A DNA stretch of 64,000 bases, taken from NCBI GenBank assembly GCA_049680365.1, contig JBAUHQ010000291.1, forward strand, positions 22 to 64,021, given 5' to 3'. The DNA is from Pirellulaceae bacterium. Lineage in GTDB: Bacteria; Planctomycetota; Planctomycetia; Pirellulales; Pirellulaceae. The notes under the pieces are model-generated. The model had not been told where the DNA came from, did not search any database, and saw only the letters and a program-made list of their open reading frames with translations. The translations under genes were made by a program, and so were the position numbers. Positions 1 to 64,000 of the stretch are shown one piece after another. Numbering within the stretch: position 1 is the stretch's first letter; each line of letters begins with the position of its first letter.

Positions 1-137
1 TAAGCGATTGCTCAAGGTTTTGCGATTTCGATTTGGGCAATTCAATGACGGAACTCTCGCAATCCGTTAAAACCGGAACTCGCCGCCAATGACTGATTGT
101 ATTTGTGGCCACCAACGATTGCTTCTAAGATACGCAC

Positions 138-1442
138 ATGAATAAAACAACAAATTCAAGCGGCCCCCACGACGCCAACAAGCACCATGGACGTCGCTCG
201 CTGCTGAAGTCCGCGGGTATCAGCTTGACACTGCCCGCTTTGGAATCGATCCCTGGCGGCGCGAATGCCGCTGAGGCATCAAGCACATCGGAGCCAAAAG
301 CCAAGCGACTTGTTTGCGTCGGATCCAATTTGGGCCTGTACCGAAATGCACTTTACCCGTCGAAGTCTGGCCGAGACTACGAAACGACCCCGCTGTTGAA
401 GCCGATTGACACTCATCGTGACGACTTCACGATTTTCTCTGGACTGGATCATCGCGCCAGCAACGGACACAACAACTGGGACAATTTCCTGTGCGGCAAA
501 CGAATCGGCAGCGTGTCGATGGACCAAGTCGCAGCAGAAACCATTGGCGCACAAACTCGCTTCGAATCGCTTCAACTTTGCGCCGGCGATATTCCTAAAC
601 AACGCATGGTATTCACCAAGGACGGCGTTCCGCTGCCGATGATCAATCGACCCAGCGTGGTGTTCCACAAAATGTTTGCCAGCAGCGATGATCGTGCCCG
701 AACCGAATACTTGCTGTCCAGTGGCCGAAGCACTTTGGACAAATTGACCGGCGATGCCAACCTGCTTCGTCAACAAGTCAGCGATCGGGACAAACGCAAG
801 CTGGACGAGTATTTCAGTTCGCTTCGCGAATTGGAGCAACGCATGGGGCGGCAACTGAATCACTTGGCTCAGGATGCGCCGAAAGTTGATTACGAATTGC
901 CTCCCTACGATCCGATTGCACCGACGATGATGCTGGAGTGCGAACAGATCATGTTCGACTTGATGGCGTTGGCGTTGCAGACCGATTCGACTCGCGTTGC
1001 CACGTTGTTTATCGCGGGCTTGGGACAAGTCTTCACGCTAGACGGCCAAACAATGCGAGCCGGCTATCACGCTTTGTCGCATCACGGCAACGATCCGGAT
1101 TTGATTCGAGATTTGATTCGTGTGGAAACCGAACACATGAACTGCTTAGGGCGGTTTGTTAATCAGCTCAAGGAAAAGACCGACGCGGACGGACGACCAT
1201 TGCTGGATACCACCGTCGTGATGTTTGGAACCGGCATGGGTGATGCTAGCCGTCATTCCAATCGCGACCTGCCCACGATTGTTGCCGGCGGCGGATTTAA
1301 GCACGGCCAACACTTTGCAGCGGATCCCGAATCCGACGACTCGCCGTTGCTGGGTGATGTTTTCGTTTCGATCCTGCAGCAGTTGGGCGTAGAAGTCGAT
1401 TCGTTCTGCACCGCTAAACGAGGCATCGACGGTTGGGCATAA
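138..1442 (+). CDS. DUF1552 (HXXSHH family) protein, probably Tat-exported
   Basis: 434-aa ORF. The N-terminus HGRRSLLKSAGISLTLPA is twin-arginine-like. The motif YHALSHHG matches the HXXSHH signature. It sits directly beside its usual DUF1592-type partner. Confidence 0.8.
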   Translation: MNKTTNSSGPHDANKHHGRRSLLKSAGISLTLPALESIPGGANAAEASSTSEPKAKRLVCVGSNLGLYRNALYPSKSGRDYETTPLLKPIDTHRDDFTIFSGLDHRASNGHNNWDNFLCGKRIGSVSMDQVAAETIGAQTRFESLQLCAGDIPKQRMVFTKDGVPLPMINRPSVVFHKMFASSDDRARTEYLLSSGRSTLDKLTGDANLLRQQVSDRDKRKLDEYFSSLRELEQRMGRQLNHLAQDAPKVDYELPPYDPIAPTMMLECEQIMFDLMALALQTDSTRVATLFIAGLGQVFTLDGQTMRAGYHALSHHGNDPDLIRDLIRVETEHMNCLGRFVNQLKEKTDADGRPLLDTTVVMFGTGMGDASRHSNRDLPTIVAGGGFKHGQHFAADPESDDSPLLGDVFVSILQQLGVEVDSFCTAKRGIDGWA

Positions 1443-4054
1443 AACAAAGGTCGGTCCGAACTGCCACCACATTTGCCACCAGCCTGGCGATTGCGTTGGC
1501 ATTGCACATGTTCGCGCACACGTCGGCAACGGCAGCTCCCTTGGACGCGTCGGCAAACAAATTCTTGCGGACCTACTGTGGCGATTGTCATTGCGAGGGG
1601 GCGGACGAAGGCGGTTTTCAGATCGAAACGGACGATATCGATTGGTCGAACCACGGTTCGCTTGTTGCGTGGGAACACATTCACGCAATGGTTTCGCGAG
1701 GCATCATGCCGCCACACGATGCTGACCAACCGCCAGAAGCCGAACGAGCCGAGTTCTTGCAGTTGGCCGACAAGTACTTGGTTCAACACAGCCGGATTGG
1801 CGGAACAACGCTTCGCCGTTTGAATCGACGCGAATATTCCAAGACGATTGAGCGTCTGTTCGGTCTTTCAAATTTCAGTTTGCCGGCCAGCTTTCCTCCG
1901 GACAACGAAGCGAACGGCTTTGATAATCAAGCCGATGCTTTGGTGGTCGCTAGTTCGCACTTGGAAGCGTTGTCGGAGACGGCATCGCTAATCGCTGATC
2001 AGCTTTTTCCACCACCCCCAAAAGAGATTATCGCAAAAACGTTTCAGGTGCCTGCCCACGAAATGGTCGTCAGCTATTCTTCTGCCTGTTTGATCGATGG
2101 CCAAATGCGATTGGCCTCTTCGGGCGACAACATCGTTCGCAACGCAACTTGGCCGACCAAGTTCGAGGCCCCCGCGTCGGGCGTTTACCAGTTGACGATC
2201 AATCTTTCGTCGCACAACCCGCCCGCAACAACACCCGTTTTGACCGTGGCAACGATGCGAGCCGCCGACCGCAGCGATGTCAATCTTGTTCAAGAGATCA
2301 CAGTCGACAGCCAGGATGTGACCTCAAGCCATTTGAAAATCCGATTGAACAAAGGCGACACGGTCGCACTGCGTTACTTAAATGGCCCGTTGGTCTACGA
2401 GGACGTGCCGAAATTCGAGTCTTTCCTGACGGAGCTATTCACGAACAACCCAAAACTTGCGGCGGCGTGGGACCACGTTGGCAATCCGCCGCGAGGCGGT
2501 AGTGGCTGGCAGCGTGTCAAAGAAGCGATGGGAAACCAGGACCTGGACGTCGCAAAGTTCAAGGACAACGAAACAGCGGTTTCCGAACTGGTCAAACGAG
2601 TCGCGAAGAACAAGGTCAACTCGGGAGAAACGTTGGTCTACAAATTCTTTGAGGAAGGACCGGCGATCGCAATTCACCGGATGACGTTGCATGGTCCGAT
2701 CAAACGCATTCGTGATCGCGACCAGATCCGCAGCGACAACTTGCGAGAGAGCTTTGTGGGCAAAGATTTCGACGACTCCGATCTGAATTCGTTGCAACAG
2801 TTGATGCAGCGGTTTTTGTCCGCGGCGTTTCGCCGCCCTGCAACGGAGAACGAGATCGCCGGCTATGCCAGCTTGATTCAACAAACGGCCACCGAAACCG
2901 GCTCCATTGACCAAGGACTCCATCTTGCAATACGCACGGCTCTGATTTCGCCGGCCTTCCTGTATCGTGGGTTCCACGACGGAGTGCTCAGCGATCATGA
3001 CTTGGCAACTCGCTTGTCCTACTTCCTGACATCCGCACCGCCGTCCGAGAGTCTGCAGAAAGCCGTCCACGCTGGCAAACTATCGCGACCCGCCGTCTTG
3101 CAAAAAGAGACCTTGCGATTGCTGGGACGTGATTTTTCAAAGGAGTTTTCGACTCAGTGGTTGGGCACCGATGAAGTCGACAACTTGATGCCCGACTTGC
3201 GTCTCATTAAGCGGTTTAGTCCGGAACATCGACAAGTGTTTCGCGACGAAGTGACGGAAACATTTCATCATATACTGACCGAGAATTTACCGGTCACTGA
3301 ATTCATCAATCCGAATTTCGTGTTCACTAATCAAACGGTCGGCTGGGAAATTTACGCATTGGAACAGCTGAAGCCTTCAAAGAAAAATCGTGCTACCAAG
3401 TCAAATCGCAAGAAGATTGCAAAATTCACATTGCCCGCCGACAGTCACCGTGGTGGGCTGCTGACAATGCCAGCCGTGATGATGTCGACCGCCAACGGAG
3501 TGGATACCCAGCCAGTTCTACGTGGCGTTTGGGTTTTGGAAAACATCTTTGGCACACCGCCACCCGAACCGCCCAATGCTGTGCCAGCACTGACCCCCGA
3601 TACCAGTTCGGCAACAACAGTAAAACAACGACTCGCTGCACATATGTCAGACGAATCTTGTGCGCAGTGCCATCGCGAAATCGATCCAATCGGGTTCGCA
3701 CTGGAAAGTTTTGATCCTATCGGGCGCTGGCGTGATCACTATCCGCTTTATCGCGATCAAGACGGCGAACCAGTCATCGAGAAAGGGAATCGAGTCGACA
3801 CGACTGGCGAGCTACCAGACGGAACGGAAATCAAAGACGTCGTCGATCTGAAGCAATGGCTGGCCAATCATCCCGAACTGTTCGCCAGATGCTTATCGGA
3901 AAAACTGCTCACCTATGCAGTCGGACGAAGGCTAAACTATCGTGAAAAGAAGCTGATCGCAGAAATCGTCACCGAACAACGGGAAAGCAACGACCTGCGC
4001 TTTCGCGATCTCCTAGTCGCTTTGGTCGGCAGCGAAATTTTTCGCACGAAGTGA
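1433..4054 (+). CDS. Planctomycete multidomain DUF1587/DUF1595/DUF1592/DUF1588/DUF1585-type protein with two CxxCH motifs
   Basis: 873-aa ORF with a signal-like N-terminus. CxxCH motifs are CGDCH near the N-terminus and CAQCH followed by REIDPIGFALESFDPIGRWR near the C-terminus. The TTG start overlaps the upstream stop by 10 nt, so the start is uncertain. Confidence 0.8.
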   Translation: MGIKQRSVRTATTFATSLAIALALHMFAHTSATAAPLDASANKFLRTYCGDCHCEGADEGGFQIETDDIDWSNHGSLVAWEHIHAMVSRGIMPPHDADQPPEAERAEFLQLADKYLVQHSRIGGTTLRRLNRREYSKTIERLFGLSNFSLPASFPPDNEANGFDNQADALVVASSHLEALSETASLIADQLFPPPPKEIIAKTFQVPAHEMVVSYSSACLIDGQMRLASSGDNIVRNATWPTKFEAPASGVYQLTINLSSHNPPATTPVLTVATMRAADRSDVNLVQEITVDSQDVTSSHLKIRLNKGDTVALRYLNGPLVYEDVPKFESFLTELFTNNPKLAAAWDHVGNPPRGGSGWQRVKEAMGNQDLDVAKFKDNETAVSELVKRVAKNKVNSGETLVYKFFEEGPAIAIHRMTLHGPIKRIRDRDQIRSDNLRESFVGKDFDDSDLNSLQQLMQRFLSAAFRRPATENEIAGYASLIQQTATETGSIDQGLHLAIRTALISPAFLYRGFHDGVLSDHDLATRLSYFLTSAPPSESLQKAVHAGKLSRPAVLQKETLRLLGRDFSKEFSTQWLGTDEVDNLMPDLRLIKRFSPEHRQVFRDEVTETFHHILTENLPVTEFINPNFVFTNQTVGWEIYALEQLKPSKKNRATKSNRKKIAKFTLPADSHRGGLLTMPAVMMSTANGVDTQPVLRGVWVLENIFGTPPPEPPNAVPALTPDTSSATTVKQRLAAHMSDESCAQCHREIDPIGFALESFDPIGRWRDHYPLYRDQDGEPVIEKGNRVDTTGELPDGTEIKDVVDLKQWLANHPELFARCLSEKLLTYAVGRRLNYREKKLIAEIVTEQRESNDLRFRDLLVALVGSEIFRTK

Positions 4055-4092
4055 TGTCAGTTGTCGATTTCTAATTTGCACGAGAACGAAGA

Positions 4093-4710
4093 ATGATCCG
4101 ACTTTCCATGTTTATCGGCTGCTTGCTTGCTCACAGTTTCGTCTTGGCGGGCGAGTTCAATCCTGACATCAACATCGGTGACACGGCACCCGCATGGAGC
4201 GATTTGCCGGGGACGGATGGCAAGCATCATTCATCCAATGACTTTCATGATTTCAAAGCAGTCGTCGTTGCGTTCACCTGCAATAGTTGCCCCTACGCGG
4301 TGGATGCCGAACAACGTCTGATCGAACTGCATGCGTTATGCAAAGCAAACAAGGCAGCGTTAGTCGCGATCAACGTCAACACCATCGCTGCGGACGATTT
4401 GCCCGCGATGACGGCTCGTGCCAAGGAAAAATCTTATCCTTTCCCTTACCTGTTCGACAAAACTCAAGCGATCGCCAAAGCCTTCGGAGCACGCTACACG
4501 CCCGAATTTTTTGTCCTCGGCGAAGACCGCAAGATCGTCTACATGGGATCATTGGACGATAGTCCCGACGGTAAAAAGGTAACGAAGCAATTCGTCCGGG
4601 ACGCAATCCTGGCCGCCGCCGACACGAAGGCTCCAGCAGTAACCGAGACCGTGCCCATTGGATGCCGCATTCGATTCGAACGTGAACGGCGAACAAGAAA
4701 GAGCAAGTAG
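4093..4710 (+). CDS. Exported thioredoxin-fold (TlpA/AhpC-TSA-like) protein
   Basis: 205 aa with a signal peptide. FTCNSCPY contains a CxxC motif. YTPEFFVLG resembles the redoxin fold. Confidence 0.75.
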   Translation: MIRLSMFIGCLLAHSFVLAGEFNPDINIGDTAPAWSDLPGTDGKHHSSNDFHDFKAVVVAFTCNSCPYAVDAEQRLIELHALCKANKAALVAINVNTIAADDLPAMTARAKEKSYPFPYLFDKTQAIAKAFGARYTPEFFVLGEDRKIVYMGSLDDSPDGKKVTKQFVRDAILAAADTKAPAVTETVPIGCRIRFERERRTRKSK

Positions 4711-4750
4711 GAACCGGCACTTTCGCGGTACAATGTCCCCGTGAAAAGCT

Positions 4751-5512
4751 TTACTTCAGCGAATCGTAGACCTTGATGTCGTCCACCAATGCAGAACTCC
4801 AACCGCTGAACTCGCTGCTGCCAAGTAGCAACTGAGCACCTTGTTCGCGGCGCTGTTGCATTTCGGCTTGGCTTGCACACGGTCCGCCAAATGCCTTGCC
4901 GTGTTTCTTGCAGGCAGCCGCGACGGTTTCCCATGCTTCGTCCAAAGTCATTTCGTTCGTCTGACGCAGTCGCAAGCCCAAGTCGCCAGGGCCAATGAAG
5001 ATCAAGTCGACGCCTTCGGTCGCTGCAATGGCGTCGCAGTTGCGAACCGCTTCGGGGGTTTCAATTTGAGCGACTAAAAATGTTTCGCGATTTACCCAAG
5101 CTGCGTATTCGTCTGGATTGTGAACGTGAAAATCAGCGTCCAAACCAGCGTTATCGATGCCGCGATTTCCAAGCGGTGGGAACTTGGTGTACTGCACCAA
5201 CATCTCTGCCATTTCGGGTGTCGACAGATGCGGAATCATCAGCCCCGCAGCACCGTCTTCCAAGAAACGACACAAGCCCGTTTTCTCCAGCGTCGGCGGG
5301 CGAATCAAAATATCGATGTCAAACAAATGACCAAACGCCAACAGTGCATCAATCTCTCGCGATTGCATTCCGCGGTGCTCCAGATCGACCCAAAGGCAGT
5401 CGTATCCGGCTCGTGCGGCGTGCGCAACATAGGCCGGGATGTAATGACCAAGCACGGCTAAACGAATAGGTTCGCCGCTGCGTACACGCGATAGGGTTTT
5501 GCTGATTCTCAC
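4751..5512 (-). CDS. HpcH/HpaI-family aldolase
   Basis: 253 aa with a GTG start. ARAGYDCLWVDLEHRG and LIFIGPGDL are typical of HpcH/HpaI aldolase / citrate-lyase beta-like enzymes. Confidence 0.75.
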   Translation of the reverse strand: MRISKTLSRVRSGEPIRLAVLGHYIPAYVAHAARAGYDCLWVDLEHRGMQSREIDALLAFGHLFDIDILIRPPTLEKTGLCRFLEDGAAGLMIPHLSTPEMAEMLVQYTKFPPLGNRGIDNAGLDADFHVHNPDEYAAWVNRETFLVAQIETPEAVRNCDAIAATEGVDLIFIGPGDLGLRLRQTNEMTLDEAWETVAAACKKHGKAFGGPCASQAEMQQRREQGAQLLLGSSEFSGWSSALVDDIKVYDSLK

Positions 5513-5628
5513 GGGTTATCCTGTAGGCCTTCGTTGGCAGTGGAACGTATGGAGCCGAGAATCTTAGCGAGTCGGCGAAAGCCTGTCCGCACCACTGCCA
5601 ATTTGCCCTGACAGAGACCGCCGCCGAC

Positions 5629-6906
5629 TTGACGACGGTCGTGTTTTGCCACATGGTGCATTGGCAGGACCTCACTCTATCCGTTAAAGCCGCACCTACA
5701 ATTTCAACTCCAACCCCGCCAACCGATCACGCCTCCAATCAGCGCGTCCGTTGCTACGATTGCTATCGCCCGCTCAGCATGTGTTTTTGCGATCGGATTC
5801 CTTCGGTCAACAATCGCACTGAAATTCTGATTTTGCAGCACATGCGTGAGCGATTCCATCCGTTCAACACCGCTCGCATTTTGCGAAAAGCTCTGGCCAA
5901 CGCGACTTTGATGGTCGATCACAACCTTGCCCTGGCGGATCAAATCGGGACTTTGGCGTTGCCGCCCAGTGCTGGCGTCTTGTACCCCGGCCCCGGCGGG
6001 AGACTACTGACCGATCTGCCTCGCGACGAACATCCTGAACAACTGATTGTCATTGATGGCACTTGGCATCATGCGAAAACGTTGTTGCGCGACATCCCCC
6101 TTTTGAACGAACTACCACGTTTCCGAATTCAGCCTGCTCAGCCAGGACGATACCGAATCCGGCGTGAACCGAACGAGACAGCACTTTCAACCTTAGAAGC
6201 AACCGTCGCGGCGCTGCTGGCCTTGGAACCCGAAACCGATGGCCTGCATGAATTGACATCTGCGTTTGATTCGATGGTGCAAACGCAATTGGATCATCCG
6301 AAAGCTCGTTATGGTTGGCGACACAATCGACGTCGTAGTGAAAACGCGATGGGCATCCCGCGAGCGATCTTGGATGACTTGCCCAATGTCGTGGTTGCCT
6401 ACGGAGAATCGGAGCCTGGTAAAGCCGGTTGCAAAAGGTCGCCTCGCGGTCACGACAAACGGCAAAGTGTCTATTGGGTCGCGCAGCGACTTGGCACCGG
6501 CGAATCGTTTCGAGCAGCAATTGAACCTCGCGTGGCGTTGCCCGAAGATTTTTTGCAGCACGTCGGCCTGCCGATGGAAACATGGCAGTCGGCATTGTCG
6601 ATGGACGATTTCGTCCGAACGTGGAAAGAATTCCTTCAGCCGACCGATACGCTGGTGACCTATCACGCCAGCACATCCAAGTTGTTGAAAAACGTCGACG
6701 CGTTGCCACCGCGAAGCGTGTACTTAAAATCGGTCAAGTTCGATCCATCCGGGCAACATAAAACGCTTGATTCGTTCCTGAAAAGTAACGAACTGAAAAC
6801 CATGCCACCACAGCATCCCGGGCGCGCGGGCGAGCGACTTGCTAACGCCATCGCATTGGTAAACTACTTATATCAGACAGGTGGTGCAAAACGCGATGCT
6901 CTATAA
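5629..6906 (+). CDS. DTW-domain protein (TapT/TuaA-like tRNA acp transferase family) with an approximately 190-aa C-terminal extension
   Basis: Cys cluster CYDCYRPLSMCFCD, then LILQH, then VIDGTWHHAKT (the DxTW motif). The ORF continues about 190 aa past a normal DTW protein. The start may be the ATG at 5653 rather than the TTG at 5629. Confidence 0.7.
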   Translation: MTTVVFCHMVHWQDLTLSVKAAPTISTPTPPTDHASNQRVRCYDCYRPLSMCFCDRIPSVNNRTEILILQHMRERFHPFNTARILRKALANATLMVDHNLALADQIGTLALPPSAGVLYPGPGGRLLTDLPRDEHPEQLIVIDGTWHHAKTLLRDIPLLNELPRFRIQPAQPGRYRIRREPNETALSTLEATVAALLALEPETDGLHELTSAFDSMVQTQLDHPKARYGWRHNRRRSENAMGIPRAILDDLPNVVVAYGESEPGKAGCKRSPRGHDKRQSVYWVAQRLGTGESFRAAIEPRVALPEDFLQHVGLPMETWQSALSMDDFVRTWKEFLQPTDTLVTYHASTSKLLKNVDALPPRSVYLKSVKFDPSGQHKTLDSFLKSNELKTMPPQHPGRAGERLANAIALVNYLYQTGGAKRDAL

Positions 6907-6956
6907 TGCGCCTACCTAACAACACCCCCCGAACGACTAAACAAGGCCGATCACAG

Positions 6957-8300
6957 ATGACCAAGAATCAATCAAACACGCGCCGCCAGTTCTTGAAGAA
7001 GTCGGCAACCGTTGCCGCGGCGGCACCGATAGCGGCCTATTTTCCTTGGTCAGAGCCAGCGTTCGCAAATCAATCCAAGAATGATCGCCCGGTCATTGGC
7101 GGAATCGGTCTGGGCGGAATGGGATCAGGTGACTGTCGAAATCATTCCCAATTTGGAGACATCGTCGCGGTTGCGGATGTGGACGAACAGCATGCCTTGC
7201 GAGCCAAAGACGACGACAAGATTGGCAAGGGCAAAGCGGATGTCTATACGGACTACCGAAAGGTTCTTGATCGCGACGATATCGATGTGGTCAGTATCGC
7301 GACGCCAGATCACTGGCACGTCAAAATCGCCATCGAAGCGCTGCAGGCTGGCAAACATGTCTTTTGTCAAAAACCGCTCACGCTGACTTTGGAAGAAAAC
7401 CAACTGATTCGAAACGCTTGCCGCAAATATTCCGATCAAGTGTTCTTCATCGGAACGCAGCAACGCAGTGACCAAAATAAGTTTCTTCGTGCGGTCAACA
7501 TGGTTCAAAAGGGACTGCTGGGCGAGATTCAGCACATCAAAGTCGGCATCAACGGCGGTTCAGTGGGCAAGCACTTTGAAAAATCAACGCCACCAGCCAA
7601 CTTGAATTGGGATCAATGGCTAGGGCAAGCTCCGATGGTCGACTACATCAAAGAACGTTGCCATGGTTCGTTTCGTTGGTGGTATGAGTACGCGGGCGGA
7701 AAGTTCACGGACTGGGGCGCACACCACGTGGACATCGCGACTTGGGCGATCGATCAACAAGGCGACGGCGCAGGCCCAATCAGCATTGACGGCACAGACG
7801 CAAAGCATCCGGTCGACTTCAAAGACGGCTACCCCATTGCCGACGATACGTTCAATACCTCGCACGACTTTAACATCGTCTGTAAATACGCCAACGGAAT
7901 TCAACTCGACATCGAAAGTCGTGGCGATAACGGCATTTTATTCACGGGATCGAAAGGAAGGATCTTTGTCAATCGCAGCAAGATCTCCGGTACGCCGATC
8001 GAAGAGAACTGGGACAAGGATGCGTACGACGATTCCGATCGCCAGCGGTTGTTCAAAGGCAAACCGGCTGAAGGGCACAAAGGGAATTTCTACCGCTGCA
8101 TCCGTGAAAGTGGCTTGCCAGTGTCGGATGTGTTCACGCACGTGCAAGCCATGAGTGTCTGTCACTTAGCCGCCATCGCCGCACGGTTCGGACGCGAAAT
8201 CAAATGGGATCCCAAAGCGGAAGCAATCGTCGGCGACGATCAGGCAGCAGCCTTGTTTGCACGTAAACAACGCGAAGGTTATGAAATCCCGCGAGTTTAA
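6957..8300 (+). CDS. Gfo/Idh/MocA-family oxidoreductase with Tat signal
   Basis: MTKNQSNTRRQFLKKSATVAAAAP is a twin-arginine signal. IGGIGLGGMG, ATPDHWH and GKHVFCQKP are Rossmann / GFO_IDH_MocA motifs. The ATG at 6957 is preferred over the ORF-track start at 6906. Confidence 0.85.
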   Translation: MTKNQSNTRRQFLKKSATVAAAAPIAAYFPWSEPAFANQSKNDRPVIGGIGLGGMGSGDCRNHSQFGDIVAVADVDEQHALRAKDDDKIGKGKADVYTDYRKVLDRDDIDVVSIATPDHWHVKIAIEALQAGKHVFCQKPLTLTLEENQLIRNACRKYSDQVFFIGTQQRSDQNKFLRAVNMVQKGLLGEIQHIKVGINGGSVGKHFEKSTPPANLNWDQWLGQAPMVDYIKERCHGSFRWWYEYAGGKFTDWGAHHVDIATWAIDQQGDGAGPISIDGTDAKHPVDFKDGYPIADDTFNTSHDFNIVCKYANGIQLDIESRGDNGILFTGSKGRIFVNRSKISGTPIEENWDKDAYDDSDRQRLFKGKPAEGHKGNFYRCIRESGLPVSDVFTHVQAMSVCHLAAIAARFGREIKWDPKAEAIVGDDQAAALFARKQREGYEIPRV

Positions 8301-8477
8301 AAACTGCGGGAGGTTGTTGCTTGAAAGTGTCGCACCGGCCATTGCACGCCATTTGGCTTCACACTAATTGTCAAAAGTTTTTGTGTTGCCTGTGAATTGG
8401 GCCATTTGGCTGCGTAACTATTAATCAGCAAGGCACCCCTCAGTCTTGGATCTCGTACTCATCTCAATGGATTCTTT

Positions 8478-9506
8478 ATGAAACGCCCTTTAGTTGCCGC
8501 TAGTCTGCTCACTGCCTTGGCGTTGCTGCCAATCGCTGGACATGCCCAAGGACCTCGCCCCGACAACCTGGGTGCATCCAAACTTGACCTCGGCGAGCCA
8601 GGAATTGCTTGGTACACAACTTGGGAGTCCGCCCAGGCAGAAGCCAAACGTAGTGGCCGACCCATCATGTTTGTCGCGGCGGCTACACAGTGCAACGGAG
8701 TTTCGGGCGTTTTCTGACCCGGCTACACCGCCACGCAGAACGGTCTGTTCGCATCCAAAGATTTTATTGACTCCACCCGCGATTTTGTTTGTGTCCGTTT
8801 GGATAGCTACGAAAGCGTCGATCACCAAAAATACGTCCGGACATTTCTGGACGGAAAATTCGAAAACAGCGTCTTTTGCGTGCTCTCGCCCAATAGCCAG
8901 GATTGGTTGACTCGCGCCCACCGTGGGCCGCAGCAAGTATTCGGTCGACAAAGTGCGACGGACCAGATGGCACGTTTCGCTGTGCAGTACCCGGCCAAAG
9001 CCACCTTGGACGAAGCGATTGTCCAGGACTTCCACACATTCCGCCAAGCGTTGAATGTGGCGTCGGCCGATCAGCGTGTGTTGGTCGTCATCAATACAAA
9101 CGGCGACCAGAAAACACACTTGCGTGATTCGCTAAAATCGGTCGTAAACGACAGCCGTATCGTCGGACGTTTTCATTTCGACTTTGAAACATCGGACGAT
9201 TGGAAGCAAAACGTTTCGGGCACAACTGACCAGCCAGGAATCGTCGTGATCAATCCAGGCGAATTTGGTTTGACCGGCAAAGTGATGACCCAACTTCCCT
9301 TGGATGCGAAGCCGGAGCAGATCACTGACGAATTACTGAAGGCCAACGACGTTTACGCCAAGACAACGAAGAAGAAGGTCTACTCAGAGCATGTTGCAAA
9401 AGGTCGCAAAGCAGGCGTGTATTTCGAGGGAGCGGTGCCATACGGTGAAGACCGCGACGGCGATGGTGAGATTGATCACCGCGGCGGCAGTCAGCGACGA
9501 CAGTAG
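8478..9506 (+). CDS. Exported thioredoxin-fold protein whose frame is interrupted by one in-frame TGA at 8715-8717 (candidate selenoprotein, otherwise a pseudogene)
   Basis: ORFs 8478-8717 and 8799-9506 share one frame, and 8718-8798 is open in that frame. The joined product reads signal peptide ... AKRSGRPIMFVAAATQCNGVSGVF-[TGA]-PGYTATQNGLFASKDFIDSTRDFVCVRLD, which resembles a Thioredoxin_7-type domain. Confidence 0.5.
8735..8752 (+). other. SECIS-like hairpin candidate downstream of the in-frame TGA
   Basis: Pairs are g8735-c8752, c8736-g8751, (a8737 bulged), g8738-c8750, a8739-t8749, a8740-t8748 and c8741-g8747. The apical loop is GGUCU (8742-8746), 27 nt after the UGA. Confidence 0.35.
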
Positions 9507-9576
9507 TCAGCGACGAAAGTAAACGTAGGATAGACTTCCAGGCTGTCACACTAGGATCGAAGACAGCCCCTGAACA

Positions 9577-10101
9577 CTAAGCTCGAATCGTCTTCGCAAA
9601 TTCTTGAACGACTGGGCGTGTCGCCAGTCGCGGATTGACGTGCGGGCGTGCTTTCAACAGAGCCGCTTGTGCCTCGTCCATGCTCATGCCACGGTATTTC
9701 ATCAGCCAACACATCGCAATCGTTGCACTTCGTGCACGCCCCGCTTTGCAATGAATGTAAACCGACGCATCTTTTTGAACGTGTCGCTGAACAAATTCGA
9801 CCGCCAACTGCACGTCCCTTAGTTTTGGATGCGTGAAATCGGTCGTCGGAATGCGAAGCTGCTCGATGCCGTGCTGCGTGTACTCACTTTTCGGTCCAGC
9901 GTATTCCTCGCACGTATTAACGATTCCACGAACACCTTCCTCGTATAACCCTGGAACGTCACGCGCAAACGGATAGGCACCCACGATCACATGAGGGTCA
10001 ATACGGTCCCACCAATGACGAACTTTCAAAATCCTGCCCAGCAAAAAGTTCCAACCTAAGGTCGGATAGAAGACCGTTTGTGCGTAAAGACGTTCAAGCA
10101 T
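9577..10101 (-). CDS. Dual-specificity phosphatase, PTPMT1-like
   Basis: 174 aa. VYIHCKAGRARS matches the HCx5R(S/T) P-loop. The overall layout resembles PTPMT1 / phosphatidylglycerophosphatase-like DSPs. Confidence 0.8.
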   Translation of the reverse strand: MLERLYAQTVFYPTLGWNFLLGRILKVRHWWDRIDPHVIVGAYPFARDVPGLYEEGVRGIVNTCEEYAGPKSEYTQHGIEQLRIPTTDFTHPKLRDVQLAVEFVQRHVQKDASVYIHCKAGRARSATIAMCWLMKYRGMSMDEAQAALLKARPHVNPRLATRPVVQEFAKTIRA

Positions 10102-10153
10102 AAGTAGAAGGTGCGTGTCGGATGTGACAATTTCCGCGAGATAGACTCCGCCG

Positions 10154-10190
10154 AAAAAAAATGGCGAACCGAAAATTTTCGGTTCGCCAT
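10154..10190 (-). terminator. Rho-independent terminator after the beta-propeller gene
   Basis: The minus strand reads atggcgaaccgaaaa/ttttcggttcgccat, a perfect palindrome (about 13-bp stem) followed by an 8-T run. It lies 29 nt downstream of the stop at 10219. Confidence 0.8.
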
Positions 10191-10218
10191 CAAATTCTAT
10201 CAGTTTCGCCGCGTTCGT

Positions 10219-11736
10219 CTATTTCGACTCGGCAACGCAGTAAAGCTTACTACCCGATCGGATAAACAATTCACCATTGCTAACAGCCGGAGTGCCGCCG
10301 AATCCTGTTTCATCCGTGATGGTGTTGGTTGCAAGCAGTTCCATCTCTGGATTGGCAGTCAAAACATAGAACGTTCCCTTGGTTGACGTTACATACAATT
10401 TGCCTCCAACAAGTACCGGCGATGCGTAATCAATGTTCCGCGAAAAGCCTCCACCACCCCCGCCGCCGCGACCGCCGCCAAATCCACCACCCCCGCCGCC
10501 AAATCCACCACCGCCGCCACGACCACCTCCGAATCCACCACCTGGAGGCCCGCCGCCTTCTGCTCCACCGTCACCTCGTCCACCGTCACCTCGTCCACCC
10601 TCACCTCGACCGCCGCCATCCGCAGGAGGACCGCCGCCGGGACGACCACCACCTCCTCGCTCGGATCCTTCGGTCAGTCTTTTTTGTGCAACCTTCTTGC
10701 CTGATTCCGCGTCATAACAGGTCACAATTCCGCTGGCAAAACTAAAGAGATGCCCCTCGTGATAAACAGGCGTAGCAAATCGTCCAGGAATGTTCGCATC
10801 CCAAACCACCTGCGTATCATTGACGTCACCCTTGCCGCCAGCCTTCACCGCGACCGCCTCACCGCCACGTCCACCGGTCGCAAACACAACACCGTCTGCC
10901 CCCGGAGCCAAGCTGGCCGATGCCGACGTATCTTGTGTACCACGGGAATACCATCGCAGCTTGCCCGTTTCCGGATTCAGTCCCCACACTTCGCCCGGTA
11001 CACCGATTACTAGATCGCTTCGATCACCTGCTTTGACGATCAACGGCGTGCCCCAAGTGCTAGCCAAATCTGCGGCCGGCATTTTCCAAACTTCTTTGCC
11101 TGTTGTTTTATCGAATCCGTACATCGCTTCGCTTTCGTCCGAAGCGTTAACGATCAGCACGTCGTCGTGCAGCACGGGACTGGACGCCGATCCCCATCGC
11201 TGTTGCCCCGATCCCGTCCCCACGCTTTGTCGCCAAATCTCGTTGCCATCCAAATCAAAAGCCAGCACCCCGGTTTTACCGAAGAACACGAACACCATTT
11301 TCCCATCGCTCACAGGTGTATGACTCGCGTAGCCATGCGCTGGCACTCCCATGCCTTCGTACGGATCTTCAGGCAAAACGGCTTCGATTGCTTTGGACCA
11401 AACCTCTTTGCCATCGTTGCGATCTAGACATACAAGATGGCGTTTCAAGTCCTCCATCTTTTCGTCTTTACCACCAACACCGTACCCGCTGTAGGCAGTG
11501 ACAAACACTTTGTCGCCAACAACAATCGGACTCGACACACCCTTTCCAGGCAAATCGGATTTCCATTTCAAATTGGAGTCGTCGCTCCATTCCAAAGGCG
11601 CTGCCACTGCGTCCGGGCTTACACCTGAACCGTTGGCGCCTAAGAATCGCGGCCAGTCTTCCGCCATCGATACACCAGTTAGTAGTAGCGTTGCTACCGT
11701 ACAACAACCAATTCTTTGCAAAACGACTCTTCGCAT
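10219..11736 (-). CDS. Exported PQQ-like (BamB-type) beta-propeller repeat protein with a Gly/Arg-rich insert
   Basis: Signal peptide MRRVVLQRIGCCTVATLLLTGVSMA, then DWPRFLG. Repeated V..G.V.. blade motifs are present. An insert of about 80 aa (GGGGRPGGG...GRGDGGRGDGG...FGGGRGGGGGGGF) precedes the last blade. The ATG at 11736 is preferred to the ORF-track start at 11907. Confidence 0.75.
   Translation of the reverse strand: MRRVVLQRIGCCTVATLLLTGVSMAEDWPRFLGANGSGVSPDAVAAPLEWSDDSNLKWKSDLPGKGVSSPIVVGDKVFVTAYSGYGVGGKDEKMEDLKRHLVCLDRNDGKEVWSKAIEAVLPEDPYEGMGVPAHGYASHTPVSDGKMVFVFFGKTGVLAFDLDGNEIWRQSVGTGSGQQRWGSASSPVLHDDVLIVNASDESEAMYGFDKTTGKEVWKMPAADLASTWGTPLIVKAGDRSDLVIGVPGEVWGLNPETGKLRWYSRGTQDTSASASLAPGADGVVFATGGRGGEAVAVKAGGKGDVNDTQVVWDANIPGRFATPVYHEGHLFSFASGIVTCYDAESGKKVAQKRLTEGSERGGGGRPGGGPPADGGGRGEGGRGDGGRGDGGAEGGGPPGGGFGGGRGGGGGFGGGGGGFGGGRGGGGGGGFSRNIDYASPVLVGGKLYVTSTKGTFYVLTANPEMELLATNTITDETGFGGTPAVSNGELFIRSGSKLYCVAESK
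10564..10608. repeat. 3 x 15-nt tandem repeat inside the Gly-rich coding insert
   Basis: tccaccgtcacctcg occurs twice, then tccaccctcacctcg. On the minus strand this encodes RGDGG-RGDGG-RGEGG-type units. Confidence 0.9.
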
Positions 11737-11860
11737 TTCAAAACTCCGGGAAAAGAATGGACAAGCACTGGGCGATTTCGAGAACATATCGCGGCGTGTC
11801 GTATTTAACCGGCCGAAACCAACAAAGTTGCGATGAATCGGCGATAATATACGAATTGCT

Positions 11861-12886
11861 TTAACGCAGTTGCCCCGACAACAATTCGTCCGCCTCCGAA
11901 TTGGCATTCTCCATCACAGCAGCAATCGAAACCGACGCACCGCCATTGGCCACACTTTGCTCCGCCGCCGCCATAAATGCATACAGATTGATTGTTTCGT
12001 TGGCATCAATGGGCACTTGCTGCGTCCGAAAGAACTTTGCGATTTCGATCGCTAGCGGTTGGTAGCCGTCGTACTTCCCAATATCCGCAATCGCTTTGGA
12101 TCCGAATGCCATCCCTCCGTAACCAGCTTTGCCTTTGCGAATCCCTCGAAACACGCCAATGCGTCCATCAGACCAACGACCCACGGCAACGTCCGCATCA
12201 TCCGTGATCGTCATCGACACCGAATCGCAGCCTGAACCCATGCACGTAAACAAAAGTTCGACCCCGTGAATGCCATACCAAAACAAACGACTGTGTGATG
12301 GCTCCAGTGAACATGGACTATACGCACTACAACCATGCACGTCGCCAATCTTGCCGTCGCGAATTTCTTGAGCACCTTTGCTGTACCGTAATGATGAACT
12401 ACTAAACATCGGCACGTTGTAGTGTTTGGCCGCGCGATAGATCGCAACGACTTCGCTTAACTGAGCACCAGCAGGTTTATCAATAAAAACCGGCTTACCC
12501 GCTTGGAAGACTTTCAAGGCCTGTTCCAAATGCAACGTTCCATCATTGGTTTCCAGCAAGACACCGTCAACCTTGGCAAGCAATGCATCGATCGAGTCAA
12601 CAATCTCGACATCCAAATCCCGAAGCTCTTCGGTGTACTTAGGAATCCGACTGTAACTGGATTCAATCTCGCGACTGCCGTGAGGATAGGCCGCGACGAC
12701 GCGACAATTCTGCATCTCGGGCAAAGCAGGCTCCGCATTGAACGATTTCGTAAACGCGGTCACATGCGACGTATCAAGTCCGATGATTCCCAGCCGAATT
12801 TCAGCAGGGTCTTTGGGTTCGGCGCCCTTCGTTTCCAAAGGCAGTGGCAAGACGCAACACAACAACAAAAACACTACGATTCGCAT
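11861..12886 (-). CDS. Gfo/Idh/MocA-family oxidoreductase, exported
   Basis: 341 aa with signal peptide MRIVVFLLLCCVLPLPL. IRLGIIGLDTSH and GKPVFIDKP are family motifs. Confidence 0.7.
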   Translation of the reverse strand: MRIVVFLLLCCVLPLPLETKGAEPKDPAEIRLGIIGLDTSHVTAFTKSFNAEPALPEMQNCRVVAAYPHGSREIESSYSRIPKYTEELRDLDVEIVDSIDALLAKVDGVLLETNDGTLHLEQALKVFQAGKPVFIDKPAGAQLSEVVAIYRAAKHYNVPMFSSSSLRYSKGAQEIRDGKIGDVHGCSAYSPCSLEPSHSRLFWYGIHGVELLFTCMGSGCDSVSMTITDDADVAVGRWSDGRIGVFRGIRKGKAGYGGMAFGSKAIADIGKYDGYQPLAIEIAKFFRTQQVPIDANETINLYAFMAAAEQSVANGGASVSIAAVMENANSEADELLSGQLR

Positions 12887-13113
12887 GACGTTCTTTTCCT
12901 TGGTTGTTTTTCCAACTCAGTACGGACGCACGTCACGATACATTGGAATGCCATTGAAGTATCATTGGTGGCAAAATTGTAGCGGCACTTTCATAGAAGA
13001 AGCAAAGTTATGGCTAGCCGTGGCTCCCTAAGGCTACAAGTTGCCGCTACAACGCGGTCTACGCATGTGCACACTGATACCCAAACAGCCGTCACTAGGG
13101 GACGTTATTGACA

Positions 13114-14565
13114 ATGAGCAGAACATTCAACTTGTTGTTCCTGTCGGCGATCCTCGCCGGTGTCGCATCTGCCGATCGTCGTCCCAATGTGCTGTTCATC
13201 GTCGCTGACGATCTGAATTGTGCGATCAGCCCCTACGGCGATCCCATCGCCGTGACACCTCACTTGACAGAACTTGCTGCTCGAGGCGTGACGTTCCGAC
13301 GTGCCTATTGCCAACAAGCCGTTTGTAATCCATCGCGATCATCTTTCTTAACCGGACTGCGACCAGAGACCGTCGGGGTCGACGATTTGCGCAAGGGATT
13401 TCGTGATACCGCACCGCACGGCAAGGATCTAGTCACCCTGCCGCAGCACTTTAAGAACCAAGGATACTTCTGTCAGAACATCGGCAAAATGTTTCACAAC
13501 ATGGGCGACCAGACTCACGACCCGGCTTCATGGTCGGTGCCAGAACTGTTGCACAAAGGCACGCACGGGGACGACACTTCGTTTGCGTTGACCTGGACAA
13601 AGAATCGCGAAGGCGACAACCGACCTTACAAAGCACCCGTGACGGAAGCTTTGGATATTCCTGATACGGTTTATCGGGACGGACAAATATCGCAGCACGC
13701 CGCGGAGATGCTGAGGAGCTACAAAGCCGAGAAGCCGTTCTTTTTGGCCGTTGGATTTTGGCGGCCGCACCTGCCCTTTGTCGCTCCACGGAAATACTGG
13801 GAACTGTACGAAGCAGACTCGATTCCCGCACCGCCATCGTCGCTGCCGCCAAAAAATTCACCCGAGATTGCAATCCACCCGTCACGAGAAATCAAAGGCT
13901 ACGGGCTGGTCCCTCAAGATCGTCCGTTCAATGATTCCGAAATCCAGCACTACCGCCATGGGTACTACGCGTCGATCAGCTTTATGGATGCACAAATCGG
14001 CAAACTACTGTCGGCGCTTCAGCAGGGTGGTCACGACAAAAACACCATCATTGTATTTACGTCGGATCATGGTTTTCACATCGGCGAAAAATCGCTCTGG
14101 GGCAAAACGTCTAATTTTGAACTCGATGCTCGCGTCCCTCTGATCGTCTGTGACCCAAGCAGACCAAGGACACACGGGCAAAGCACCGAATCATTGGCCG
14201 AGCTGATCGATCTCTATCCCACGATTGCCGAACTATCACAAACACAAAACAGACTTAGCGAAAGAATTGAAGGCGTGAGCTTGACGCCAATTTTGGACGA
14301 CACCAGCAAAACAGTGCAATCCGCCGCCTTCACACGCCACCAACAACCGTTCTACGGAACAAGCAAAAACTGGAAAGCATGGGGCCACTCAGTGCGCACC
14401 GATCGCTGGCGTTTCACACAGTGGCGTTCGATCGAAACCGGCGAAGTCATTGCCCGTGAGCTGTACGATCACAACAATGATCCGCATGAAACCGAAAACG
14501 TTGCCGATTCCACCCAAAACCGTGAAGAAATCAAACGCCTCGAACAATTGCTGACCGAAAACTAA
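13114..14565 (+). CDS. Sulfatase (iduronate-2-sulfatase-like, formylglycine type)
   Basis: Signal peptide, then RPNVLFIVADDL, then CNPSRSSFLTGLRP (the C-x-P-S-R signature), then FTSDHG. Confidence 0.9.
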   Translation: MSRTFNLLFLSAILAGVASADRRPNVLFIVADDLNCAISPYGDPIAVTPHLTELAARGVTFRRAYCQQAVCNPSRSSFLTGLRPETVGVDDLRKGFRDTAPHGKDLVTLPQHFKNQGYFCQNIGKMFHNMGDQTHDPASWSVPELLHKGTHGDDTSFALTWTKNREGDNRPYKAPVTEALDIPDTVYRDGQISQHAAEMLRSYKAEKPFFLAVGFWRPHLPFVAPRKYWELYEADSIPAPPSSLPPKNSPEIAIHPSREIKGYGLVPQDRPFNDSEIQHYRHGYYASISFMDAQIGKLLSALQQGGHDKNTIIVFTSDHGFHIGEKSLWGKTSNFELDARVPLIVCDPSRPRTHGQSTESLAELIDLYPTIAELSQTQNRLSERIEGVSLTPILDDTSKTVQSAAFTRHQQPFYGTSKNWKAWGHSVRTDRWRFTQWRSIETGEVIARELYDHNNDPHETENVADSTQNREEIKRLEQLLTEN

Positions 14566-14659
14566 GCCTCGCGAACGGAGCCGCGAGACTACGTTGACGC
14601 GACCTCCCAAACGATGCCGCAAGCCACGCGAGGAAATTATTCGCGATTCAAACTGGCGA

Positions 14660-16753
14660 CTAGTTCACCGGAATCAACTGCACCGCATCGACGATCACGT
14701 AACCGTCATCAGCCCCGTCGTTACTAATTTCAATCGTTGCCGTGTTGCCAAAGGGAAACACGCCGACGGTTTCCCAAGTGCCATCGTGTTTGGGCGTCTT
14801 GCGTTGATTGACCAATACTTTTGTATCGCCGACTGTAACGGGTACTTTCGTTGAACGGTTTTTGTTGGCCGTATAGCTAACACGAACTTCGTACTTGCCA
14901 GCCTTCGGCAAATCGATGGTCCAACTTGCTTTGCTAAGCACTTTTTCGGCCCCGCCATCGTGCAAGTACTCGCTCCCGACAAACGGATTCATGCTGTGGC
15001 TTCCGCTCCAACGACCCGACTTCGTTGCATCATCGTCGTCCGCCACCACCCCCGTCAACTTCGTCGGATCCAGCCCGCCGCTGGACACGAAAGGACCATC
15101 AAACTGCAAAACCTGCTTATCAGCAACAAGACGTTTCTCCAACTCCGCATAAGGAACATCCTGAACCGCGATATCTCGCTCGATCGACATCACCGCCGCA
15201 GTCGCAGCCGATTGTCCTAGGATCATAAAGACCGGTTCCATCCGAATCGAACCAAACGCGATGTGTGATGAAGAAATACAAACCGGCACCAACAGATTGG
15301 TACACTCGGCTTTTTTCGGAACGAGACTACCATACGAAATTCGATACGGCCGACCGGGATGCACGCCAATGTCACCTTCGTTTTGAACTGTTCCGTCTGG
15401 CTTGATGTAACGCTGCACATTGTGTGAATCCAACGTGTACGATCCCATGCCCACCGAATCGGTGACTTCGCGTGTCCCCATGCAGTCATGTTCAGTCATC
15501 ACATGCTGGCCGACCATTCGGCGAGCCTCACGCACATAAATCTGATGCGGCCAACCGCCGTTGTCAGTGAACTCGTCTTTGGGCAGCCCCCACTTTTTCA
15601 TCCGTGTCTGTATTTCCGCAGGCACTGACGGGTCGTTCGCGATGAAGTACATCAGTCCCTTTTGGTATTGCTCGTGTTCAGCAATGATCTCCTTGCGACG
15701 CTGATACGATCCATCCGGATAGTCATAGTTCATGCCGATGTTATCAGTACTGAAAGGCCCGTGATTGTTCGTGTCCGTTTTGTGGTTCGGGATCGGATCA
15801 AACTTGCCAAACGAGGCGCGCCAACCATAGGCAAAAACTCGTTTCATCAATTCGTACTGCGCCGGATCGTAACCATCGGGTTTTGGAAAAGGAATGCGGT
15901 TTTCCGGAGCGTCGGTCAAACACATCCGAAAACAGTACGCCTGTACGCGATGATCGCCTTCACCAAGCACGCCCGGCGGTTCCGCGCTGACTCGCGGTAA
16001 CACACCACTGCTAGGGTCGCCGGGAACAACATACGGATCGACCGCTTTTTCAAACCAATGTTTGTGGTGCAACACGCCGACTTGGACGCCGTTCCATTTT
16101 TCGTCGTAGACACTGTTGGCTTCGCGACCAACGTGATAACCAACACCAGCCGCAGCCATCAAGTCGCCTTCATACGTCGCATCGATATAACGTTTTCCGC
16201 CGAACGCCTTGCCACTCAACATTCGGATCTCCGTGATTACACCGTCCTTTACATCGACGCCCGATTCGCGATTCAACCATTCATCACGGTAAACCTTGAT
16301 TTTGTTCTCCGCGATCAAATCTTCAAACACCTTCTCCGCCACATGCGGTTCAAAGATCCACATCGTCCGAGCATCTTGATCCATCGCCGGGGAGCCTTGG
16401 CCGCGATTACCGTACTCGGAACGTTTTTGCTGGTTCCAAGCTTCGTCTTTGTCGTAGTGCTGCCAAATGCGATGATAGAAATCGCGTGCCAGTCCTCCGA
16501 CCGTTTCCTTTCGACCTGAATCAGTCCAACCCAATCCACCACTCGACAGACCACCCAAATGCTTATCAGGCCCCACTAAGATCACCGAATGATTCAGCTT
16601 GGCCGCTTGTACCGCAGCGATCACACCGGCCGATGTGCCCCCATAAACAATCACATCCGCTTGCTCCGCAGCGACTAACGGACGATTCACACTGGTGGTT
16701 AAGAAACAAAGCAAGGCCGTGAAAATAAAAAGGCAGGTTCGCACGATGGTCAC
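14660..16753 (-). CDS. FAD-dependent oxidoreductase (FAD_oxidored family) with a C-terminal beta-sandwich-like domain
   Basis: ADVIVYGGTSAGVIAAVQAA is a dinucleotide-binding motif, and GGLSSGGLGWTD follows. The ORF track extends to 16912, but the signal-like segment RTCLFIFTALLCFL argues for a GTG start at 16753 or 16744. Confidence 0.8.
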   Translation of the reverse strand: MTIVRTCLFIFTALLCFLTTSVNRPLVAAEQADVIVYGGTSAGVIAAVQAAKLNHSVILVGPDKHLGGLSSGGLGWTDSGRKETVGGLARDFYHRIWQHYDKDEAWNQQKRSEYGNRGQGSPAMDQDARTMWIFEPHVAEKVFEDLIAENKIKVYRDEWLNRESGVDVKDGVITEIRMLSGKAFGGKRYIDATYEGDLMAAAGVGYHVGREANSVYDEKWNGVQVGVLHHKHWFEKAVDPYVVPGDPSSGVLPRVSAEPPGVLGEGDHRVQAYCFRMCLTDAPENRIPFPKPDGYDPAQYELMKRVFAYGWRASFGKFDPIPNHKTDTNNHGPFSTDNIGMNYDYPDGSYQRRKEIIAEHEQYQKGLMYFIANDPSVPAEIQTRMKKWGLPKDEFTDNGGWPHQIYVREARRMVGQHVMTEHDCMGTREVTDSVGMGSYTLDSHNVQRYIKPDGTVQNEGDIGVHPGRPYRISYGSLVPKKAECTNLLVPVCISSSHIAFGSIRMEPVFMILGQSAATAAVMSIERDIAVQDVPYAELEKRLVADKQVLQFDGPFVSSGGLDPTKLTGVVADDDDATKSGRWSGSHSMNPFVGSEYLHDGGAEKVLSKASWTIDLPKAGKYEVRVSYTANKNRSTKVPVTVGDTKVLVNQRKTPKHDGTWETVGVFPFGNTATIEISNDGADDGYVIVDAVQLIPVN

Positions 16754-17040
16754 TCCATAAAGCGCGTCAAGAGGCAGGACAGGACCGACATCATACACAG
16801 ACTCGTCCAAGCGAACACAATCGGTACGACTGTCGTCCAGCATGAAGGGCACCCCCATTTGCACGCATCGACTGAAGACTCCTTCCAGTGTTGGTGCTGA
16901 CACGATACCCAATTAGCTGCGCGCTCCAAAAAGGGTAACAGTTTAGTCCCGTGCCGTTTCGGACGGTCTTGGCATCGGGCGGCGATAGTTCGTAATGTCG
17001 GTTTCCTGAGAGGAGATCGGTAGAGTTTTCGTCTTTCCCA

Positions 17041-17473
17041 AATCACGATGCTGGCTGCGGCCTCCCCAATTATTGCCCGCATGCTGCTAATGAGGCAATC
17101 TGCACACTGATAAACCTCGCCCCTGAGAATACGCAATATCTGGATTCCCTTCATCGCGAAATCGACGCCGAAAGGAAGAGCGTTTCCGAGTTGCTTCAAG
17201 AGATTGAAGATCTCAAACCCCAGCTTGCCTAAGCTCGAGGTCAAGCTTGAACGCCAGAATAAGTTTGCCACGAACAAGCAAAAGGACGCAAATCCTCAGG
17301 CGTCACAAACCGAGAGGGAAGGACCCAAGTCGCATGAATCCAAAAAACGAGGTGCGCCGGTTGGACATCCCAATTGGATTCGTCCCACCCCGCGTGAATT
17401 TGATTGGGACGTTGATGTTCCCGCACCTCGGCGCTGCCCTCATTGCGTCGCCAGAGAGATGACTTTGGTTTAA
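17041..17473 (+). mobile_element. IS66-family transposase N-terminal remnant, frameshifted and 3'-truncated (pseudogene)
   Basis: A coiled-coil segment ...LHREIDAERKSVSELLQEIEDLKPQLA stops at the TAA at 17230. It continues in the +1 frame as KLEVKLERQNK...SKKRGAPVGHPNW...RRCPHCV. This pattern is like LZ_Tnp_IS66 plus the start of zf-IS66. No DDE catalytic domain follows. Confidence 0.6.
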
Positions 17474-17580
17474 CGACCTATTCGACATCATCCATCTCCA
17501 GTGCTTGAGAAACTTTAATTCTCACTGCAATACCAGCGTTGACTTGGCCCACCCTTTCCGAAGTTCAGACCGAAAACAAC

Positions 17581-18921
17581 TCAACCAATGATCTCACTGA
17601 CGACACGACCGCCATCGGGGCCCGTGAGCCGATGATTGCGTCCTGCGTGGTGATAGGTCAGTTCGTTAGGTTTTAGCCCAAGCAAATGAAGGATCGTTGC
17701 GTGGAGGTCTCGGAAATGCATTTTACCTTCGACCGCACGGGCTCCGGTCGGATCAGTCTTGCCGTGTACAAAACCGGCTTTCACGCCTCCACCAGCCAAC
17801 CAATAGGTGAACCCTTTGAAGCCGTGCCCGGTTTCGTCTTTGCCGTCGTCAGGGATCAATCCGGGTCGTCCGAATTCGCCACCCCAAACAACAAGCGTGT
17901 CCTCCAACAGGCCTCGTGCGGCCAAGTCCTCCAAGAGCGCCGCAATCGGAGCGTCAACGGAGTCGCAGTTCGCTTTTAGGTCGCGACGATGGTTCTTGTG
18001 TTGATCCCATCCACCATGTTGGACTTCGATAAAGCGAACGCCTGCTTCGGCAAACCGTCGGGCCAGCAGGCATTGACGCCCGAAATCCGTCGGGCGACAT
18101 GTTCCTACCGAAAGTTTCTTGCCAACGCGGTATCGATCTAACGTTGCGGCCGTCTCATTGCTCAGATCCAGGATCGCAGGGGCAGACGTTTGCATGCGAA
18201 ACGCGAGTTCCATGGACTCGATCACGCCTTCCAGCTTTTGATTCTCCTGTCGCAACGCCGCGTGTTGACGGTTCATCGTTTGCACGAAATCTAACTGTGC
18301 TCGCTTGGCTTGTGCTGGCAAATGCCCTCCCGACACATTTCGGATCGTTGCCAAGGACATATTTTCGCCATTGGTTCCAATCGGAGTCCCTTCGAATTCC
18401 GTAGGCAGAAACACGCTGGAGTAAACCGATGGTTTGGCAGCGTTCAAACTGATGAATCCTGGCAGGTTTTCATTCTCGGTGCCCAGCCCATAGCTCACCC
18501 ATGACCCCAAGCTCGGGCGTTTTCGCAATCGTTCGCCTGTGTGCATCTGAAGAAATGATTGAGCGTGATTGCCAGTGTCGCAATGCATGCCTTGGAGAAT
18601 GCAAAGGCGGTCGACGTGCCTTGCCGTTTCGGGCATCAATTCCGAGACCCACAAGCCGGATTCGCCGTGCTGTGAAAACGGAAACACCGATCCGGCGTGC
18701 TTCTTCTTTCCGGTTTGCGGCTTGAAGTCAAACGTGTCCAGTTGCGCTGGGCCACCGCTCATGCACAGAAAAATGACACGCTTCGCTCGTGCCGGGACTT
18801 TGATCGCGCTCCTCATCGGCGCATTGCCGGCCATCGCAGTGGACTGACACAAGGCTTCCAGCGCCAAATAACCAAAACCGCACGATGCAGTTTGCAGCAT
18901 ATTGCGTCGCGAAAATTGCAT
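17581..18921 (-). CDS. DUF1501 protein (sulfatase-fold, Tat signal)
   Basis: 446 aa. [21 protein letters not shown] is Tat-like. [18 protein letters not shown] and WGGEFGR are typical DUF1501 motifs. Confidence 0.9.
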
Positions 18922-18930
18922 CTCGTTCCC

Positions 18931-21900
18931 TTAATCGATGTAACGAAATTCGTTGCTGGACAGCAAGCCTTGGCATAAGCTTGCCCATGATTTTAATTGG
19001 CGTTGTTGTGACCGGCGCTGTTTTAGCCGGCGCTGATCGGATCTGTCACTCAAGTCAGCCAAAGACGCGTGAACGGTGTGGACGTGCTGCAGCGATTGGC
19101 TGATTTCATGTTCTGTGGGGTCGCGTCTCAAGATCGCGTGAAAAGCACGACGCACATTTTCGATTTCCGAAGACTCGTTTGATGGGATCAAACCAGACGC
19201 GAGGTGTTCGGATTGTTGCACCAGAAAATCACTGTTCAACAAGAATAACGCTTGAGTTGGCAACGTCGTTTCATTTCGTCTACCCGCAATCGAAACGCCA
19301 TCGGGTAGGTCAAACGCAACGAGGTCTTGCGGTGGGTCATGCCGCAACATGCAAAGATAGATGCTTCGATGATTGCAGGGTTGATGCAAGTTCGTCGCTT
19401 CGCCTGGTGGCCAATTGATGAGCTGTTCAGTCTTCTGAATCGGCGAGCCCTGACGCGGGGATCCATCCAGCGAACCACAAGCCGCTAAGACACTGTCACG
19501 AAGCGATTCCGCATCCAACCGCCTGATACTGTGTCGCGACAACCAAATATTGTCAGGATCAGAATCGACCGAACTCTCAGTGGCGCGACCACTGAGTTGA
19601 TAGGTACGCGACAACACAATGGCACGCACCAGCTGCTTGATAGACCAATCATTGTCAATCAGCCGCTGTGATAAATGATCCAATAGGTCAGGATGTGTTG
19701 GACGCGCACCGTAAACGCCGAAATCATCGGGTGTTGCGACAATTGGTTTTCCAAACAAGTGCATCCACACGCGATTGGCAATGACGCGGGACGTTTGAGG
19801 ATGCTGTGGCGATGTCAGCCATTTTGCTAACTGCAGACGGCCGCTGGACTTTTTGTCGATGGTTTCAATGGCTTGTTCTTCGATCATCGTATTGACTTTT
19901 CGGTAAATCGAAGGAAAACCGCGTGGAACACTGGGCCCCTTTTTGGCACCGTCACCGTCGATGTGGACCTTGCAGTCGACCGGAGTCGATTGGTCGCGAA
20001 CGCCCATCGCAAGAGAATGCGTCGCGGGTGTTTCTGCACGCGAGCGACCGGATGCATCGAATAATATTAATGCCTCGTTCGCTGTGAGTTCTCGGTCGTA
20101 GATCGACAACTGACCGATGTTCCCTTGCAAAGGAGCAAAACGATCACTCCGCGTCGCGAGATTAAATTGGGTTGATGAACCAAATGTGGCAGGCAGCGGA
20201 CCATCGATCTCCAATCGGCCATTCAAGTACACCCGTACGCTGTCACGCTGACGAATCAAAATGAGATGATTCCATGTTCCCTTGGGAATCACGGTGTCTC
20301 CCGCCAGAGAGACTTTACTTTTGTTGCCGTTGAAAACAAAAATCTTGCCAGTGCGTTGTTTGTCGTGCTGGCCACCGATCCCAATGTGATCCCCAGGCAA
20401 CGCTTTATCGTCAAGTTTCGCGCGTGAGAACAGGTAAGCGGTGATCGGTCGTGCGTCGTTATTCAATTCGTTCTTGAACCAAAACGCAACGCTGTAGTCA
20501 GTCGTCTGCTCAGGCAGAGTTCCGCTAACAATCGAATTCTTGAATGTCGCCCAGTTTTTTGAAGTAAGCTTCACGTCTTTGGAAAATTTGAGCGTGTCGA
20601 CTTTCTGCTCAAGCGTCGCCTGTAAGAACGGCTTCAATTCGCTTGTCGCAATCCAATAATCGTCGGGCAACGAAGGAGCGTCACCAGTGAGAGCCTTTTG
20701 TTTCGGTGGCGGTTTAGGGTTCCAATCCGGCTTCAGTTCATGCAGCGGAGTGGGCGGCGCGGTTAGCTTTTCGTTGCCCGCCAAGCCGTAAAGCGTTTCT
20801 GTGCTGGAGAAAATCCCAGCCAGAGCGTAGTAGTCACGCGTGGGGATGGGATCATGCTTATGGTCGTGACAGCGCGCACACGCCACGCTTAATCCCATCA
20901 CTGCGGTTGAAACAACGTTGATCTGATCATCAACAATGTCCATCGCAAAATTCTTGTTCATCGCCGCCGCCGGCTTGGGACCGATCGCCAGAAAACCCGT
21001 GGCCGTGAGTCGGCGGTTTCGTTCTTGTGCGCCCGTTGACGGTAACAAGTCGCCTGCGATCTGTTCGGTCAAGAATTCGTCATACGGCATATCGCTATTG
21101 ATGGAGCTGATCACGTAGTCGCGATAACGCCAAGCATGCGGGAACGTTGCATTTCGCCCCAAGCCATCGTCACCATTGGATTCGCCAAACCGCGCGACAT
21201 CCAGCCAGTGCCTTCCCCAACGTTCGCCGAACTCGGGTCGTTGCAACAAGGCATCCACCGTGCGCACCAAGCTACGACGAGCGTCCTTGGCGTAGTCGCT
21301 TGCAAACTGAGTGATCTCCTGGAGACTTGGTGGCAATCCGATCAGGTCGTAATAAAGTCGACGAATCAGAACATCTGGCACAGCGTCTTTGCTGACGGTC
21401 AATTCGTGGGCTTCGATCTGCGACAGCACAAACTGGTCGATGGGATCTCTCGGCCACGTTGGATCGCCCACCTTTGGCGTGAGGACATTGCTGCGAGGAT
21501 AAAACGACCACAACTGATCGGGATCCAATCGGGTCAGATCCGTCGACGGAGTTTTAGCCGGTTCCTTCGGTCGTGGATCAGGAGCACCACGACTTACCCA
21601 ACGCACAAAATCATTGACAACCTGTTCCGGAAGTGGCCCGCCGGGAGGCATTTCTAGGTCTTCGTAGCGTAACGCTTGGATCAGCAAGCTCTTGTCCGGC
21701 TCTCCAGCGACGATGGCGTGGCCCGATTCGCCGCCCAGCAGCAATGCTGATGGCTGGTCCAACATCAGATTGCCGCCAATTTCCTTTGCGTCGGACGCGT
21801 GACACTGGAAACAATGCTTAACCAAGACCGGCCGAATCTTTGTTTCAAAGAACACTCGATCTTCGGTCGACACCGAGTCGTCAGCACGCACCGTTCCACA

Positions 21901-21951
21901 CATCACCGAGATGACGCAGTTGAACAACAGAAGGAAGCGAACGAATCGCAT
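18931..21951 (-). CDS. PSCyt1 / DUF1549 / LamG-like / DUF1553 multidomain protein
   Basis: Signal peptide, then CFQCH (CxxCH). DUF1549-like and DUF1553-like segments are present (CARCHDHKHDPI; NRVWMHLFG). A concanavalin/LamG-like insert (WNHLILIRQRDSVRVYLNG) lies between them. The ATG at 21951 is preferred. Confidence 0.85.
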   Translation of the reverse strand: MRFVRFLLLFNCVISVMCGTVRADDSVSTEDRVFFETKIRPVLVKHCFQCHASDAKEIGGNLMLDQPSALLLGGESGHAIVAGEPDKSLLIQALRYEDLEMPPGGPLPEQVVNDFVRWVSRGAPDPRPKEPAKTPSTDLTRLDPDQLWSFYPRSNVLTPKVGDPTWPRDPIDQFVLSQIEAHELTVSKDAVPDVLIRRLYYDLIGLPPSLQEITQFASDYAKDARRSLVRTVDALLQRPEFGERWGRHWLDVARFGESNGDDGLGRNATFPHAWRYRDYVISSINSDMPYDEFLTEQIAGDLLPSTGAQERNRRLTATGFLAIGPKPAAAMNKNFAMDIVDDQINVVSTAVMGLSVACARCHDHKHDPIPTRDYYALAGIFSSTETLYGLAGNEKLTAPPTPLHELKPDWNPKPPPKQKALTGDAPSLPDDYWIATSELKPFLQATLEQKVDTLKFSKDVKLTSKNWATFKNSIVSGTLPEQTTDYSVAFWFKNELNNDARPITAYLFSRAKLDDKALPGDHIGIGGQHDKQRTGKIFVFNGNKSKVSLAGDTVIPKGTWNHLILIRQRDSVRVYLNGRLEIDGPLPATFGSSTQFNLATRSDRFAPLQGNIGQLSIYDRELTANEALILFDASGRSRAETPATHSLAMGVRDQSTPVDCKVHIDGDGAKKGPSVPRGFPSIYRKVNTMIEEQAIETIDKKSSGRLQLAKWLTSPQHPQTSRVIANRVWMHLFGKPIVATPDDFGVYGARPTHPDLLDHLSQRLIDNDWSIKQLVRAIVLSRTYQLSGRATESSVDSDPDNIWLSRHSIRRLDAESLRDSVLAACGSLDGSPRQGSPIQKTEQLINWPPGEATNLHQPCNHRSIYLCMLRHDPPQDLVAFDLPDGVSIAGRRNETTLPTQALFLLNSDFLVQQSEHLASGLIPSNESSEIENVRRAFHAILRRDPTEHEISQSLQHVHTVHASLADLSDRSDQRRLKQRRSQQRQLKSWASLCQGLLSSNEFRYID

Positions 21952-22422
21952 GCGGACACAATAGGCAGGGTTTGTCCAACGCAACACTGCAATGCACAGT
22001 CAAATTCGACAAACATGGAGGGAGACAGGCGGGGCAGCCATTATCGCACCGAAACTTCCTGCGTGCAACTTTGAGATTCACTTGGCTGCTGACAGCAAGT
22101 ATTCATCATTGCGATTGAAACGCCGATTGCACTTGATACGTGCCAAGAATTGCGAGACCATCGACAAACGACCGCCACGATTTTGGGTAAGCCGCTTGTT
22201 CATCCACGCCATGCGGGCAATCGGAAACGCCACAAAACGGCCTCACCGTAAAAGCCAGCGGCTTGTTTGCTTTGCCAGGAAAGAACGCTGTCCGCCGACG
22301 GCGACAATTGTTTGCCCAACAAACATGCTTTCGCAGTGTGAGTGCTTGCGAAGCGGGGCCGCTTGTCGGAACAATGAGATCGCTCTTGGCGATCCAGCTG
22401 GCAAATAACCATAAAAACCAAG

Positions 22423-22497
22423 GGTGAGTGAGGGGATTCGAACCCCCGACATTCGGTACCACAAACCGACGCTCTAACCAACTGAGCTACACCCACC
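22423..22497 (-). tRNA. tRNA-His (anticodon GTG)
   Basis: Folded by hand into a cloverleaf. The acceptor stem GTGGGTG/CACTCAC has one G-U pair. D arm is GCTC/GAGC, anticodon stem is TCGGT/ACCGA, anticodon loop is TTGTGGT, and T arm is GGGGG-TTCGAAT-CCCCT. An encoded G-1 opposes C73, which is the His identity element. CCA is not encoded. Confidence 0.9.
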
Positions 22498-22710
22498 GTG
22501 ATATTCTGCGGACGCTGACGACCGCAAGAAAACGAAATTTATCGCTCTCGCAGGATTGGGTCAACGGCCTGAAGGGCATCTTGGCGAGGCAAATGTCCCT
22601 TCAAAGCGTTCGGCGTGCTGACTTTGACGCCTAGAAGGCCTTTCCGGTTCACTTCGCGGCAATCAGATCCCGTTTTACCTGGTGGGTGACTATCCTGGCC
22701 GGCAGAGAAA

Positions 22711-22736
22711 CTGTCCTGCACAATCTGTCCTGCACA
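22711..22736. promoter_or_regulatory. Tandem 12-nt direct repeat, a possible operator
   Basis: ctgtcctgcaca-at-ctgtcctgcaca is a perfect repeat with a 14-nt period. It lies about 120 nt upstream of the ATG at 22853. Confidence 0.3.
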
Positions 22737-22852
22737 TCGTTCGCTGCCGTCGATTTCACAGGCAAACAGCAGGAAAACTCACATACGATTCCCTTCCAGG
22801 TGAACCTCCCGGGAGCCAAGTCGCGATTCAACACCTCCATCTTGATAGACTC

Positions 22853-23608
22853 ATGAGTAGCCGAAAAAAATCGCCTCCCAATCGAGGTTCGTCCAGGAGG
22901 GCTGACGAACAATCCGTTTCAAATCCTCCGACTGCATCAAAGAGACCGGTCGATACGGACCAAAATGAAACCGCACACAGACCGACGCCAATGGTCAAAC
23001 GACTGATTTCCGTTTTGCTGGTTTTTCATCTTTTGGCATTCGGCATGTCGATGGCTGCTGGGGTGGCGACGTCCGAAACGCAGCTGCGTTTGAACGGATT
23101 GCTTCGGCCCTACACCATGCCGACGCATTTTCGTACTCAAGGCGAACCTGTCTATTTGGCCACAGGCGACTTGAACGAAAGCCCACACCGATTGCAGGTG
23201 CTTCGCGTTTCAGCTGACGATGACAAAACCAGCGTGCTAAATCAAATCGAAACGAACTCTCAATGGGAGACGATCGCCCCGAAAGGAATCGCCGGGTTGG
23301 CATCCAATGACAGGTACGTGCGTTGGATATCGACCCTGGTCACGCTCGTTGAAAACGAATCGCCAAGTCTGGTGGCTGAATTATTGCTTCCGTTTGTGCG
23401 TGCTGACGATAGCATCAGCGCAGTGCGGATCATTCGCTTGCCAACGAACCTTTCACTGATCACCGATATCGATCCGACGACACAGTATGTAGCCGCTGTA
23501 TCGCGTGTGAACAACGCAGTGTCATTAGTTCAGATCAACGAACCAAGATTACGGACGATGCCGATCGGATCTAAGTCGACTCAAGGCAAGGAGGCTTCCA
23601 ATGAGTGA
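22853..23608 (+). CDS. Hypothetical membrane-anchored protein
   Basis: A basic, disordered N-terminus is followed by one TM helix (LISVLLVFHLLAFGMSMAAGV). I recognise no family. The stop overlaps the next start (ATGAGTGA). Confidence 0.55.
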   Translation: MSSRKKSPPNRGSSRRADEQSVSNPPTASKRPVDTDQNETAHRPTPMVKRLISVLLVFHLLAFGMSMAAGVATSETQLRLNGLLRPYTMPTHFRTQGEPVYLATGDLNESPHRLQVLRVSADDDKTSVLNQIETNSQWETIAPKGIAGLASNDRYVRWISTLVTLVENESPSLVAELLLPFVRADDSISAVRIIRLPTNLSLITDIDPTTQYVAAVSRVNNAVSLVQINEPRLRTMPIGSKSTQGKEASNE

Positions 23609-24512
23609 TTCGCATGGGAACGAACTGCACTTATCTGCCTGGGATCGATTTTGGTTTGCGCCCCAAGCACTGGGAATCGTCTCATTGCTACGTGGGTGTT
23701 TTTGCGCAATCACCGCGATCTATTTTTTAAGTTCATTGCCTGACGTCGCCGATTGGTACGGCGACAAGAGTGCGTTCTCGCAACACAATGTGGCGGAGTT
23801 TTTCGCAATCGCCGAACTGCAATCCGAAACGCGTTGGATACTCTCGCCCTTGTTCTGGATCGAGTCCGTTCTGGGGTCCAAAGCCTGGGTGCATTACTTG
23901 TACTTGATTGCCGGTGTTGCACTCTGCGCCGCGACGGCATTGGGGCGCGGTGGCCGGATCGTTCCGTGGGTACTTTGGATTGTCTTTGTGGGTTGGGCCA
24001 ACCGAATCCTGTTTCTTGCTGGCAGAACGGAAACGCTACTTAGTTTGTGCCTATTCGCGTGCGCGATCGCGCCGGTGGCGAGTGCTTGGCGAGCCGGTAG
24101 CAATGGCAAGAAACACTGGCTGGCAGGCTTCGCGATCCGATTGCTTTCCGTACAGGTCACGATCTACGGAATCTTGATGTGTGCCTTGATGCTTTCCCAA
24201 GACGTCTGGTGGAACGGCGTGGGGTCGGTTGCATTGGCGGCCCCAGTCGAAGATCGAACGATCGACATGACGGGTATCCTGTCGACCGTATTTATTCGCG
24301 ATGTGCTGACGCACTTTCTGGTGCTAGCGTTGCCGCTGGGACTCTGGCTGGCCTGGAGAAACACGGGCGAATCATTGTGGCCAACTCGCGTTGGCGTTGG
24401 CCTGTTGATTGCTTGGTCAGTCGTCGTTGCCGTACTGGGCTCTCACTGGTTATTCGCAACGGTTTTTGCCACCGCTTGCCTTTCGCTTTCCTGCCAACGT
24501 CGATCAGGTTAA
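23601..24512 (+). CDS. Polytopic membrane protein, weakly HTTM-like
   Basis: 303 aa with several predicted TM helices. The N-terminal WDRFWFAPQALGIVSLLRG resembles the start of HTTM domains. It is translationally coupled to the upstream gene. Confidence 0.55.
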   Translation: MSDSHGNELHLSAWDRFWFAPQALGIVSLLRGCFCAITAIYFLSSLPDVADWYGDKSAFSQHNVAEFFAIAELQSETRWILSPLFWIESVLGSKAWVHYLYLIAGVALCAATALGRGGRIVPWVLWIVFVGWANRILFLAGRTETLLSLCLFACAIAPVASAWRAGSNGKKHWLAGFAIRLLSVQVTIYGILMCALMLSQDVWWNGVGSVALAAPVEDRTIDMTGILSTVFIRDVLTHFLVLALPLGLWLAWRNTGESLWPTRVGVGLLIAWSVVVAVLGSHWLFATVFATACLSLSCQRRSG

Positions 24513-24540
24513 AGCACCCTCAACGGATCACAGGACGGGA

Positions 24541-25539
24541 TCAAGCTGTTGCGACGATGCTTTGGTAGTAGTCGATGCTTTGACGAAGTCCTGCGTCCAT
24601 GTTCACGGTCGGTTCGTATTGCAACCGGGTGCGTGCTTGCGTGATATCGGCTAGCGAATCACGGACGTCACCATCGCGTTTGGGTTCATGAATCGGCTCG
24701 ATCTCTTTGCCCAGAATGTTACTCAGCGTACTGAGAAGCTCCAGCAGTGTCGTTCGTTCTCCCCGTCCAATGTTGAAGATGCCACCAGCAACGTTTGGCA
24801 TCGTCGCGGCAAGCATATTTGCCAACGCAACGTCTTGCACATAAACGAAATCGCGGGACTGATTGCCATCGCCGTAAATGATGGGGCGTTCGCCTGAAAG
24901 AATCATCGAAACGAAACGAGGAATCACGGCGCTGTATTCGCTCTGCGGATCTTGCCGGGGGCCAAAGACATTGAAGTAACGCAGAATAACGGTCTCCAAA
25001 CCAAAGCCGCGATGAAACGCTTGCAGATACGATTCGGCCGCCAATTTTGCCGCAGCGTATGGCGAAAGCGGACCGACCGGATCAGTCTCCCGTTTTGACA
25101 CGAACGGGGAATCTCCGTATGCCGCGCTGGTGGACGCCAAAACGAAACGCTGAACTTTGCCTGCAGCACTCGCGTTAAGTAACTCAACCGTACTGGTGGT
25201 GCACCATGCGTGGCACAGCGCCGGTTCACGCATTGACCGCGGCACGCTAGCCATCGCGGCATGGTGAAAGACGAAGTCAATATCTTTCATGACTTGGCCT
25301 ACCACTGCTGAATCCGCTGCGTCACCGTTGACGATCTCAACTTTCGAGCTACCAACGAGGTGCTGCAAGTTGGTTTCAAAACCGGTGCTGAAGTTGTCCA
25401 ATACCCGTACGGTTGATCCTTGTGACAGTAAAGCATCGACCAATGTAGATCCGATGAATCCCGCGCCGCCAGTAACTAGGCATCGCTTGCCCTTGAGTGG
25501 GGTAGATTCGGTAGGTAGCAAATAGTCGCGTTGCGTCAT
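24541..25539 (-). CDS. NAD-dependent nucleotide-sugar epimerase/dehydratase (WbpP/TviC-like)
   Basis: RCLVTGGAGFIGS, SPYAAAKL (YxxxK) and the overall SDR-extended layout. Confidence 0.85.
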   Translation of the reverse strand: MTQRDYLLPTESTPLKGKRCLVTGGAGFIGSTLVDALLSQGSTVRVLDNFSTGFETNLQHLVGSSKVEIVNGDAADSAVVGQVMKDIDFVFHHAAMASVPRSMREPALCHAWCTTSTVELLNASAAGKVQRFVLASTSAAYGDSPFVSKRETDPVGPLSPYAAAKLAAESYLQAFHRGFGLETVILRYFNVFGPRQDPQSEYSAVIPRFVSMILSGERPIIYGDGNQSRDFVYVQDVALANMLAATMPNVAGGIFNIGRGERTTLLELLSTLSNILGKEIEPIHEPKRDGDVRDSLADITQARTRLQYEPTVNMDAGLRQSIDYYQSIVATA

Positions 25540-25716
25540 GGTGGAAAGCCTTAAAAGAGAGTCTCAATTTGGCGAGACTGTATCAGCAATTACACCCTGA
25601 TTCTGCGCTGGTTTTCACCGGCCGTTTCGTTTAAACCCAGAAAACAGGCTGTTTTGGAGAAAAAAGACAAACGCAAACCGTGCTTTTTTCGCATTGATCG
25701 TTCGAAACGACCCTAA

Positions 25717-25888
25717 CCCGGATATTGCATGTAGGCCGGACCAATGTCGATTGAACAATGCCGTAGCGGCGCAAACCAATCCACTGGAATACACACTGTC
25801 GTTACGAGTTGTCTACAGACATCGACCGAAGTTCCGGCACGCAAAGGGTTTGCTCGATACGGCCTACAATGGGAGTGCAATATCCGGG
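25717..25888. repeat. Interrupted 22-bp inverted repeat (long hairpin) in an intercistronic gap
   Basis: cccggatattgca (25717-25729) pairs with tgcaatatccggg (25876-25888). tgtaggccg (25730-25738) pairs with cggcctaca (25860-25868). A 7-nt asymmetric bulge lies at 25869-25875. Confidence 0.7.
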
Positions 25889-25896
25889 CTAAGCCG

Positions 25897-27399
25897 TTAC
25901 GGTGTCTGGTCGACCGTTTCAGTGTCTTGCTTTGCGGCAGTGCGATGTGCTTCGGCAAGATCGGGCTCACCCATTTCGTCGTAGCAAACGGCCAAGGATT
26001 CGTGAGCGTTCCTCGCGAGCGACGGAACTATCAAGGCACGCTCAAGGTCGGGGATCGCCTTGAGATACTCTTTCAGACGAAAAAGGATTTGGCCTCGAGT
26101 TTCAAAGAAGTGAGGGGTTGGGCTTGGTGTTTGTTCGATTGCCAAATTTGAAATCTTCAACGCTTGTTCCAAATCAGCGTCGGGACGCATCGCCAATGCG
26201 ACGGCCAAATTGTTCAGAATCGCTGCACTGCGTGGCATCAATTCGGCGGCAATCTTCAAGTGCAATGTCGCCTTCCCAAGGTCATCGTTCATCAATGCAG
26301 TGGTGCCTTGTAGAAAATGCGCGATACCTGGCGATGTGCCTTCAATAAGGGATTGCCGAATGGCATCGACCTCTTCGTCTTCATTACCGATTGTGTCCAG
26401 AACCTTGTCGGCAACGAGCGTCAGCACGCGTGGGTTTTGCGGTGCGTATCGCAGTGCGGTTTCCAGCATTTTCAATACACGCAGTCGGTCCTTCGTCGTC
26501 TTTTGCGATGCTTTTTCGATATAATCGACCCATGCGACGATCGCTTCACCCATTGATTGGTTGAGACGAATTTTGTTTTCATTCGACTTGGCCAACTTGA
26601 TTGCGCCATCTAGGACTCGGACGGCATCTTCATACCGACTTAAGAAGACTTGGTTTTGTGCAACTGCCTGTGCGAGATCCGCATTCGTTGGATCTTCGCT
26701 AAGCATGTCGGCCACTTTCTCCAAAGTCTTTTCGGCTAACAGATCTGCTTGCGAAAAATTTCCGAGCCGGCGGCAAATAGCAGCGGCTTGTAGCCCGCGC
26801 ATCGGCTGATAGCGGGCGAGGTCTTCCAAAAGCGGAACCGCCTCTGTCAACCGTTCCGATGCAATCAGATAGTCAGCATAGAGTTGCTTGACGCCTATTT
26901 CGTCAGGTTTCGCCTCGTTGACCAGTTTTAGTAATTGTCCGAATTCCAGTTTCTGGGCATCGTCTAACTCGACCCAAGACTTGCCAATGTATTGATCGCG
27001 AAGCAGCCATTCAGCCGATGGTGCGTGCTTTTTCACCGTTACCAACTGCCGCATCAATTCCAGAGCTTCATCATGCTGTTCTTGAGCGTCGCGTGCGATC
27101 GCCAGGCGATAGATCAAACGCATGTCGTCAGGTCGCGTCGAAAGCTGGCGGCGAATCACCAACTCAGCGGTCACAAAATCGTCGCGTTCCCACGCATCAG
27201 CTAACTGCGAGTCAAGTAACCCATTTCGCCATTGCGAAGCTCCTGACAGCGAAATGGCACCAGCAACGGTCAAAAACGCCATCAAAACAATGAAGGGGAT
27301 CGCTTTGGGGGCGTCACTCCATGGCGCAGAAACCGCCCACAAGTAAACGAATTCGCCAAACCAACGCATCCATGCAAGTGGGTTGAAATAGCGAAGCAT
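25897..27399 (-). CDS. TPR-repeat protein with an N-terminal membrane anchor
   Basis: 500 aa. A hydrophobic segment (IPFIVLMAFLTVAGAISL) is followed by repeated A..Y/L...G 34-aa-type helical repeats. Confidence 0.7.
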   Translation of the reverse strand: MLRYFNPLAWMRWFGEFVYLWAVSAPWSDAPKAIPFIVLMAFLTVAGAISLSGASQWRNGLLDSQLADAWERDDFVTAELVIRRQLSTRPDDMRLIYRLAIARDAQEQHDEALELMRQLVTVKKHAPSAEWLLRDQYIGKSWVELDDAQKLEFGQLLKLVNEAKPDEIGVKQLYADYLIASERLTEAVPLLEDLARYQPMRGLQAAAICRRLGNFSQADLLAEKTLEKVADMLSEDPTNADLAQAVAQNQVFLSRYEDAVRVLDGAIKLAKSNENKIRLNQSMGEAIVAWVDYIEKASQKTTKDRLRVLKMLETALRYAPQNPRVLTLVADKVLDTIGNEDEEVDAIRQSLIEGTSPGIAHFLQGTTALMNDDLGKATLHLKIAAELMPRSAAILNNLAVALAMRPDADLEQALKISNLAIEQTPSPTPHFFETRGQILFRLKEYLKAIPDLERALIVPSLARNAHESLAVCYDEMGEPDLAEAHRTAAKQDTETVDQTP

Positions 27400-27526
27400 G
27401 AGACAGATTGATTCGGTGAGTAGGTGCGATAGACGAATGTCTACATTGTTGTCTGTATAGCTAACCGCGTGAAGCGTGAAAGTCGAGATTCAACACGAGC
27501 ACGAAGGTTTGACGGCACAATACAGC

Positions 27527-28942
27527 CTAAAACCCAATACCAAAGTACCTAAATCCTCGCTCCGAGAGCCCAGACTGTTTCAGCAAGTTGCGCCCATCGA
27601 AGACAAATGCCGGTTGTTTCATCCGTTGGTGGATCTTATCAAAATCACAGTCCTTGAACGCATCCCATTCCGTCATCACGGCAATAGCGTGCGCGTCGTC
27701 AGCTGCATCAGCACAACTTTTAGCGAACTGAATATTGTTGTCTAGAAGTTCGCGTTTGGTCGCATTGAGTTCGCCGTTTTCGTCCTGCATTACGTATTCC
27801 AACGCAGATCGGATTTGATCAGGCTTGACCTGTGGGTCGTAGATCGCAAGTTTTGCTTTCTCCAATAGCAGGTCCCGACAAACGTAGATCGCTGCCGATT
27901 CACGCGTGTCATTCGTGTCCTTCTTGAACGCGAACCCCCAAACTGCAATGCGTTTGTCTGACACGGTGTTGAACATCGTTCGCACCATCCGATTAACGAA
28001 TCGCTGTTTCTGGTGGTCATTCATCGTGACTACCTGCTCCCAGTACTGGGCGACTTCCGGCAGCCCGAAGTATTCGCAGAGATAGACCAGATTCAGGATA
28101 TCCTTTTGGAAACAGCTACCCCCAAAACCGACGGAGGCTTTCAAGAATTTCGGACCAATTCGCGAGTCAGTTCCGATGGCTCTAGAGACCTCGTCTACAT
28201 CTGCACCTGTCGCTTCGCAGAGTGCTGAGATGGCATTGATTGACGACACGCGTTGCGCCAAGAATGCATTCGCAGTCAATTTCGACAGTTCGCTACTCCA
28301 GATATTGGTCGTCAGCAATCGATCGCGGGGAACCCAGTTCGCGTAGACTTCGACAAGCGAGTTAATCGCGTCATCGTTTTCTCCACCGATCAACACGCGG
28401 TCGGGCAAAACCAAATCGTCAATCGCGGTGCCTTCGGCCAAAAATTCTGGGTTGCTGAGAACGTCGAATGAGGCTCCAGTGGTGGAGTTTGCAAGAATCG
28501 TCTTTACAGCTTCGGCGGTGCGAACGGGAAGAGTCGATTTTTCTACAACGATCTTGTATCCCTCAGATACGTCGGCGATTTTCCGAGCGCATTTTTCAAC
28601 AAACTCTAGATTAGCGGCTCGTCCCGCTCCGACTCCAAATGTTTTTGTTGGCGTGTTGACCGAAATGAAAACCATATCCGCTTGGCGAATGGTTTCGTCG
28701 ACGTCTGTCGTGAAGGTTAAGTTGCGTCCACGACACTCGGTAACAATTTCGTGCAATCCAGGTTCGTAGATCGGAAGTTCATCGGAGTTCCATTCGTCGA
28801 TCCGTTGTTGATTGATGTCAACAACAGTCACTTGAATGTGCGGGCACTTTTTGGCAATCATCGCCATGGTTGGACCGCCGACGTAGCCCGCTCCGATACA
28901 ACAGATTTTTTTGACGACTAACGGTGAAGATTTTTTGAGCAT
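27527..28942 (-). CDS. ugd: UDP-glucose 6-dehydrogenase
   Basis: [16 protein letters not shown] and [10 protein letters not shown] (catalytic Cys motif), with a eukaryote-like long form. The ATG at 28942 is chosen because the longer ORF would overlap the next gene. Confidence 0.9.
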
Positions 28943-29003
28943 AAGAAAATTAAAGACGGTGCTAAGCGAACAAAAAAAATGCGAGCGTTGGAGGTTGACG
29001 ATT

Positions 29004-29567
29004 TCAAGCCGGCAGCCCAAGAGATTCCAGTTGGCAGTCATCCAGTTTGACACTGACGCCTTGCTCCATGAACTGCACGGCAACCAACAAGCGTGTTTCT
29101 TGGTGCCTTTGGATGACAACACCTTCGTAGCCGGCGAACGCCCCCGTTTTGACTCGCACACGCTGTCCGGGCTGGAGTCGACTTTCGAGTGTTAAGGGGG
29201 CACCAAGGTTGACTAGGTCACGAATCTGGATCAGGTCAGAAACCAGGATTTCAGTATCGGTGATCGAAGTCATCTTGGTGACCGATCCGGTGCAAACGGT
29301 CTCGTAGCGGACCTCTTCTCCGCCACAAACGAATACATAGTTGTTGAATAGTGGCGCATACGTTGTCCTGACGCGGCCAGCTGGCGATCGGCGACGGTGA
29401 CCAACCTGGGGTCCATAGTGCCCTATCCCCAAAGACCGTAGCTCTCGCATTAACTTTTTTTCTTGCCTTGACTTGGTATAGACAAGCCACCAGGGCTGAT
29501 CGCTCAGTTCCGCTTGATCCAGCAGGTCGATTGGGTAACAGTCAGGCTCTGAAGGAAGAATGGGCAT
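29004..29567 (-). CDS. Specialised NusG paralog (RfaH/UpxY/LoaP-like transcription antiterminator)
   Basis: The NGN-like segment is [26 protein letters not shown]...[10 protein letters not shown]. The KOW-like segment is [18 protein letters not shown]. Total length is 187 aa. Confidence 0.75.
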
Positions 29568-29713
29568 AGCAGGAGAAGAAAAGTTCGTGAGAAGGGATTC
29601 CCGAAGAAGCCAAATTTCAGGCAATTCTATGAAGCGATATTTGCTCCGATAGAATTTGATGTGAATGAACAACTGGTAAACCAAATGCGGTAACCGACTC
29701 ATTCAATGGCGAA

Positions 29714-31288
29714 TCACCCACTTGCCGTTGTGACCGATTCGGACTGTGGATGATCAGCCGCTAGGGGCACGTTTGAGTCCTGCCGTTGAATATTTCGTCG
29801 AGCGACGTGCTCAGCTTCCAAGCCCAGAATAATTACATCGATCTGGGGGCCAAGTTCGACGAGCTTTTTGCTGACATCGGCGATGCGATCATAAACAGTG
29901 TTGTCGATCGCAGGAGCGACGATTTCAAGAATACCGATACTCGCTTGCTCCCCGTTGCCATGACGACGGCTAAAGAGAGGAAGCCTGACGACCAGCTGAA
30001 ACGCTTTCTCAGGGAGACGTACGCTTTTCCAAGTCGCGTGATACCCTTCTTGCAACCAAGCGATATTCAGATCGATTCTGACCTTCGCCAAATCGTGTGA
30101 CTCAGCAAATTTGACTAGTGGCTCCCACACACTGTCCCAATCTCCCGTGCCTTGAATGGGGACGCAATTTTGCAACTTGGCATCATCGGCACGATTTGAC
30201 CGAGTCAAAAATGACTTGGCGAAATTCCGACCTCGTCCAAGCACGAGGCGGTACTCAGCATGGCCAAACGAACGTGAAAATACCAATGTCCCCAAGACGA
30301 TTACCACGCCTACGCCGGCCAACCACGGCAAGTTGAAGAAGACTGAAAGAACTGCCAACGTTGTTGTGAGGGTGCAAAGTGCAGCAACTACTGCAAGCAT
30401 GCCGAGGTGCCCGAACTTTTCTTGCAACAAGTGATGCAGGTGGCCACGATCTGTCGCATAAATACTACGTCCTGTCAGCCAACGGCGAACAATTGCCGCT
30501 GACGAATCGAACAACGGGACCGCTAGGATTGCAACCGGAGCAGACGCCAGCACCGTCGACTCTTTCAAACTACTCCAGATGGCCAGCACTCCAATGAAAA
30601 GCCCCACTGTCATACTGCCTGCATCACCTAGATAAATCGATGCTGGTGGTCGGTTATAAAATAAGAATCCAAGCAGCGCGCCTGCCAATGCAAATGCAAC
30701 GACGGCGTTCAGTCCCGCTCCAGCACCTATGCTCAAGATCCCTAAACCGATGCAGATAATGCATCCTGCAGTCGTAGCCATACCGTCGGCGCCGTCAATC
30801 AAATTTAGCGCGTTCACGGCAATTAAGAGCCACAAAACGGTGACAGGAAATGCGAATGCTCCAAGCTCGATGCCGTAACCAAAGAATCCAATTTGTTCGA
30901 TGATTGTTCCACTGCCAACGATGGCGACGATAATCAAGCATTGCATCAGCAATTTTTGACGTCCGCGCAGTGAGATGGCATCGTCGATTAGTCCGACCAA
31001 TAGCATTGCGGCGGCCGAAAAGAACAGGACGTGCCATCGTGGCGCCAAGAAGCCCAGCAGGACATCGCCATTCCAACGATCCAGGGTCACCGTCAGTGCG
31101 AATGTCAAACAAGCCGTCCCAAACACAGCGATTCCTCCTCCCAAAGCCACCGGCTTGAGATGCAATTTTCGCTCAGTATCGGGATTGTCAACCATTCCAA
31201 TCTGGCGAGCCAAAAACCGGACGACAGGCACCAGTAGCAATGAGATTGCTAGTGAAAGCACGATCGATGTTGCGATCAATGAAGGCAT
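29714..31288 (-). CDS. WecA/MraY-family polyprenyl-phosphate sugar-1-phosphate transferase with a C-terminal extension
   Basis: NALNLIDGADGMA and YLGDAGS motifs within about 10 TM helices. An extra soluble tail of about 170 aa follows. Confidence 0.85.
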   Translation of the reverse strand: MPSLIATSIVLSLAISLLLVPVVRFLARQIGMVDNPDTERKLHLKPVALGGGIAVFGTACLTFALTVTLDRWNGDVLLGFLAPRWHVLFFSAAAMLLVGLIDDAISLRGRQKLLMQCLIIVAIVGSGTIIEQIGFFGYGIELGAFAFPVTVLWLLIAVNALNLIDGADGMATTAGCIICIGLGILSIGAGAGLNAVVAFALAGALLGFLFYNRPPASIYLGDAGSMTVGLFIGVLAIWSSLKESTVLASAPVAILAVPLFDSSAAIVRRWLTGRSIYATDRGHLHHLLQEKFGHLGMLAVVAALCTLTTTLAVLSVFFNLPWLAGVGVVIVLGTLVFSRSFGHAEYRLVLGRGRNFAKSFLTRSNRADDAKLQNCVPIQGTGDWDSVWEPLVKFAESHDLAKVRIDLNIAWLQEGYHATWKSVRLPEKAFQLVVRLPLFSRRHGNGEQASIGILEIVAPAIDNTVYDRIADVSKKLVELGPQIDVIILGLEAEHVARRNIQRQDSNVPLAADHPQSESVTTASG

Positions 31289-31753
31289 GTTTCAGCGGAT
31301 AAGATAGGAAGAAAAGTGGCCCGTTGCCCAACGACGGGAGCATTGGGCTCGATCATCAGTGAAGCAGGGAATACCAATAGGCTACTCGAAAGGACGTTCA
31401 AGAGTAGCTCTTGGAAATTTCGCATTATAGAAAAGGACGGGGGACTTTTAGGACGCATCCTCCTCCAAATCCTACCATCATTGGGAAATAAAAACGGTCG
31501 TAACAGATGTATTGCTTGTAGGGCAATCCGATTCGTTTGTCCTGGAAATACGGGCATTGAAGACGATTGGCCGGTCAGTTGGCAACACCGATTCAAGCGG
31601 ACCAACCGTCACAAGTGGTCTTTCCGTTACTTTTGGCTAATTCCGCACGACCAATACGGCGATAAATATGCCTGAGCGGGTATGCCAGATGGCACTATCC
31701 GCACAACCTGCAAGACCTAACCACCGAATGCCGTTGATGCCAAGGGGGGCCCC

Positions 31754-32806
31754 ATGGCGATTCGTTCACTTAGTGCGATTTTCGCACCAGTAAACAAAAA
31801 GCGACCTAACCGTAATAAGAAGTCTTCGGAATCTCGAAGCCGACGTATTGCCTTAAGCGGTCACCGATCACGAACCAAACTCGCTCGTTCACTTGTCACA
31901 GCGATCACCGCAAGCTGCATTGCCGTCATGGCTTTTTCAGCAACCGGCTGCTCGCTTACGTCAGGAGCTTGCCGAGCTGTCAAGCAGCACGATGGGCTTG
32001 ATAACTTCATGATCGGTTATCGAAACCAAGTACTTGCTGCCAGAGCATGGCACGAGCACAAGCATTGCTACGCCAACCGAAGTCATCAGAGAGACTTCAA
32101 AGCTGGCTTTATGCAAGGCTATGCCGACGTTGCCAATGGCAGCAACGGCTGTGTGCCTTCGGTTGCTCCGTCATCCTACTGGGGTTGGCGATATCAATCC
32201 GCTGATGGCCAAAACGCCGTCAACGCTTGGTTCGCTGGCTACCCGCTGGGAGCTCAGCTTGCCGAGCAAGACGGGGTAAACAATTGGAGCAATATTCGTC
32301 CTTCGGGCGCTAATGCACCTCAGCAACGCCAAGCTGTCTACGTGCCGCCACCGCCGGCTGCGAATCGGGCCGACGCTGACAACCCGTTCTACGACGACGG
32401 CTACAGCGATCAGCGCTATCCCTACGAACCTGTTCAAGACGAACCTGATTCACGGAATCGTGCTGACGATGCGGAAGACGCTGTTGACAGCGCCATGGAT
32501 CGAGACGCAGCCGATGAGATGGAGCTAAGGGATTCACCTGCCGCTCCAAAGGACATCAGCGACGCGATCCGCGATGCACTCGATGCACCACTTGACGACG
32601 ATTCGACCAGCAATCGTTACATCGAACCTGGTTTTGCGGACGTTGAGTACAACGAACCTGCTTACGAACCAGCTGGTGGCGATCAAGTACACGTCATGAT
32701 CACAGCAGAAGGTAATACCGAGCCGATGGTCGACGTCATCAAGCCTGAAGCGACCGTCCCGCAGACGGCAAACGCGAACGGCGAACTGCGGTTTACTTTC
32801 GAGTAA
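31754..32806 (+). CDS. Hypothetical lipoprotein with an acidic C-terminal tail
   Basis: A basic N-terminus is followed by a lipobox-like AFSATGCS. The C-terminal third is rich in Asp, Glu and Pro. I recognise no family. Confidence 0.55.
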   Translation: MAIRSLSAIFAPVNKKRPNRNKKSSESRSRRIALSGHRSRTKLARSLVTAITASCIAVMAFSATGCSLTSGACRAVKQHDGLDNFMIGYRNQVLAARAWHEHKHCYANRSHQRDFKAGFMQGYADVANGSNGCVPSVAPSSYWGWRYQSADGQNAVNAWFAGYPLGAQLAEQDGVNNWSNIRPSGANAPQQRQAVYVPPPPAANRADADNPFYDDGYSDQRYPYEPVQDEPDSRNRADDAEDAVDSAMDRDAADEMELRDSPAAPKDISDAIRDALDAPLDDDSTSNRYIEPGFADVEYNEPAYEPAGGDQVHVMITAEGNTEPMVDVIKPEATVPQTANANGELRFTFE

Positions 32807-32970
32807 ATCAGCTAAGAAAATATGCAAGCCGACACTCACGGACTGAGTTCGGCATCGAGTTGATCCTTCACGATATTGCTCCTTGCGGGCAAACGAACCC
32901 TACGGCAAGAAAACGAACTGATCGTGATCTTGCCCCACATTTTGAGCCTTCTCAGGAAGCGAGTTCAGGG

Positions 32971-34335
32971 ATGACGAAACTTTCAGCAAACCACCGAGCG
33001 ATCGACGCCCTTCGATCTGCACTTAAGGCAGTCGCCGCTGGCATCATTGTGACAGCCGCAACGGGCTGTTCAACGCTGACACAGCCTATCGATGGCGTTC
33101 CAGCAAATCGTTTGCCGCAAGAATTTTTTGCGGAGCCGAAGAACGATTTAGTCCCCGTTGACATCTCGCTGTTGTCACTCGAACCACCACGCGATTATCT
33201 AATCAGCAATGGTGACATTTTGGGTGTCTACATTGAAGGCGTCTTGCCATTCAATCCGCCTAACACGCCACCCGAACCACCACCAGTGAACTTCCCTGAC
33301 AAGGAAAGCACACTGCCGCCATCGATCGGCTATCCGATCGCGGTTCAGGATGACGGAACTTTGGCATTGCCATTGATCGAGCCTCTCGACGTGGATGGTT
33401 TGACCTTGGAGCAAGTTCGCGACGCGATTCGTGACGCTTACATCGACAACGATATCTTGCGTCCCGAGAAAGCACGTCCGATCGTCACGATCATTCAAGA
33501 ACGCACGGTCGATGTGATCGTCGTTCGCGAAGACTCGGCGGGTGCAGGAAACCAAGCTCTGAACACCCAAAACTTGGGTGCCCAGTTCATCCGTGGCGGC
33601 AGCGACCGCAGTGCAACGGGTGGCTTGGTCAAACTGAAGGCTTACCAAAACGATATTCTTCACGCTCTGGTCGAAACTGGCGGTTTGCCAGGGTTGAACG
33701 CGAAGAATGAAGTCAAGGTCCTTCGTGCAAGTCGTGCTGATCAACGCATGCGGGCTCAGTTTATGGAACAGTTCTATCGCCAGCGTCAAGCAGCGATGCT
33801 AGATCCATGTGTCTGTCCACCTGAGCTTCCAGAAGATCCTTCGATCTTGCGGATTCCACTGCGACTACCACCAGGTGTGGCTCCGCAGATCACCGAGCGT
33901 GACATCGAACTGCGAAATGGCGACATCGTGTATATCGAATCCCGTGACACCGAAGTGTTCTATACCGGCGGACTATTGCCGGGTGGCGAATACCCGCTGC
34001 CGCGTGACTACGACTTGGACGTACTGGGAGCCATGGCTCTGGCCGGCACAGGAGCGTACGGTAGTGCTGCTGGTGGCGGAGGCGGTGGTGGAATTCTTGG
34101 CGGCGGCGTTGGCCAAGTGCCTCCTGGAAAACTGTACATCTTGCGAAAGACTCGTTGCAACGGACAAGTTGCCATCGAAGTCGACCTGACTTCGGCGATC
34201 AACGATCCTCGTCAACGACCACTGATCCAAGCAGGCGATACGCTGATCTTACAGTACAAGTGCGAAGAGGAACTCTTGAACTTCGGTCTCGGAACCTTCT
34301 TCACCTACGGTGTTCAAGCTCTGCTGCGAAACTAA
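32971..34335 (+). CDS. Polysaccharide export protein (Wza-like, Poly_export + SLBB), lipoprotein
   Basis: The lipobox is TAATGCS. DYLISNGDILGVYIEG and DDGTLALPLIEPLDVDGLTLEQV are Poly_export-like. LRNGDIVYI is SLBB-like. A poly-Gly insert is also present. Confidence 0.75.
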   Translation: MTKLSANHRAIDALRSALKAVAAGIIVTAATGCSTLTQPIDGVPANRLPQEFFAEPKNDLVPVDISLLSLEPPRDYLISNGDILGVYIEGVLPFNPPNTPPEPPPVNFPDKESTLPPSIGYPIAVQDDGTLALPLIEPLDVDGLTLEQVRDAIRDAYIDNDILRPEKARPIVTIIQERTVDVIVVREDSAGAGNQALNTQNLGAQFIRGGSDRSATGGLVKLKAYQNDILHALVETGGLPGLNAKNEVKVLRASRADQRMRAQFMEQFYRQRQAAMLDPCVCPPELPEDPSILRIPLRLPPGVAPQITERDIELRNGDIVYIESRDTEVFYTGGLLPGGEYPLPRDYDLDVLGAMALAGTGAYGSAAGGGGGGGILGGGVGQVPPGKLYILRKTRCNGQVAIEVDLTSAINDPRQRPLIQAGDTLILQYKCEEELLNFGLGTFFTYGVQALLRN

Positions 34336-34361
34336 ATTTTCTCAGCTAACGACAAGCAAAG

Positions 34362-34399
34362 AAGCCCGACCTTCATGAAAATGAACGTCGGGCTTTTTT
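34362..34399 (+). terminator. Rho-independent terminator after the Wza-like gene
   Basis: aagcccgac (34362-34370) pairs with gtcgggctt (34387-34395). A T-run follows to 34399. Confidence 0.75.
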
Positions 34400-34408
34400 C
34401 GTTGCGAC

Positions 34409-36031
34409 TCAGGGCAGCGACGGAGAATTCTGTGCCTGCTTTCGTTGCTGATCAAGCAACGCGTCCAGTTCACTTGGCAATCGCATCTCCAATGGTTTGA
34501 ACTGTTCGGGCAACTTCAACTCCCGCCACCAAAGCTCCTTGTTTTGATTCCAAGCTTCTTTGGGCAGTGGGCCATGTTCTTGATTCACCCAACTATCTAC
34601 AAACCAGCCTCGTTTCGCCGTCGTTAAATCGATGCTCGGATCGATGATTGGCACAGGCCGTCGCCCATTAAGCGACATGAGGCACAAACAGTAAACCTTC
34701 GCGTCATCGACACCAGCCTCCGCAGCCAACTTCTTCATCTCGACTGCAGCTTGACGCACCAGCTCCGGATTGTGCTCTGCGTGTTCGCTTTGATACGGTG
34801 TCATGACGACCGTTGATGGAAAAAACTGATAGGCACCATCAGGCGTCACGACTTTGAACGTCGTCAGATGAACCTTACGACGCAACATCATCCGCCAAGC
34901 AAAACGATGGCCGCGTTCATTCCAACTTGGATTCCCCGGCAAACCCCAGTGTCGCAGCGGAAGCACCAGTTGCACACAAACATAGGTAACCGCCAGGTAG
35001 AAACCGACTTTCCCCAAACGGCTTGCCGCTTGCTTTGCATCAGTCGACGGCAAGACCGTTGCCCGTTCGCTCGTTTGCAGAAAAACGGTTTCCCGTAGTG
35101 AAGCAGGCGAATCGGAGTACTTCGATATCCACCATTGCCAAAGTCGAGTGGTAAAACCCCGGAATTTTGCCAGTGTGTCCTCTGGAAAAAACACAATCAC
35201 AGCAGCCAGCATGAACCAGGGAAAAACGCCGATGACGAAAAGTTGCGAGTTCGCAACATGAAACACCAATGACATCAACACGGCTAGCCAGCGCGTCCTG
35301 CGGTAAAGCAGCATCGGTACGACCAACAAATCGTAAAGCATTCCGCCCCAAGCAAACGCCAGCGGCGCGGAGGGCAATTGTTGAAAAAACCTCGCGATCG
35401 GAATGTGCTGTCGTTCATCCAGAAAAAACTTCGCTGGCTGACCGGCCATCCAATCGCCATTCATTTTTGCAAATGCGCCATAGACATACGGAATGCCAAC
35501 TTGAAAACGCAACAACCAAAGCTGCCATCGCTTGAACACCAGTGACTTGCGTTCAATGCCAATCAGCGAATCGACCGAAAGGCGGCGACCGGCAGGCAAA
35601 AACACCATCAGCCCCGCCAAGCAAGAAAGCAGATAGTAGTGATTCAAGTAGATTTGCCGTTCGACCAGCAAGACGTAGGCGACCGATCCGCACAACACGG
35701 CTGCCGAGATTCGCGTCAAAAGTCCAATCACCAACATGATTGCCGCGATTTTGGTGACAAAGAAGTGCCACGCGATTCCATTGCCAGGCCACAACTGAAC
35801 CCATTCAAATCCCGCGTACTTGAACAGGAATCGAGGCTTCAAGAACACAGGGTCGTACAACGGCAACATTTCACCGCTGTAGTCGATTGGTTTGGTATAG
35901 ATCCAAGCCCACACCAAAATTGAAACACCAATGCCGACACGCAAATACGCCAGGATTAGCGAATCGACATCAGCAAAGAGTCGATCGCTGAGAGAGTGCG
36001 ACTGTTTCGTTGGTGTGAGAGGTTTCGGCAT
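34409..36031 (-). CDS. HTTM-domain protein (vitamin K-dependent gamma-carboxylase homolog)
   Basis: 540 aa. The polytopic N-terminal half carries LILAYLRVGIGVSILVW and FEWVQLWPG. HRFAWRMMLRRK resembles the W-x-M-x-L-R-x-K motif. A soluble C-terminal domain of about 200 aa follows. Confidence 0.75.
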   Translation of the reverse strand: MPKPLTPTKQSHSLSDRLFADVDSLILAYLRVGIGVSILVWAWIYTKPIDYSGEMLPLYDPVFLKPRFLFKYAGFEWVQLWPGNGIAWHFFVTKIAAIMLVIGLLTRISAAVLCGSVAYVLLVERQIYLNHYYLLSCLAGLMVFLPAGRRLSVDSLIGIERKSLVFKRWQLWLLRFQVGIPYVYGAFAKMNGDWMAGQPAKFFLDERQHIPIARFFQQLPSAPLAFAWGGMLYDLLVVPMLLYRRTRWLAVLMSLVFHVANSQLFVIGVFPWFMLAAVIVFFPEDTLAKFRGFTTRLWQWWISKYSDSPASLRETVFLQTSERATVLPSTDAKQAASRLGKVGFYLAVTYVCVQLVLPLRHWGLPGNPSWNERGHRFAWRMMLRRKVHLTTFKVVTPDGAYQFFPSTVVMTPYQSEHAEHNPELVRQAAVEMKKLAAEAGVDDAKVYCLCLMSLNGRRPVPIIDPSIDLTTAKRGWFVDSWVNQEHGPLPKEAWNQNKELWWRELKLPEQFKPLEMRLPSELDALLDQQRKQAQNSPSLP

Positions 36032-36192
36032 GTAATTCTAGGAGGGCGAGTCGGCGTCCAAGCAATCTTACTGATTGTGCTTGCCGACAGCCTCCTTGGC
36101 AACGCTGATTTCTTTTTGCCAACAAGTCAACGCACGCGCCCAACAAGCTAAATTGCAGTTTCGCAATTCACGCTCGCTGAAAAGGTAGAACG

Positions 36193-37563
36193 ATGACAGA
36201 CGTGACAAACTCGACAGATGCTAAACCGCACAGTTCACTGCTGACGTATGCCATCTGCGCAGCGATCGCTTCAGCCATTGCTCTCGCTCTGGCCGCGCCG
36301 CATGTCGCGGAATCACTCGAGGTTGGCGGCGAATTGTTTTTGCGACTGCTCAAGATGATTGTGGTTCCCTTGGTGTTCACGTCCGTCTTAAGCGGAATCT
36401 TGGGCTTGGGCGACGTGCGAAAACTCGGCAAACCTGGAGCCACTGCGATTGGATACTACCTTTGCACGACCGTGATTGCCGTGGTCATTGGCTTGATCGT
36501 CGTCAATGTCATCAAGCCTGGTGTGGGGACGATGGATCCTGAAATGCTGGCTCAGTACTCCGGCGTGACCGTCAATTCACCGAAAGACAAAATGACCGAG
36601 TCGCTGATGAAAATCTCAGGGCTCTCCAAAGACGAAGTGACCAGCGTGTTCGGCGAACTGCCAAGCGGCGAAGCCGAAACGCCCAGCATCAAAACGATCT
36701 TCAAAAATTTGCTACTGATGCTGGTCACGGATAACTTGTTTGCATCTGCCGCAGAAACGCAGTTGCTGCCGATCATCGTCTTTGCGATTTTGTTCGGTGC
36801 GATGCTGACAACGATGCATGATCAGGTAAGCAGTATCACACTATTGATTCAGCAAGCCAACGATGCGTTAATGCGATTCGTCATGCTGCTGATGAACGTC
36901 GCGCCGTTTGGTATTTTTTGCTTAGTCGCAGCCCGGTTTGGCAAGGCACAAGCGGAAGGCAAGTTTTTGCAAGAGCTTTCACAGATCGGCTGGTACTTTG
37001 GCGCCGTTGTCATCGGGCTAGCCATCCATGCCTTTTTGGTTTTGCCGCTGATTTTCTGGCTGGTTCGCCGCGAAAATCCCTATCGATACATGATGGCGAT
37101 GTCACAGGCATTGCTGACCGCGTTTTCGACTGCAAGTTCGTCGGCGACTCTGCCTGTAACGTTGGAGTGTACCGAGCAAGCAGGGATTTCTAAACGATCC
37201 ACCGAGTTTGTGGTCCCGCTTGGTGCAACGATCAACATGGACGGCACCGCGTTGTACGAAGCGGCGGCGGCGATCTTCATCGCTCAAGCCATCGGCATCG
37301 AATTGGACTTTGTCCAGCAAGTAACGATTGCGGTGACAGCGACATTGGCAGCGATCGGGGCGGCAGGAATCCCAGAAGCTGGCTTGGTGACGATGCTGAT
37401 TGTGTTGAACGCCGTCGGCTTGCCCGTCGAATATGTTGGTTTGATCTTATCGGTCGACTGGTTGCTGGACCGTTTTCGCACAGCAGTCAACACGTTTGGC
37501 GATAGCGTGGGTGCGGCCGTCGTCGAAAAAACGCTTCCACCGGATGCCACACCCGCTGGATGA
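36193..37563 (+). CDS. Dicarboxylate/amino acid:cation symporter (DAACS family)
   Basis: LLKMIVVPLVFTSV, TASSSATLP and GATINMDGTALYE motifs. Confidence 0.9.
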   Translation: MTDVTNSTDAKPHSSLLTYAICAAIASAIALALAAPHVAESLEVGGELFLRLLKMIVVPLVFTSVLSGILGLGDVRKLGKPGATAIGYYLCTTVIAVVIGLIVVNVIKPGVGTMDPEMLAQYSGVTVNSPKDKMTESLMKISGLSKDEVTSVFGELPSGEAETPSIKTIFKNLLLMLVTDNLFASAAETQLLPIIVFAILFGAMLTTMHDQVSSITLLIQQANDALMRFVMLLMNVAPFGIFCLVAARFGKAQAEGKFLQELSQIGWYFGAVVIGLAIHAFLVLPLIFWLVRRENPYRYMMAMSQALLTAFSTASSSATLPVTLECTEQAGISKRSTEFVVPLGATINMDGTALYEAAAAIFIAQAIGIELDFVQQVTIAVTATLAAIGAAGIPEAGLVTMLIVLNAVGLPVEYVGLILSVDWLLDRFRTAVNTFGDSVGAAVVEKTLPPDATPAG

Positions 37564-37642
37564 ACCGAATGCCTCAACGAACGTATCAAAGGATGACGCG
37601 CAACCCGAACGCGATGCTTTTCATTCCCAGCAGGATGACTCC

Positions 37643-38395
37643 ATGAATCAGCAGCAACGAGGCGATTCCGTCTCACGTTGGTTTCTTCGCGGGGTTGCTG
37701 CCAGCGTCGTCTTCATGGCCGCCGTCAATGCGGCGTCGTACTTCTTCCGTTCGACAAAATGGCATAGCTTGCAAGGACAGCGTTCGGACCAAGATGAGTC
37801 GATCGGGTTCCCCTGGAAAATGTGGGAAGGCGGAAACGACTACGGCGGCCTCTATGTGGATTATGTATCGCTCGCACTGAACGTGGTGGTTGCACTGGCC
37901 ATTGGAACGGTTGTTGGCGTCGTGATCGCGTCGCAGACTAGAAAACTCAACAAACTATTTTCGTTCACCGAATTCGAGTCTTGTGAAAACCAGCCTCATC
38001 GCATTCAGTTCTCACTGATTGGCTTGATGGTTGCCACGGGAATCGTTGCGGTCGTGGCAATGTTGGCAACTCAATTCGCTGCGCGCCGCGAAACGTTACT
38101 CGCAATCTACCTGTTCGGCCCATTGGTCTTAGTCGCCTTGGCGATGCTGCCTCGAAAACTGACATGGCAAACCCGAGTGTGGTTGATCATCCCTACCACG
38201 CTCAGTTTGATCGCTGCTGCGATTGGCGTTGGCATGAACTTGCGAATCGAATTCGACCGCGTCTTGCTGGCGATCTTCCTTTGCTGGACGCCGCAAAGTG
38301 CACTGGCGGCGTTGCTGCTGACCGCATGGTTGACTTGGTCGATTTCAAGTAAGCAAACGGAAGAACTGGTGCCCAGTAACGAGTCCGTGAAATGA
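37643..38395 (+). CDS. Hypothetical polytopic membrane protein
   Basis: About 250 aa with 5-6 hydrophobic helices and no recognised family. The stop overlaps the next start (ATGA). Confidence 0.5.
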   Translation: MNQQQRGDSVSRWFLRGVAASVVFMAAVNAASYFFRSTKWHSLQGQRSDQDESIGFPWKMWEGGNDYGGLYVDYVSLALNVVVALAIGTVVGVVIASQTRKLNKLFSFTEFESCENQPHRIQFSLIGLMVATGIVAVVAMLATQFAARRETLLAIYLFGPLVLVALAMLPRKLTWQTRVWLIIPTTLSLIAAAIGVGMNLRIEFDRVLLAIFLCWTPQSALAALLLTAWLTWSISSKQTEELVPSNESVK

Positions 38396-39120
38396 ATTCG
38401 CTGGCATCCACCAACCGAACGAAGATTCTCCAACGTTTCGCCTGCTATGCAGTGGTCGCATTGGCACTGAAGATTCTGATCTTCATCATTATTGAATATC
38501 GCTTCTATTTCCCCGCCGACTTCGACGCAGCATTTCTAGTCGGCCGCGAGAAAATCTTTCACGGCGTTTATCGTTCCTCTTTCTATTTGCACCTTGTCAC
38601 GGGGCCAATCTGCATCCTTCTTGCCGTGCTTTTGGTGATAACGGGGCCGCGACGACGTGCCAGCCAGCGTGGCGTGTTTCGTCCAGCACACCGTATCGCG
38701 GGTCGCGTCCTAGCGGTGCTGGTGTTGTGCTGCTTGCTGCCCACCGGACTGGTCATGGCGCAGCATGCCCTGGCAGGACCAATCGCTGCATTGGGATTTA
38801 CGATGCTGTCACTGGCAACCGCAGCAACGATGTGCCTAACGATTGCCACTGCGATTCAGCACAACATTTCCGCTCATCGCCGCTGGGCTACTCGGTGCTT
38901 CATTTTGCTGATGTCGCCCTTGTTCTTGCGATTTGTGTCGGGCGCATTGCAAGTGACAAACTTGGAGTCTGATTTGACATACCGGCTGAACGCTTGGCTC
39001 AGTTGGTTGGTGCCACTGATTGCCTACGAATGCTGGAGGCTGTTGTCAGCGATTCGCATGCCACGACGAAACACGCTTTCGAAACGATCTCCATCACCCC
39101 TTCAGGAGCTTGCCAGATGA
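38392..39120 (+). CDS. DUF2306-like membrane protein
   Basis: The pattern YLHLVTGP...PAHRIAGRVL...SAHRRWATRCF resembles the H...G / HR..GR / HRRWM.R pattern of DUF2306. ATGA overlaps occur at both ends. Confidence 0.55.
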   Translation: MNSLASTNRTKILQRFACYAVVALALKILIFIIIEYRFYFPADFDAAFLVGREKIFHGVYRSSFYLHLVTGPICILLAVLLVITGPRRRASQRGVFRPAHRIAGRVLAVLVLCCLLPTGLVMAQHALAGPIAALGFTMLSLATAATMCLTIATAIQHNISAHRRWATRCFILLMSPLFLRFVSGALQVTNLESDLTYRLNAWLSWLVPLIAYECWRLLSAIRMPRRNTLSKRSPSPLQELAR

Positions 39121-40202
39121 ACGTTCGCTTATCTCGCCGCTGCCGTTGCCAGGCATTCACATGGGTTGAACTACTGATTGTGATTGTCATTATCGGCGTT
39201 CTGCTCGGCTTGCTACTGCCGAATGTTCGAGTCTCCCGTGAGGCTGCGCGACGCATGTCCTGCGCGAACAACTTCAAATACATCGGCTTAGCCATGCACA
39301 ATTACCATTCGGCCTACAAGCAACTACCCATGGGAATGGGCGGAACCAATGGTGGAACAGAACTGCAAAGTAACCAAGGTCGTCTTAGCGGTCTTGTCGC
39401 GTTGATGCCATTTATTGAGCAACAAACTTTGTGGGAACAGATTTCCAGAGCGTCAAATTTCAATGGCGTCAAATACCCAGCGATGGGCCCCGCTCCCTGG
39501 GTCAGCCAATTTGATCCTTGGCAGACGCCGGTCGCGACATTGCTTTGCCCAAGTTCGCCTGCAGAGAGCAACAAGTTCGGAATGACAAACTATGCGTTGT
39601 GCATCGGCGACACGGCTCAAGAAATCCATCAAACGCAAACGGTTCGCGGGGTGTTTGCATGTGGTAAAGCGAATCGGTTTCGCGAGATTTTGGATGGCCT
39701 GAGCAATACGATCGCGATGACAGAAATTGGCACGCAGGTCGATCGAAGCGTTTGCGGCCAATACGCGGTCAAGCAGTCCGTTGACATTTTGAGTGATCCG
39801 GCAAGTTGCAAACAGCTTACGGACGAAGAACGACCCAACGTGTATGCAACCGAAACCCCTTTGTCGCAGTGGGGACGCGGTGGACGTTGGAATGATGGGT
39901 CGGCTGGGTTCACTTTGACCAATACGATCTTGCCGCCCAATTCGCCCAGTTGTGCGGTGGGTAGCGAAGTCGCTGTCGATGGAATCTATTCTGCCGGCAG
40001 CTACCACCAAGGCGGATGTCATGTTTTGATGAGCGATGGCGCGGTTGTTTTCATGACCGACAGCATCGAAGCTGGCGATAGCCACGCAGCAACGCTCACG
40101 CCAGAGCAGCTCGCAGAGCAACCGCTCAGCCCATACGGATTGTGGGGCGCAATGGGGACGGCGGCAGCGAAAGAAATGATCGAAGAAGCAAAGAATCAGT
40201 GA
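39117..40202 (+). CDS. DUF1559 protein with an N-terminal prepilin-type methylation/cleavage motif
   Basis: QAFTWVELLIVIVIIGVLLGLLLP, then SCANNFKYIGLAMHNYH, then the C-terminal SYHQGGCHVLMSDGAV. Confidence 0.85.
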   Translation: MNVRLSRRCRCQAFTWVELLIVIVIIGVLLGLLLPNVRVSREAARRMSCANNFKYIGLAMHNYHSAYKQLPMGMGGTNGGTELQSNQGRLSGLVALMPFIEQQTLWEQISRASNFNGVKYPAMGPAPWVSQFDPWQTPVATLLCPSSPAESNKFGMTNYALCIGDTAQEIHQTQTVRGVFACGKANRFREILDGLSNTIAMTEIGTQVDRSVCGQYAVKQSVDILSDPASCKQLTDEERPNVYATETPLSQWGRGGRWNDGSAGFTLTNTILPPNSPSCAVGSEVAVDGIYSAGSYHQGGCHVLMSDGAVVFMTDSIEAGDSHAATLTPEQLAEQPLSPYGLWGAMGTAAAKEMIEEAKNQ

Positions 40203-40205
40203 GTC

Positions 40206-41054
40206 ATGAAGTACTTTCCGTTTACAAGCAACCGCTTCGAGCATCAGTTTGGCATTCGGGCAATCCCTGCAGGCGAGACGATCGTTGAAGCGACGGATCT
40301 TTACGCAAATGAGATTCAGCAGAAACGCCAGCAACTTGATCGAGACACCAACAGCTACTTTGCAGCAACACCCGACTCATTGATGGCCCAGCGTGAAGCC
40401 GCAGCAATGATCGGGAACGCCGCTTCGTTTCTGACTCCCGATCACAACGACCTTATTGACGAGCCGATTGAGATCGATGATACCGCGCCGTTGTTGTCGA
40501 TCAGCCAACATGTCCAAGAAGATTTGGCAATCATGAGCGGCAATGCCGACGCCGGGTTTCCGCTGATCGCCGGGAGCATTTGCTTCCCCAATGGCTGGAG
40601 CGTCACGGAGAAGTTGGGTCAATCCCTCCTTGCGATTCACTCCCCCGTCCCGGAATACGCGAGTGTTCTTCATGCGGCGACGGAGCGGTTAATGAATGCA
40701 CTACGAAGCAATCGGCCCGTGTGGCGAATGAACTGGGGAATACGCCCCTCGGAGCAATTGGATCAATCAACGATTCATATTTCGATGCTCGATACAGCAC
40801 GCCAGCGCATCACGGCAGAGAACGCGGGTGAGACATGTTGGTTTCGTGTCGAGCGTCAAACACTTGCTCAACTGCCATCAACAAAAGCTGTCCTATTTAC
40901 GATTCACACGCATCAGTGCCCACTCGATGAACTGACTCGGTCGCAAAAAGAAACACTGCGAGGCGTTTTGCAATCGTGTCCCGTCGAAACGCTCAAGTAC
41001 AAAGGCATTTACCCAATGCTTGACGCCGTGACGACGTTCTTGAAATCAACGTGA
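40206..41054 (+). CDS. DUF3445 protein (heme-dependent oxidative N-demethylase alpha-subunit-like)
   Basis: VQEDLAIM...IAGSICFPNGWSVTEKLGQSLLAIHSPVPEY...PVWRMNWGI matches the conserved DUF3445 core as I recall it. Confidence 0.8.
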   Translation: MKYFPFTSNRFEHQFGIRAIPAGETIVEATDLYANEIQQKRQQLDRDTNSYFAATPDSLMAQREAAAMIGNAASFLTPDHNDLIDEPIEIDDTAPLLSISQHVQEDLAIMSGNADAGFPLIAGSICFPNGWSVTEKLGQSLLAIHSPVPEYASVLHAATERLMNALRSNRPVWRMNWGIRPSEQLDQSTIHISMLDTARQRITAENAGETCWFRVERQTLAQLPSTKAVLFTIHTHQCPLDELTRSQKETLRGVLQSCPVETLKYKGIYPMLDAVTTFLKST

Positions 41055-41076
41055 CAATTTTGAATTGTAGCCATCG

Positions 41077-42477
41077 CTATCGGTCAAGTGTCGATTTGTT
41101 TCGCAGGATGTGATGATAATGCTGTGCGAAGCGGTGAGATTCGTCTCGTACATACTGCAACAGACGCAGTGCAAATGCGTTCTTACTTAGCCGTAGCGGT
41201 TCGGAAATTCCGGGACGGAAAATTTCTTCATCACGTTTCGCCAACGAGATCAGCGTAGGCGGCGTAATATCCTGATCGCGAAACGCAGCCAGGGCAGCGT
41301 TCAACTGACCTTTGCCGCCATCGATCAACAAGATGTCCGGAAACGATTCACCCTCGTCGCTTAAACGGCGAAAGCGCCGCGAAACGACTTCGTAGATGCT
41401 GCGGAAATCGTCGACGCCTTTCACGTCCTTGATTCGATAACGGCGATACCCGGGTTTGAACGGTAGACCGTCGATGAACTGAACCAAACTGGCAACCGTT
41501 TCGCCGCCGCCCAAGTGTGCGATATCGACGCCTTCGATAATGCGAGGCGTTTCCTTCAGTTCCAATACCTTGCGCAATCCAGTCAGCCCCTTCTTTGGAT
41601 CAATGTAGAACACCTCGGGCTGTGCGTGCGTCTCCAGTTCGCCGCGCTCGTCCAGCTTTTGCAGCATGTTGATCTCGTCACGCAAAATCGCTGCTCGTTC
41701 GAAGTCCAGTTCCTTGCTGGCCGACAGCATCTCCTTTTGCATTTCGTTGAGCAGTTTTTTCTTGCCGCCTTCGAGAAACGTTTGCAATCGCTTGATGTCA
41801 CGGCGATAGTCTTCCTTGCTGATACGCAAATTGCAGGGTGCCGTGCATTGGTTGATGCTAGCCAGCAAACAAGGTCGAAACCATTTCCAACGTTCGTCCA
41901 ATTCGCTGATATCTAGCGAACAGGTACGGAACTTGAAAATCCTCTGCAAGACTTGAATCGCGCCTCGCAATGCACCCGCACTCGCGAAAGGACCGTACAG
42001 CTTCACGCCCGACGAACGTGGTTCTCGCGTCACTTCGACTCGCGGAAACTCTTCACGCGTCGTGATCATCAAGTACGGAAACGTTTTGTCGTCTTTCAGA
42101 TCTTTGTTGTGCTTGGGCTGAACGTCTTTGATCAGCCGCGACTCCATCAACAACGCGTCCACTTCGCTTTCGCAGTCGACAAAATCGATGTCCGCGATTT
42201 CGCCGATCCACGGCGCGGTGCGAGCGTCTTCGGAAGCCGCCTTTAGAAAGTAGCTGCCCGCACGACTGCGTAGATTCTTCGCTTTGCCCACGTAGATCAC
42301 CACGCCGGCAGCGTCTTTCATCAGATACACGCCGGGCGTCGTTGGAAACGTGCGCACCTTGGCCGCAGCGTGATCAAAACCAAGCTCGTTCGATGATTCG
42401 TCGTTATTTTCGATTTCAGCCACAGCTTCGTTCGATTGGTTTAGTAGAGACCTTGTGTACGGTATCGCCAACGGCAA
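41077..42477 (-). CDS. uvrC: Excinuclease ABC subunit C, short form
   Basis: GIY-YIG is seen as PGVYLMKDAAGVVIYVGKAKNLRSR. The UVR motif is DFERAAILRDEINML. The endonuclease-domain motif is RDESHRFAQHYH. The protein ends about 20 aa after that motif with no (HhH)2 tail. Confidence 0.85.
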   Translation of the reverse strand: MPLAIPYTRSLLNQSNEAVAEIENNDESSNELGFDHAAAKVRTFPTTPGVYLMKDAAGVVIYVGKAKNLRSRAGSYFLKAASEDARTAPWIGEIADIDFVDCESEVDALLMESRLIKDVQPKHNKDLKDDKTFPYLMITTREEFPRVEVTREPRSSGVKLYGPFASAGALRGAIQVLQRIFKFRTCSLDISELDERWKWFRPCLLASINQCTAPCNLRISKEDYRRDIKRLQTFLEGGKKKLLNEMQKEMLSASKELDFERAAILRDEINMLQKLDERGELETHAQPEVFYIDPKKGLTGLRKVLELKETPRIIEGVDIAHLGGGETVASLVQFIDGLPFKPGYRRYRIKDVKGVDDFRSIYEVVSRRFRRLSDEGESFPDILLIDGGKGQLNAALAAFRDQDITPPTLISLAKRDEEIFRPGISEPLRLSKNAFALRLLQYVRDESHRFAQHYHHILRNKSTLDR

Positions 42478-42496
42478 GCCTTTGGCAATGGACTCG

Positions 42497-45331
42497 CTAG
42501 AACGCCGCTGATTTCAACACCGTACCCGTACGGCTTTCAGCGACTTTGGCAATTTCCGCCGGCGTACCCTGGGCCACGATTCTTCCGCCATCGTCCGCCG
42601 CGCCGGGGCCCAGATCAACAATGTGATCGGCAGCTTGCATTAACAACGAATTATGCTCGACCACAATTAACGCATGCCCATCGGCCAGTAACGCATCGAA
42701 GCAATCGACCAACCGAACGATGTCGGCAAAGTGCAGACCGGTGGTTGGTTCGTCTAAAATAAATAACGTGCGCCGCCGCGTGCTGGACGCCAAGAACGCA
42801 GCCAGTTTCAAGCGTTGACCCTCGCCGCTGGACAAAGTTGTCGCCGGTTGCCCCAGTGCGATGTATTCCAAACCAACATCGATCAGTCGTTTCAGTCGAG
42901 CTTGAACTTTGACGTGTCCACGAAAAAACGAGAATGCTTCTCGGACCGTCATCGCCAACACATCGGCAATCGTTCGATCACGATACCGGACGTTCAAGAT
43001 CTCGTCTCGGTAACGCGTTCCACGGCAACCTGGACACGTCATCGATACGTTTGCCAAAAACTGCATGTCGATTTCCAACACGCCGGCACCTTCGCACTGT
43101 TCACATTGTCCCTTGGAACTATTGAAAGTGAAATGACCTGGCGTCAAACTTCGCGTGCGTGCTTCCACGCTTTCGGCGAATACCTTGCGAATCGGATCAA
43201 ACGCTTTGACGTAAGTCACTGGACAGCTTCGTGCACTGCGGCTGATGGGCGACTGATCGATCAGCAAGCAATCATCGAACTGGCTTAATCCGCCGATCGA
43301 TTTGTAGGGCAATGGCTTACCAGCTTCGCGAAGCTTTTCCAAGCGAATCGCTTCGAACAGTGTGTCTTGCACCAAACTGCTCTTACCGCTGCCAGACACG
43401 CCCGTCACCAAGCACAACACGCCCAACGGAAAATCGACGTCGATATTCTGCAGATTGTGTCCCGACGCGCCACGCAATTTCAAAGTACCGCGTGGTTTTC
43501 GTGGTTCGTGTTCTCGCAGCGACCAGCCTCGTTGTCCGGTCAAGAACTGCCCCGTGATGCTGTCCTTACATTTCAGCATCTGCTTGGGCGTGCCTTCGAA
43601 TGTGACTTCGCCGCCCGCCGTGCCCGCACCTGGTCCAATCTCGATCACATGGTCTGCCAATTTGATCAACGCTTCGTCATGCTCGACGACGATCACCGTA
43701 TTGCCGCGATCACGCAATCCAACAATCGCATCGGCTAACGGTTCCACGTCGGACGCGTGCAACCCGGCAGTGGGTTCATCAAGCACGTAGAGCATGTTGA
43801 CCAAGCTGCTGCCAAGTGCCGACGTCAATGCGACTCGCTGTGTTTCGCCTCCGGAGAGCGTGCGCAGGGTGCGGTCGAGCTGCAGATAGCCCAGCCCGAC
43901 GGTTTGCAAATAGCCAATGCGATCACGAATCTGTGAAAGCGGCTCGGCAGCGACCTTCTTTTCTCGCGTGGGGAGTTCTAGCGAAGCAAAAAACGCGTCG
44001 GCTTCGTCCGCCTGCATGTGCAAGCAATCGGCGATGCTGTTTTCGCCAATCCGGTACGCCAACGCTTCCGGCTTGAACCGTTTTCCGTCGCACATTTCGC
44101 ACTGCCGGTAGCTGCGAAAACGCGACGCAAAAATGCGGACGTGCATCTTGTATTTCTTGCGATCCAGCCAAGCGAAAAACCCATCCAAGCCGCCGAACTC
44201 CCGTTCCGGCACGCCACGCTGGATCAGTCGTAAGTGCTTCGCTTTCAGTTTCGAATAGGGCACGTCGACTGGCAAATCGTAGTCTGCAGCGAGCGCCAAC
44301 AACTCATCCAGTTCGTGGCTGTAGGCTGGCGTATTCCAAGCCGCTATGGCGCCTTCGGCCAGCGTCAGTGATTTATCAGGAACGACCAAGTCCATGTCGA
44401 CATCAACAATGTCACCAAACCCTTCACACAGCGGGCAGGCTCCCAGCGGGTTGTTGAAATTGAACAAACGTGGCACTGGATCGGGGTAATCCAAATCGCA
44501 GTTGTCACAGCGGCGATCACGACTGAGCCGACGTTGGTTCCAAACGCGACCATCAATCTCGACAGGGTTGGCGACTGCGCCGTCTGCTGTTTCGCTCAGC
44601 ACGATCGCGCGACCGTGGCCTTCATGCATCGCCGTTTCTAACGATTCGGTCAGTCGCGTTAGCTCAGCGTCCGCACCTACGCGGTCAACGACCACAATGC
44701 ACTCGACACCTTTTTTGCCGACCTTTTTTGCCAAAGCCGATCGATCCGAATCGGACAAATGAAATGTCTGTCCGCCAACGATTAGTCGGACATAGCCATC
44801 TTGTTGCAGACCCAACAGTATTTCGCTGGCCGATTTGCGATCCGGCAACCAAATCGGAAACGCGATCATGGCGCGGCCGCTGAGAGCAGGGTCACCGGGC
44901 GATTCGAGCATTTGCTGTGCAACAATTGCAGGATCGTCACTTTCGACTTCCGCGCCACAGGAATAACACACCAACCGGCTTGCTTTGGAAAACAGCAACC
45001 GCAAGTGATCAGCGATCTCGGTGCTGGTACCAACCGTGCTGCGATTCGTTTTCGACCCTCCAGCGCGCGTGACGGCGATTGCCGGTGGAATCCCAATGAT
45101 CTGATCGCAGGCGGGTTTGTCCAGCCGCTGCAAAAACTGCCGGGTGTAAGCAGAAAAACTCTCGATGTAACACCGTTGACCTTCTGCGTAGAGCGTGTCC
45201 AGTGCAAGCGAGGTTTTGCCGCTGCCTGAAAGTCCGCAAATCGCGATCAGCTTGCCGCGTGGAATATCAACATCGATGTTCTGTAAATTGTGAACACGAC
45301 AACCGCGGACCGAGATGACTTCTGATTTCAA
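42497..45331 (-). CDS. uvrA: Excinuclease ABC subunit A
   Basis: 944 aa with two ABC modules (GLSGSGKTSL and GVSGSGKSSL; LSGGE/LSSGE signatures) and Zn-finger Cys pairs. Confidence 0.9.
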   Translation of the reverse strand: MKSEVISVRGCRVHNLQNIDVDIPRGKLIAICGLSGSGKTSLALDTLYAEGQRCYIESFSAYTRQFLQRLDKPACDQIIGIPPAIAVTRAGGSKTNRSTVGTSTEIADHLRLLFSKASRLVCYSCGAEVESDDPAIVAQQMLESPGDPALSGRAMIAFPIWLPDRKSASEILLGLQQDGYVRLIVGGQTFHLSDSDRSALAKKVGKKGVECIVVVDRVGADAELTRLTESLETAMHEGHGRAIVLSETADGAVANPVEIDGRVWNQRRLSRDRRCDNCDLDYPDPVPRLFNFNNPLGACPLCEGFGDIVDVDMDLVVPDKSLTLAEGAIAAWNTPAYSHELDELLALAADYDLPVDVPYSKLKAKHLRLIQRGVPEREFGGLDGFFAWLDRKKYKMHVRIFASRFRSYRQCEMCDGKRFKPEALAYRIGENSIADCLHMQADEADAFFASLELPTREKKVAAEPLSQIRDRIGYLQTVGLGYLQLDRTLRTLSGGETQRVALTSALGSSLVNMLYVLDEPTAGLHASDVEPLADAIVGLRDRGNTVIVVEHDEALIKLADHVIEIGPGAGTAGGEVTFEGTPKQMLKCKDSITGQFLTGQRGWSLREHEPRKPRGTLKLRGASGHNLQNIDVDFPLGVLCLVTGVSGSGKSSLVQDTLFEAIRLEKLREAGKPLPYKSIGGLSQFDDCLLIDQSPISRSARSCPVTYVKAFDPIRKVFAESVEARTRSLTPGHFTFNSSKGQCEQCEGAGVLEIDMQFLANVSMTCPGCRGTRYRDEILNVRYRDRTIADVLAMTVREAFSFFRGHVKVQARLKRLIDVGLEYIALGQPATTLSSGEGQRLKLAAFLASSTRRRTLFILDEPTTGLHFADIVRLVDCFDALLADGHALIVVEHNSLLMQAADHIVDLGPGAADDGGRIVAQGTPAEIAKVAESRTGTVLKSAAF

Positions 45332-45523
45332 CGGATGGCTGACGATGGAGTAGGGCGAGTTAGCGGAGTCGGCAAATGGTAAGGTTTATGAGGGCCGCGC
45401 GGAAGTATCGCTGAAAATGTATGCGTAATAGCTTACGCCGACGGCAACCAAAGCTCGCTTGCCAATCGGACAGCAAACCAGGACGATATTGCTTTGATCA
45501 AAGACGCCAGAACACGTATTGCC

Positions 45524-47596
45524 ATGTCTAATTCAGTAAATCCGAAAGCCGCCAAACGAGTCGACGAACTGCGCAGCGAGATCCGTCGTTTGGATCACCT
45601 GTATTACGTCGAAGCGACACCCGCGGTCACAGACCTAGAATACGACAAGCTGCTCAACGAATTGAAGCAACTGGAACAAGAGCACCCCTCATTGCGATCG
45701 GCCGATTCACCGACGCAGCGAATTGGTGACGCGCCGGTCGAACACTTGGTGCAAGTGCCGCACACCGTGCCGATGCTGTCGATCGACAACACGTATAGCC
45801 GCGAAGAACTGCAGGCATATTTCGACCGCACGGAGAAGTCGCTGGAAGGGGAAGCGATCCAGTGGGTGATGGAGTACAAAATCGATGGCGTGGCCGCGTC
45901 GATTCGCTACGAAGAAGGATCGATGACGATGGCCGTAACTCGTGGCAACGGCGCTGTCGGCGACGACATTACGCACAACATTCGCACCATCCGTGACTTG
46001 CCGCTTCGCACCAACGGAAAGTCCGCACCGAAAATCCTGGAAGTTCGCGGCGAAGTCTACATGACCAACGCCGACCTTGCTGACTTAAACCTACGTCAAG
46101 CCGAGGCCGGCGCCGAACCGTACAAAAACACTCGCAATGTTACCGCTGGCACAATACGCCTGCTGGATCCATCGATCGCGGCGGAACGCAACTTGCGATT
46201 CTTCTGTCACGGCGTGGGCGAAATCGATGGATTGAAAGCGACCACACACATGGAGTTTTTGAAGGAAGTCGGCGGACTGGGGATTCCGCCCACTCCCGAA
46301 GTACGACTTTTCAAAGACTCCAAAGCAGTCATGAAGGCGATGGCGGAACTGGAAGAAGAGGGAATGCCAGATTTGGCGTTCGAGGTTGATGGGATCGTTT
46401 TTAAAGTCAACGATTTCGATCAACGCGAACGGCTAGGCATCCGCAGCAAGAGCCCTCGCTGGTTGATCGCGTACAAGTTTGAACGTTATGAAGCCGTGAC
46501 GAAACTGGAGTCGATCAGCGTGCAAGTTGGCAAGACGGGCGCGATCACACCGGTCGCGCATTTGACACCGATCGATATCGCCGAAACAACGGTTTCAAGA
46601 GCTTCGCTGCACAATGCGGATGAAATCGAACGACTGGACGTTCGCGTCGGCGACACGGTCGTGGTCGAAAAGGCCGGCAAGATCATTCCCAAAGTCGTCC
46701 GTGTTGAAAAACACATGCGCACCAGCGATTTGCCTGTTTTTAAGTTTCCAACGCATTGCCCTGAGTGCGATACGGAATTGGTGCGTGACGAAGGCGGGGT
46801 TTACATTCGTTGCCCCAGTCCACTGTGCCCGGCCCAACTAAAACAACGCCTGATCTATTTCGGTTCGCGACCGGGAATGGACATCGATGGTCTGGGCGAT
46901 GAATTTGTCGATCTGTTGTTGGGTCGCGAATTGGTTTCCAGCTATGCGGACCTGTATCGCTTGAAAGTTGATCAGATCGCCGACTTGAATTGGATGAAGC
47001 AACGGAAGGGCAAAGGCGACGAGATGATCGATGTCCAAGTCGGACTTCGAAACGCAAAGAAACTGATCGCAGGGATCGACGAGAGTCGTGAGCGAGGACT
47101 GGCCCGAGTGCTTTCGTCGATCACGATTCGGCACGTCGGTCCGCGAGTGGCGAAATTGATCACCCGCAAATACAACACACTTGAAAAGCTACGCGCCGCG
47201 TCGACGGAGGACTTGGCAGCGATCCACGAAATCGGTGATGCGATCGCAAAGAGTCTGTACGAATTCATGCACAGCGAATTCGGAATCGCCACGATGGACG
47301 ATTTGGCCGATGCTGGCGTCAAATTGTCCGATCCGGAACCAGAGCAAACCCAAGGCGGCAGTTTGTTGGAAGGCAAAAAACTGGTCGTCACTGGGACGTT
47401 GCAACACTACAAACGCGATGAAATCAAAAAGCTGATCGAAGACTTAGGCGGCCGAGCGTCCAGCAGCATCAGCAAGAGCACGGACTTTCTGGTGGCCGGC
47501 GAAAAAGCAGGCAGCAAACTGGCCAAAGCGGAAGAATTGGGCGTGAAGGTTTTGACCGAAGAAGAGTTCCGGCAGATGGTTTCAGATGATGCTTGA
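45524..47596 (+). CDS. ligA: NAD-dependent DNA ligase
   Basis: The adenylation motif is EYKIDGVA. A Zn finger (CPECDTELVRDEGGVYIRCPSPLCPAQ), HhH repeats and a C-terminal BRCT domain (GKKLVVTGTL) follow. Confidence 0.92.
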   Translation: MSNSVNPKAAKRVDELRSEIRRLDHLYYVEATPAVTDLEYDKLLNELKQLEQEHPSLRSADSPTQRIGDAPVEHLVQVPHTVPMLSIDNTYSREELQAYFDRTEKSLEGEAIQWVMEYKIDGVAASIRYEEGSMTMAVTRGNGAVGDDITHNIRTIRDLPLRTNGKSAPKILEVRGEVYMTNADLADLNLRQAEAGAEPYKNTRNVTAGTIRLLDPSIAAERNLRFFCHGVGEIDGLKATTHMEFLKEVGGLGIPPTPEVRLFKDSKAVMKAMAELEEEGMPDLAFEVDGIVFKVNDFDQRERLGIRSKSPRWLIAYKFERYEAVTKLESISVQVGKTGAITPVAHLTPIDIAETTVSRASLHNADEIERLDVRVGDTVVVEKAGKIIPKVVRVEKHMRTSDLPVFKFPTHCPECDTELVRDEGGVYIRCPSPLCPAQLKQRLIYFGSRPGMDIDGLGDEFVDLLLGRELVSSYADLYRLKVDQIADLNWMKQRKGKGDEMIDVQVGLRNAKKLIAGIDESRERGLARVLSSITIRHVGPRVAKLITRKYNTLEKLRAASTEDLAAIHEIGDAIAKSLYEFMHSEFGIATMDDLADAGVKLSDPEPEQTQGGSLLEGKKLVVTGTLQHYKRDEIKKLIEDLGGRASSSISKSTDFLVAGEKAGSKLAKAEELGVKVLTEEEFRQMVSDDA

Positions 47597-47598
47597 GA

Positions 47599-48207
47599 TC
47601 AAACGTCCTTAAGTGCTTGAACAGCGTTGCGTGCGCGTTCCAAAAATTGGTTCTTTGGCTCACCTGCTTCTAAGAAGATCGGTGCCCCAATCGTGATGCA
47701 ACTCAACAGCGGAACGGGCAGGAATTCGCCTCGCGGCAGAATGCGATTTACATTGTCGATGTAGACGGGCACCAATTCCAAGTCAGGGCGTTTTTTGCCC
47801 ATGTAATACAGGCCGCTTTTGAATTTCCCCATCTCTTCTTCGCCTGATGACCGAGTCCCTTCAGGGAACACGATCAGCGAATAGACATCGCCCATTTGTT
47901 CCAGCATGATGTCAATTGGACTTCGGTGAACTTTGATTTCCTTGCGGTCAATCAACAGTGCATTGAAGCTTTTCGCCATATGCGGCTTCAACCAGCCCTT
48001 TGTCCAGTAATCTTTCGCCGCCACAGGCCGCGTAATGTTGCGAAGATTGCGCGGCAACGCCGACCAAAGAACGACGGCGTCCAAATGGCTGGTGTGATTG
48101 GCAAAGTAGATCCGTTGGCAAGTCTCCGGTTGGCAATCAATCCAACGAACCGTGAAACCGCTAAACAGCCTTGCCAAGATGACAATGAACTGACTGGTAA
48201 TGTTCAT
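47599..48207 (-). CDS. plsC: 1-acyl-sn-glycerol-3-phosphate acyltransferase
   Basis: NHTSHLD (Hx4D) and FPEGTRS motifs. 202 aa. Confidence 0.8.
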   Translation of the reverse strand: MNITSQFIVILARLFSGFTVRWIDCQPETCQRIYFANHTSHLDAVVLWSALPRNLRNITRPVAAKDYWTKGWLKPHMAKSFNALLIDRKEIKVHRSPIDIMLEQMGDVYSLIVFPEGTRSSGEEEMGKFKSGLYYMGKKRPDLELVPVYIDNVNRILPRGEFLPVPLLSCITIGAPIFLEAGEPKNQFLERARNAVQALKDV

Positions 48208-48279
48208 GACCGTATTCTAGTTCGCCACGACGTTCGTGCGAAGATAGGCACGACCGGGGACGAACAACACTCGGCGCAA

Positions 48280-49155
48280 CTAAACCGTCATCAAGGCAAC
48301 TGTTTCAGCAAACGACGTCGCTGGCGGCAAGAAGTAGCGAATCGTTGGTTCGCGGTGGACCTTTTGCGGATCAAAGCTGGTCCAATTCAAAAACCGATTG
48401 AACTCGCCGTCGCCGTGGAAACGCCGAATATGAAACGCGTCGCGTCCCGGCAAATTATAAGCACCAAACGCGCTGCAAAATCCCCATAGACCGGCTTCAT
48501 AAACCGCTTCGATCGCAGCCTGTGTCAGTTGCGGCGGCATGCCAAAAGGAAAAGCAAAGTACCGCACCTTGCGGCCAATCATCTGTTCCAACTCGTCCTT
48601 GGCTTCGATGATTTCGCTGCGAACTTGGTCGGCTGAAAACACCTTGGCAAAGTCCGCGTGACTGCGAGTATGCAGTCCGATTTCGATTCCCAAGTCGGAG
48701 AATTGACGAACTTGATCGACTGTGTTGACTGGCAGCGAGCATCCGTTCGCATCGTCATGCGGAAAGCCAGATTGATCTTTAACGCAATTTACCGTCACAA
48801 AGTAGACCGTCGGCATCTGCTTTTCGACCAGCAGAGGAAGAGCATACTCGCAGTTTTCTGCGTAGCCGTCGTCAAACGTGAACGTGATCGTTGGGCGATG
48901 CGATTCATTGTTCCGCACGCGGCGTTGTACTTCATCCAGACCTACGGGATCAAAATGCTCCAAGCAATAGTCGACTTGCTGGGCAAAAATCGACCGCGAG
49001 ATCGTCCAATCGTTGAGACGTTGGTCAGCGACGCGGTGGTAGAAAGGCACGAACATCGGAGCCTTGCCTTGGCGGCACAGCGTCTCCATCCGCGCACGAC
49101 GCCGCGACGCTGTCGCTGCTACTCGAGCCCGAAGTGCGATGTCGCGAAGTCCCAT
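48280..49155 (-). CDS. Polysaccharide deacetylase (CE4) family protein
   Basis: The TFTFDDGY motif (NodB-type DD) and LHTRSH are present. The ATG at 49155 is preferred over the 370-aa ORF-track start. Confidence 0.75.
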   Translation of the reverse strand: MGLRDIALRARVAATASRRRARMETLCRQGKAPMFVPFYHRVADQRLNDWTISRSIFAQQVDYCLEHFDPVGLDEVQRRVRNNESHRPTITFTFDDGYAENCEYALPLLVEKQMPTVYFVTVNCVKDQSGFPHDDANGCSLPVNTVDQVRQFSDLGIEIGLHTRSHADFAKVFSADQVRSEIIEAKDELEQMIGRKVRYFAFPFGMPPQLTQAAIEAVYEAGLWGFCSAFGAYNLPGRDAFHIRRFHGDGEFNRFLNWTSFDPQKVHREPTIRYFLPPATSFAETVALMTV

Positions 49156-49393
49156 ATTTGTGTCGTTTTGCCGTGCGAAGGGTAAAAGAAAGCTACCTCC
49201 TTGATTTAACACACTCCTGAGGCCATGTCCCCAACCGTCTGCTGGGCAAGCGAGGGTATCAAGCGTCCGGCAAACACTGGGGCAGGTCGTGACGGTTGTA
49301 GCAACGCTTCCCAGCTCCGACGGCACTCGACATCCATTACAATCAGGTTCCGTTTCTCGAATTTCCGTAGTTAGCACAAGGCAATTGCACACG

Positions 49394-50881
49394 ATGAATT
49401 ACTGCCGTTCTTTCTTGGCGCTGTTTGTTTTGTTCCTCTCGTACACGGTTGCTGGTGCTGCCGAGCGTCCCAACATTCTGATGATCGCAATCGACGACTT
49501 GAACGATTGGATCGAACCGTTGGGCGGGCATCCTGATGTCAAAACCCCAGCGATGAAGAGTTTGGCGCAACGCGGGCTGACGTTCACCAATGCTCATTGC
49601 CAAGCGCCACTTTGCAACCCAAGCCGAACGTCTCTGATGACCGGACGACGCCCGACGACGACAGGTGTCTACGGGCTGTCGCCATGGATTCGGACGGTGC
49701 CCGAGTTGAAAGACATTGTGACAATGCCACAACACTTTCATCAGGCCGGCTACCGCACGTTGATTGGCGGAAAGATTTATCACGGTGGAAACGGACGCGG
49801 CAAAGGACACCAATTGGAATGCGATACGTGGGGGCCGAACGCCAACGTCGGCGTCAAACCACCGCAAAAAATTATTCCGCCCACGCCCGGTGGCAATCAT
49901 CCACTGATGGACTGGGGCACGTTCGATCACCGTGACGAAGACAAAGGAGACTGGAAAGTTGCTTCCTGGGCCGTCGACGAAATCAAGAAAATGCCAGACG
50001 ACAAACCATTCTTTTTGTCAGTCGGTTTTTTCTTGCCACACGTACCGTGTTACGCAACGCAAAAGTGGTTTGACCTGTATCCAAACGAAACGCTGACGAT
50101 GCCGCCCATTTTGAAAGGCGACCGTGACGACACGCCTGAATCATCTTGGTTCATTCATTGGGATTTGCCTGAACCACGACTCAGTTGGTTGGAAGCGAAC
50201 AACCAAACCAAACCGCTGACGCGAGCCTATTTGGCGTCGGTTAGTTTTGTTGACAGCCAAGTCGGTCGTGTGATCGAGGCGTTGGAAGCGTCACCTTACG
50301 CCGATAACACAATCGTCGTTCTCTGGAGTGACCACGGTTACCACATGGGCGAGAAGCAAATCTCGGGAAAGAACACTTTGTGGCGGCATTCGACACGCGT
50401 ACCACTGATCTTTGCTGGCCCCGGCATTCCCGAGAGCCAGGTTTGCAATTCGCCTGCGGAACTGTTGGACCTTTATCCAACGCTTTCTCAGATGGCTGGG
50501 TTAGACGCACCAGCGGAAATGGAAGGCATCAGCTTGATGCCGCAGATAAGGGATCCGACAACCGTCCGTGAGCGTCCCGCGATTTGCACACACAACGCTG
50601 GCAACCACAGCGTTTGCGACACACGTTGGCGATACATCGTCTACGCCGACGGAGCCGAAGAACTATACGATCGCGACGTCGACCCCAACGAATACACCAA
50701 CTTGGTCGCGCCAGGCAAAGACCGCAGCGCCGTCGAACCCGTGATCGCAACGCTAGCGAAATGGCTGCCCAAAACGGAATCAGCGCTCGCTCCTGGCAGT
50801 GCCCACCGCATTTTGGAAAAACGCGATGACGGCTTCTATTGGCAAGAAAAGAAAATCGATCCTGCCGCCGCTGTGAAGTAA
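49394..50881 (+). CDS. Sulfatase (formylglycine type)
   Basis: Signal peptide, then RPNILMIAIDDL, then CNPSRTSLMTGRRP, then WSDHG. Confidence 0.9.
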   Translation: MNYCRSFLALFVLFLSYTVAGAAERPNILMIAIDDLNDWIEPLGGHPDVKTPAMKSLAQRGLTFTNAHCQAPLCNPSRTSLMTGRRPTTTGVYGLSPWIRTVPELKDIVTMPQHFHQAGYRTLIGGKIYHGGNGRGKGHQLECDTWGPNANVGVKPPQKIIPPTPGGNHPLMDWGTFDHRDEDKGDWKVASWAVDEIKKMPDDKPFFLSVGFFLPHVPCYATQKWFDLYPNETLTMPPILKGDRDDTPESSWFIHWDLPEPRLSWLEANNQTKPLTRAYLASVSFVDSQVGRVIEALEASPYADNTIVVLWSDHGYHMGEKQISGKNTLWRHSTRVPLIFAGPGIPESQVCNSPAELLDLYPTLSQMAGLDAPAEMEGISLMPQIRDPTTVRERPAICTHNAGNHSVCDTRWRYIVYADGAEELYDRDVDPNEYTNLVAPGKDRSAVEPVIATLAKWLPKTESALAPGSAHRILEKRDDGFYWQEKKIDPAAAVK

Positions 50882-50960
50882 TGACGCACGAATGTCCGCA
50901 TCCTTTACGTGGAACAGCCCCAGACCGGCATGGATGTCGGCCGATTTCCTGAACTGCACA

Positions 50961-52133
50961 TTAACTCAATGCCGTTCGAATCGCTTGTTCCAGGTCAGCT
51001 TGCAGATCGTCGAAGGATTCCAGGCCGACGGAGAGGCGGATTAGGCCATCTGTGATTCCGAAGCGGGCGCGGTCGGCTGCATCGTAGCTGGCGTGCGACA
51101 TCGTAGCAGGTTGTTCGATCAACGATTCGACAGCGCCCAGACTGACGGCAAGATGAAACAGTTTGGTCGTTTCACAAACCTTGGCGGTCTCTTTGATGCC
51201 CGCATCTAGCTCGAACGTCACGATCGCACCGAAACCGCCATCGAGCAATCGATTGGCGACGTCGTGCTGTGGATGGGATTCTAATCCTGGATACAAAACG
51301 CTTTTGACACTCGAATGCTCCTGCAACCAAGTTGCTAGTCGCAAGGACGTCGCCGACTGTTCACGAACACGCAGGTCAAGTGTTTTGAGTCCGCGTGACA
51401 CTAGAAAACAACTCAGCGGATCCAGTACCGCGCCGGTGGCGTTTTGAATGTAATACAGTTCGTCGAACAGTTCTTTGTCGGCAACCGAGAGCGTTCCGCC
51501 TAAGCAATCGCTGTGCCCCCCCAAGTACTTTGTCGCCGAGTGCATGACGATATCGATACCGCACTCCAACGGACGAATCAGCGATGGCGTCCCGAAGGTG
51601 TTGTCGACGCCGATGCGTATACCGCGAGCGCGAGCGATTTTTGCCAAGGCCGGCAAATCGGGAATCGACAATCGCGGATTGCCAATCGTTTCGGCCCAGA
51701 TCAATTTTGTTTTATCCGTGATCGCGCTTTCGACAGCCGACGTATCCGTCATGTCAACCAGAGTCACTTCGATGCCAGCGCGATTGCAGATTTTGTGCAG
51801 CAAGCGATAGGCGCCACCGTACAAGTCACAGCCAGCCAATACATGATCACCGGTGCTCAGCATCATCGTGACTGCGTGGATCGCGGCCATGCCTGACGAA
51901 AATGCAAGTGAACCGCATCCGCCTTCCAGCGAAGTCAGCGTAGACTGCAGATTGCTGCGAGTTGGGTTTCCGCTACGCGAATAATCGAAATCACCCCAAA
52001 CGCCTGCGCCGGGTTGGCGAAAGGTGCTGGCAAGGTGAATCGGCGGAACGACTGCGCCAGTTCGCTGATCGATTTCGTTTCCCACATGAATCGCGCGGGT
52101 GCGAAACGAATGCTGCGGATCAGACTCACTCAT
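50961..52133 (-). CDS. Cys/Met-metabolism PLP enzyme (cystathionine gamma-lyase/synthase or beta-lyase family)
   Basis: 390 aa. HSATKYLGGHSD is the PLP-Lys motif. The start overlaps the upstream stop (ATGA). Confidence 0.85.
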   Translation of the reverse strand: MSESDPQHSFRTRAIHVGNEIDQRTGAVVPPIHLASTFRQPGAGVWGDFDYSRSGNPTRSNLQSTLTSLEGGCGSLAFSSGMAAIHAVTMMLSTGDHVLAGCDLYGGAYRLLHKICNRAGIEVTLVDMTDTSAVESAITDKTKLIWAETIGNPRLSIPDLPALAKIARARGIRIGVDNTFGTPSLIRPLECGIDIVMHSATKYLGGHSDCLGGTLSVADKELFDELYYIQNATGAVLDPLSCFLVSRGLKTLDLRVREQSATSLRLATWLQEHSSVKSVLYPGLESHPQHDVANRLLDGGFGAIVTFELDAGIKETAKVCETTKLFHLAVSLGAVESLIEQPATMSHASYDAADRARFGITDGLIRLSVGLESFDDLQADLEQAIRTALS

Positions 52134-53437
52134 GACGACAGTGCTTGCTGAAGATCAGCGATCAAATCTTCCGCGTTCTCAATTCCGCAGGACATCCGAA
52201 TCATGTTATCGGCGATGCCAAACGTCTGGCGTTCTTCTGGCGTGCAGTGAAAATAGCTCATAATCAACGGTTGTTCGATCAACGATTCCACGCCACCCAA
52301 ACTTGGTGCGATTCGAGGAATCTGTGCTGCGTCGACCACCTTGGCGGTCTGTTTCCAATCGGCGTCCTTGATCGTAAACGTGATCAATCCGCCGAACCCA
52401 CGCATTTGCGAAGCGGCGATTTCGTGCGAGGGATGCGATTTCAAACCAGGATAGTAAACACGTTCGACGCGCGGATGTGCGTCCAAGAACTCGGCGATTC
52501 GTTGGCCGTTTTCGTTGTGGCGTTGCATGCGAAGCTCGAACGTTTTCAGTCCTCGCTCGAGCAGATACAAGTTGTGTGACGAATTCACGCTGCCCAGAAT
52601 GCCGCGGAGTGAACGGACTGATTCCAACTGTTCCTTGCGACCGCAGATCACGCCAGCCATCAAGTCGTTGTGGCCACCCAAATACTTCGTTGCCGAATGC
52701 AGCACATAGTCGACGCCAAAATCGACGGGGCGAATGTTGTATGGAGTGGCCAATGTTGCATCGATCAACGTTTCCACTTCGTTCGCTTTTCCTACCGCAG
52801 CGAATCGTTCCAAGTCGACGGCGGTTAGATGCGGATTGGTCGGCGATTCGCTGACCAACATTTTGGTGTTTTTGTTGATCGCTCCTTCCATCGCTTCGAA
52901 GTCGCCTGTTTTCACTTGACGGGTCACGACACCAAAACGTGAAAGATGTTTGGTGCAAAATTCGCGACTGCGGTGATAGCACTGATCGAAGAAAACGATT
53001 TCGTCGCCCGAGTTCAGCTTACTCATCAGCAACCCGACGATCGCGGCCATCCCGCTGCTGTACAAGATCGCTTCTTCGGCACCTTCCAGGGCAGCCAATT
53101 TGGCTTCGACACTTTTTTCGTTGGGCGTTCCGTAACGACTGTATTCTTCGCGCTGTTCGTTTCCGTTGACGAAACGCAGCAACGATTCGGTCGACTCAAA
53201 CGTATAAGTCGATGCCGTAAAGATCGGTGCCGTGATGGAACCTTCACTTTTCTGACGTCGCTCGCCCGAATGAACGCTTCGAGTCGACAGGCCACAATCC
53301 GGCTGTAGTTGCGTCAACGCGGGTGGCGGAATGACTTGATTGGAAGAATCTGCCACCGAAGAATTGGTTTCGGGGCCATTTTGAGACGATTGCGAACCGG
53401 TGTTCGCATCAGATTCGATAGACATGTTTGTTTGCAT
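52130..53437 (-). CDS. Cys/Met-metabolism PLP enzyme paralog with an N-terminal low-complexity extension of about 50 aa
   Basis: HSATKYLGGHND is the PLP-Lys motif. The Ser/Asn/Gln-rich N-terminus is unlike the downstream paralog. Confidence 0.85.
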   Translation of the reverse strand: MQTNMSIESDANTGSQSSQNGPETNSSVADSSNQVIPPPALTQLQPDCGLSTRSVHSGERRQKSEGSITAPIFTASTYTFESTESLLRFVNGNEQREEYSRYGTPNEKSVEAKLAALEGAEEAILYSSGMAAIVGLLMSKLNSGDEIVFFDQCYHRSREFCTKHLSRFGVVTRQVKTGDFEAMEGAINKNTKMLVSESPTNPHLTAVDLERFAAVGKANEVETLIDATLATPYNIRPVDFGVDYVLHSATKYLGGHNDLMAGVICGRKEQLESVRSLRGILGSVNSSHNLYLLERGLKTFELRMQRHNENGQRIAEFLDAHPRVERVYYPGLKSHPSHEIAASQMRGFGGLITFTIKDADWKQTAKVVDAAQIPRIAPSLGGVESLIEQPLIMSYFHCTPEERQTFGIADNMIRMSCGIENAEDLIADLQQALSS

Positions 53438-53765
53438 GGCTCTTTAGCAGTTAGGCTGCAAGTGGCCGTAAATCCCAGTAAAAACGCGACAGCGAGATGC
53501 ACTTCGCCTGCGTCACACCGACCACGATAGCCGCGCTGAGGCGTTTCGACAAGCGTTTTCGGGCTTTCATTTCGCCGAGAATGTCTCGAAGATACTTATA
53601 GGCGGAATGAACCTCCTATTTTGACGCCGCAAAGCTCCGGCACGACAACGCGCCACCCGACGAACACCAACGAACCGACACATCGACGAACCGTACACTG
53701 ATGAAGAAGGTCCTTGAGTCTTGAAACGGCTAACTCTGAAAACATCTCCCATATCGCCGCACCCC

Positions 53766-55082
53766 ATGTCACGCTTGTCGTTGATCGGGGGATGTATTGC
53801 TCGCGTCGCGGCAAGCGTTGTGATCGCTTTGTTGACAATCGCTCCCCTGGCAGCGCAAAACCCAGTCGACGGTCCAGTCGACGGTCTCGACGCACTTCCG
53901 TCAGGATCCGATCCAGCGACAAGTCCTGTCCCTGCCTTTCCAAGGCCACCAGCAGGGACGGAAAAGAAGTCGAAAGTGCAGCCAACGCTTTCGGATAGCC
54001 AGTCCAAACAAGCGAAGGAGTGGTTGGAAAAACTTGCATCCAGCGAATTTGCTGTTCGCGAACGCGCCGCAGAAAACTTGCTTGGGCTTGGCGAATCGAT
54101 CGTTCCTTTGCTTCGCGAGCATTTCAAAAACAACAGTAGCGCGGAAGTGAAACTTCGCACCAAGACGCTGATTAAACATCTTAACGATGGCGACTTGGAG
54201 GCGCGGATCAAAGCGTTTGCAAATGGCGAAGACGTTGGCTTTGAAGGCTGGCCAGTTTTCCGAATCATGTTTGGTGAATCGGGCAAGTCACGTGACCTGT
54301 TCGTTGAACTGGTGCGGAACTATCCGGAATTGATCGAATCGTTCCACGGCACACCACGTGACCGTGCGTTGGCGATGAAGGCGATCACCGAAACCTTGGA
54401 CGTCAAACGACAGCGGATACCGTTTCAACTGACCGTAGCGGACGCCGTGGCACTTTTGCTGCCAGTGACGGACGAAGACGTTCCTTTGAGCGACGAATAC
54501 GAAAGCAACATGATGATGATTTTGCAAATGGCGCCGGCCAGCAGAGCCCCCATGGATCCAGTGATCGGCCGCTCTTACACAGGACTGCTGAATGCTTGGT
54601 TACGGCGAAGCACCCTGGGGAATCGTGAAAGAGTTTTGAACTTTGGACTTCAAACCGATCTGACAGCAACGTACCCACTAGCGTTGAAGACGTTTGCACA
54701 ATCCAAAGAACCACGTACGTTGGCGATTGCGATGCAAGCGATCAGCCGATTTGGCCGCGTGCACGATGTTTCATCGATCGAGCCCTATCTGGATGACAAT
54801 CGTGTTTTGTCGGTTAGCTTGCTTGCGGATGGAAAACAGTCACGCGTGCAAGTGTGCGATGCCGCTATTGCCACGGTCGCGAAACTGTACGATCTGCCGC
54901 TGACCGAACTAGGTTTGCCTGCGTTGGCCAACAATCAGAAATACGGATTCATCTACGAAGACTTGGTATATCGCGATGGCGATGAAAAAACGCCTCCTGC
55001 TGAGCAACAGCGCCGCGCCGCGATTGCCAAAGTGAAGCAACTGATCAAGGCAAGCAAATTGACCGAACCGGCCAAGCTGTGA
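53766..55082 (+). CDS. Secreted HEAT/ARM-like repeat protein (hypothetical)
   Basis: Signal peptide MSRLSLIGGCIARVAASVVIALLTIAPLAAQ. FAVRERAAENLLGLGESIVPLLREH is HEAT-like. The start is ambiguous, either the TTG at 53721 or the ATG at 53766. Confidence 0.5.
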   Translation: MSRLSLIGGCIARVAASVVIALLTIAPLAAQNPVDGPVDGLDALPSGSDPATSPVPAFPRPPAGTEKKSKVQPTLSDSQSKQAKEWLEKLASSEFAVRERAAENLLGLGESIVPLLREHFKNNSSAEVKLRTKTLIKHLNDGDLEARIKAFANGEDVGFEGWPVFRIMFGESGKSRDLFVELVRNYPELIESFHGTPRDRALAMKAITETLDVKRQRIPFQLTVADAVALLLPVTDEDVPLSDEYESNMMMILQMAPASRAPMDPVIGRSYTGLLNAWLRRSTLGNRERVLNFGLQTDLTATYPLALKTFAQSKEPRTLAIAMQAISRFGRVHDVSSIEPYLDDNRVLSVSLLADGKQSRVQVCDAAIATVAKLYDLPLTELGLPALANNQKYGFIYEDLVYRDGDEKTPPAEQQRRAAIAKVKQLIKASKLTEPAKL

Positions 55083-55093
55083 TCTTGTGCGAC

Positions 55094-56188
55094 CTATGCG
55101 ACTGCAACGGTTTCGCTAAGCACGCGTTCGTAAGCGTCGACCATGGCGTCCCAGCCAAAACACTCGGTCACGCTGCGTCCAGTTTGTCCGATCTGTTCCC
55201 GCATCGTGGTCTCTTCAATCAGCCGTGTTAACCCGGCAGCCAATTCGCCGCGATCGTTTGGCACCAGCAAACCGTTGAATTCGTTTCGGATGATCGCTCG
55301 GGGGCCACTTTCGCAATCAACCGCAATACTGGGTACTCCGACAGCCATCGCTTCCAGCAACGCCGATGGAAATCCCTCGTATCGACTTGGTAACGCAAAA
55401 ATAGTTGCTTCGGACAATTCTTGCCACACAGGGCAGACCCAACCTGGCATGGTCAACCGATCGTCCAATGCCAACGCGTCCGCCTGCGACTGCAACTTGT
55501 TACGCAACGAGCCTTCGCCCAACAACCGCAAACTCCATTGACTATGTTGCTGCGAAACAGTGGAGAACGCGTCCAACAATCGATCAAACCCCTTCTCATG
55601 TTCCAATCGTCCAATCGCAAGGATTCGGCGATTCGCTTGAGCAACCGTTCGATCTGATTGCATGGGCGGTGCGTCAATGGCGGAAGGAATGACGTCAACA
55701 TCACGACGGCAAATCGGTTGCAAAAACTCCGCGGCCGTTTGCGTCAACGCAATCACGCGATCAGCCCGGCAGTAAACGCGTTTGCGTCGGTGTTCCCACC
55801 AGCGTCCCAAGTGTTGCTTGGTCGGATCACTGCGTTCGCTAATCACGACTGGCAGCGAACGTTGTTTCAATCCTGTCAAAACATCAATGTTCGTTCGATC
55901 GCAAAATGACAACACGACATCTGGTTTTTGATTCAGCAGTGAATCTCGGATCATCGCAATCCGTCGCCGACTGTTGATCGCCCGTTCGACCAACGACCTG
56001 CTCTCGCGCATTAGATCGAGTGGCACGCGGCGGACGCTGTCGGACAATGAATGCCGATTTTTGGCACCATTGTCCAACGTTATCAAAACGACTTCGTGCC
56101 CTCGATCACTCAGCCGCGACGACAATCCAGCCATCACGCGTTCCGCGCCGCCGCCGTCGAGCGAATGGATGATGCAGGCGATTTTCAC
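55094..56188 (-). CDS. GT-B glycosyltransferase (family 4-like)
   Basis: MKIACIIHSLDGGGAERV and EGFPSALLEAMAVGVPSIAVD (the E-x7-E region). Confidence 0.85.
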   Translation of the reverse strand: MKIACIIHSLDGGGAERVMAGLSSRLSDRGHEVVLITLDNGAKNRHSLSDSVRRVPLDLMRESRSLVERAINSRRRIAMIRDSLLNQKPDVVLSFCDRTNIDVLTGLKQRSLPVVISERSDPTKQHLGRWWEHRRKRVYCRADRVIALTQTAAEFLQPICRRDVDVIPSAIDAPPMQSDRTVAQANRRILAIGRLEHEKGFDRLLDAFSTVSQQHSQWSLRLLGEGSLRNKLQSQADALALDDRLTMPGWVCPVWQELSEATIFALPSRYEGFPSALLEAMAVGVPSIAVDCESGPRAIIRNEFNGLLVPNDRGELAAGLTRLIEETTMREQIGQTGRSVTECFGWDAMVDAYERVLSETVAVA

Positions 56189-56414
56189 GAAGGAGCTAGG
56201 TTAGGAGGGAAGAACATCGGTTTGTGCGGTGCGTGCAGGTTTTTACGAAAACACGAATCTTGACGATTGAAACGTTTACACCAGCGAATTAGCCTAGCTA
56301 GGTAGGCACGGGGGTGCCCGATCAGGCGAATGGCATCGAACCAGGTGCATTTCTACGTTTGTGATCGGTCTCCAAGTTCGTATCCTATCTTCGCTCAGCC
56401 TGTTGAGGTTCCTG

Positions 56415-56855
56415 ATGAAACGGTTTGCTGCCACCATCGTTTTGGCAATTGTTGCCGCTGTCTGTACTTCCGAATCGGCCTCCGCTCAACAGCCTTGCGG
56501 CTTCGGTGGATTCCAACCCTTTGGATTCTATCAACCCTACGGAGCTCGGTACGGCGCTTCGATGCCAACTCCACCGTACTTTGCGCTCAATCCACCTGTC
56601 TACTACGGTGCTCGGTACGCTCGGCCATACGGAATCAGTCCATTTGCGTCGCCTCCCGTGGTCACAGCCCCCACAGGCTACCAGGGTCAGTTGCGTCCCG
56701 ATTTCCAACAAAGCTTGCCGTACTCAGGTGCATCACAGCTTCACGCAAACCCCCACGTCTCCCAAAGCAATTCTTTCGCGGCGCCGTCGGCCAAGAAAGG
56801 CGAAGTGCAATTCAATCACTTCGTAGCCACCGAAGACAAACTGGCTCGCCAATAG
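56415..56855 (+). CDS. Small secreted Tyr/Pro/Gly-rich protein (hypothetical)
   Basis: Signal peptide MKRFAATIVLAIVAAVCTSESASA. This is followed by GFYQPYGARYG, PPYFALNPPVYYGARYARPYGISPFA. Confidence 0.55.
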   Translation: MKRFAATIVLAIVAAVCTSESASAQQPCGFGGFQPFGFYQPYGARYGASMPTPPYFALNPPVYYGARYARPYGISPFASPPVVTAPTGYQGQLRPDFQQSLPYSGASQLHANPHVSQSNSFAAPSAKKGEVQFNHFVATEDKLARQ

Positions 56856-56923
56856 CTTTTGCGTTCTGCCCCGAAAACACGATGCTTGATCGCTCGCAAA
56901 GCCCAATAGACATTTTCAAAACA

Positions 56924-56957
56924 AGCCGGAGACTGAACTTCAGTCCCTGGCTTTTTT
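56924..56957 (+). terminator. Probable rho-independent terminator
   Basis: The core hairpin is gactg/cagtc. An extended stem with bulges (agccgg / cctggct) is followed by tttttt at 56952-56957. Confidence 0.6.
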
Positions 56958-57246
56958 GTTGATATCGCGAAGAGCTGATGGCAATAGTGACGGTCAAACT
57001 GAGCCGAAACAGCACCGACCTGCCCCCCCTCAAACGGAGGTTTTTCCGTTCAAGATACTTCCGTGTCTTTAATTAATGGTGTATGGGGTTATGCTATTGG
57101 TGCTGAATTACGAACGCCTTTATGGGAGTTCCAACACCGGGGGGGAGATTCGCTATCGATGTTCATCGTCGGTCGCTCGTTCGCTTTATTGAATGAGCAT
57201 CTTTCCTATTTTTACATCTGCGTATCTACGTTAGCGAACGTTTGTC

Positions 57247-58854
57247 ATGTCATCCAGTGATAATGCTCCCCTTACTCTGACCGATATCCTGGCCGGAGCT
57301 TGGCGACAAAAGTGGTTTGCGATTCCACTTTTTTTGCTACTTAGCTTGTTCTGCGCGGCGATGCTGTGGGTGCTACCCAATCGATATGCATCCGAAGCAC
57401 AATTGCTGGTTCGGCTTGGTCCCAACGCGGTGGCCATGGACCCCAAGACGGATTTGAGCCACACGGTTTCGTTGCAAGAAAGCCGATTGCACCAAGTCAA
57501 TTCCGTCATGGAGCTGATCAATAGCCGCGAGATGATCGAACGAGTTGCGAAGCAAGTTGGAACGGATCGAATCTTGGAGCCCATCGGTTTTATTGAAAAC
57601 GCCAAAGCCATCGTCGGCGGCCTTTTGCCTAAGCAACAAGCCACCAGCCAAAATGGTTATTCCGCTACCGAGATCAAAGAATTGGTCGAACTGGGAGAAG
57701 CTTGCAAGAGACTCGAGCGAGGGCTTTCTGCAAGCGTTGGCAAAGATGCCTATACGATCGATATCAGCTACATCAGCAATTCTCCTTTCCTTTCGCATGA
57801 CGTCGTCGCTGCACTTTTGGAGCAATACCCTCGCTATCACGCGCGCGCCCACGGATCAACGGGTTCAGTCGAGTTCTTTGACAGGGAAGTAGCCGCTACT
57901 TTGGAAACGGCAACAGAATCGCAATCCAAATTGCGTGATTTAAAAGTGGAGATGGGGATCGTTGATCTGGATTCTGAAAAAGTCGCTCTGCAAGAAAAAC
58001 TCAGTGAGCTGGAACGATCATCCAACAGCACTTCCGTGCAACTTGCAGAGGTCCAAGCTGAGTTGGCAAGTTTGAAAACCGAATTGACTTCGATGCCAGA
58101 TCGAATCGTCGCCGAAGAAACAACGGGGATTTTCAAACACTCCGGTGCGTTGGTTCGCCAAGGTCTGTATGAACTGGAACTGAAAGAAAAGGAGCTTTCG
58201 ACGAAGTTTAACTCTGACCACCCCAAGATGCAGGCTGCCAGAGATCAACTGCAGCAAGCTCGCATGATCGCCAATTCAGAGATCGGGCAAGCACCTCAGG
58301 TGCGAAACGTTGCCAATCCAATCCGCCAAGAAATGGACCTGCTGTATCGTCAGGCGATCGCAAAACAAGCGGGTTTGCAGGCCAAAAAGGAACAACTTCA
58401 AAAGCAACTTAGCGCTGCCAAGGAACAACTTGTCACGCTAAATACTGCCAGTGCCGAACTGACTCGACTGACCTGGGATGCCGATGTCGCTGCCTCCACG
58501 TATGTCGACGCCGCGAAACGACTTGCCAATGCGAAGCAGGTTGCTGATTTGGAAGCGTTGGAATTGAGCGATGTTGCGATCGCACAACAAGCCACTCTAC
58601 AGCTGACAAAAACTGGCCCGCTACGCCTTTACATTGGTGCTGCATGTTTGGCTGTGGTCGGATTCATCACGCTTCTGTTGGCTGCCTTGCGAGACTCAGG
58701 ACGCAGCAACACGTCACCAAACGCCCGTCCAACCAAACGTAAGAGAGTCAGCGTTTGGAATGAACCTTCGCCTCGCTCCCGTGAACCTGAAGCATCTGCC
58801 GAGCCGCTGCTCAGTGAATCCGAATCGGAACTTTCCGAAGCCACCGCGCGGTAA
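57247..58854 (+). CDS. GumC/Wzz-type polysaccharide chain-length determinant protein (no kinase domain)
   Basis: N-terminal TM helix followed by PNRYASEAQLLV (Wzz-like). A long coiled-coil periplasmic region and a second TM helix (LRLYIGAACLAVVGFITLLLAAL) follow. Confidence 0.75.
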   Translation: MSSSDNAPLTLTDILAGAWRQKWFAIPLFLLLSLFCAAMLWVLPNRYASEAQLLVRLGPNAVAMDPKTDLSHTVSLQESRLHQVNSVMELINSREMIERVAKQVGTDRILEPIGFIENAKAIVGGLLPKQQATSQNGYSATEIKELVELGEACKRLERGLSASVGKDAYTIDISYISNSPFLSHDVVAALLEQYPRYHARAHGSTGSVEFFDREVAATLETATESQSKLRDLKVEMGIVDLDSEKVALQEKLSELERSSNSTSVQLAEVQAELASLKTELTSMPDRIVAEETTGIFKHSGALVRQGLYELELKEKELSTKFNSDHPKMQAARDQLQQARMIANSEIGQAPQVRNVANPIRQEMDLLYRQAIAKQAGLQAKKEQLQKQLSAAKEQLVTLNTASAELTRLTWDADVAASTYVDAAKRLANAKQVADLEALELSDVAIAQQATLQLTKTGPLRLYIGAACLAVVGFITLLLAALRDSGRSNTSPNARPTKRKRVSVWNEPSPRSREPEASAEPLLSESESELSEATAR

Positions 58855-58861
58855 AGACTGT

Positions 58862-60205
58862 CTACCTTGGATTGCGTGGCCGATCAAATGACTCGGCCTC
58901 TTCGTCCTTCTCGTGGTTGCTGGGCTCGTGGTTGCTGGGCTCGTGGCTGGCGGGCTCCCGATGGTTGGGCTTGCTGCCGTCGGGCTCGCTGTCGTCGTCT
59001 TCAAAGACAGCGGATTCTTCCTCACGACTTCGTTGCAACGGACACAGACAGCAGACAAAGAACGAAAAGGTTGCTGGTCCTGGGAAGGTCTCTAAAACGG
59101 TATCTTCAAAAATACCGCTGATCAAGATGAATACTGCTAGCGCGCTAACTGGTCGGAATTGCCCATTGATCATGACGTTGATCAGCCACAACGCCAAACA
59201 AATCATGATTCCACCGGCAAAAACGCCCGCCACCATCGCTGCGTGCAAGAACATGTTGTGAGTTGACTGCGAATATTCGATCATCAACGATTGGGCGGCA
59301 CCAAAACCGTACCCAGTGACAGGCTTTTCGCTGATCAAACGAATCGCTTCCGCCCAAATATCGACGCGGCCCGTACCCGTCGTCAATTCAGTTGTGTCAC
59401 CGGTTTTTGAAACGGATCCCGCCATCCGTGCGATGGTGTCGCCTTCGTTACCAGACGCCACCAGCAAGAAGATGACTAGCAAGCCACCGAAACAAGCAAG
59501 CAGGATCCATTGCAAACCGGCACGTGTTTTCAGTCGATCCAGAAACATCATGCCCAATGCGATCACAGTACCGATCATCACGGTTCGACTAAGCGTAAAC
59601 ACGATCGTAAGTGCAAATCCAGCGATCAACCAGAACGTAATGGGTGACGAAATTCGTCGGTCACGCCAGAGTGCGACGGAGGCGAGCAGCCCAATGGCCG
59701 CTGTTCGTCCGACGGAGTTGGGGTGAGCGTGACCACCCAGACGCTCCACCGTGACCGAACCCAGAAACTCTTGGAAGACGCCGTACTCGGGAGCAAAAAA
59801 GTAGAGCATCCATGCGAGTCCGCAAGCAGCCATTGAGCCCAAGACGATGGCATAAAAGAATGCCTTTTCCTGCAAGTAAATCAAACTGGTCGCCACGAAG
59901 ACGACGTACGAAAAATTGATCAAAGTGGCCGGCAGGGCTGAATCAGAATAGCCACTCAGCGCCGATGGAATTGCCAACAGTAACATCAAAGTCAGCAGTG
60001 ACGCTGGTATCGAAAGCAGAATTCGACGGACAGCCTCCGTCGTCAAAACGCCCCACAAGGCAACCAATCCGCAAGCCGCCGATACGCCCAGCTTTAGCAT
60101 CACCTGCCAATCCAGTCCAACCTCCATCAGTTCGTCCGACTTGCTAATGTTCATCGGGCAAATCAGCAGCGATATCGCGATCCCAGAAAACAACAATGAG
60201 CGCAC
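58862..60205 (-). CDS. O-antigen ligase / Wzy-like polymerase family membrane protein
   Basis: About 10 TM helices. TLSRTVMIGTVIALG and the large-loop region HNMFLH are Wzy_C-like. The C-terminal tail carries EPSNHEPSNHE repeats. The start could be 60154. Confidence 0.7.
   Translation of the reverse strand: MRSLLFSGIAISLLICPMNISKSDELMEVGLDWQVMLKLGVSAACGLVALWGVLTTEAVRRILLSIPASLLTLMLLLAIPSALSGYSDSALPATLINFSYVVFVATSLIYLQEKAFFYAIVLGSMAACGLAWMLYFFAPEYGVFQEFLGSVTVERLGGHAHPNSVGRTAAIGLLASVALWRDRRISSPITFWLIAGFALTIVFTLSRTVMIGTVIALGMMFLDRLKTRAGLQWILLACFGGLLVIFLLVASGNEGDTIARMAGSVSKTGDTTELTTGTGRVDIWAEAIRLISEKPVTGYGFGAAQSLMIEYSQSTHNMFLHAAMVAGVFAGGIMICLALWLINVMINGQFRPVSALAVFILISGIFEDTVLETFPGPATFSFFVCCLCPLQRSREEESAVFEDDDSEPDGSKPNHREPASHEPSNHEPSNHEKDEEAESFDRPRNPR
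58911..58955. repeat. 3 x 15-nt tandem repeat in the coding tail
   Basis: tcgtggttgctgggc occurs twice, then the degenerate tcgtggctggcgggc. This encodes the repeated EPSNH-type units on the minus strand. Confidence 0.85.
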
Positions 60206-60839
60206 CAGCGACCCTGAGGACTCGTTTGCCCTCAGGTAGTGTTCGGTCGTCTGGTCGACGGTGGTAATGGTAAGGTTCTCTCAGTGAGCGTCTGCGACAT
60301 GAGCAAATCCGACACATCTCTTTGTGCGAATCCGCTCTCATCGAAGATAGTAAGCTGCCGGGCATCCACCAAGCATTAGATTGCTCAAACAAGGTGTCGG
60401 ACCGAAAATTCAACGTCGATCTATCTGACACAACCGTTACAACCGGCCCGCGTTCTTTGGGCCGGTCAAAAACGGCCCTCGTTCCCAAGGTGATCAAGCA
60501 GCCGAAGTATTCCTTCGGAAAAATTCTGCTGCCAATTTCAGCCAGTTTGTATCAACAAATGGCCGCCCGGCAAGGCTGCTGCAACCTCGGCAAGACGCTA
60601 CCACATGGGTCTCCTGTGCCAAGCAAAAGGTTTCGTGAATTTGCGTAACAATTTGTAAATTTGTCCGCTTCTATTTTGGTCGGAACTCGGCTGAAAAACG
60701 ATGGTTAGTTCTGATAGAGAAGATCAGCAAAAGGAGTTCGCAATTTCGAGCTGCGATTCCTTTCCATTTTGCTGTGAAACGAATCGTTCGTGGAACATTG
60801 CATCATCAACTGCACAGATATTTGCCCAGGGATATAATC

Positions 60840-61205
60840 ATGGACCAGTCAACCGACAATAAGATCGCATCCACTTGCCCATCCGGTCACAAGTTGCGTG
60901 GCAACGTTTCGCTGAGTGGTGAAAAGGTAATCTGCCCACGCTGCAAACAGGTTTTTATATTTGGCGTCAGTGAGTCACGCACGCCAACATCGGTTAGCGA
61001 CACTGGCGTGATGCGGATTCTGGGAGACATTCCAAAAACAAGCCAACTGGGTTTTGCCGAAGCACCCGCGACAAAACCTTGTGGGCGATGCGGTGTCGCG
61101 ATCGATGCGACGGCCCCCGTGTGCAAACACTGCAACTCTTACGTCGGCGTTATGCCAGAGTTCATGCGGTCAGTGCTAGGCACGGACAGCATCTCGCAAA
61201 ACTAA
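60840..61205 (+). CDS. Small double zinc-ribbon protein (hypothetical)
   Basis: 121 aa. CPSGH...CPRC and CGRC...CKHC provide two Cys4/Cys3His-type knuckle pairs. Confidence 0.5.
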   Translation: MDQSTDNKIASTCPSGHKLRGNVSLSGEKVICPRCKQVFIFGVSESRTPTSVSDTGVMRILGDIPKTSQLGFAEAPATKPCGRCGVAIDATAPVCKHCNSYVGVMPEFMRSVLGTDSISQN

Positions 61206-61282
61206 CGCTGACGATCGCGTTGATGCCTTTCAAGCTCACGAAATCAAAAGCCTTGCTGGATATCCGCTTCATCTTCTATTTG

Positions 61283-61690
61283 TCACTCGTTTTGCTTTCC
61301 GATTTTGCCTTCGACCTTTCGAGCCAGTCGCGCCGCTTCGATCACACGTAACTTGTGCGTGCCCACGGCAATTTTTTCGTGCTCGTCGTGAGCTTCAAAA
61401 TGAAACGAAATCACCGGGCCGTCTGTGTAAATCACTCGTGCACGGCAGACGACGCTTGCTCCAGGCGGCGTCGGTGCCAAGTGCTCGACGTTGATCACGA
61501 CGCCAACCGTGCTTTCGCCCGGTTCAAGCAGCGGTAGCATGGCGTTCCGCGCGGCGTGCTCAAGAAACCAAATGAGCCAAGGCGTACACAGAATCTTCGG
61601 CATTCCGTGATGAGCAAAGTCAATCAAGTGTTGCTCACTGACGATGAAGCGTTCTTCGCCAACGGTGCCAATTTTTACGATGTCTTTCAT
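61283..61690 (-). CDS. Hotdog-fold thioesterase (fluoroacetyl-CoA thioesterase-like)
   Basis: 135 aa. The VGEERFIVSEQHLIDF...TPWLIWFLEHAA...GVVINVEHLAPTP pattern resembles the thioesterase superfamily. Confidence 0.65.
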   Translation of the reverse strand: MKDIVKIGTVGEERFIVSEQHLIDFAHHGMPKILCTPWLIWFLEHAARNAMLPLLEPGESTVGVVINVEHLAPTPPGASVVCRARVIYTDGPVISFHFEAHDEHEKIAVGTHKLRVIEAARLARKVEGKIGKQNE

Positions 61691-61751
61691 GCGGGGTTCT
61701 GCGTCAATGGATTTTCGATTTCGACTTGGTGGGAAGTTGGTTTGGTTATCG

Positions 61752-63290
61752 TTATTGTCCCGCACCGATGGCCTCACGAGCCTCTGCCGGAGAGCCAAGT
61801 CGTTTGTCCAATAAATCGCATGCATCGCGACGCAGTCCGCGATCGACCGCCATCACTTTATCAATGACTAGATGCTCGTCGCTGTCGATTTTGTATTTTG
61901 GCCAATTCTGTATGCCCGCTACGTTTGGATCGCCAGTCTTGGCAAATTGAATCCAGTACCGAATCATGGCGTCCGCGATCTTTTTATCTCCGTCTTTCAA
62001 CTGATCGTCTTCCAGGGTGTTAAATACGTAGCCGATTTCGGCAGCGTGGGCTGCTCCTAGCCATGGCCAGGCGGGACTGGTGCGAGTGAAGTGATACATC
62101 CAAGTGTCGTTGCCTTGACGCTGCATGCTCCGAAGATATCGCCGCGTCGGCCCGACAAACCACGAATCAGTGATTTGCTGAACGGCCGCCTTACGAATCG
62201 AGTCCTTGTTAGTGACGGGGTACATTTTCATCATCGCTTCAAAGTCATCGCCGTATTTGTCTTCCATTTCAGCAAGATAGAGTTCGACGGAAGGGTACGG
62301 CTTGGCGGCAACGAACATCGTTCCCTCATCTCGGTTCGTACCTGCGACCGTGGGCACGCGATTTTGTTTTCCATTGGCATAGATTGAATGCGGCGACTGA
62401 GGAAACATCCAGCCGTCGGTGGCGACTGGCAATCGTTGTTTCATCTTCAGGACTTGCTGGGTTGTTAATGCTCGCATCGCTGCCAACTGATCGGTGATTT
62501 CTTCGGCTATCACCTTTTCGACTTCAGACTCACCCAGTTGCAATGCTGCATCAAGATCCGCGACGACCGAATCGGAAAGCCACGGACTTTGCAGAATGGC
62601 TCGGTGGAACAGTCCACTCGCCAGAGGCGATGCCGTCAGCAGATAGACGCTTGTTCCACCGGCGGACTCGCCGAAAATCGTCACGTTGTCGGTGTCACCG
62701 CCAAAGGATGCAATATTTTTCTGCACCCATCGTAGCGCCGCGATTTGGTCAAGGATGCCGTAGTTGCCCGAGACGCCCTGTTCAGATTCTTTCGAAAGCA
62801 ACGGATGGGCCAAAAAACCGAACGCTCCAAGACGATAGTTGATCGAAACCAAGACAATTCCGCGTTGGGCAATCTTGTCTCCCATGTAGGCCGCTTCGTG
62901 TGCGGAACCCTGTGTGAAACCGCCGCCGTGAATCCAAACCATCACCGGTAGTTTGTCGGTGTCGGTCTTTGCCGGAGTCCAGACGTTTAAGTAGAGGCAG
63001 TCTTCATTGAACGGCCCTTCTCGTACGAGGCGACCATTCTGCGGGCATTTGTTCCAAAACCTGTCACATGCCCGAACGCCTTCCCAGGCTGTATGCATCG
63101 CCGGTGGCTTCCAGCGAAGTTCGCCAACAGGTGGCGCCGCATAGGGAATCCCTTTAAAGACGCGTACCGAATCGCTGACACTGGATTTCGCACCAGACAC
63201 GAGCCCCGATTCTGTCTGGATCGGTTCGTTAGAGAACGACGAAACGGACCCGGCCAAGAAAATCGCGATTACAAAATGCGTTCTTATCAC
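61752..63290 (-). CDS. Type-B carboxylesterase/lipase
   Basis: Signal peptide. VFKGIPYAAPP, EDCLYLNVW, WIHGGGF and the nucleophile elbow FGESAGG. Confidence 0.9.
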   Translation of the reverse strand: MIRTHFVIAIFLAGSVSSFSNEPIQTESGLVSGAKSSVSDSVRVFKGIPYAAPPVGELRWKPPAMHTAWEGVRACDRFWNKCPQNGRLVREGPFNEDCLYLNVWTPAKTDTDKLPVMVWIHGGGFTQGSAHEAAYMGDKIAQRGIVLVSINYRLGAFGFLAHPLLSKESEQGVSGNYGILDQIAALRWVQKNIASFGGDTDNVTIFGESAGGTSVYLLTASPLASGLFHRAILQSPWLSDSVVADLDAALQLGESEVEKVIAEEITDQLAAMRALTTQQVLKMKQRLPVATDGWMFPQSPHSIYANGKQNRVPTVAGTNRDEGTMFVAAKPYPSVELYLAEMEDKYGDDFEAMMKMYPVTNKDSIRKAAVQQITDSWFVGPTRRYLRSMQRQGNDTWMYHFTRTSPAWPWLGAAHAAEIGYVFNTLEDDQLKDGDKKIADAMIRYWIQFAKTGDPNVAGIQNWPKYKIDSDEHLVIDKVMAVDRGLRRDACDLLDKRLGSPAEAREAIGAGQ

Positions 63291-63521
63291 AGTGCAGCTT
63301 TATTATGAGGGAGTTTCAATGTCTGACGCAGTTCTCCAAGAGATACAACGCGTGTCTTTGTGGGAGCTTCTCGGGACGTCAAATGTTACAATCGAAGCCC
63401 TCCACTTGATGTTTGGACGCGAAGTCCCATTTTATCACGGCGTTGGTAGAAATACGAAAATTCAAGAGGTCAGCCAATCTTGCCGCTTTGGAGAAGCTTA
63501 ACCGTGCACAATCGATACCGA

Positions 63522-64000
63522 ATGATCTTTCGTGGATTTCTGCTTTCGTTGATCACCTTTGCAGTTGCCGGGGAGCTCAAGGCAGCGGACACCACTCCAT
63601 CGAAACCGAACGTGGTCTTGATTTTCGTCGATGATATGGGGTACGGCGATCTCGGGTGCTATGGCAACGCGGAGATCAAGACGCCCAACATTGACCAGCT
63701 TGCTGCAGACGGTCAACGGTGGACCAGCTTTTACGCGTCAGGATCCACGTGCGTTCCTAGCCGTACTGGCCTGATGAGCGGTCGTCACCCATCGCTGCTG
63801 GGACAGCAAAGGCTGCGGCAGTCACCGAATAACCTGATGCCGATGATGTTCAAGAAGCAGGGATACGCCACGGCAATTCTCGGTAAATGGCATCTCGCTG
63901 GTTACCCCAAGGAATTCACCAAGGACGCGATGCATCCGCTTGAGTGCGGTTTTGACTACCACTTTGGCACACCGGGCAGCAATGATGTGCCGGCACCGAA
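63522..64000 (+). CDS. Sulfatase (arylsulfatase-like), 5' part, running off the window end
   Basis: My own translation gives MIFRGFLLSLITFAVAG...KPNVVLIFVDDMGYGDLGCYG...CVPSRTGLMSGR...GKWHLAG. It is absent from the ORF track because no stop lies in the window. An alternative GTG start is at 63504. Confidence 0.85.
   Translation, partial: MIFRGFLLSLITFAVAGELKAADTTPSKPNVVLIFVDDMGYGDLGCYGNAEIKTPNIDQLAADGQRWTSFYASGSTCVPSRTGLMSGRHPSLLGQQRLRQSPNNLMPMMFKKQGYATAILGKWHLAGYPKEFTKDAMHPLECGFDYHFGTPGSNDVPAP

What the first reader, a model, noticed from the sequence alone, without database searches (positions are those of the whole stretch)
8478..9506. In-frame UGA at the predicted redox position of an exported thioredoxin-fold protein, with a SECIS-like hairpin
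Seen: two ORFs (8478-8717 and 8799-9506) share one frame and are separated only by the TGA at 8715-8717, with 8718-8798 open.

The joined sequence ...RPIMFVAAATQCNGVSGVF-U-PGYTATQNGLFASKDFIDSTRDFVCVRLD reads like a Thioredoxin_7-type domain. Counting back from the FVxVxxD strand, the TGA falls where the first Cys of WCxxC normally sits (F-U-P-G-Y versus W-C-x-x-C). A Cys lies 8 residues upstream.

Starting 20 nt after the UGA there is a 6-bp hairpin with a 5'-side bulged A and a GGUCU apical loop. From memory, the E. coli fdhF SECIS has a bulged U and a GGUC loop starting at +22. Here the loop starts at +28, which is within the range reported for bacterial SECIS elements.

Inference: this is either a Sec-containing oxidoreductase or a recent nonsense pseudogene. 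The stem is short and I cannot compute its energy.
Basis: partly seen in the sequence, partly recalled or inferred. Interest (0 to 1): 0.75.

Follow-up and report, generated by a model that had tools for sequence, protein, structure and literature searches.

The report
Uncatalogued exported thioredoxin-fold selenoprotein family
The "stop" codon at 8715-8717 is almost certainly read as selenocysteine: this is one 342-residue exported thioredoxin-like protein from a large marine bacterial selenoprotein family that gene callers split in two and that I did not find in current selenoprotein catalogues.

Summary
TGA occupies the same column in all 166 relatives whose DNA I read: 82 orthologs from Planctomycetota and Verrucomicrobiota, 80 members of a paralogous subfamily at about 30% identity, and 4 more divergent members. 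Rare distant homologs carry real Cys codons (TGC/TGT) there. A Cys 8 residues upstream is kept with it, giving a C-x7-U/C motif. The 18 nt at +19 to +36 after the UGA are frozen even at synonymous sites. They form a small hairpin whose loop (N-G-U-N-U, G29/U30 invariant) always lies at +28 to +32. The stem differs between subfamilies through compensatory changes, and it is lost in the Cys forms. On its own the window's hairpin is weak (-4.8 kcal/mol). One related contig has a tRNA-Sec 1.5 kb upstream. UGA is otherwise the commonest stop codon in the window. AlphaFold models (pLDDT about 90) show two tandem thioredoxin-like domains with Sec at the N-cap of helix α1. No NCBIfam or Pfam model reaches its cut-off, RefSeq calls the fragments "hypothetical", and a 2026 list of 119 families has no match. 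Function, Sec machinery in this genome and actual Se incorporation remain untested.

The parts
8478..9506 (+). Complete selenoprotein gene: 342 codons including Sec80, stop TAG 9504-9506. It is currently split by gene callers into a 79-aa fragment (GenBank MGB7345794.1, WBD20_16375) and a C-terminal fragment.
   Evidence: frame; homologs truncated at exactly this point on both sides; tblastn matches run through the TGA in 80 genomes; accession.
8478..8546 (+). Predicted Sec-type signal peptide (MKRPLVAASLLTALALLPIAGHA | QG). The cleavage site was judged by eye.
   Evidence: Read from the sequence; no signal-peptide predictor was available. The equivalent N-terminus of P0001 is disordered in the model (pLDDT < 50 for residues 1-17).
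8607..8984 (+). Thioredoxin-like domain 1, the putative catalytic domain (about residues 44-169). It spans the UGA: β1 lies before it and helix α1 starts directly after it. Boundaries are approximate.
   Evidence: Pfam Thioredoxin_7 sub-threshold in all members; AF2 secondary structure; Foldseek matches to 1sen (ERp19) and 3ira (DUF255-type domain).
8691..8693 (+). Cys72 (TGC), 8 residues upstream of Sec. It is the proposed resolving partner in the C-x7-U motif.
   Evidence: Conserved in 82/82 orthologs, in subfamily B and in the Cys forms. It is lost together with the U/C residue in P0262.
8715..8717 (+). UGA read as selenocysteine (Sec80).
   Evidence: TGA at this column in 166/166 relatives; TGC/TGT in the distant homologs L162-L164.
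8733..8752 (+). Bacterial SECIS element. The block at +19 to +36 (8733-8750) is invariant at the nucleotide level. Core helix 8738-8741 / 8747-8750, loop GGUCU 8742-8746 (G29 U30 = 8743-8744), bulged A 8737, lower pairs 8735-8736 / 8751-8752.
   Evidence: synonymous-codon entropy 0-0.4 here against 0.6-1.0 at almost all other codons; 99.6% of cells paired against 19-51% when slid; 3/4 pairs change on both sides; RNAalifold; lost in Cys forms; further compensatory variants.
9039..9365 (+). Thioredoxin-like domain 2 (βαβαββα), without Cys/Sec motif and presumably non-catalytic. Boundaries were transferred from the P0001 model and are approximate.
   Evidence: elements H179-188 through H270-287 of P0001; best whole-chain matches are tandem Trx-domain proteins: PDI, ERp44, calsequestrin, OsPDIL2-3 a-b. 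No Pfam family.
9450..9476 (+). Conserved D-R-D-G-D-G-E-I-D loop (residues 325-333). It resembles an EF-hand Ca2+-binding loop and is followed by a short basic tail.
   Evidence: Invariant columns Y322 G323 E324 D325 R326 D329 G330 D333. The EF-hand resemblance is by eye only; no Pfam hit here.

Best explanation
8478-9506 is a single gene for an exported selenoprotein. SelB carrying Sec-tRNA(Sec) would recognise a small hairpin whose apical loop begins 24 nt after the UGA (loop N-G-U-N-U, with G at +29 and U at +30), and the ribosome would insert selenocysteine at codon 80 instead of terminating. This step is inferred from comparative evidence, not observed. The N-terminal signal peptide would send the protein across the inner membrane (inferred). 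The mature protein consists of two tandem thioredoxin-like domains. In the first, Sec80 sits at the N-terminal cap of helix α1, the position of the nucleophilic Cys in thioredoxin-fold oxidoreductases. Cys72 lies in an 8-residue hairpin loop inserted between β1 and α1. I propose that Sec80 is the attacking nucleophile and Cys72 the resolving residue, so that they form a selenenylsulfide. On this view the enzyme is a periplasmic thiol/selenol-disulfide oxidoreductase (reductase, isomerase or peroxidase-like), with the second, Cys-less domain acting as a substrate-binding module as in the PDI a-b arrangement. The redox chemistry and the substrate are inference only. The gene belongs to a large family with at least two Sec-containing subfamilies in marine Planctomycetota and Verrucomicrobiota. 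It is almost always Sec rather than Cys and is missing from current selenoprotein catalogues.
For: (1) TGA is at the same column in 82/82 orthologs at 45-72% identity across two phyla, in 80/80 members of subfamily B at about 30% identity and in 4/4 further divergent members. (2) There is a Cys/Sec pair: the full-length distant homologs P0241, P0254, P0278, P0290 and P0324 have Cys there, with real TGC/TGC/TGT codons in the three whose DNA I read. P0262 lost this residue and Cys-8 together. (3) An RNA-level constraint is present: nt +19 to +36 are invariant, and normalised synonymous-codon entropy is 0-0.4 at codons +6 to +11 against 0.6-1.0 at almost all other codons. The same holds in subfamily B with a different sequence, including the rare AGG codon. 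(4) The structure is kept while the sequence changes: core pairs 24-36, 25-35, 26-34 and 27-33 are paired in 99.6% of 484 cells, against 19-51% in slid controls; three pairs change on both sides; 0/500 shuffles reach the score. RNAalifold finds the same helix. Pair 24-36 occurs as GC, CG, UA and AU, the last through two synonymous changes. (5) Three of the four published bSECIS criteria are clearly met: 5-nt loop on a stem of at least 4 bp, the N1-G-U-N-N2 pattern, and 24-nt spacing (criteria from PMC13188914). (6) The hairpin and the invariant downstream residues are lost in the Cys forms. (7) tRNA-Sec lies 1.5 kb upstream of the gene in L054 (ARAGORN; Rfam RF01852, 70.4 bits). selA/B/C/D are reported in other Planctomycetes (PMC4807772). 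(8) UGA is not reassigned: 17 of 41 long ORFs in the window end in TGA. (9) The thioredoxin fold spans the UGA, and U/C immediately precedes helix α1 in two models (pLDDT 90.5 and 89.8). Foldseek finds PDI-like tandem Trx proteins. (10) The downstream piece has no conserved start: gene callers pick different starts in different orthologs.
Against: Sec incorporation has not been observed directly. selA, selB, selD and selC could not be sought in the window's own genome. Only 64 kb is available; it contains no tRNA-Sec, and I found no selD in any held sequence. The window's hairpin alone is thermodynamically weak (-4.8 kcal/mol; z = 0.20 for the region), and only 27% of subfamily-A hairpins reach the -7.5 kcal/mol criterion on their own. 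Most double-sided changes come from a few evolutionary events: the A/B split, L110/L111, L165 and L167. The controls do not correct for relatedness. The N-terminal domain was modelled from an alignment only 7 sequences deep, with W in place of U in one model, and no coordinates were available to measure the Cys72-Sec80 distance. A weak profile alignment to AGR3 puts Cys72, not Sec80, on the classical active-site Cys. Gene neighbourhoods are not conserved, so the proposed function has no genomic-context support.
Confidence: 0.88

Rival explanations
1. Recent nonsense mutation (pseudogene) or sequencing error: the TGA terminates translation and the downstream part is dead.
For: In isolation the locus looks like a split gene. 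The hairpin is not better than shuffled sequence. Public annotations call two separate hypothetical proteins.
Against: TGA is at the identical column in 166/166 relatives from two phyla and many independent assemblies. The sequence after the TGA is under strong purifying selection at the protein level.
Confidence: 0.01
2. UGA is read through as a standard amino acid, either by near-cognate tRNA (Trp, Cys or Arg) or because UGA is a sense codon in this lineage. The conserved hairpin would then stimulate read-through and would not bind SelB.
For: JGI translated one ortholog with W at this position (P0001). No Sec machinery was shown for this genome. Stimulatory downstream hairpins are known for read-through in other systems (my general knowledge).
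Against: TGA is the commonest ordinary stop in the window (17/41 long ORFs), so there is no reassignment. Every sense-codon homolog that keeps the motif has Cys at this column, not Trp, Arg or Gly; only P0262, which lost both residues, has Ser. The hairpin fits the bSECIS pattern N1-G-U-N-N2 at 24 nt and matches the bulge-to-GU spacing of E. coli fdhF. A tRNA-Sec lies next to the gene in L054.
Confidence: 0.05
3. Two real, separate products: a 79-residue secreted peptide ending at the UGA, and a C-terminal protein started independently downstream.
For: Gene callers produce exactly this. Subfamily B has a conserved ATG 5 codons after the UGA (PGKQN-M-DRSFL).
Against: In subfamily A there is no conserved start, and callers choose different positions. 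The 27 codons between the UGA and the first candidate start in the window (TTG 8799) are among the most conserved in the protein. The Cys forms are single polypeptides. The predicted thioredoxin fold needs β1 from before the UGA and α1 from after it. A C-terminal piece alone would also lack a signal peptide.
Confidence: 0.03
4. It is a genuine selenoprotein but not a redox enzyme. Sec80, with Cys72, would bind a metal or chalcogen (Cu, Hg, Se), and the protein would be a periplasmic chaperone or sensor.
For: The C-x7-U spacing is unlike catalytic CxxC/CxxU motifs. One Cys form (L164) sits next to YHYH and HupE/UreJ genes, which I know as metal-related. There is a conserved EF-hand-like DRDGDGxID loop, and P0278 has an N-terminal EF-hand hit. 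Several catalogued selenoproteins are metal-binding.
Against: The metal-gene neighbourhood is a single case. Neighbourhoods are otherwise not conserved. Sec at the N-cap of α1 in a thioredoxin fold is the classical redox position.
Confidence: 0.2

Closest known systems
Trx7/PDZ domain-containing (seleno)protein, NCBIfam NF041199 (the 'putative secreted serine protease MucD' family of the GOS study)
   Same: An exported bacterial selenoprotein found in marine metagenomes, with a Thioredoxin_7-type domain carrying the Sec. It is the only NCBIfam selenoprotein model with any similarity (residues 44-119).
   Different: The score is 16.8 bits against a cut-off of 300. No PDZ domain is detected. Its motif is CxxU, whereas here it is C-x7-U. 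Here the C-terminal part is a second thioredoxin-like domain.
Thioredoxin_7 / DsbH-DUF255 / AGR-ERp19 (TXNDC12) type thioredoxin-fold domains (PF13899, PF03190; PDB 1sen, 3ira, 3ph9)
   Same: There is the same weak sequence signal from the 'W-Y..W..A..A....KP' helix through β1 to the FVxVxxD strand in all members. They are the best single-domain structural matches (1sen TMt 0.58, 3ira TMt 0.54). AGR3 is the only sequence-level PDB hit.
   Different: All Pfam scores are below the gathering threshold. An 8-residue loop is inserted between β1 and α1. The motif is C-x7-U instead of CxxC/CxxS, with Tyr or Lys where the second Cys would be.
Protein disulfide isomerase a-b domain pairs (hPDI 4el1, ERp44 5gu6, OsPDIL2-3 9wzl, QSOX1)
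   Same: A catalytic thioredoxin-like domain is followed by a Cys-less thioredoxin-like domain. These are the top Foldseek hits (probability about 1.0).
   Different: TM-scores are only 0.2-0.3, with about 10% identity and a different domain orientation. There is no CGHC motif. This protein is bacterial and periplasmic rather than ER-resident. The resemblance is in fold only and gives no evidence of common descent.
E. coli fdhF SECIS (minimal 17-nt stem-loop, bulged U17, loop G23 U24)
   Same: It is a small hairpin in the coding sequence just after the UGA. The loop contains G-U (GGUCU here, GGUC in fdhF). The distance from the 5' bulge to the loop G is 6 nt in the planctomycete form (A23 to G29, against U17 to G23). 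Sources.
   Different: The element sits two codons (6 nt) further from the UGA. The bulged base is A rather than U, and it is paired (A23-U37) in Verrucomicrobia and subfamily B. The upper stem is only 4 bp in subfamily A and is weaker.

Membership tests
Bacterial selenoprotein gene (Sec-UGA plus bSECIS) | In-frame UGA conserved at the same column in orthologs from different organisms | tested here: met
   166/166 DNA sequences.
Bacterial selenoprotein gene (Sec-UGA plus bSECIS) | Cys/Sec pair: homologs with Cys aligned to the UGA | tested here: met
   P0241, P0254, P0278, P0290 and P0324 have Cys. The codons are TGC, TGC and TGT in L162-L164.
Bacterial selenoprotein gene (Sec-UGA plus bSECIS) | bSECIS geometry: 3-9 nt apical loop, 4-16 bp upper stem, G in the first two loop positions (N1-G-[G/U]-N-N2), 16-37 nt from the UGA (PMC13188914 Fig. 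2A) | tested here: met
   5-nt loop GGUCU/AGUUU with G29 U30 invariant, N1-N2 = G·U or A-U, 4-6 bp stem, 24-nt spacing.
Bacterial selenoprotein gene (Sec-UGA plus bSECIS) | bSECIS stability: MFE of -7.5 kcal/mol or lower | tested here: inconclusive
   The window hairpin alone is -4.8 kcal/mol, and -9.0 for UGA to +48 including a second small hairpin. For subfamily A, 27% of hairpins pass alone and 73% pass over nt 1-48. Subfamily B passes in 100%.
Bacterial selenoprotein gene (Sec-UGA plus bSECIS) | selA, selB, selC and selD present in the same genome | tested here: inconclusive
   tRNA-Sec lies beside the gene in L054. None is present in the 64-kb window. The literature reports sel genes in other Planctomycetes.
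Bacterial selenoprotein gene (Sec-UGA plus bSECIS) | Selenium demonstrated in the protein | not testable with these tools
   This needs 75Se labelling or mass spectrometry.
Thioredoxin_7 (PF13899) | Score at or above the Pfam gathering threshold (27 bits) | tested here: not met
   17.6 bits for the window protein and 15-20 bits for five relatives.
Thioredoxin_7 (PF13899) | Thioredoxin fold with the active-site residue at the N-terminus of α1 after β1 | tested here: met
   AF2 models with pLDDT 90.5 and 89.8: U/C immediately precedes helix α1. Foldseek matches 1sen and 3ira.
Trx7/PDZ (seleno)protein NF041199 | NCBIfam cut-off of 300 bits, a PDZ domain and a CxxU motif | tested here: not met
   16.8 bits. 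No PDZ hit. The motif is C-x7-U.
GOS_B (NF041374) and GOS_C (NF045500) marine hypothetical selenoproteins | Match to the family model; GOS_C has a UxxC motif | tested here: not met
   Neither model appears even at E up to 1. Accessions and motifs are from PMC13188914. GOS_A has no model and could not be tested; it was reported as 2 Sec against 155 Cys sequences, unlike this mostly-Sec family.
PDI-like a-b tandem thioredoxin proteins | Two consecutive thioredoxin-fold domains, with a CGHC-type motif in the catalytic one | tested here: inconclusive
   The tandem fold is supported (Foldseek probability about 1.0 but TM 0.2-0.3). There is no CxxC motif and no sequence-level relationship.

The most novel reading that the evidence does not exclude
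This is a previously uncatalogued and abundant selenoprotein superfamily of aerobic marine Planctomycetota and Verrucomicrobiota: 696 clusters at 50% identity, with at least two Sec-containing subfamilies that can sit side by side next to tRNA-Sec. It uses a long-range C-x7-U selenenylsulfide motif on a thioredoxin fold instead of CxxU/UxxC, and Sec is almost never replaced by Cys. If so, it defines a new catalytic motif, probably a new periplasmic redox activity, and a lineage-typical SECIS (loop N-G-U-N-U fixed at +28 to +32) usable to mine further selenoproteins in these phyla.
Probability: 0.55. Interest if true: 0.68.

Novelty: new member of a known kind. Interest (0 to 1): 0.6.

Why it matters
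It corrects a systematic annotation error. Hundreds of public records, including RefSeq WP_145418383.1 in the complete genome of Stieleria marina, list this gene as two unrelated hypothetical proteins. It adds a large family to the roughly 119 known prokaryotic selenoprotein families. The family lives in aerobic marine heterotrophs, which have received less attention for selenium use than anaerobes. Its active-site spacing (C-x7-U) differs from the usual CxxU/UxxC. The sharply defined SECIS, with G-U at +29/+30 and stems that differ between subfamilies, gives a concrete search pattern for more selenoproteins in Planctomycetota and Verrucomicrobiota. It also gives a natural test case for how far SelB tolerates spacing and stem weakness. 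Two cultured carriers make experiments possible.

Tried and rejected
(1) Folding the hairpin alone says nothing either way (z = 0.20); only comparative data were informative. (2) Rfam has no match at the UGA region even at E up to 10. (4) Alignments A2 and A5, which mixed N- and C-terminal fragments, were misaligned by MAFFT and were discarded. A6 and A7, without N-terminal fragments and with seven full-length bridging sequences, were checked and used. (5) Gene-neighbourhood analysis of 81 loci found no conserved partner, so I dropped an operon-based functional inference. (6) A scan of the window for other split-by-TGA genes found no convincing second selenoprotein. (8) A sequence-profile search of the PDB gave only AGR3 at E = 0.91. 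(9) Literature searches for selenocysteine together with Pirellulaceae, Roseibacillus, Rubripirellula, Stieleria or Fuerstiella found nothing. An unnamed 'hypothetical' Sec candidate in Table S9 of PMC4807772 could not be matched to this family or excluded. (10) I considered and rejected a global UGA reassignment, a pseudogene, and two independent genes.
Full report
OBSERVATION. The window has two same-frame ORFs, 8478-8717 and 8799-9506, separated only by TGA 8715-8717, and 8718-8798 is open. The joined product has 342 residues and reads ...AAATQC72NGVSGVF-U80-PGYTATQNGLFASKDFIDSTRDFVCVRLD.... By energy alone it is unremarkable. The MFE of 8715-8775 is -9.0 kcal/mol with z = 0.20 against dinucleotide shuffles, and the hairpin alone gives -4.8 kcal/mol. 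The window holds no tRNA-Sec and no Rfam hit other than a tRNA-His.

THE UGA IS CONSERVED. A protein search with the joined sequence returned 549 relatives. The best 120 were almost all 210-260 aa and covered only the C-terminal 58-70% of the query. A search with the N-terminal half returned 120 fragments of about 79 aa that all end in ...GVF. So gene callers cut this gene at the same place everywhere. The single 'full-length' hit, P0001, shows W at the position, but its DNA has TGA. A scan of one genome per species gave 80 loci: Stieleria marina, Rubripirellula, Rhodopirellula, Fuerstiella and other Planctomycetota, and Roseibacillus persicicus, Akkermansiaceae, Limisphaerales and other Verrucomicrobiota, at 45-72% identity. 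All 80, plus L001 and the window, carry TGA at the same column within C-x-G-[VI]-[SP]-G-V-F-U-[PQ]-G-Y. This excludes a nonsense pseudogene or a sequencing error.

A SECOND SUBFAMILY AND CYS HOMOLOGS. Locus L054 holds a paralog at about 30% identity, 1 kb downstream of its ortholog, also with TGA (AAAQCGGVPGMW-U-PGKQNMDRSFL). A metagenome scan for this subfamily B gave 80 loci, all with TGA. An exhaustive phmmer search of 1.84 billion cluster representatives found 696 relatives. Most start just after the U column. Six span it. Five of these have Cys exactly there and keep the upstream Cys: P0241 and P0254 FCPGY, P0278 and P0290 MWCPGK, P0324 LWCRGY. The sixth, P0262, has lost both residues (R...S). 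The DNA of three Cys forms has genuine TGC, TGC and TGT codons. Four further divergent truncated members (27-37% identity) also have TGA. This Cys/Sec pairing is the standard signature of a true selenoprotein (strategy described in PMC13188914).

THE HAIRPIN IS A CONSERVED RNA ELEMENT. In the 82 orthologs, nt +19 to +36 (ACGCAGAAC-R-GU-Y-UGUUC) are essentially invariant, including third codon positions. Third positions at +6, +9, +15 and +18 are free. Normalised synonymous-codon entropy is 0.6-1.0 at almost all other conserved codons but 0.05, 0, 0, 0.38 and 0.10 at codons +6, +7, +8, +10 and +11. Subfamily B is equally frozen over a different sequence (AUG GAC AGG AGU UUC CUG UC), including the rare Arg codon AGG. 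In an ungapped alignment of 121 distinct 48-mers from both subfamilies, pairs 24-36, 25-35, 26-34 and 27-33 are standard pairs in 99.6% of cells, against 19-51% when the 3' partner is slid by 1-3 nt. Three of the four pairs change on both sides (GC/CG/UA, AU/GC, CG/GC), and 0 of 500 shuffles reach the observed covariation score. RNAalifold independently predicts the same helix plus a closing 28-32 pair. The loop stays at +28 to +32, and G29 and U30 are invariant.

Further independent variants exist. L110 and L111 have U24-A36. L165 has A24-U36, made by two synonymous changes (CAG to CAA and TTC to TTT). L167 has C24-G36 with a 6-bp stem. L166 and L168 tolerate U·U mismatches but extend the lower stem. 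In the three Cys forms only 2-3 of the 4 core positions can pair, the loop has no G-U, and the otherwise invariant residues (TQNGLF or NMDRSFL) vary. The element therefore accompanies UGA and not the protein sequence. One caveat applies: the double changes trace back to a handful of events, and the shuffle control does not correct for relatedness.

COMPARISON WITH THE SECIS MODEL. The published bacterial model asks for four things: a 3-9 nt loop on a 4-16 bp stem; a G in the first two loop positions, typically N1-G-[G/U]-N-N2 with N1 and N2 paired; 16-37 nt between the UGA and the loop; and MFE of -7.5 kcal/mol or lower (PMC13188914). The first three are met (loop G/A-G-U-C/U-U, 24-nt spacing). 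The energy criterion is met by all subfamily-B hairpins (mean -11.8) but by only 27% of subfamily-A hairpins alone; 73% pass over nt 1-48, and the window gives -9.0 over that range. In E. coli fdhF the minimal element lies 11 nt after the UGA, with bulged U17 and loop G23/U24 as SelB contacts (PMC8659212). Here the corresponding positions are A23, G29 and U30, so the bulge-to-G spacing is the same and the element is shifted by two codons. The bulge is not universal, because A23 pairs with U37 in Verrucomicrobia and in subfamily B.

SEC MACHINERY AND CODE. L054 has a tRNA-Sec (anticodon UCA) 1.5 kb upstream of the gene (ARAGORN; Rfam RF01852, 70.4 bits against a gathering score of 47). Full selA/B/C/D sets are reported for a Rhodopirellula and other Planctomycetes (PMC4807772). 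The window's own genome could not be examined beyond 64 kb. TGA ends 17 of the 41 long ORFs in the window, so UGA is an ordinary stop here and is recoded only locally.

THE PROTEIN. Pfam gives only a sub-threshold Thioredoxin_7 hit (17.6 bits, cut-off 27), and the same weak hit appears in every relative tested. NCBIfam gives only 16.8 bits to the Trx7/PDZ selenoprotein model, whose cut-off is 300. The C-terminal 230 residues match no family. AlphaFold2 on a checked alignment (A6) gives a confident model of ortholog P0001 (pLDDT 90.5, pTM 0.86). It has a thioredoxin-like domain (α0, β1 54-59, a short hairpin loop with Cys63, helix α1 from residue 72 directly after U71, then β2, α2, β3...) followed by a second βαβαββα unit at about residues 179-287. 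A model of the natural Cys form P0241 agrees: β1 66-70, Cys75 in a 74-75/78-79 hairpin, and the helix starting at Pro84 after Cys83 (pLDDT 89.8).

A weak ungapped profile alignment to AGR3 (E = 0.91) instead places AGR3's CxxS Cys on the upstream Cys. I cannot resolve this without coordinates. Foldseek finds tandem-thioredoxin proteins (PDI, ERp44, calsequestrin, OsPDIL2-3 a-b, QSOX1; probability about 1, TM 0.2-0.3). For domain 1 alone it finds ERp19 (1sen) and a DUF255-type domain (3ira). An N-terminal signal peptide (judged by eye) and a conserved C-terminal DRDGDGxID loop complete the picture. Neighbouring genes are not conserved. In the window they are a DTW-domain protein, a TAT-signal Gfo/Idh/MocA oxidoreductase, a dual-specificity phosphatase and a BamB-like propeller.

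MECHANISM. The following points are shown: conserved UGA, Cys/Sec pairing, a SECIS-like element under selection, a thioredoxin-like fold spanning the UGA, and tRNA-Sec in a carrier genome. The following are inferred: SelB-dependent Sec insertion at codon 80; export; Sec80 as nucleophile with Cys72 as resolving residue forming a selenenylsulfide; and a PDI-like division of labour between the two domains. A metal- or chalcogen-binding role is a live alternative. It rests on one Cys form next to YHYH and HupE/UreJ genes and on the EF-hand-like features.

NOVELTY. A 2026 inventory of 119 prokaryotic selenoprotein families, with motifs and model accessions, contains nothing with C-x7-U or this architecture (PMC13188914). 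The GOS families do not fit. RefSeq and GenBank annotate the fragments as hypothetical proteins (WP_145418383.1, MGB7345794.1). No paper in the library links selenocysteine to these genera. One unnamed 'hypothetical' candidate in a 2016 supplementary table cannot be excluded as an earlier sighting. I therefore rate this as a new family of a well-known kind, a bacterial selenoprotein with a coding-region SECIS. It is not a new mechanism.

VERDICT. The pseudogene, reassignment and two-gene alternatives are excluded or very unlikely. My confidence is about 0.88 that UGA 8715-8717 encodes Sec, and about 0.5-0.6 for the specific selenenylsulfide oxidoreductase model. Interest is moderate to high for selenium biology and genome annotation (0.6).

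Noticed in passing
L054:1064-6068 (also L082-L085): A small 'selenoprotein islet'. A tRNA-Sec (1379-1472) overlaps an integrase-like ORF (1064-2533, minus strand; judged by eye from an H-x-L-R-H-T motif). It is followed by the subfamily-A gene (3001-4086), a TAT-signal ORF that looks like an intradiol dioxygenase (4260-4961, by eye) and the subfamily-B gene (5013-6068).
   Followed up: partly
L108:2765-2812: This subfamily-B copy has an additional in-frame TAG four codons after the UGA (PGK*NMDRSFL). It is probably a pseudogene or a sequencing error in that metagenome contig.
   Followed up: no
L001:370-372 / P0001: JGI's protein for this 1277-bp contig shows W at the TGA, so the contig was evidently translated under a code with UGA = Trp. 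It is the only 'full-length' database entry among the close orthologs, and it is wrong at the key residue.
   Followed up: yes
P0127 (687-bp ENA contig): An N-terminal fragment continues after ...GVSGVF into unrelated sequence (HFHHEAVQRMP...) instead of stopping. This is probably a frameshift or a chimeric short contig.
   Followed up: no
window:10222-11907 (-): A PQQ_2/BamB-like β-propeller protein carries an insert of about 70 residues rich in Gly, Arg and Pro (GGGRGEGGRGDGGRGDGG...GGGGGGF) near its C-terminal third.
   Followed up: no
window:5629-6903 (+): In this DTW-domain protein (a family I know as tRNA aminocarboxypropyltransferase), the DTW domain covers only residues 40-221 of 425. 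The C-terminal ~200 residues have no Pfam match.
   Followed up: no
window:39030-41054 (+): Two long same-frame ORFs (390 and 283 codons) are separated by a single TGA, and the second begins with Met one codon after the stop (...EEAKNQ*VMKYFPF...). They are most likely two adjacent genes and not a Sec site.
   Followed up: no
L164:1036-5020; window:9450-9476: Possible metal or calcium link. The Cys-form homolog P0278 has an N-terminal EF-hand (Pfam E = 3e-5) and is followed by YHYH (PF14240) and HupE/UreJ (PF13795) genes. Subfamily A has an invariant C-terminal DRDGDGxID loop resembling an EF-hand loop.
   Followed up: partly
L165:84-131: One divergent Sec member has C-x6-U (ATC-KVPGAF-U-RGY) instead of C-x7-U, so the spacing of the proposed redox pair is not absolutely fixed.
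   Followed up: no
window:8490-9119 (-): A 209-codon antisense ORF overlaps the gene, and similar antisense ORFs recur in 21 related loci. This is a by-product of sense-strand conservation and not evidence of a gene.
   Followed up: partly
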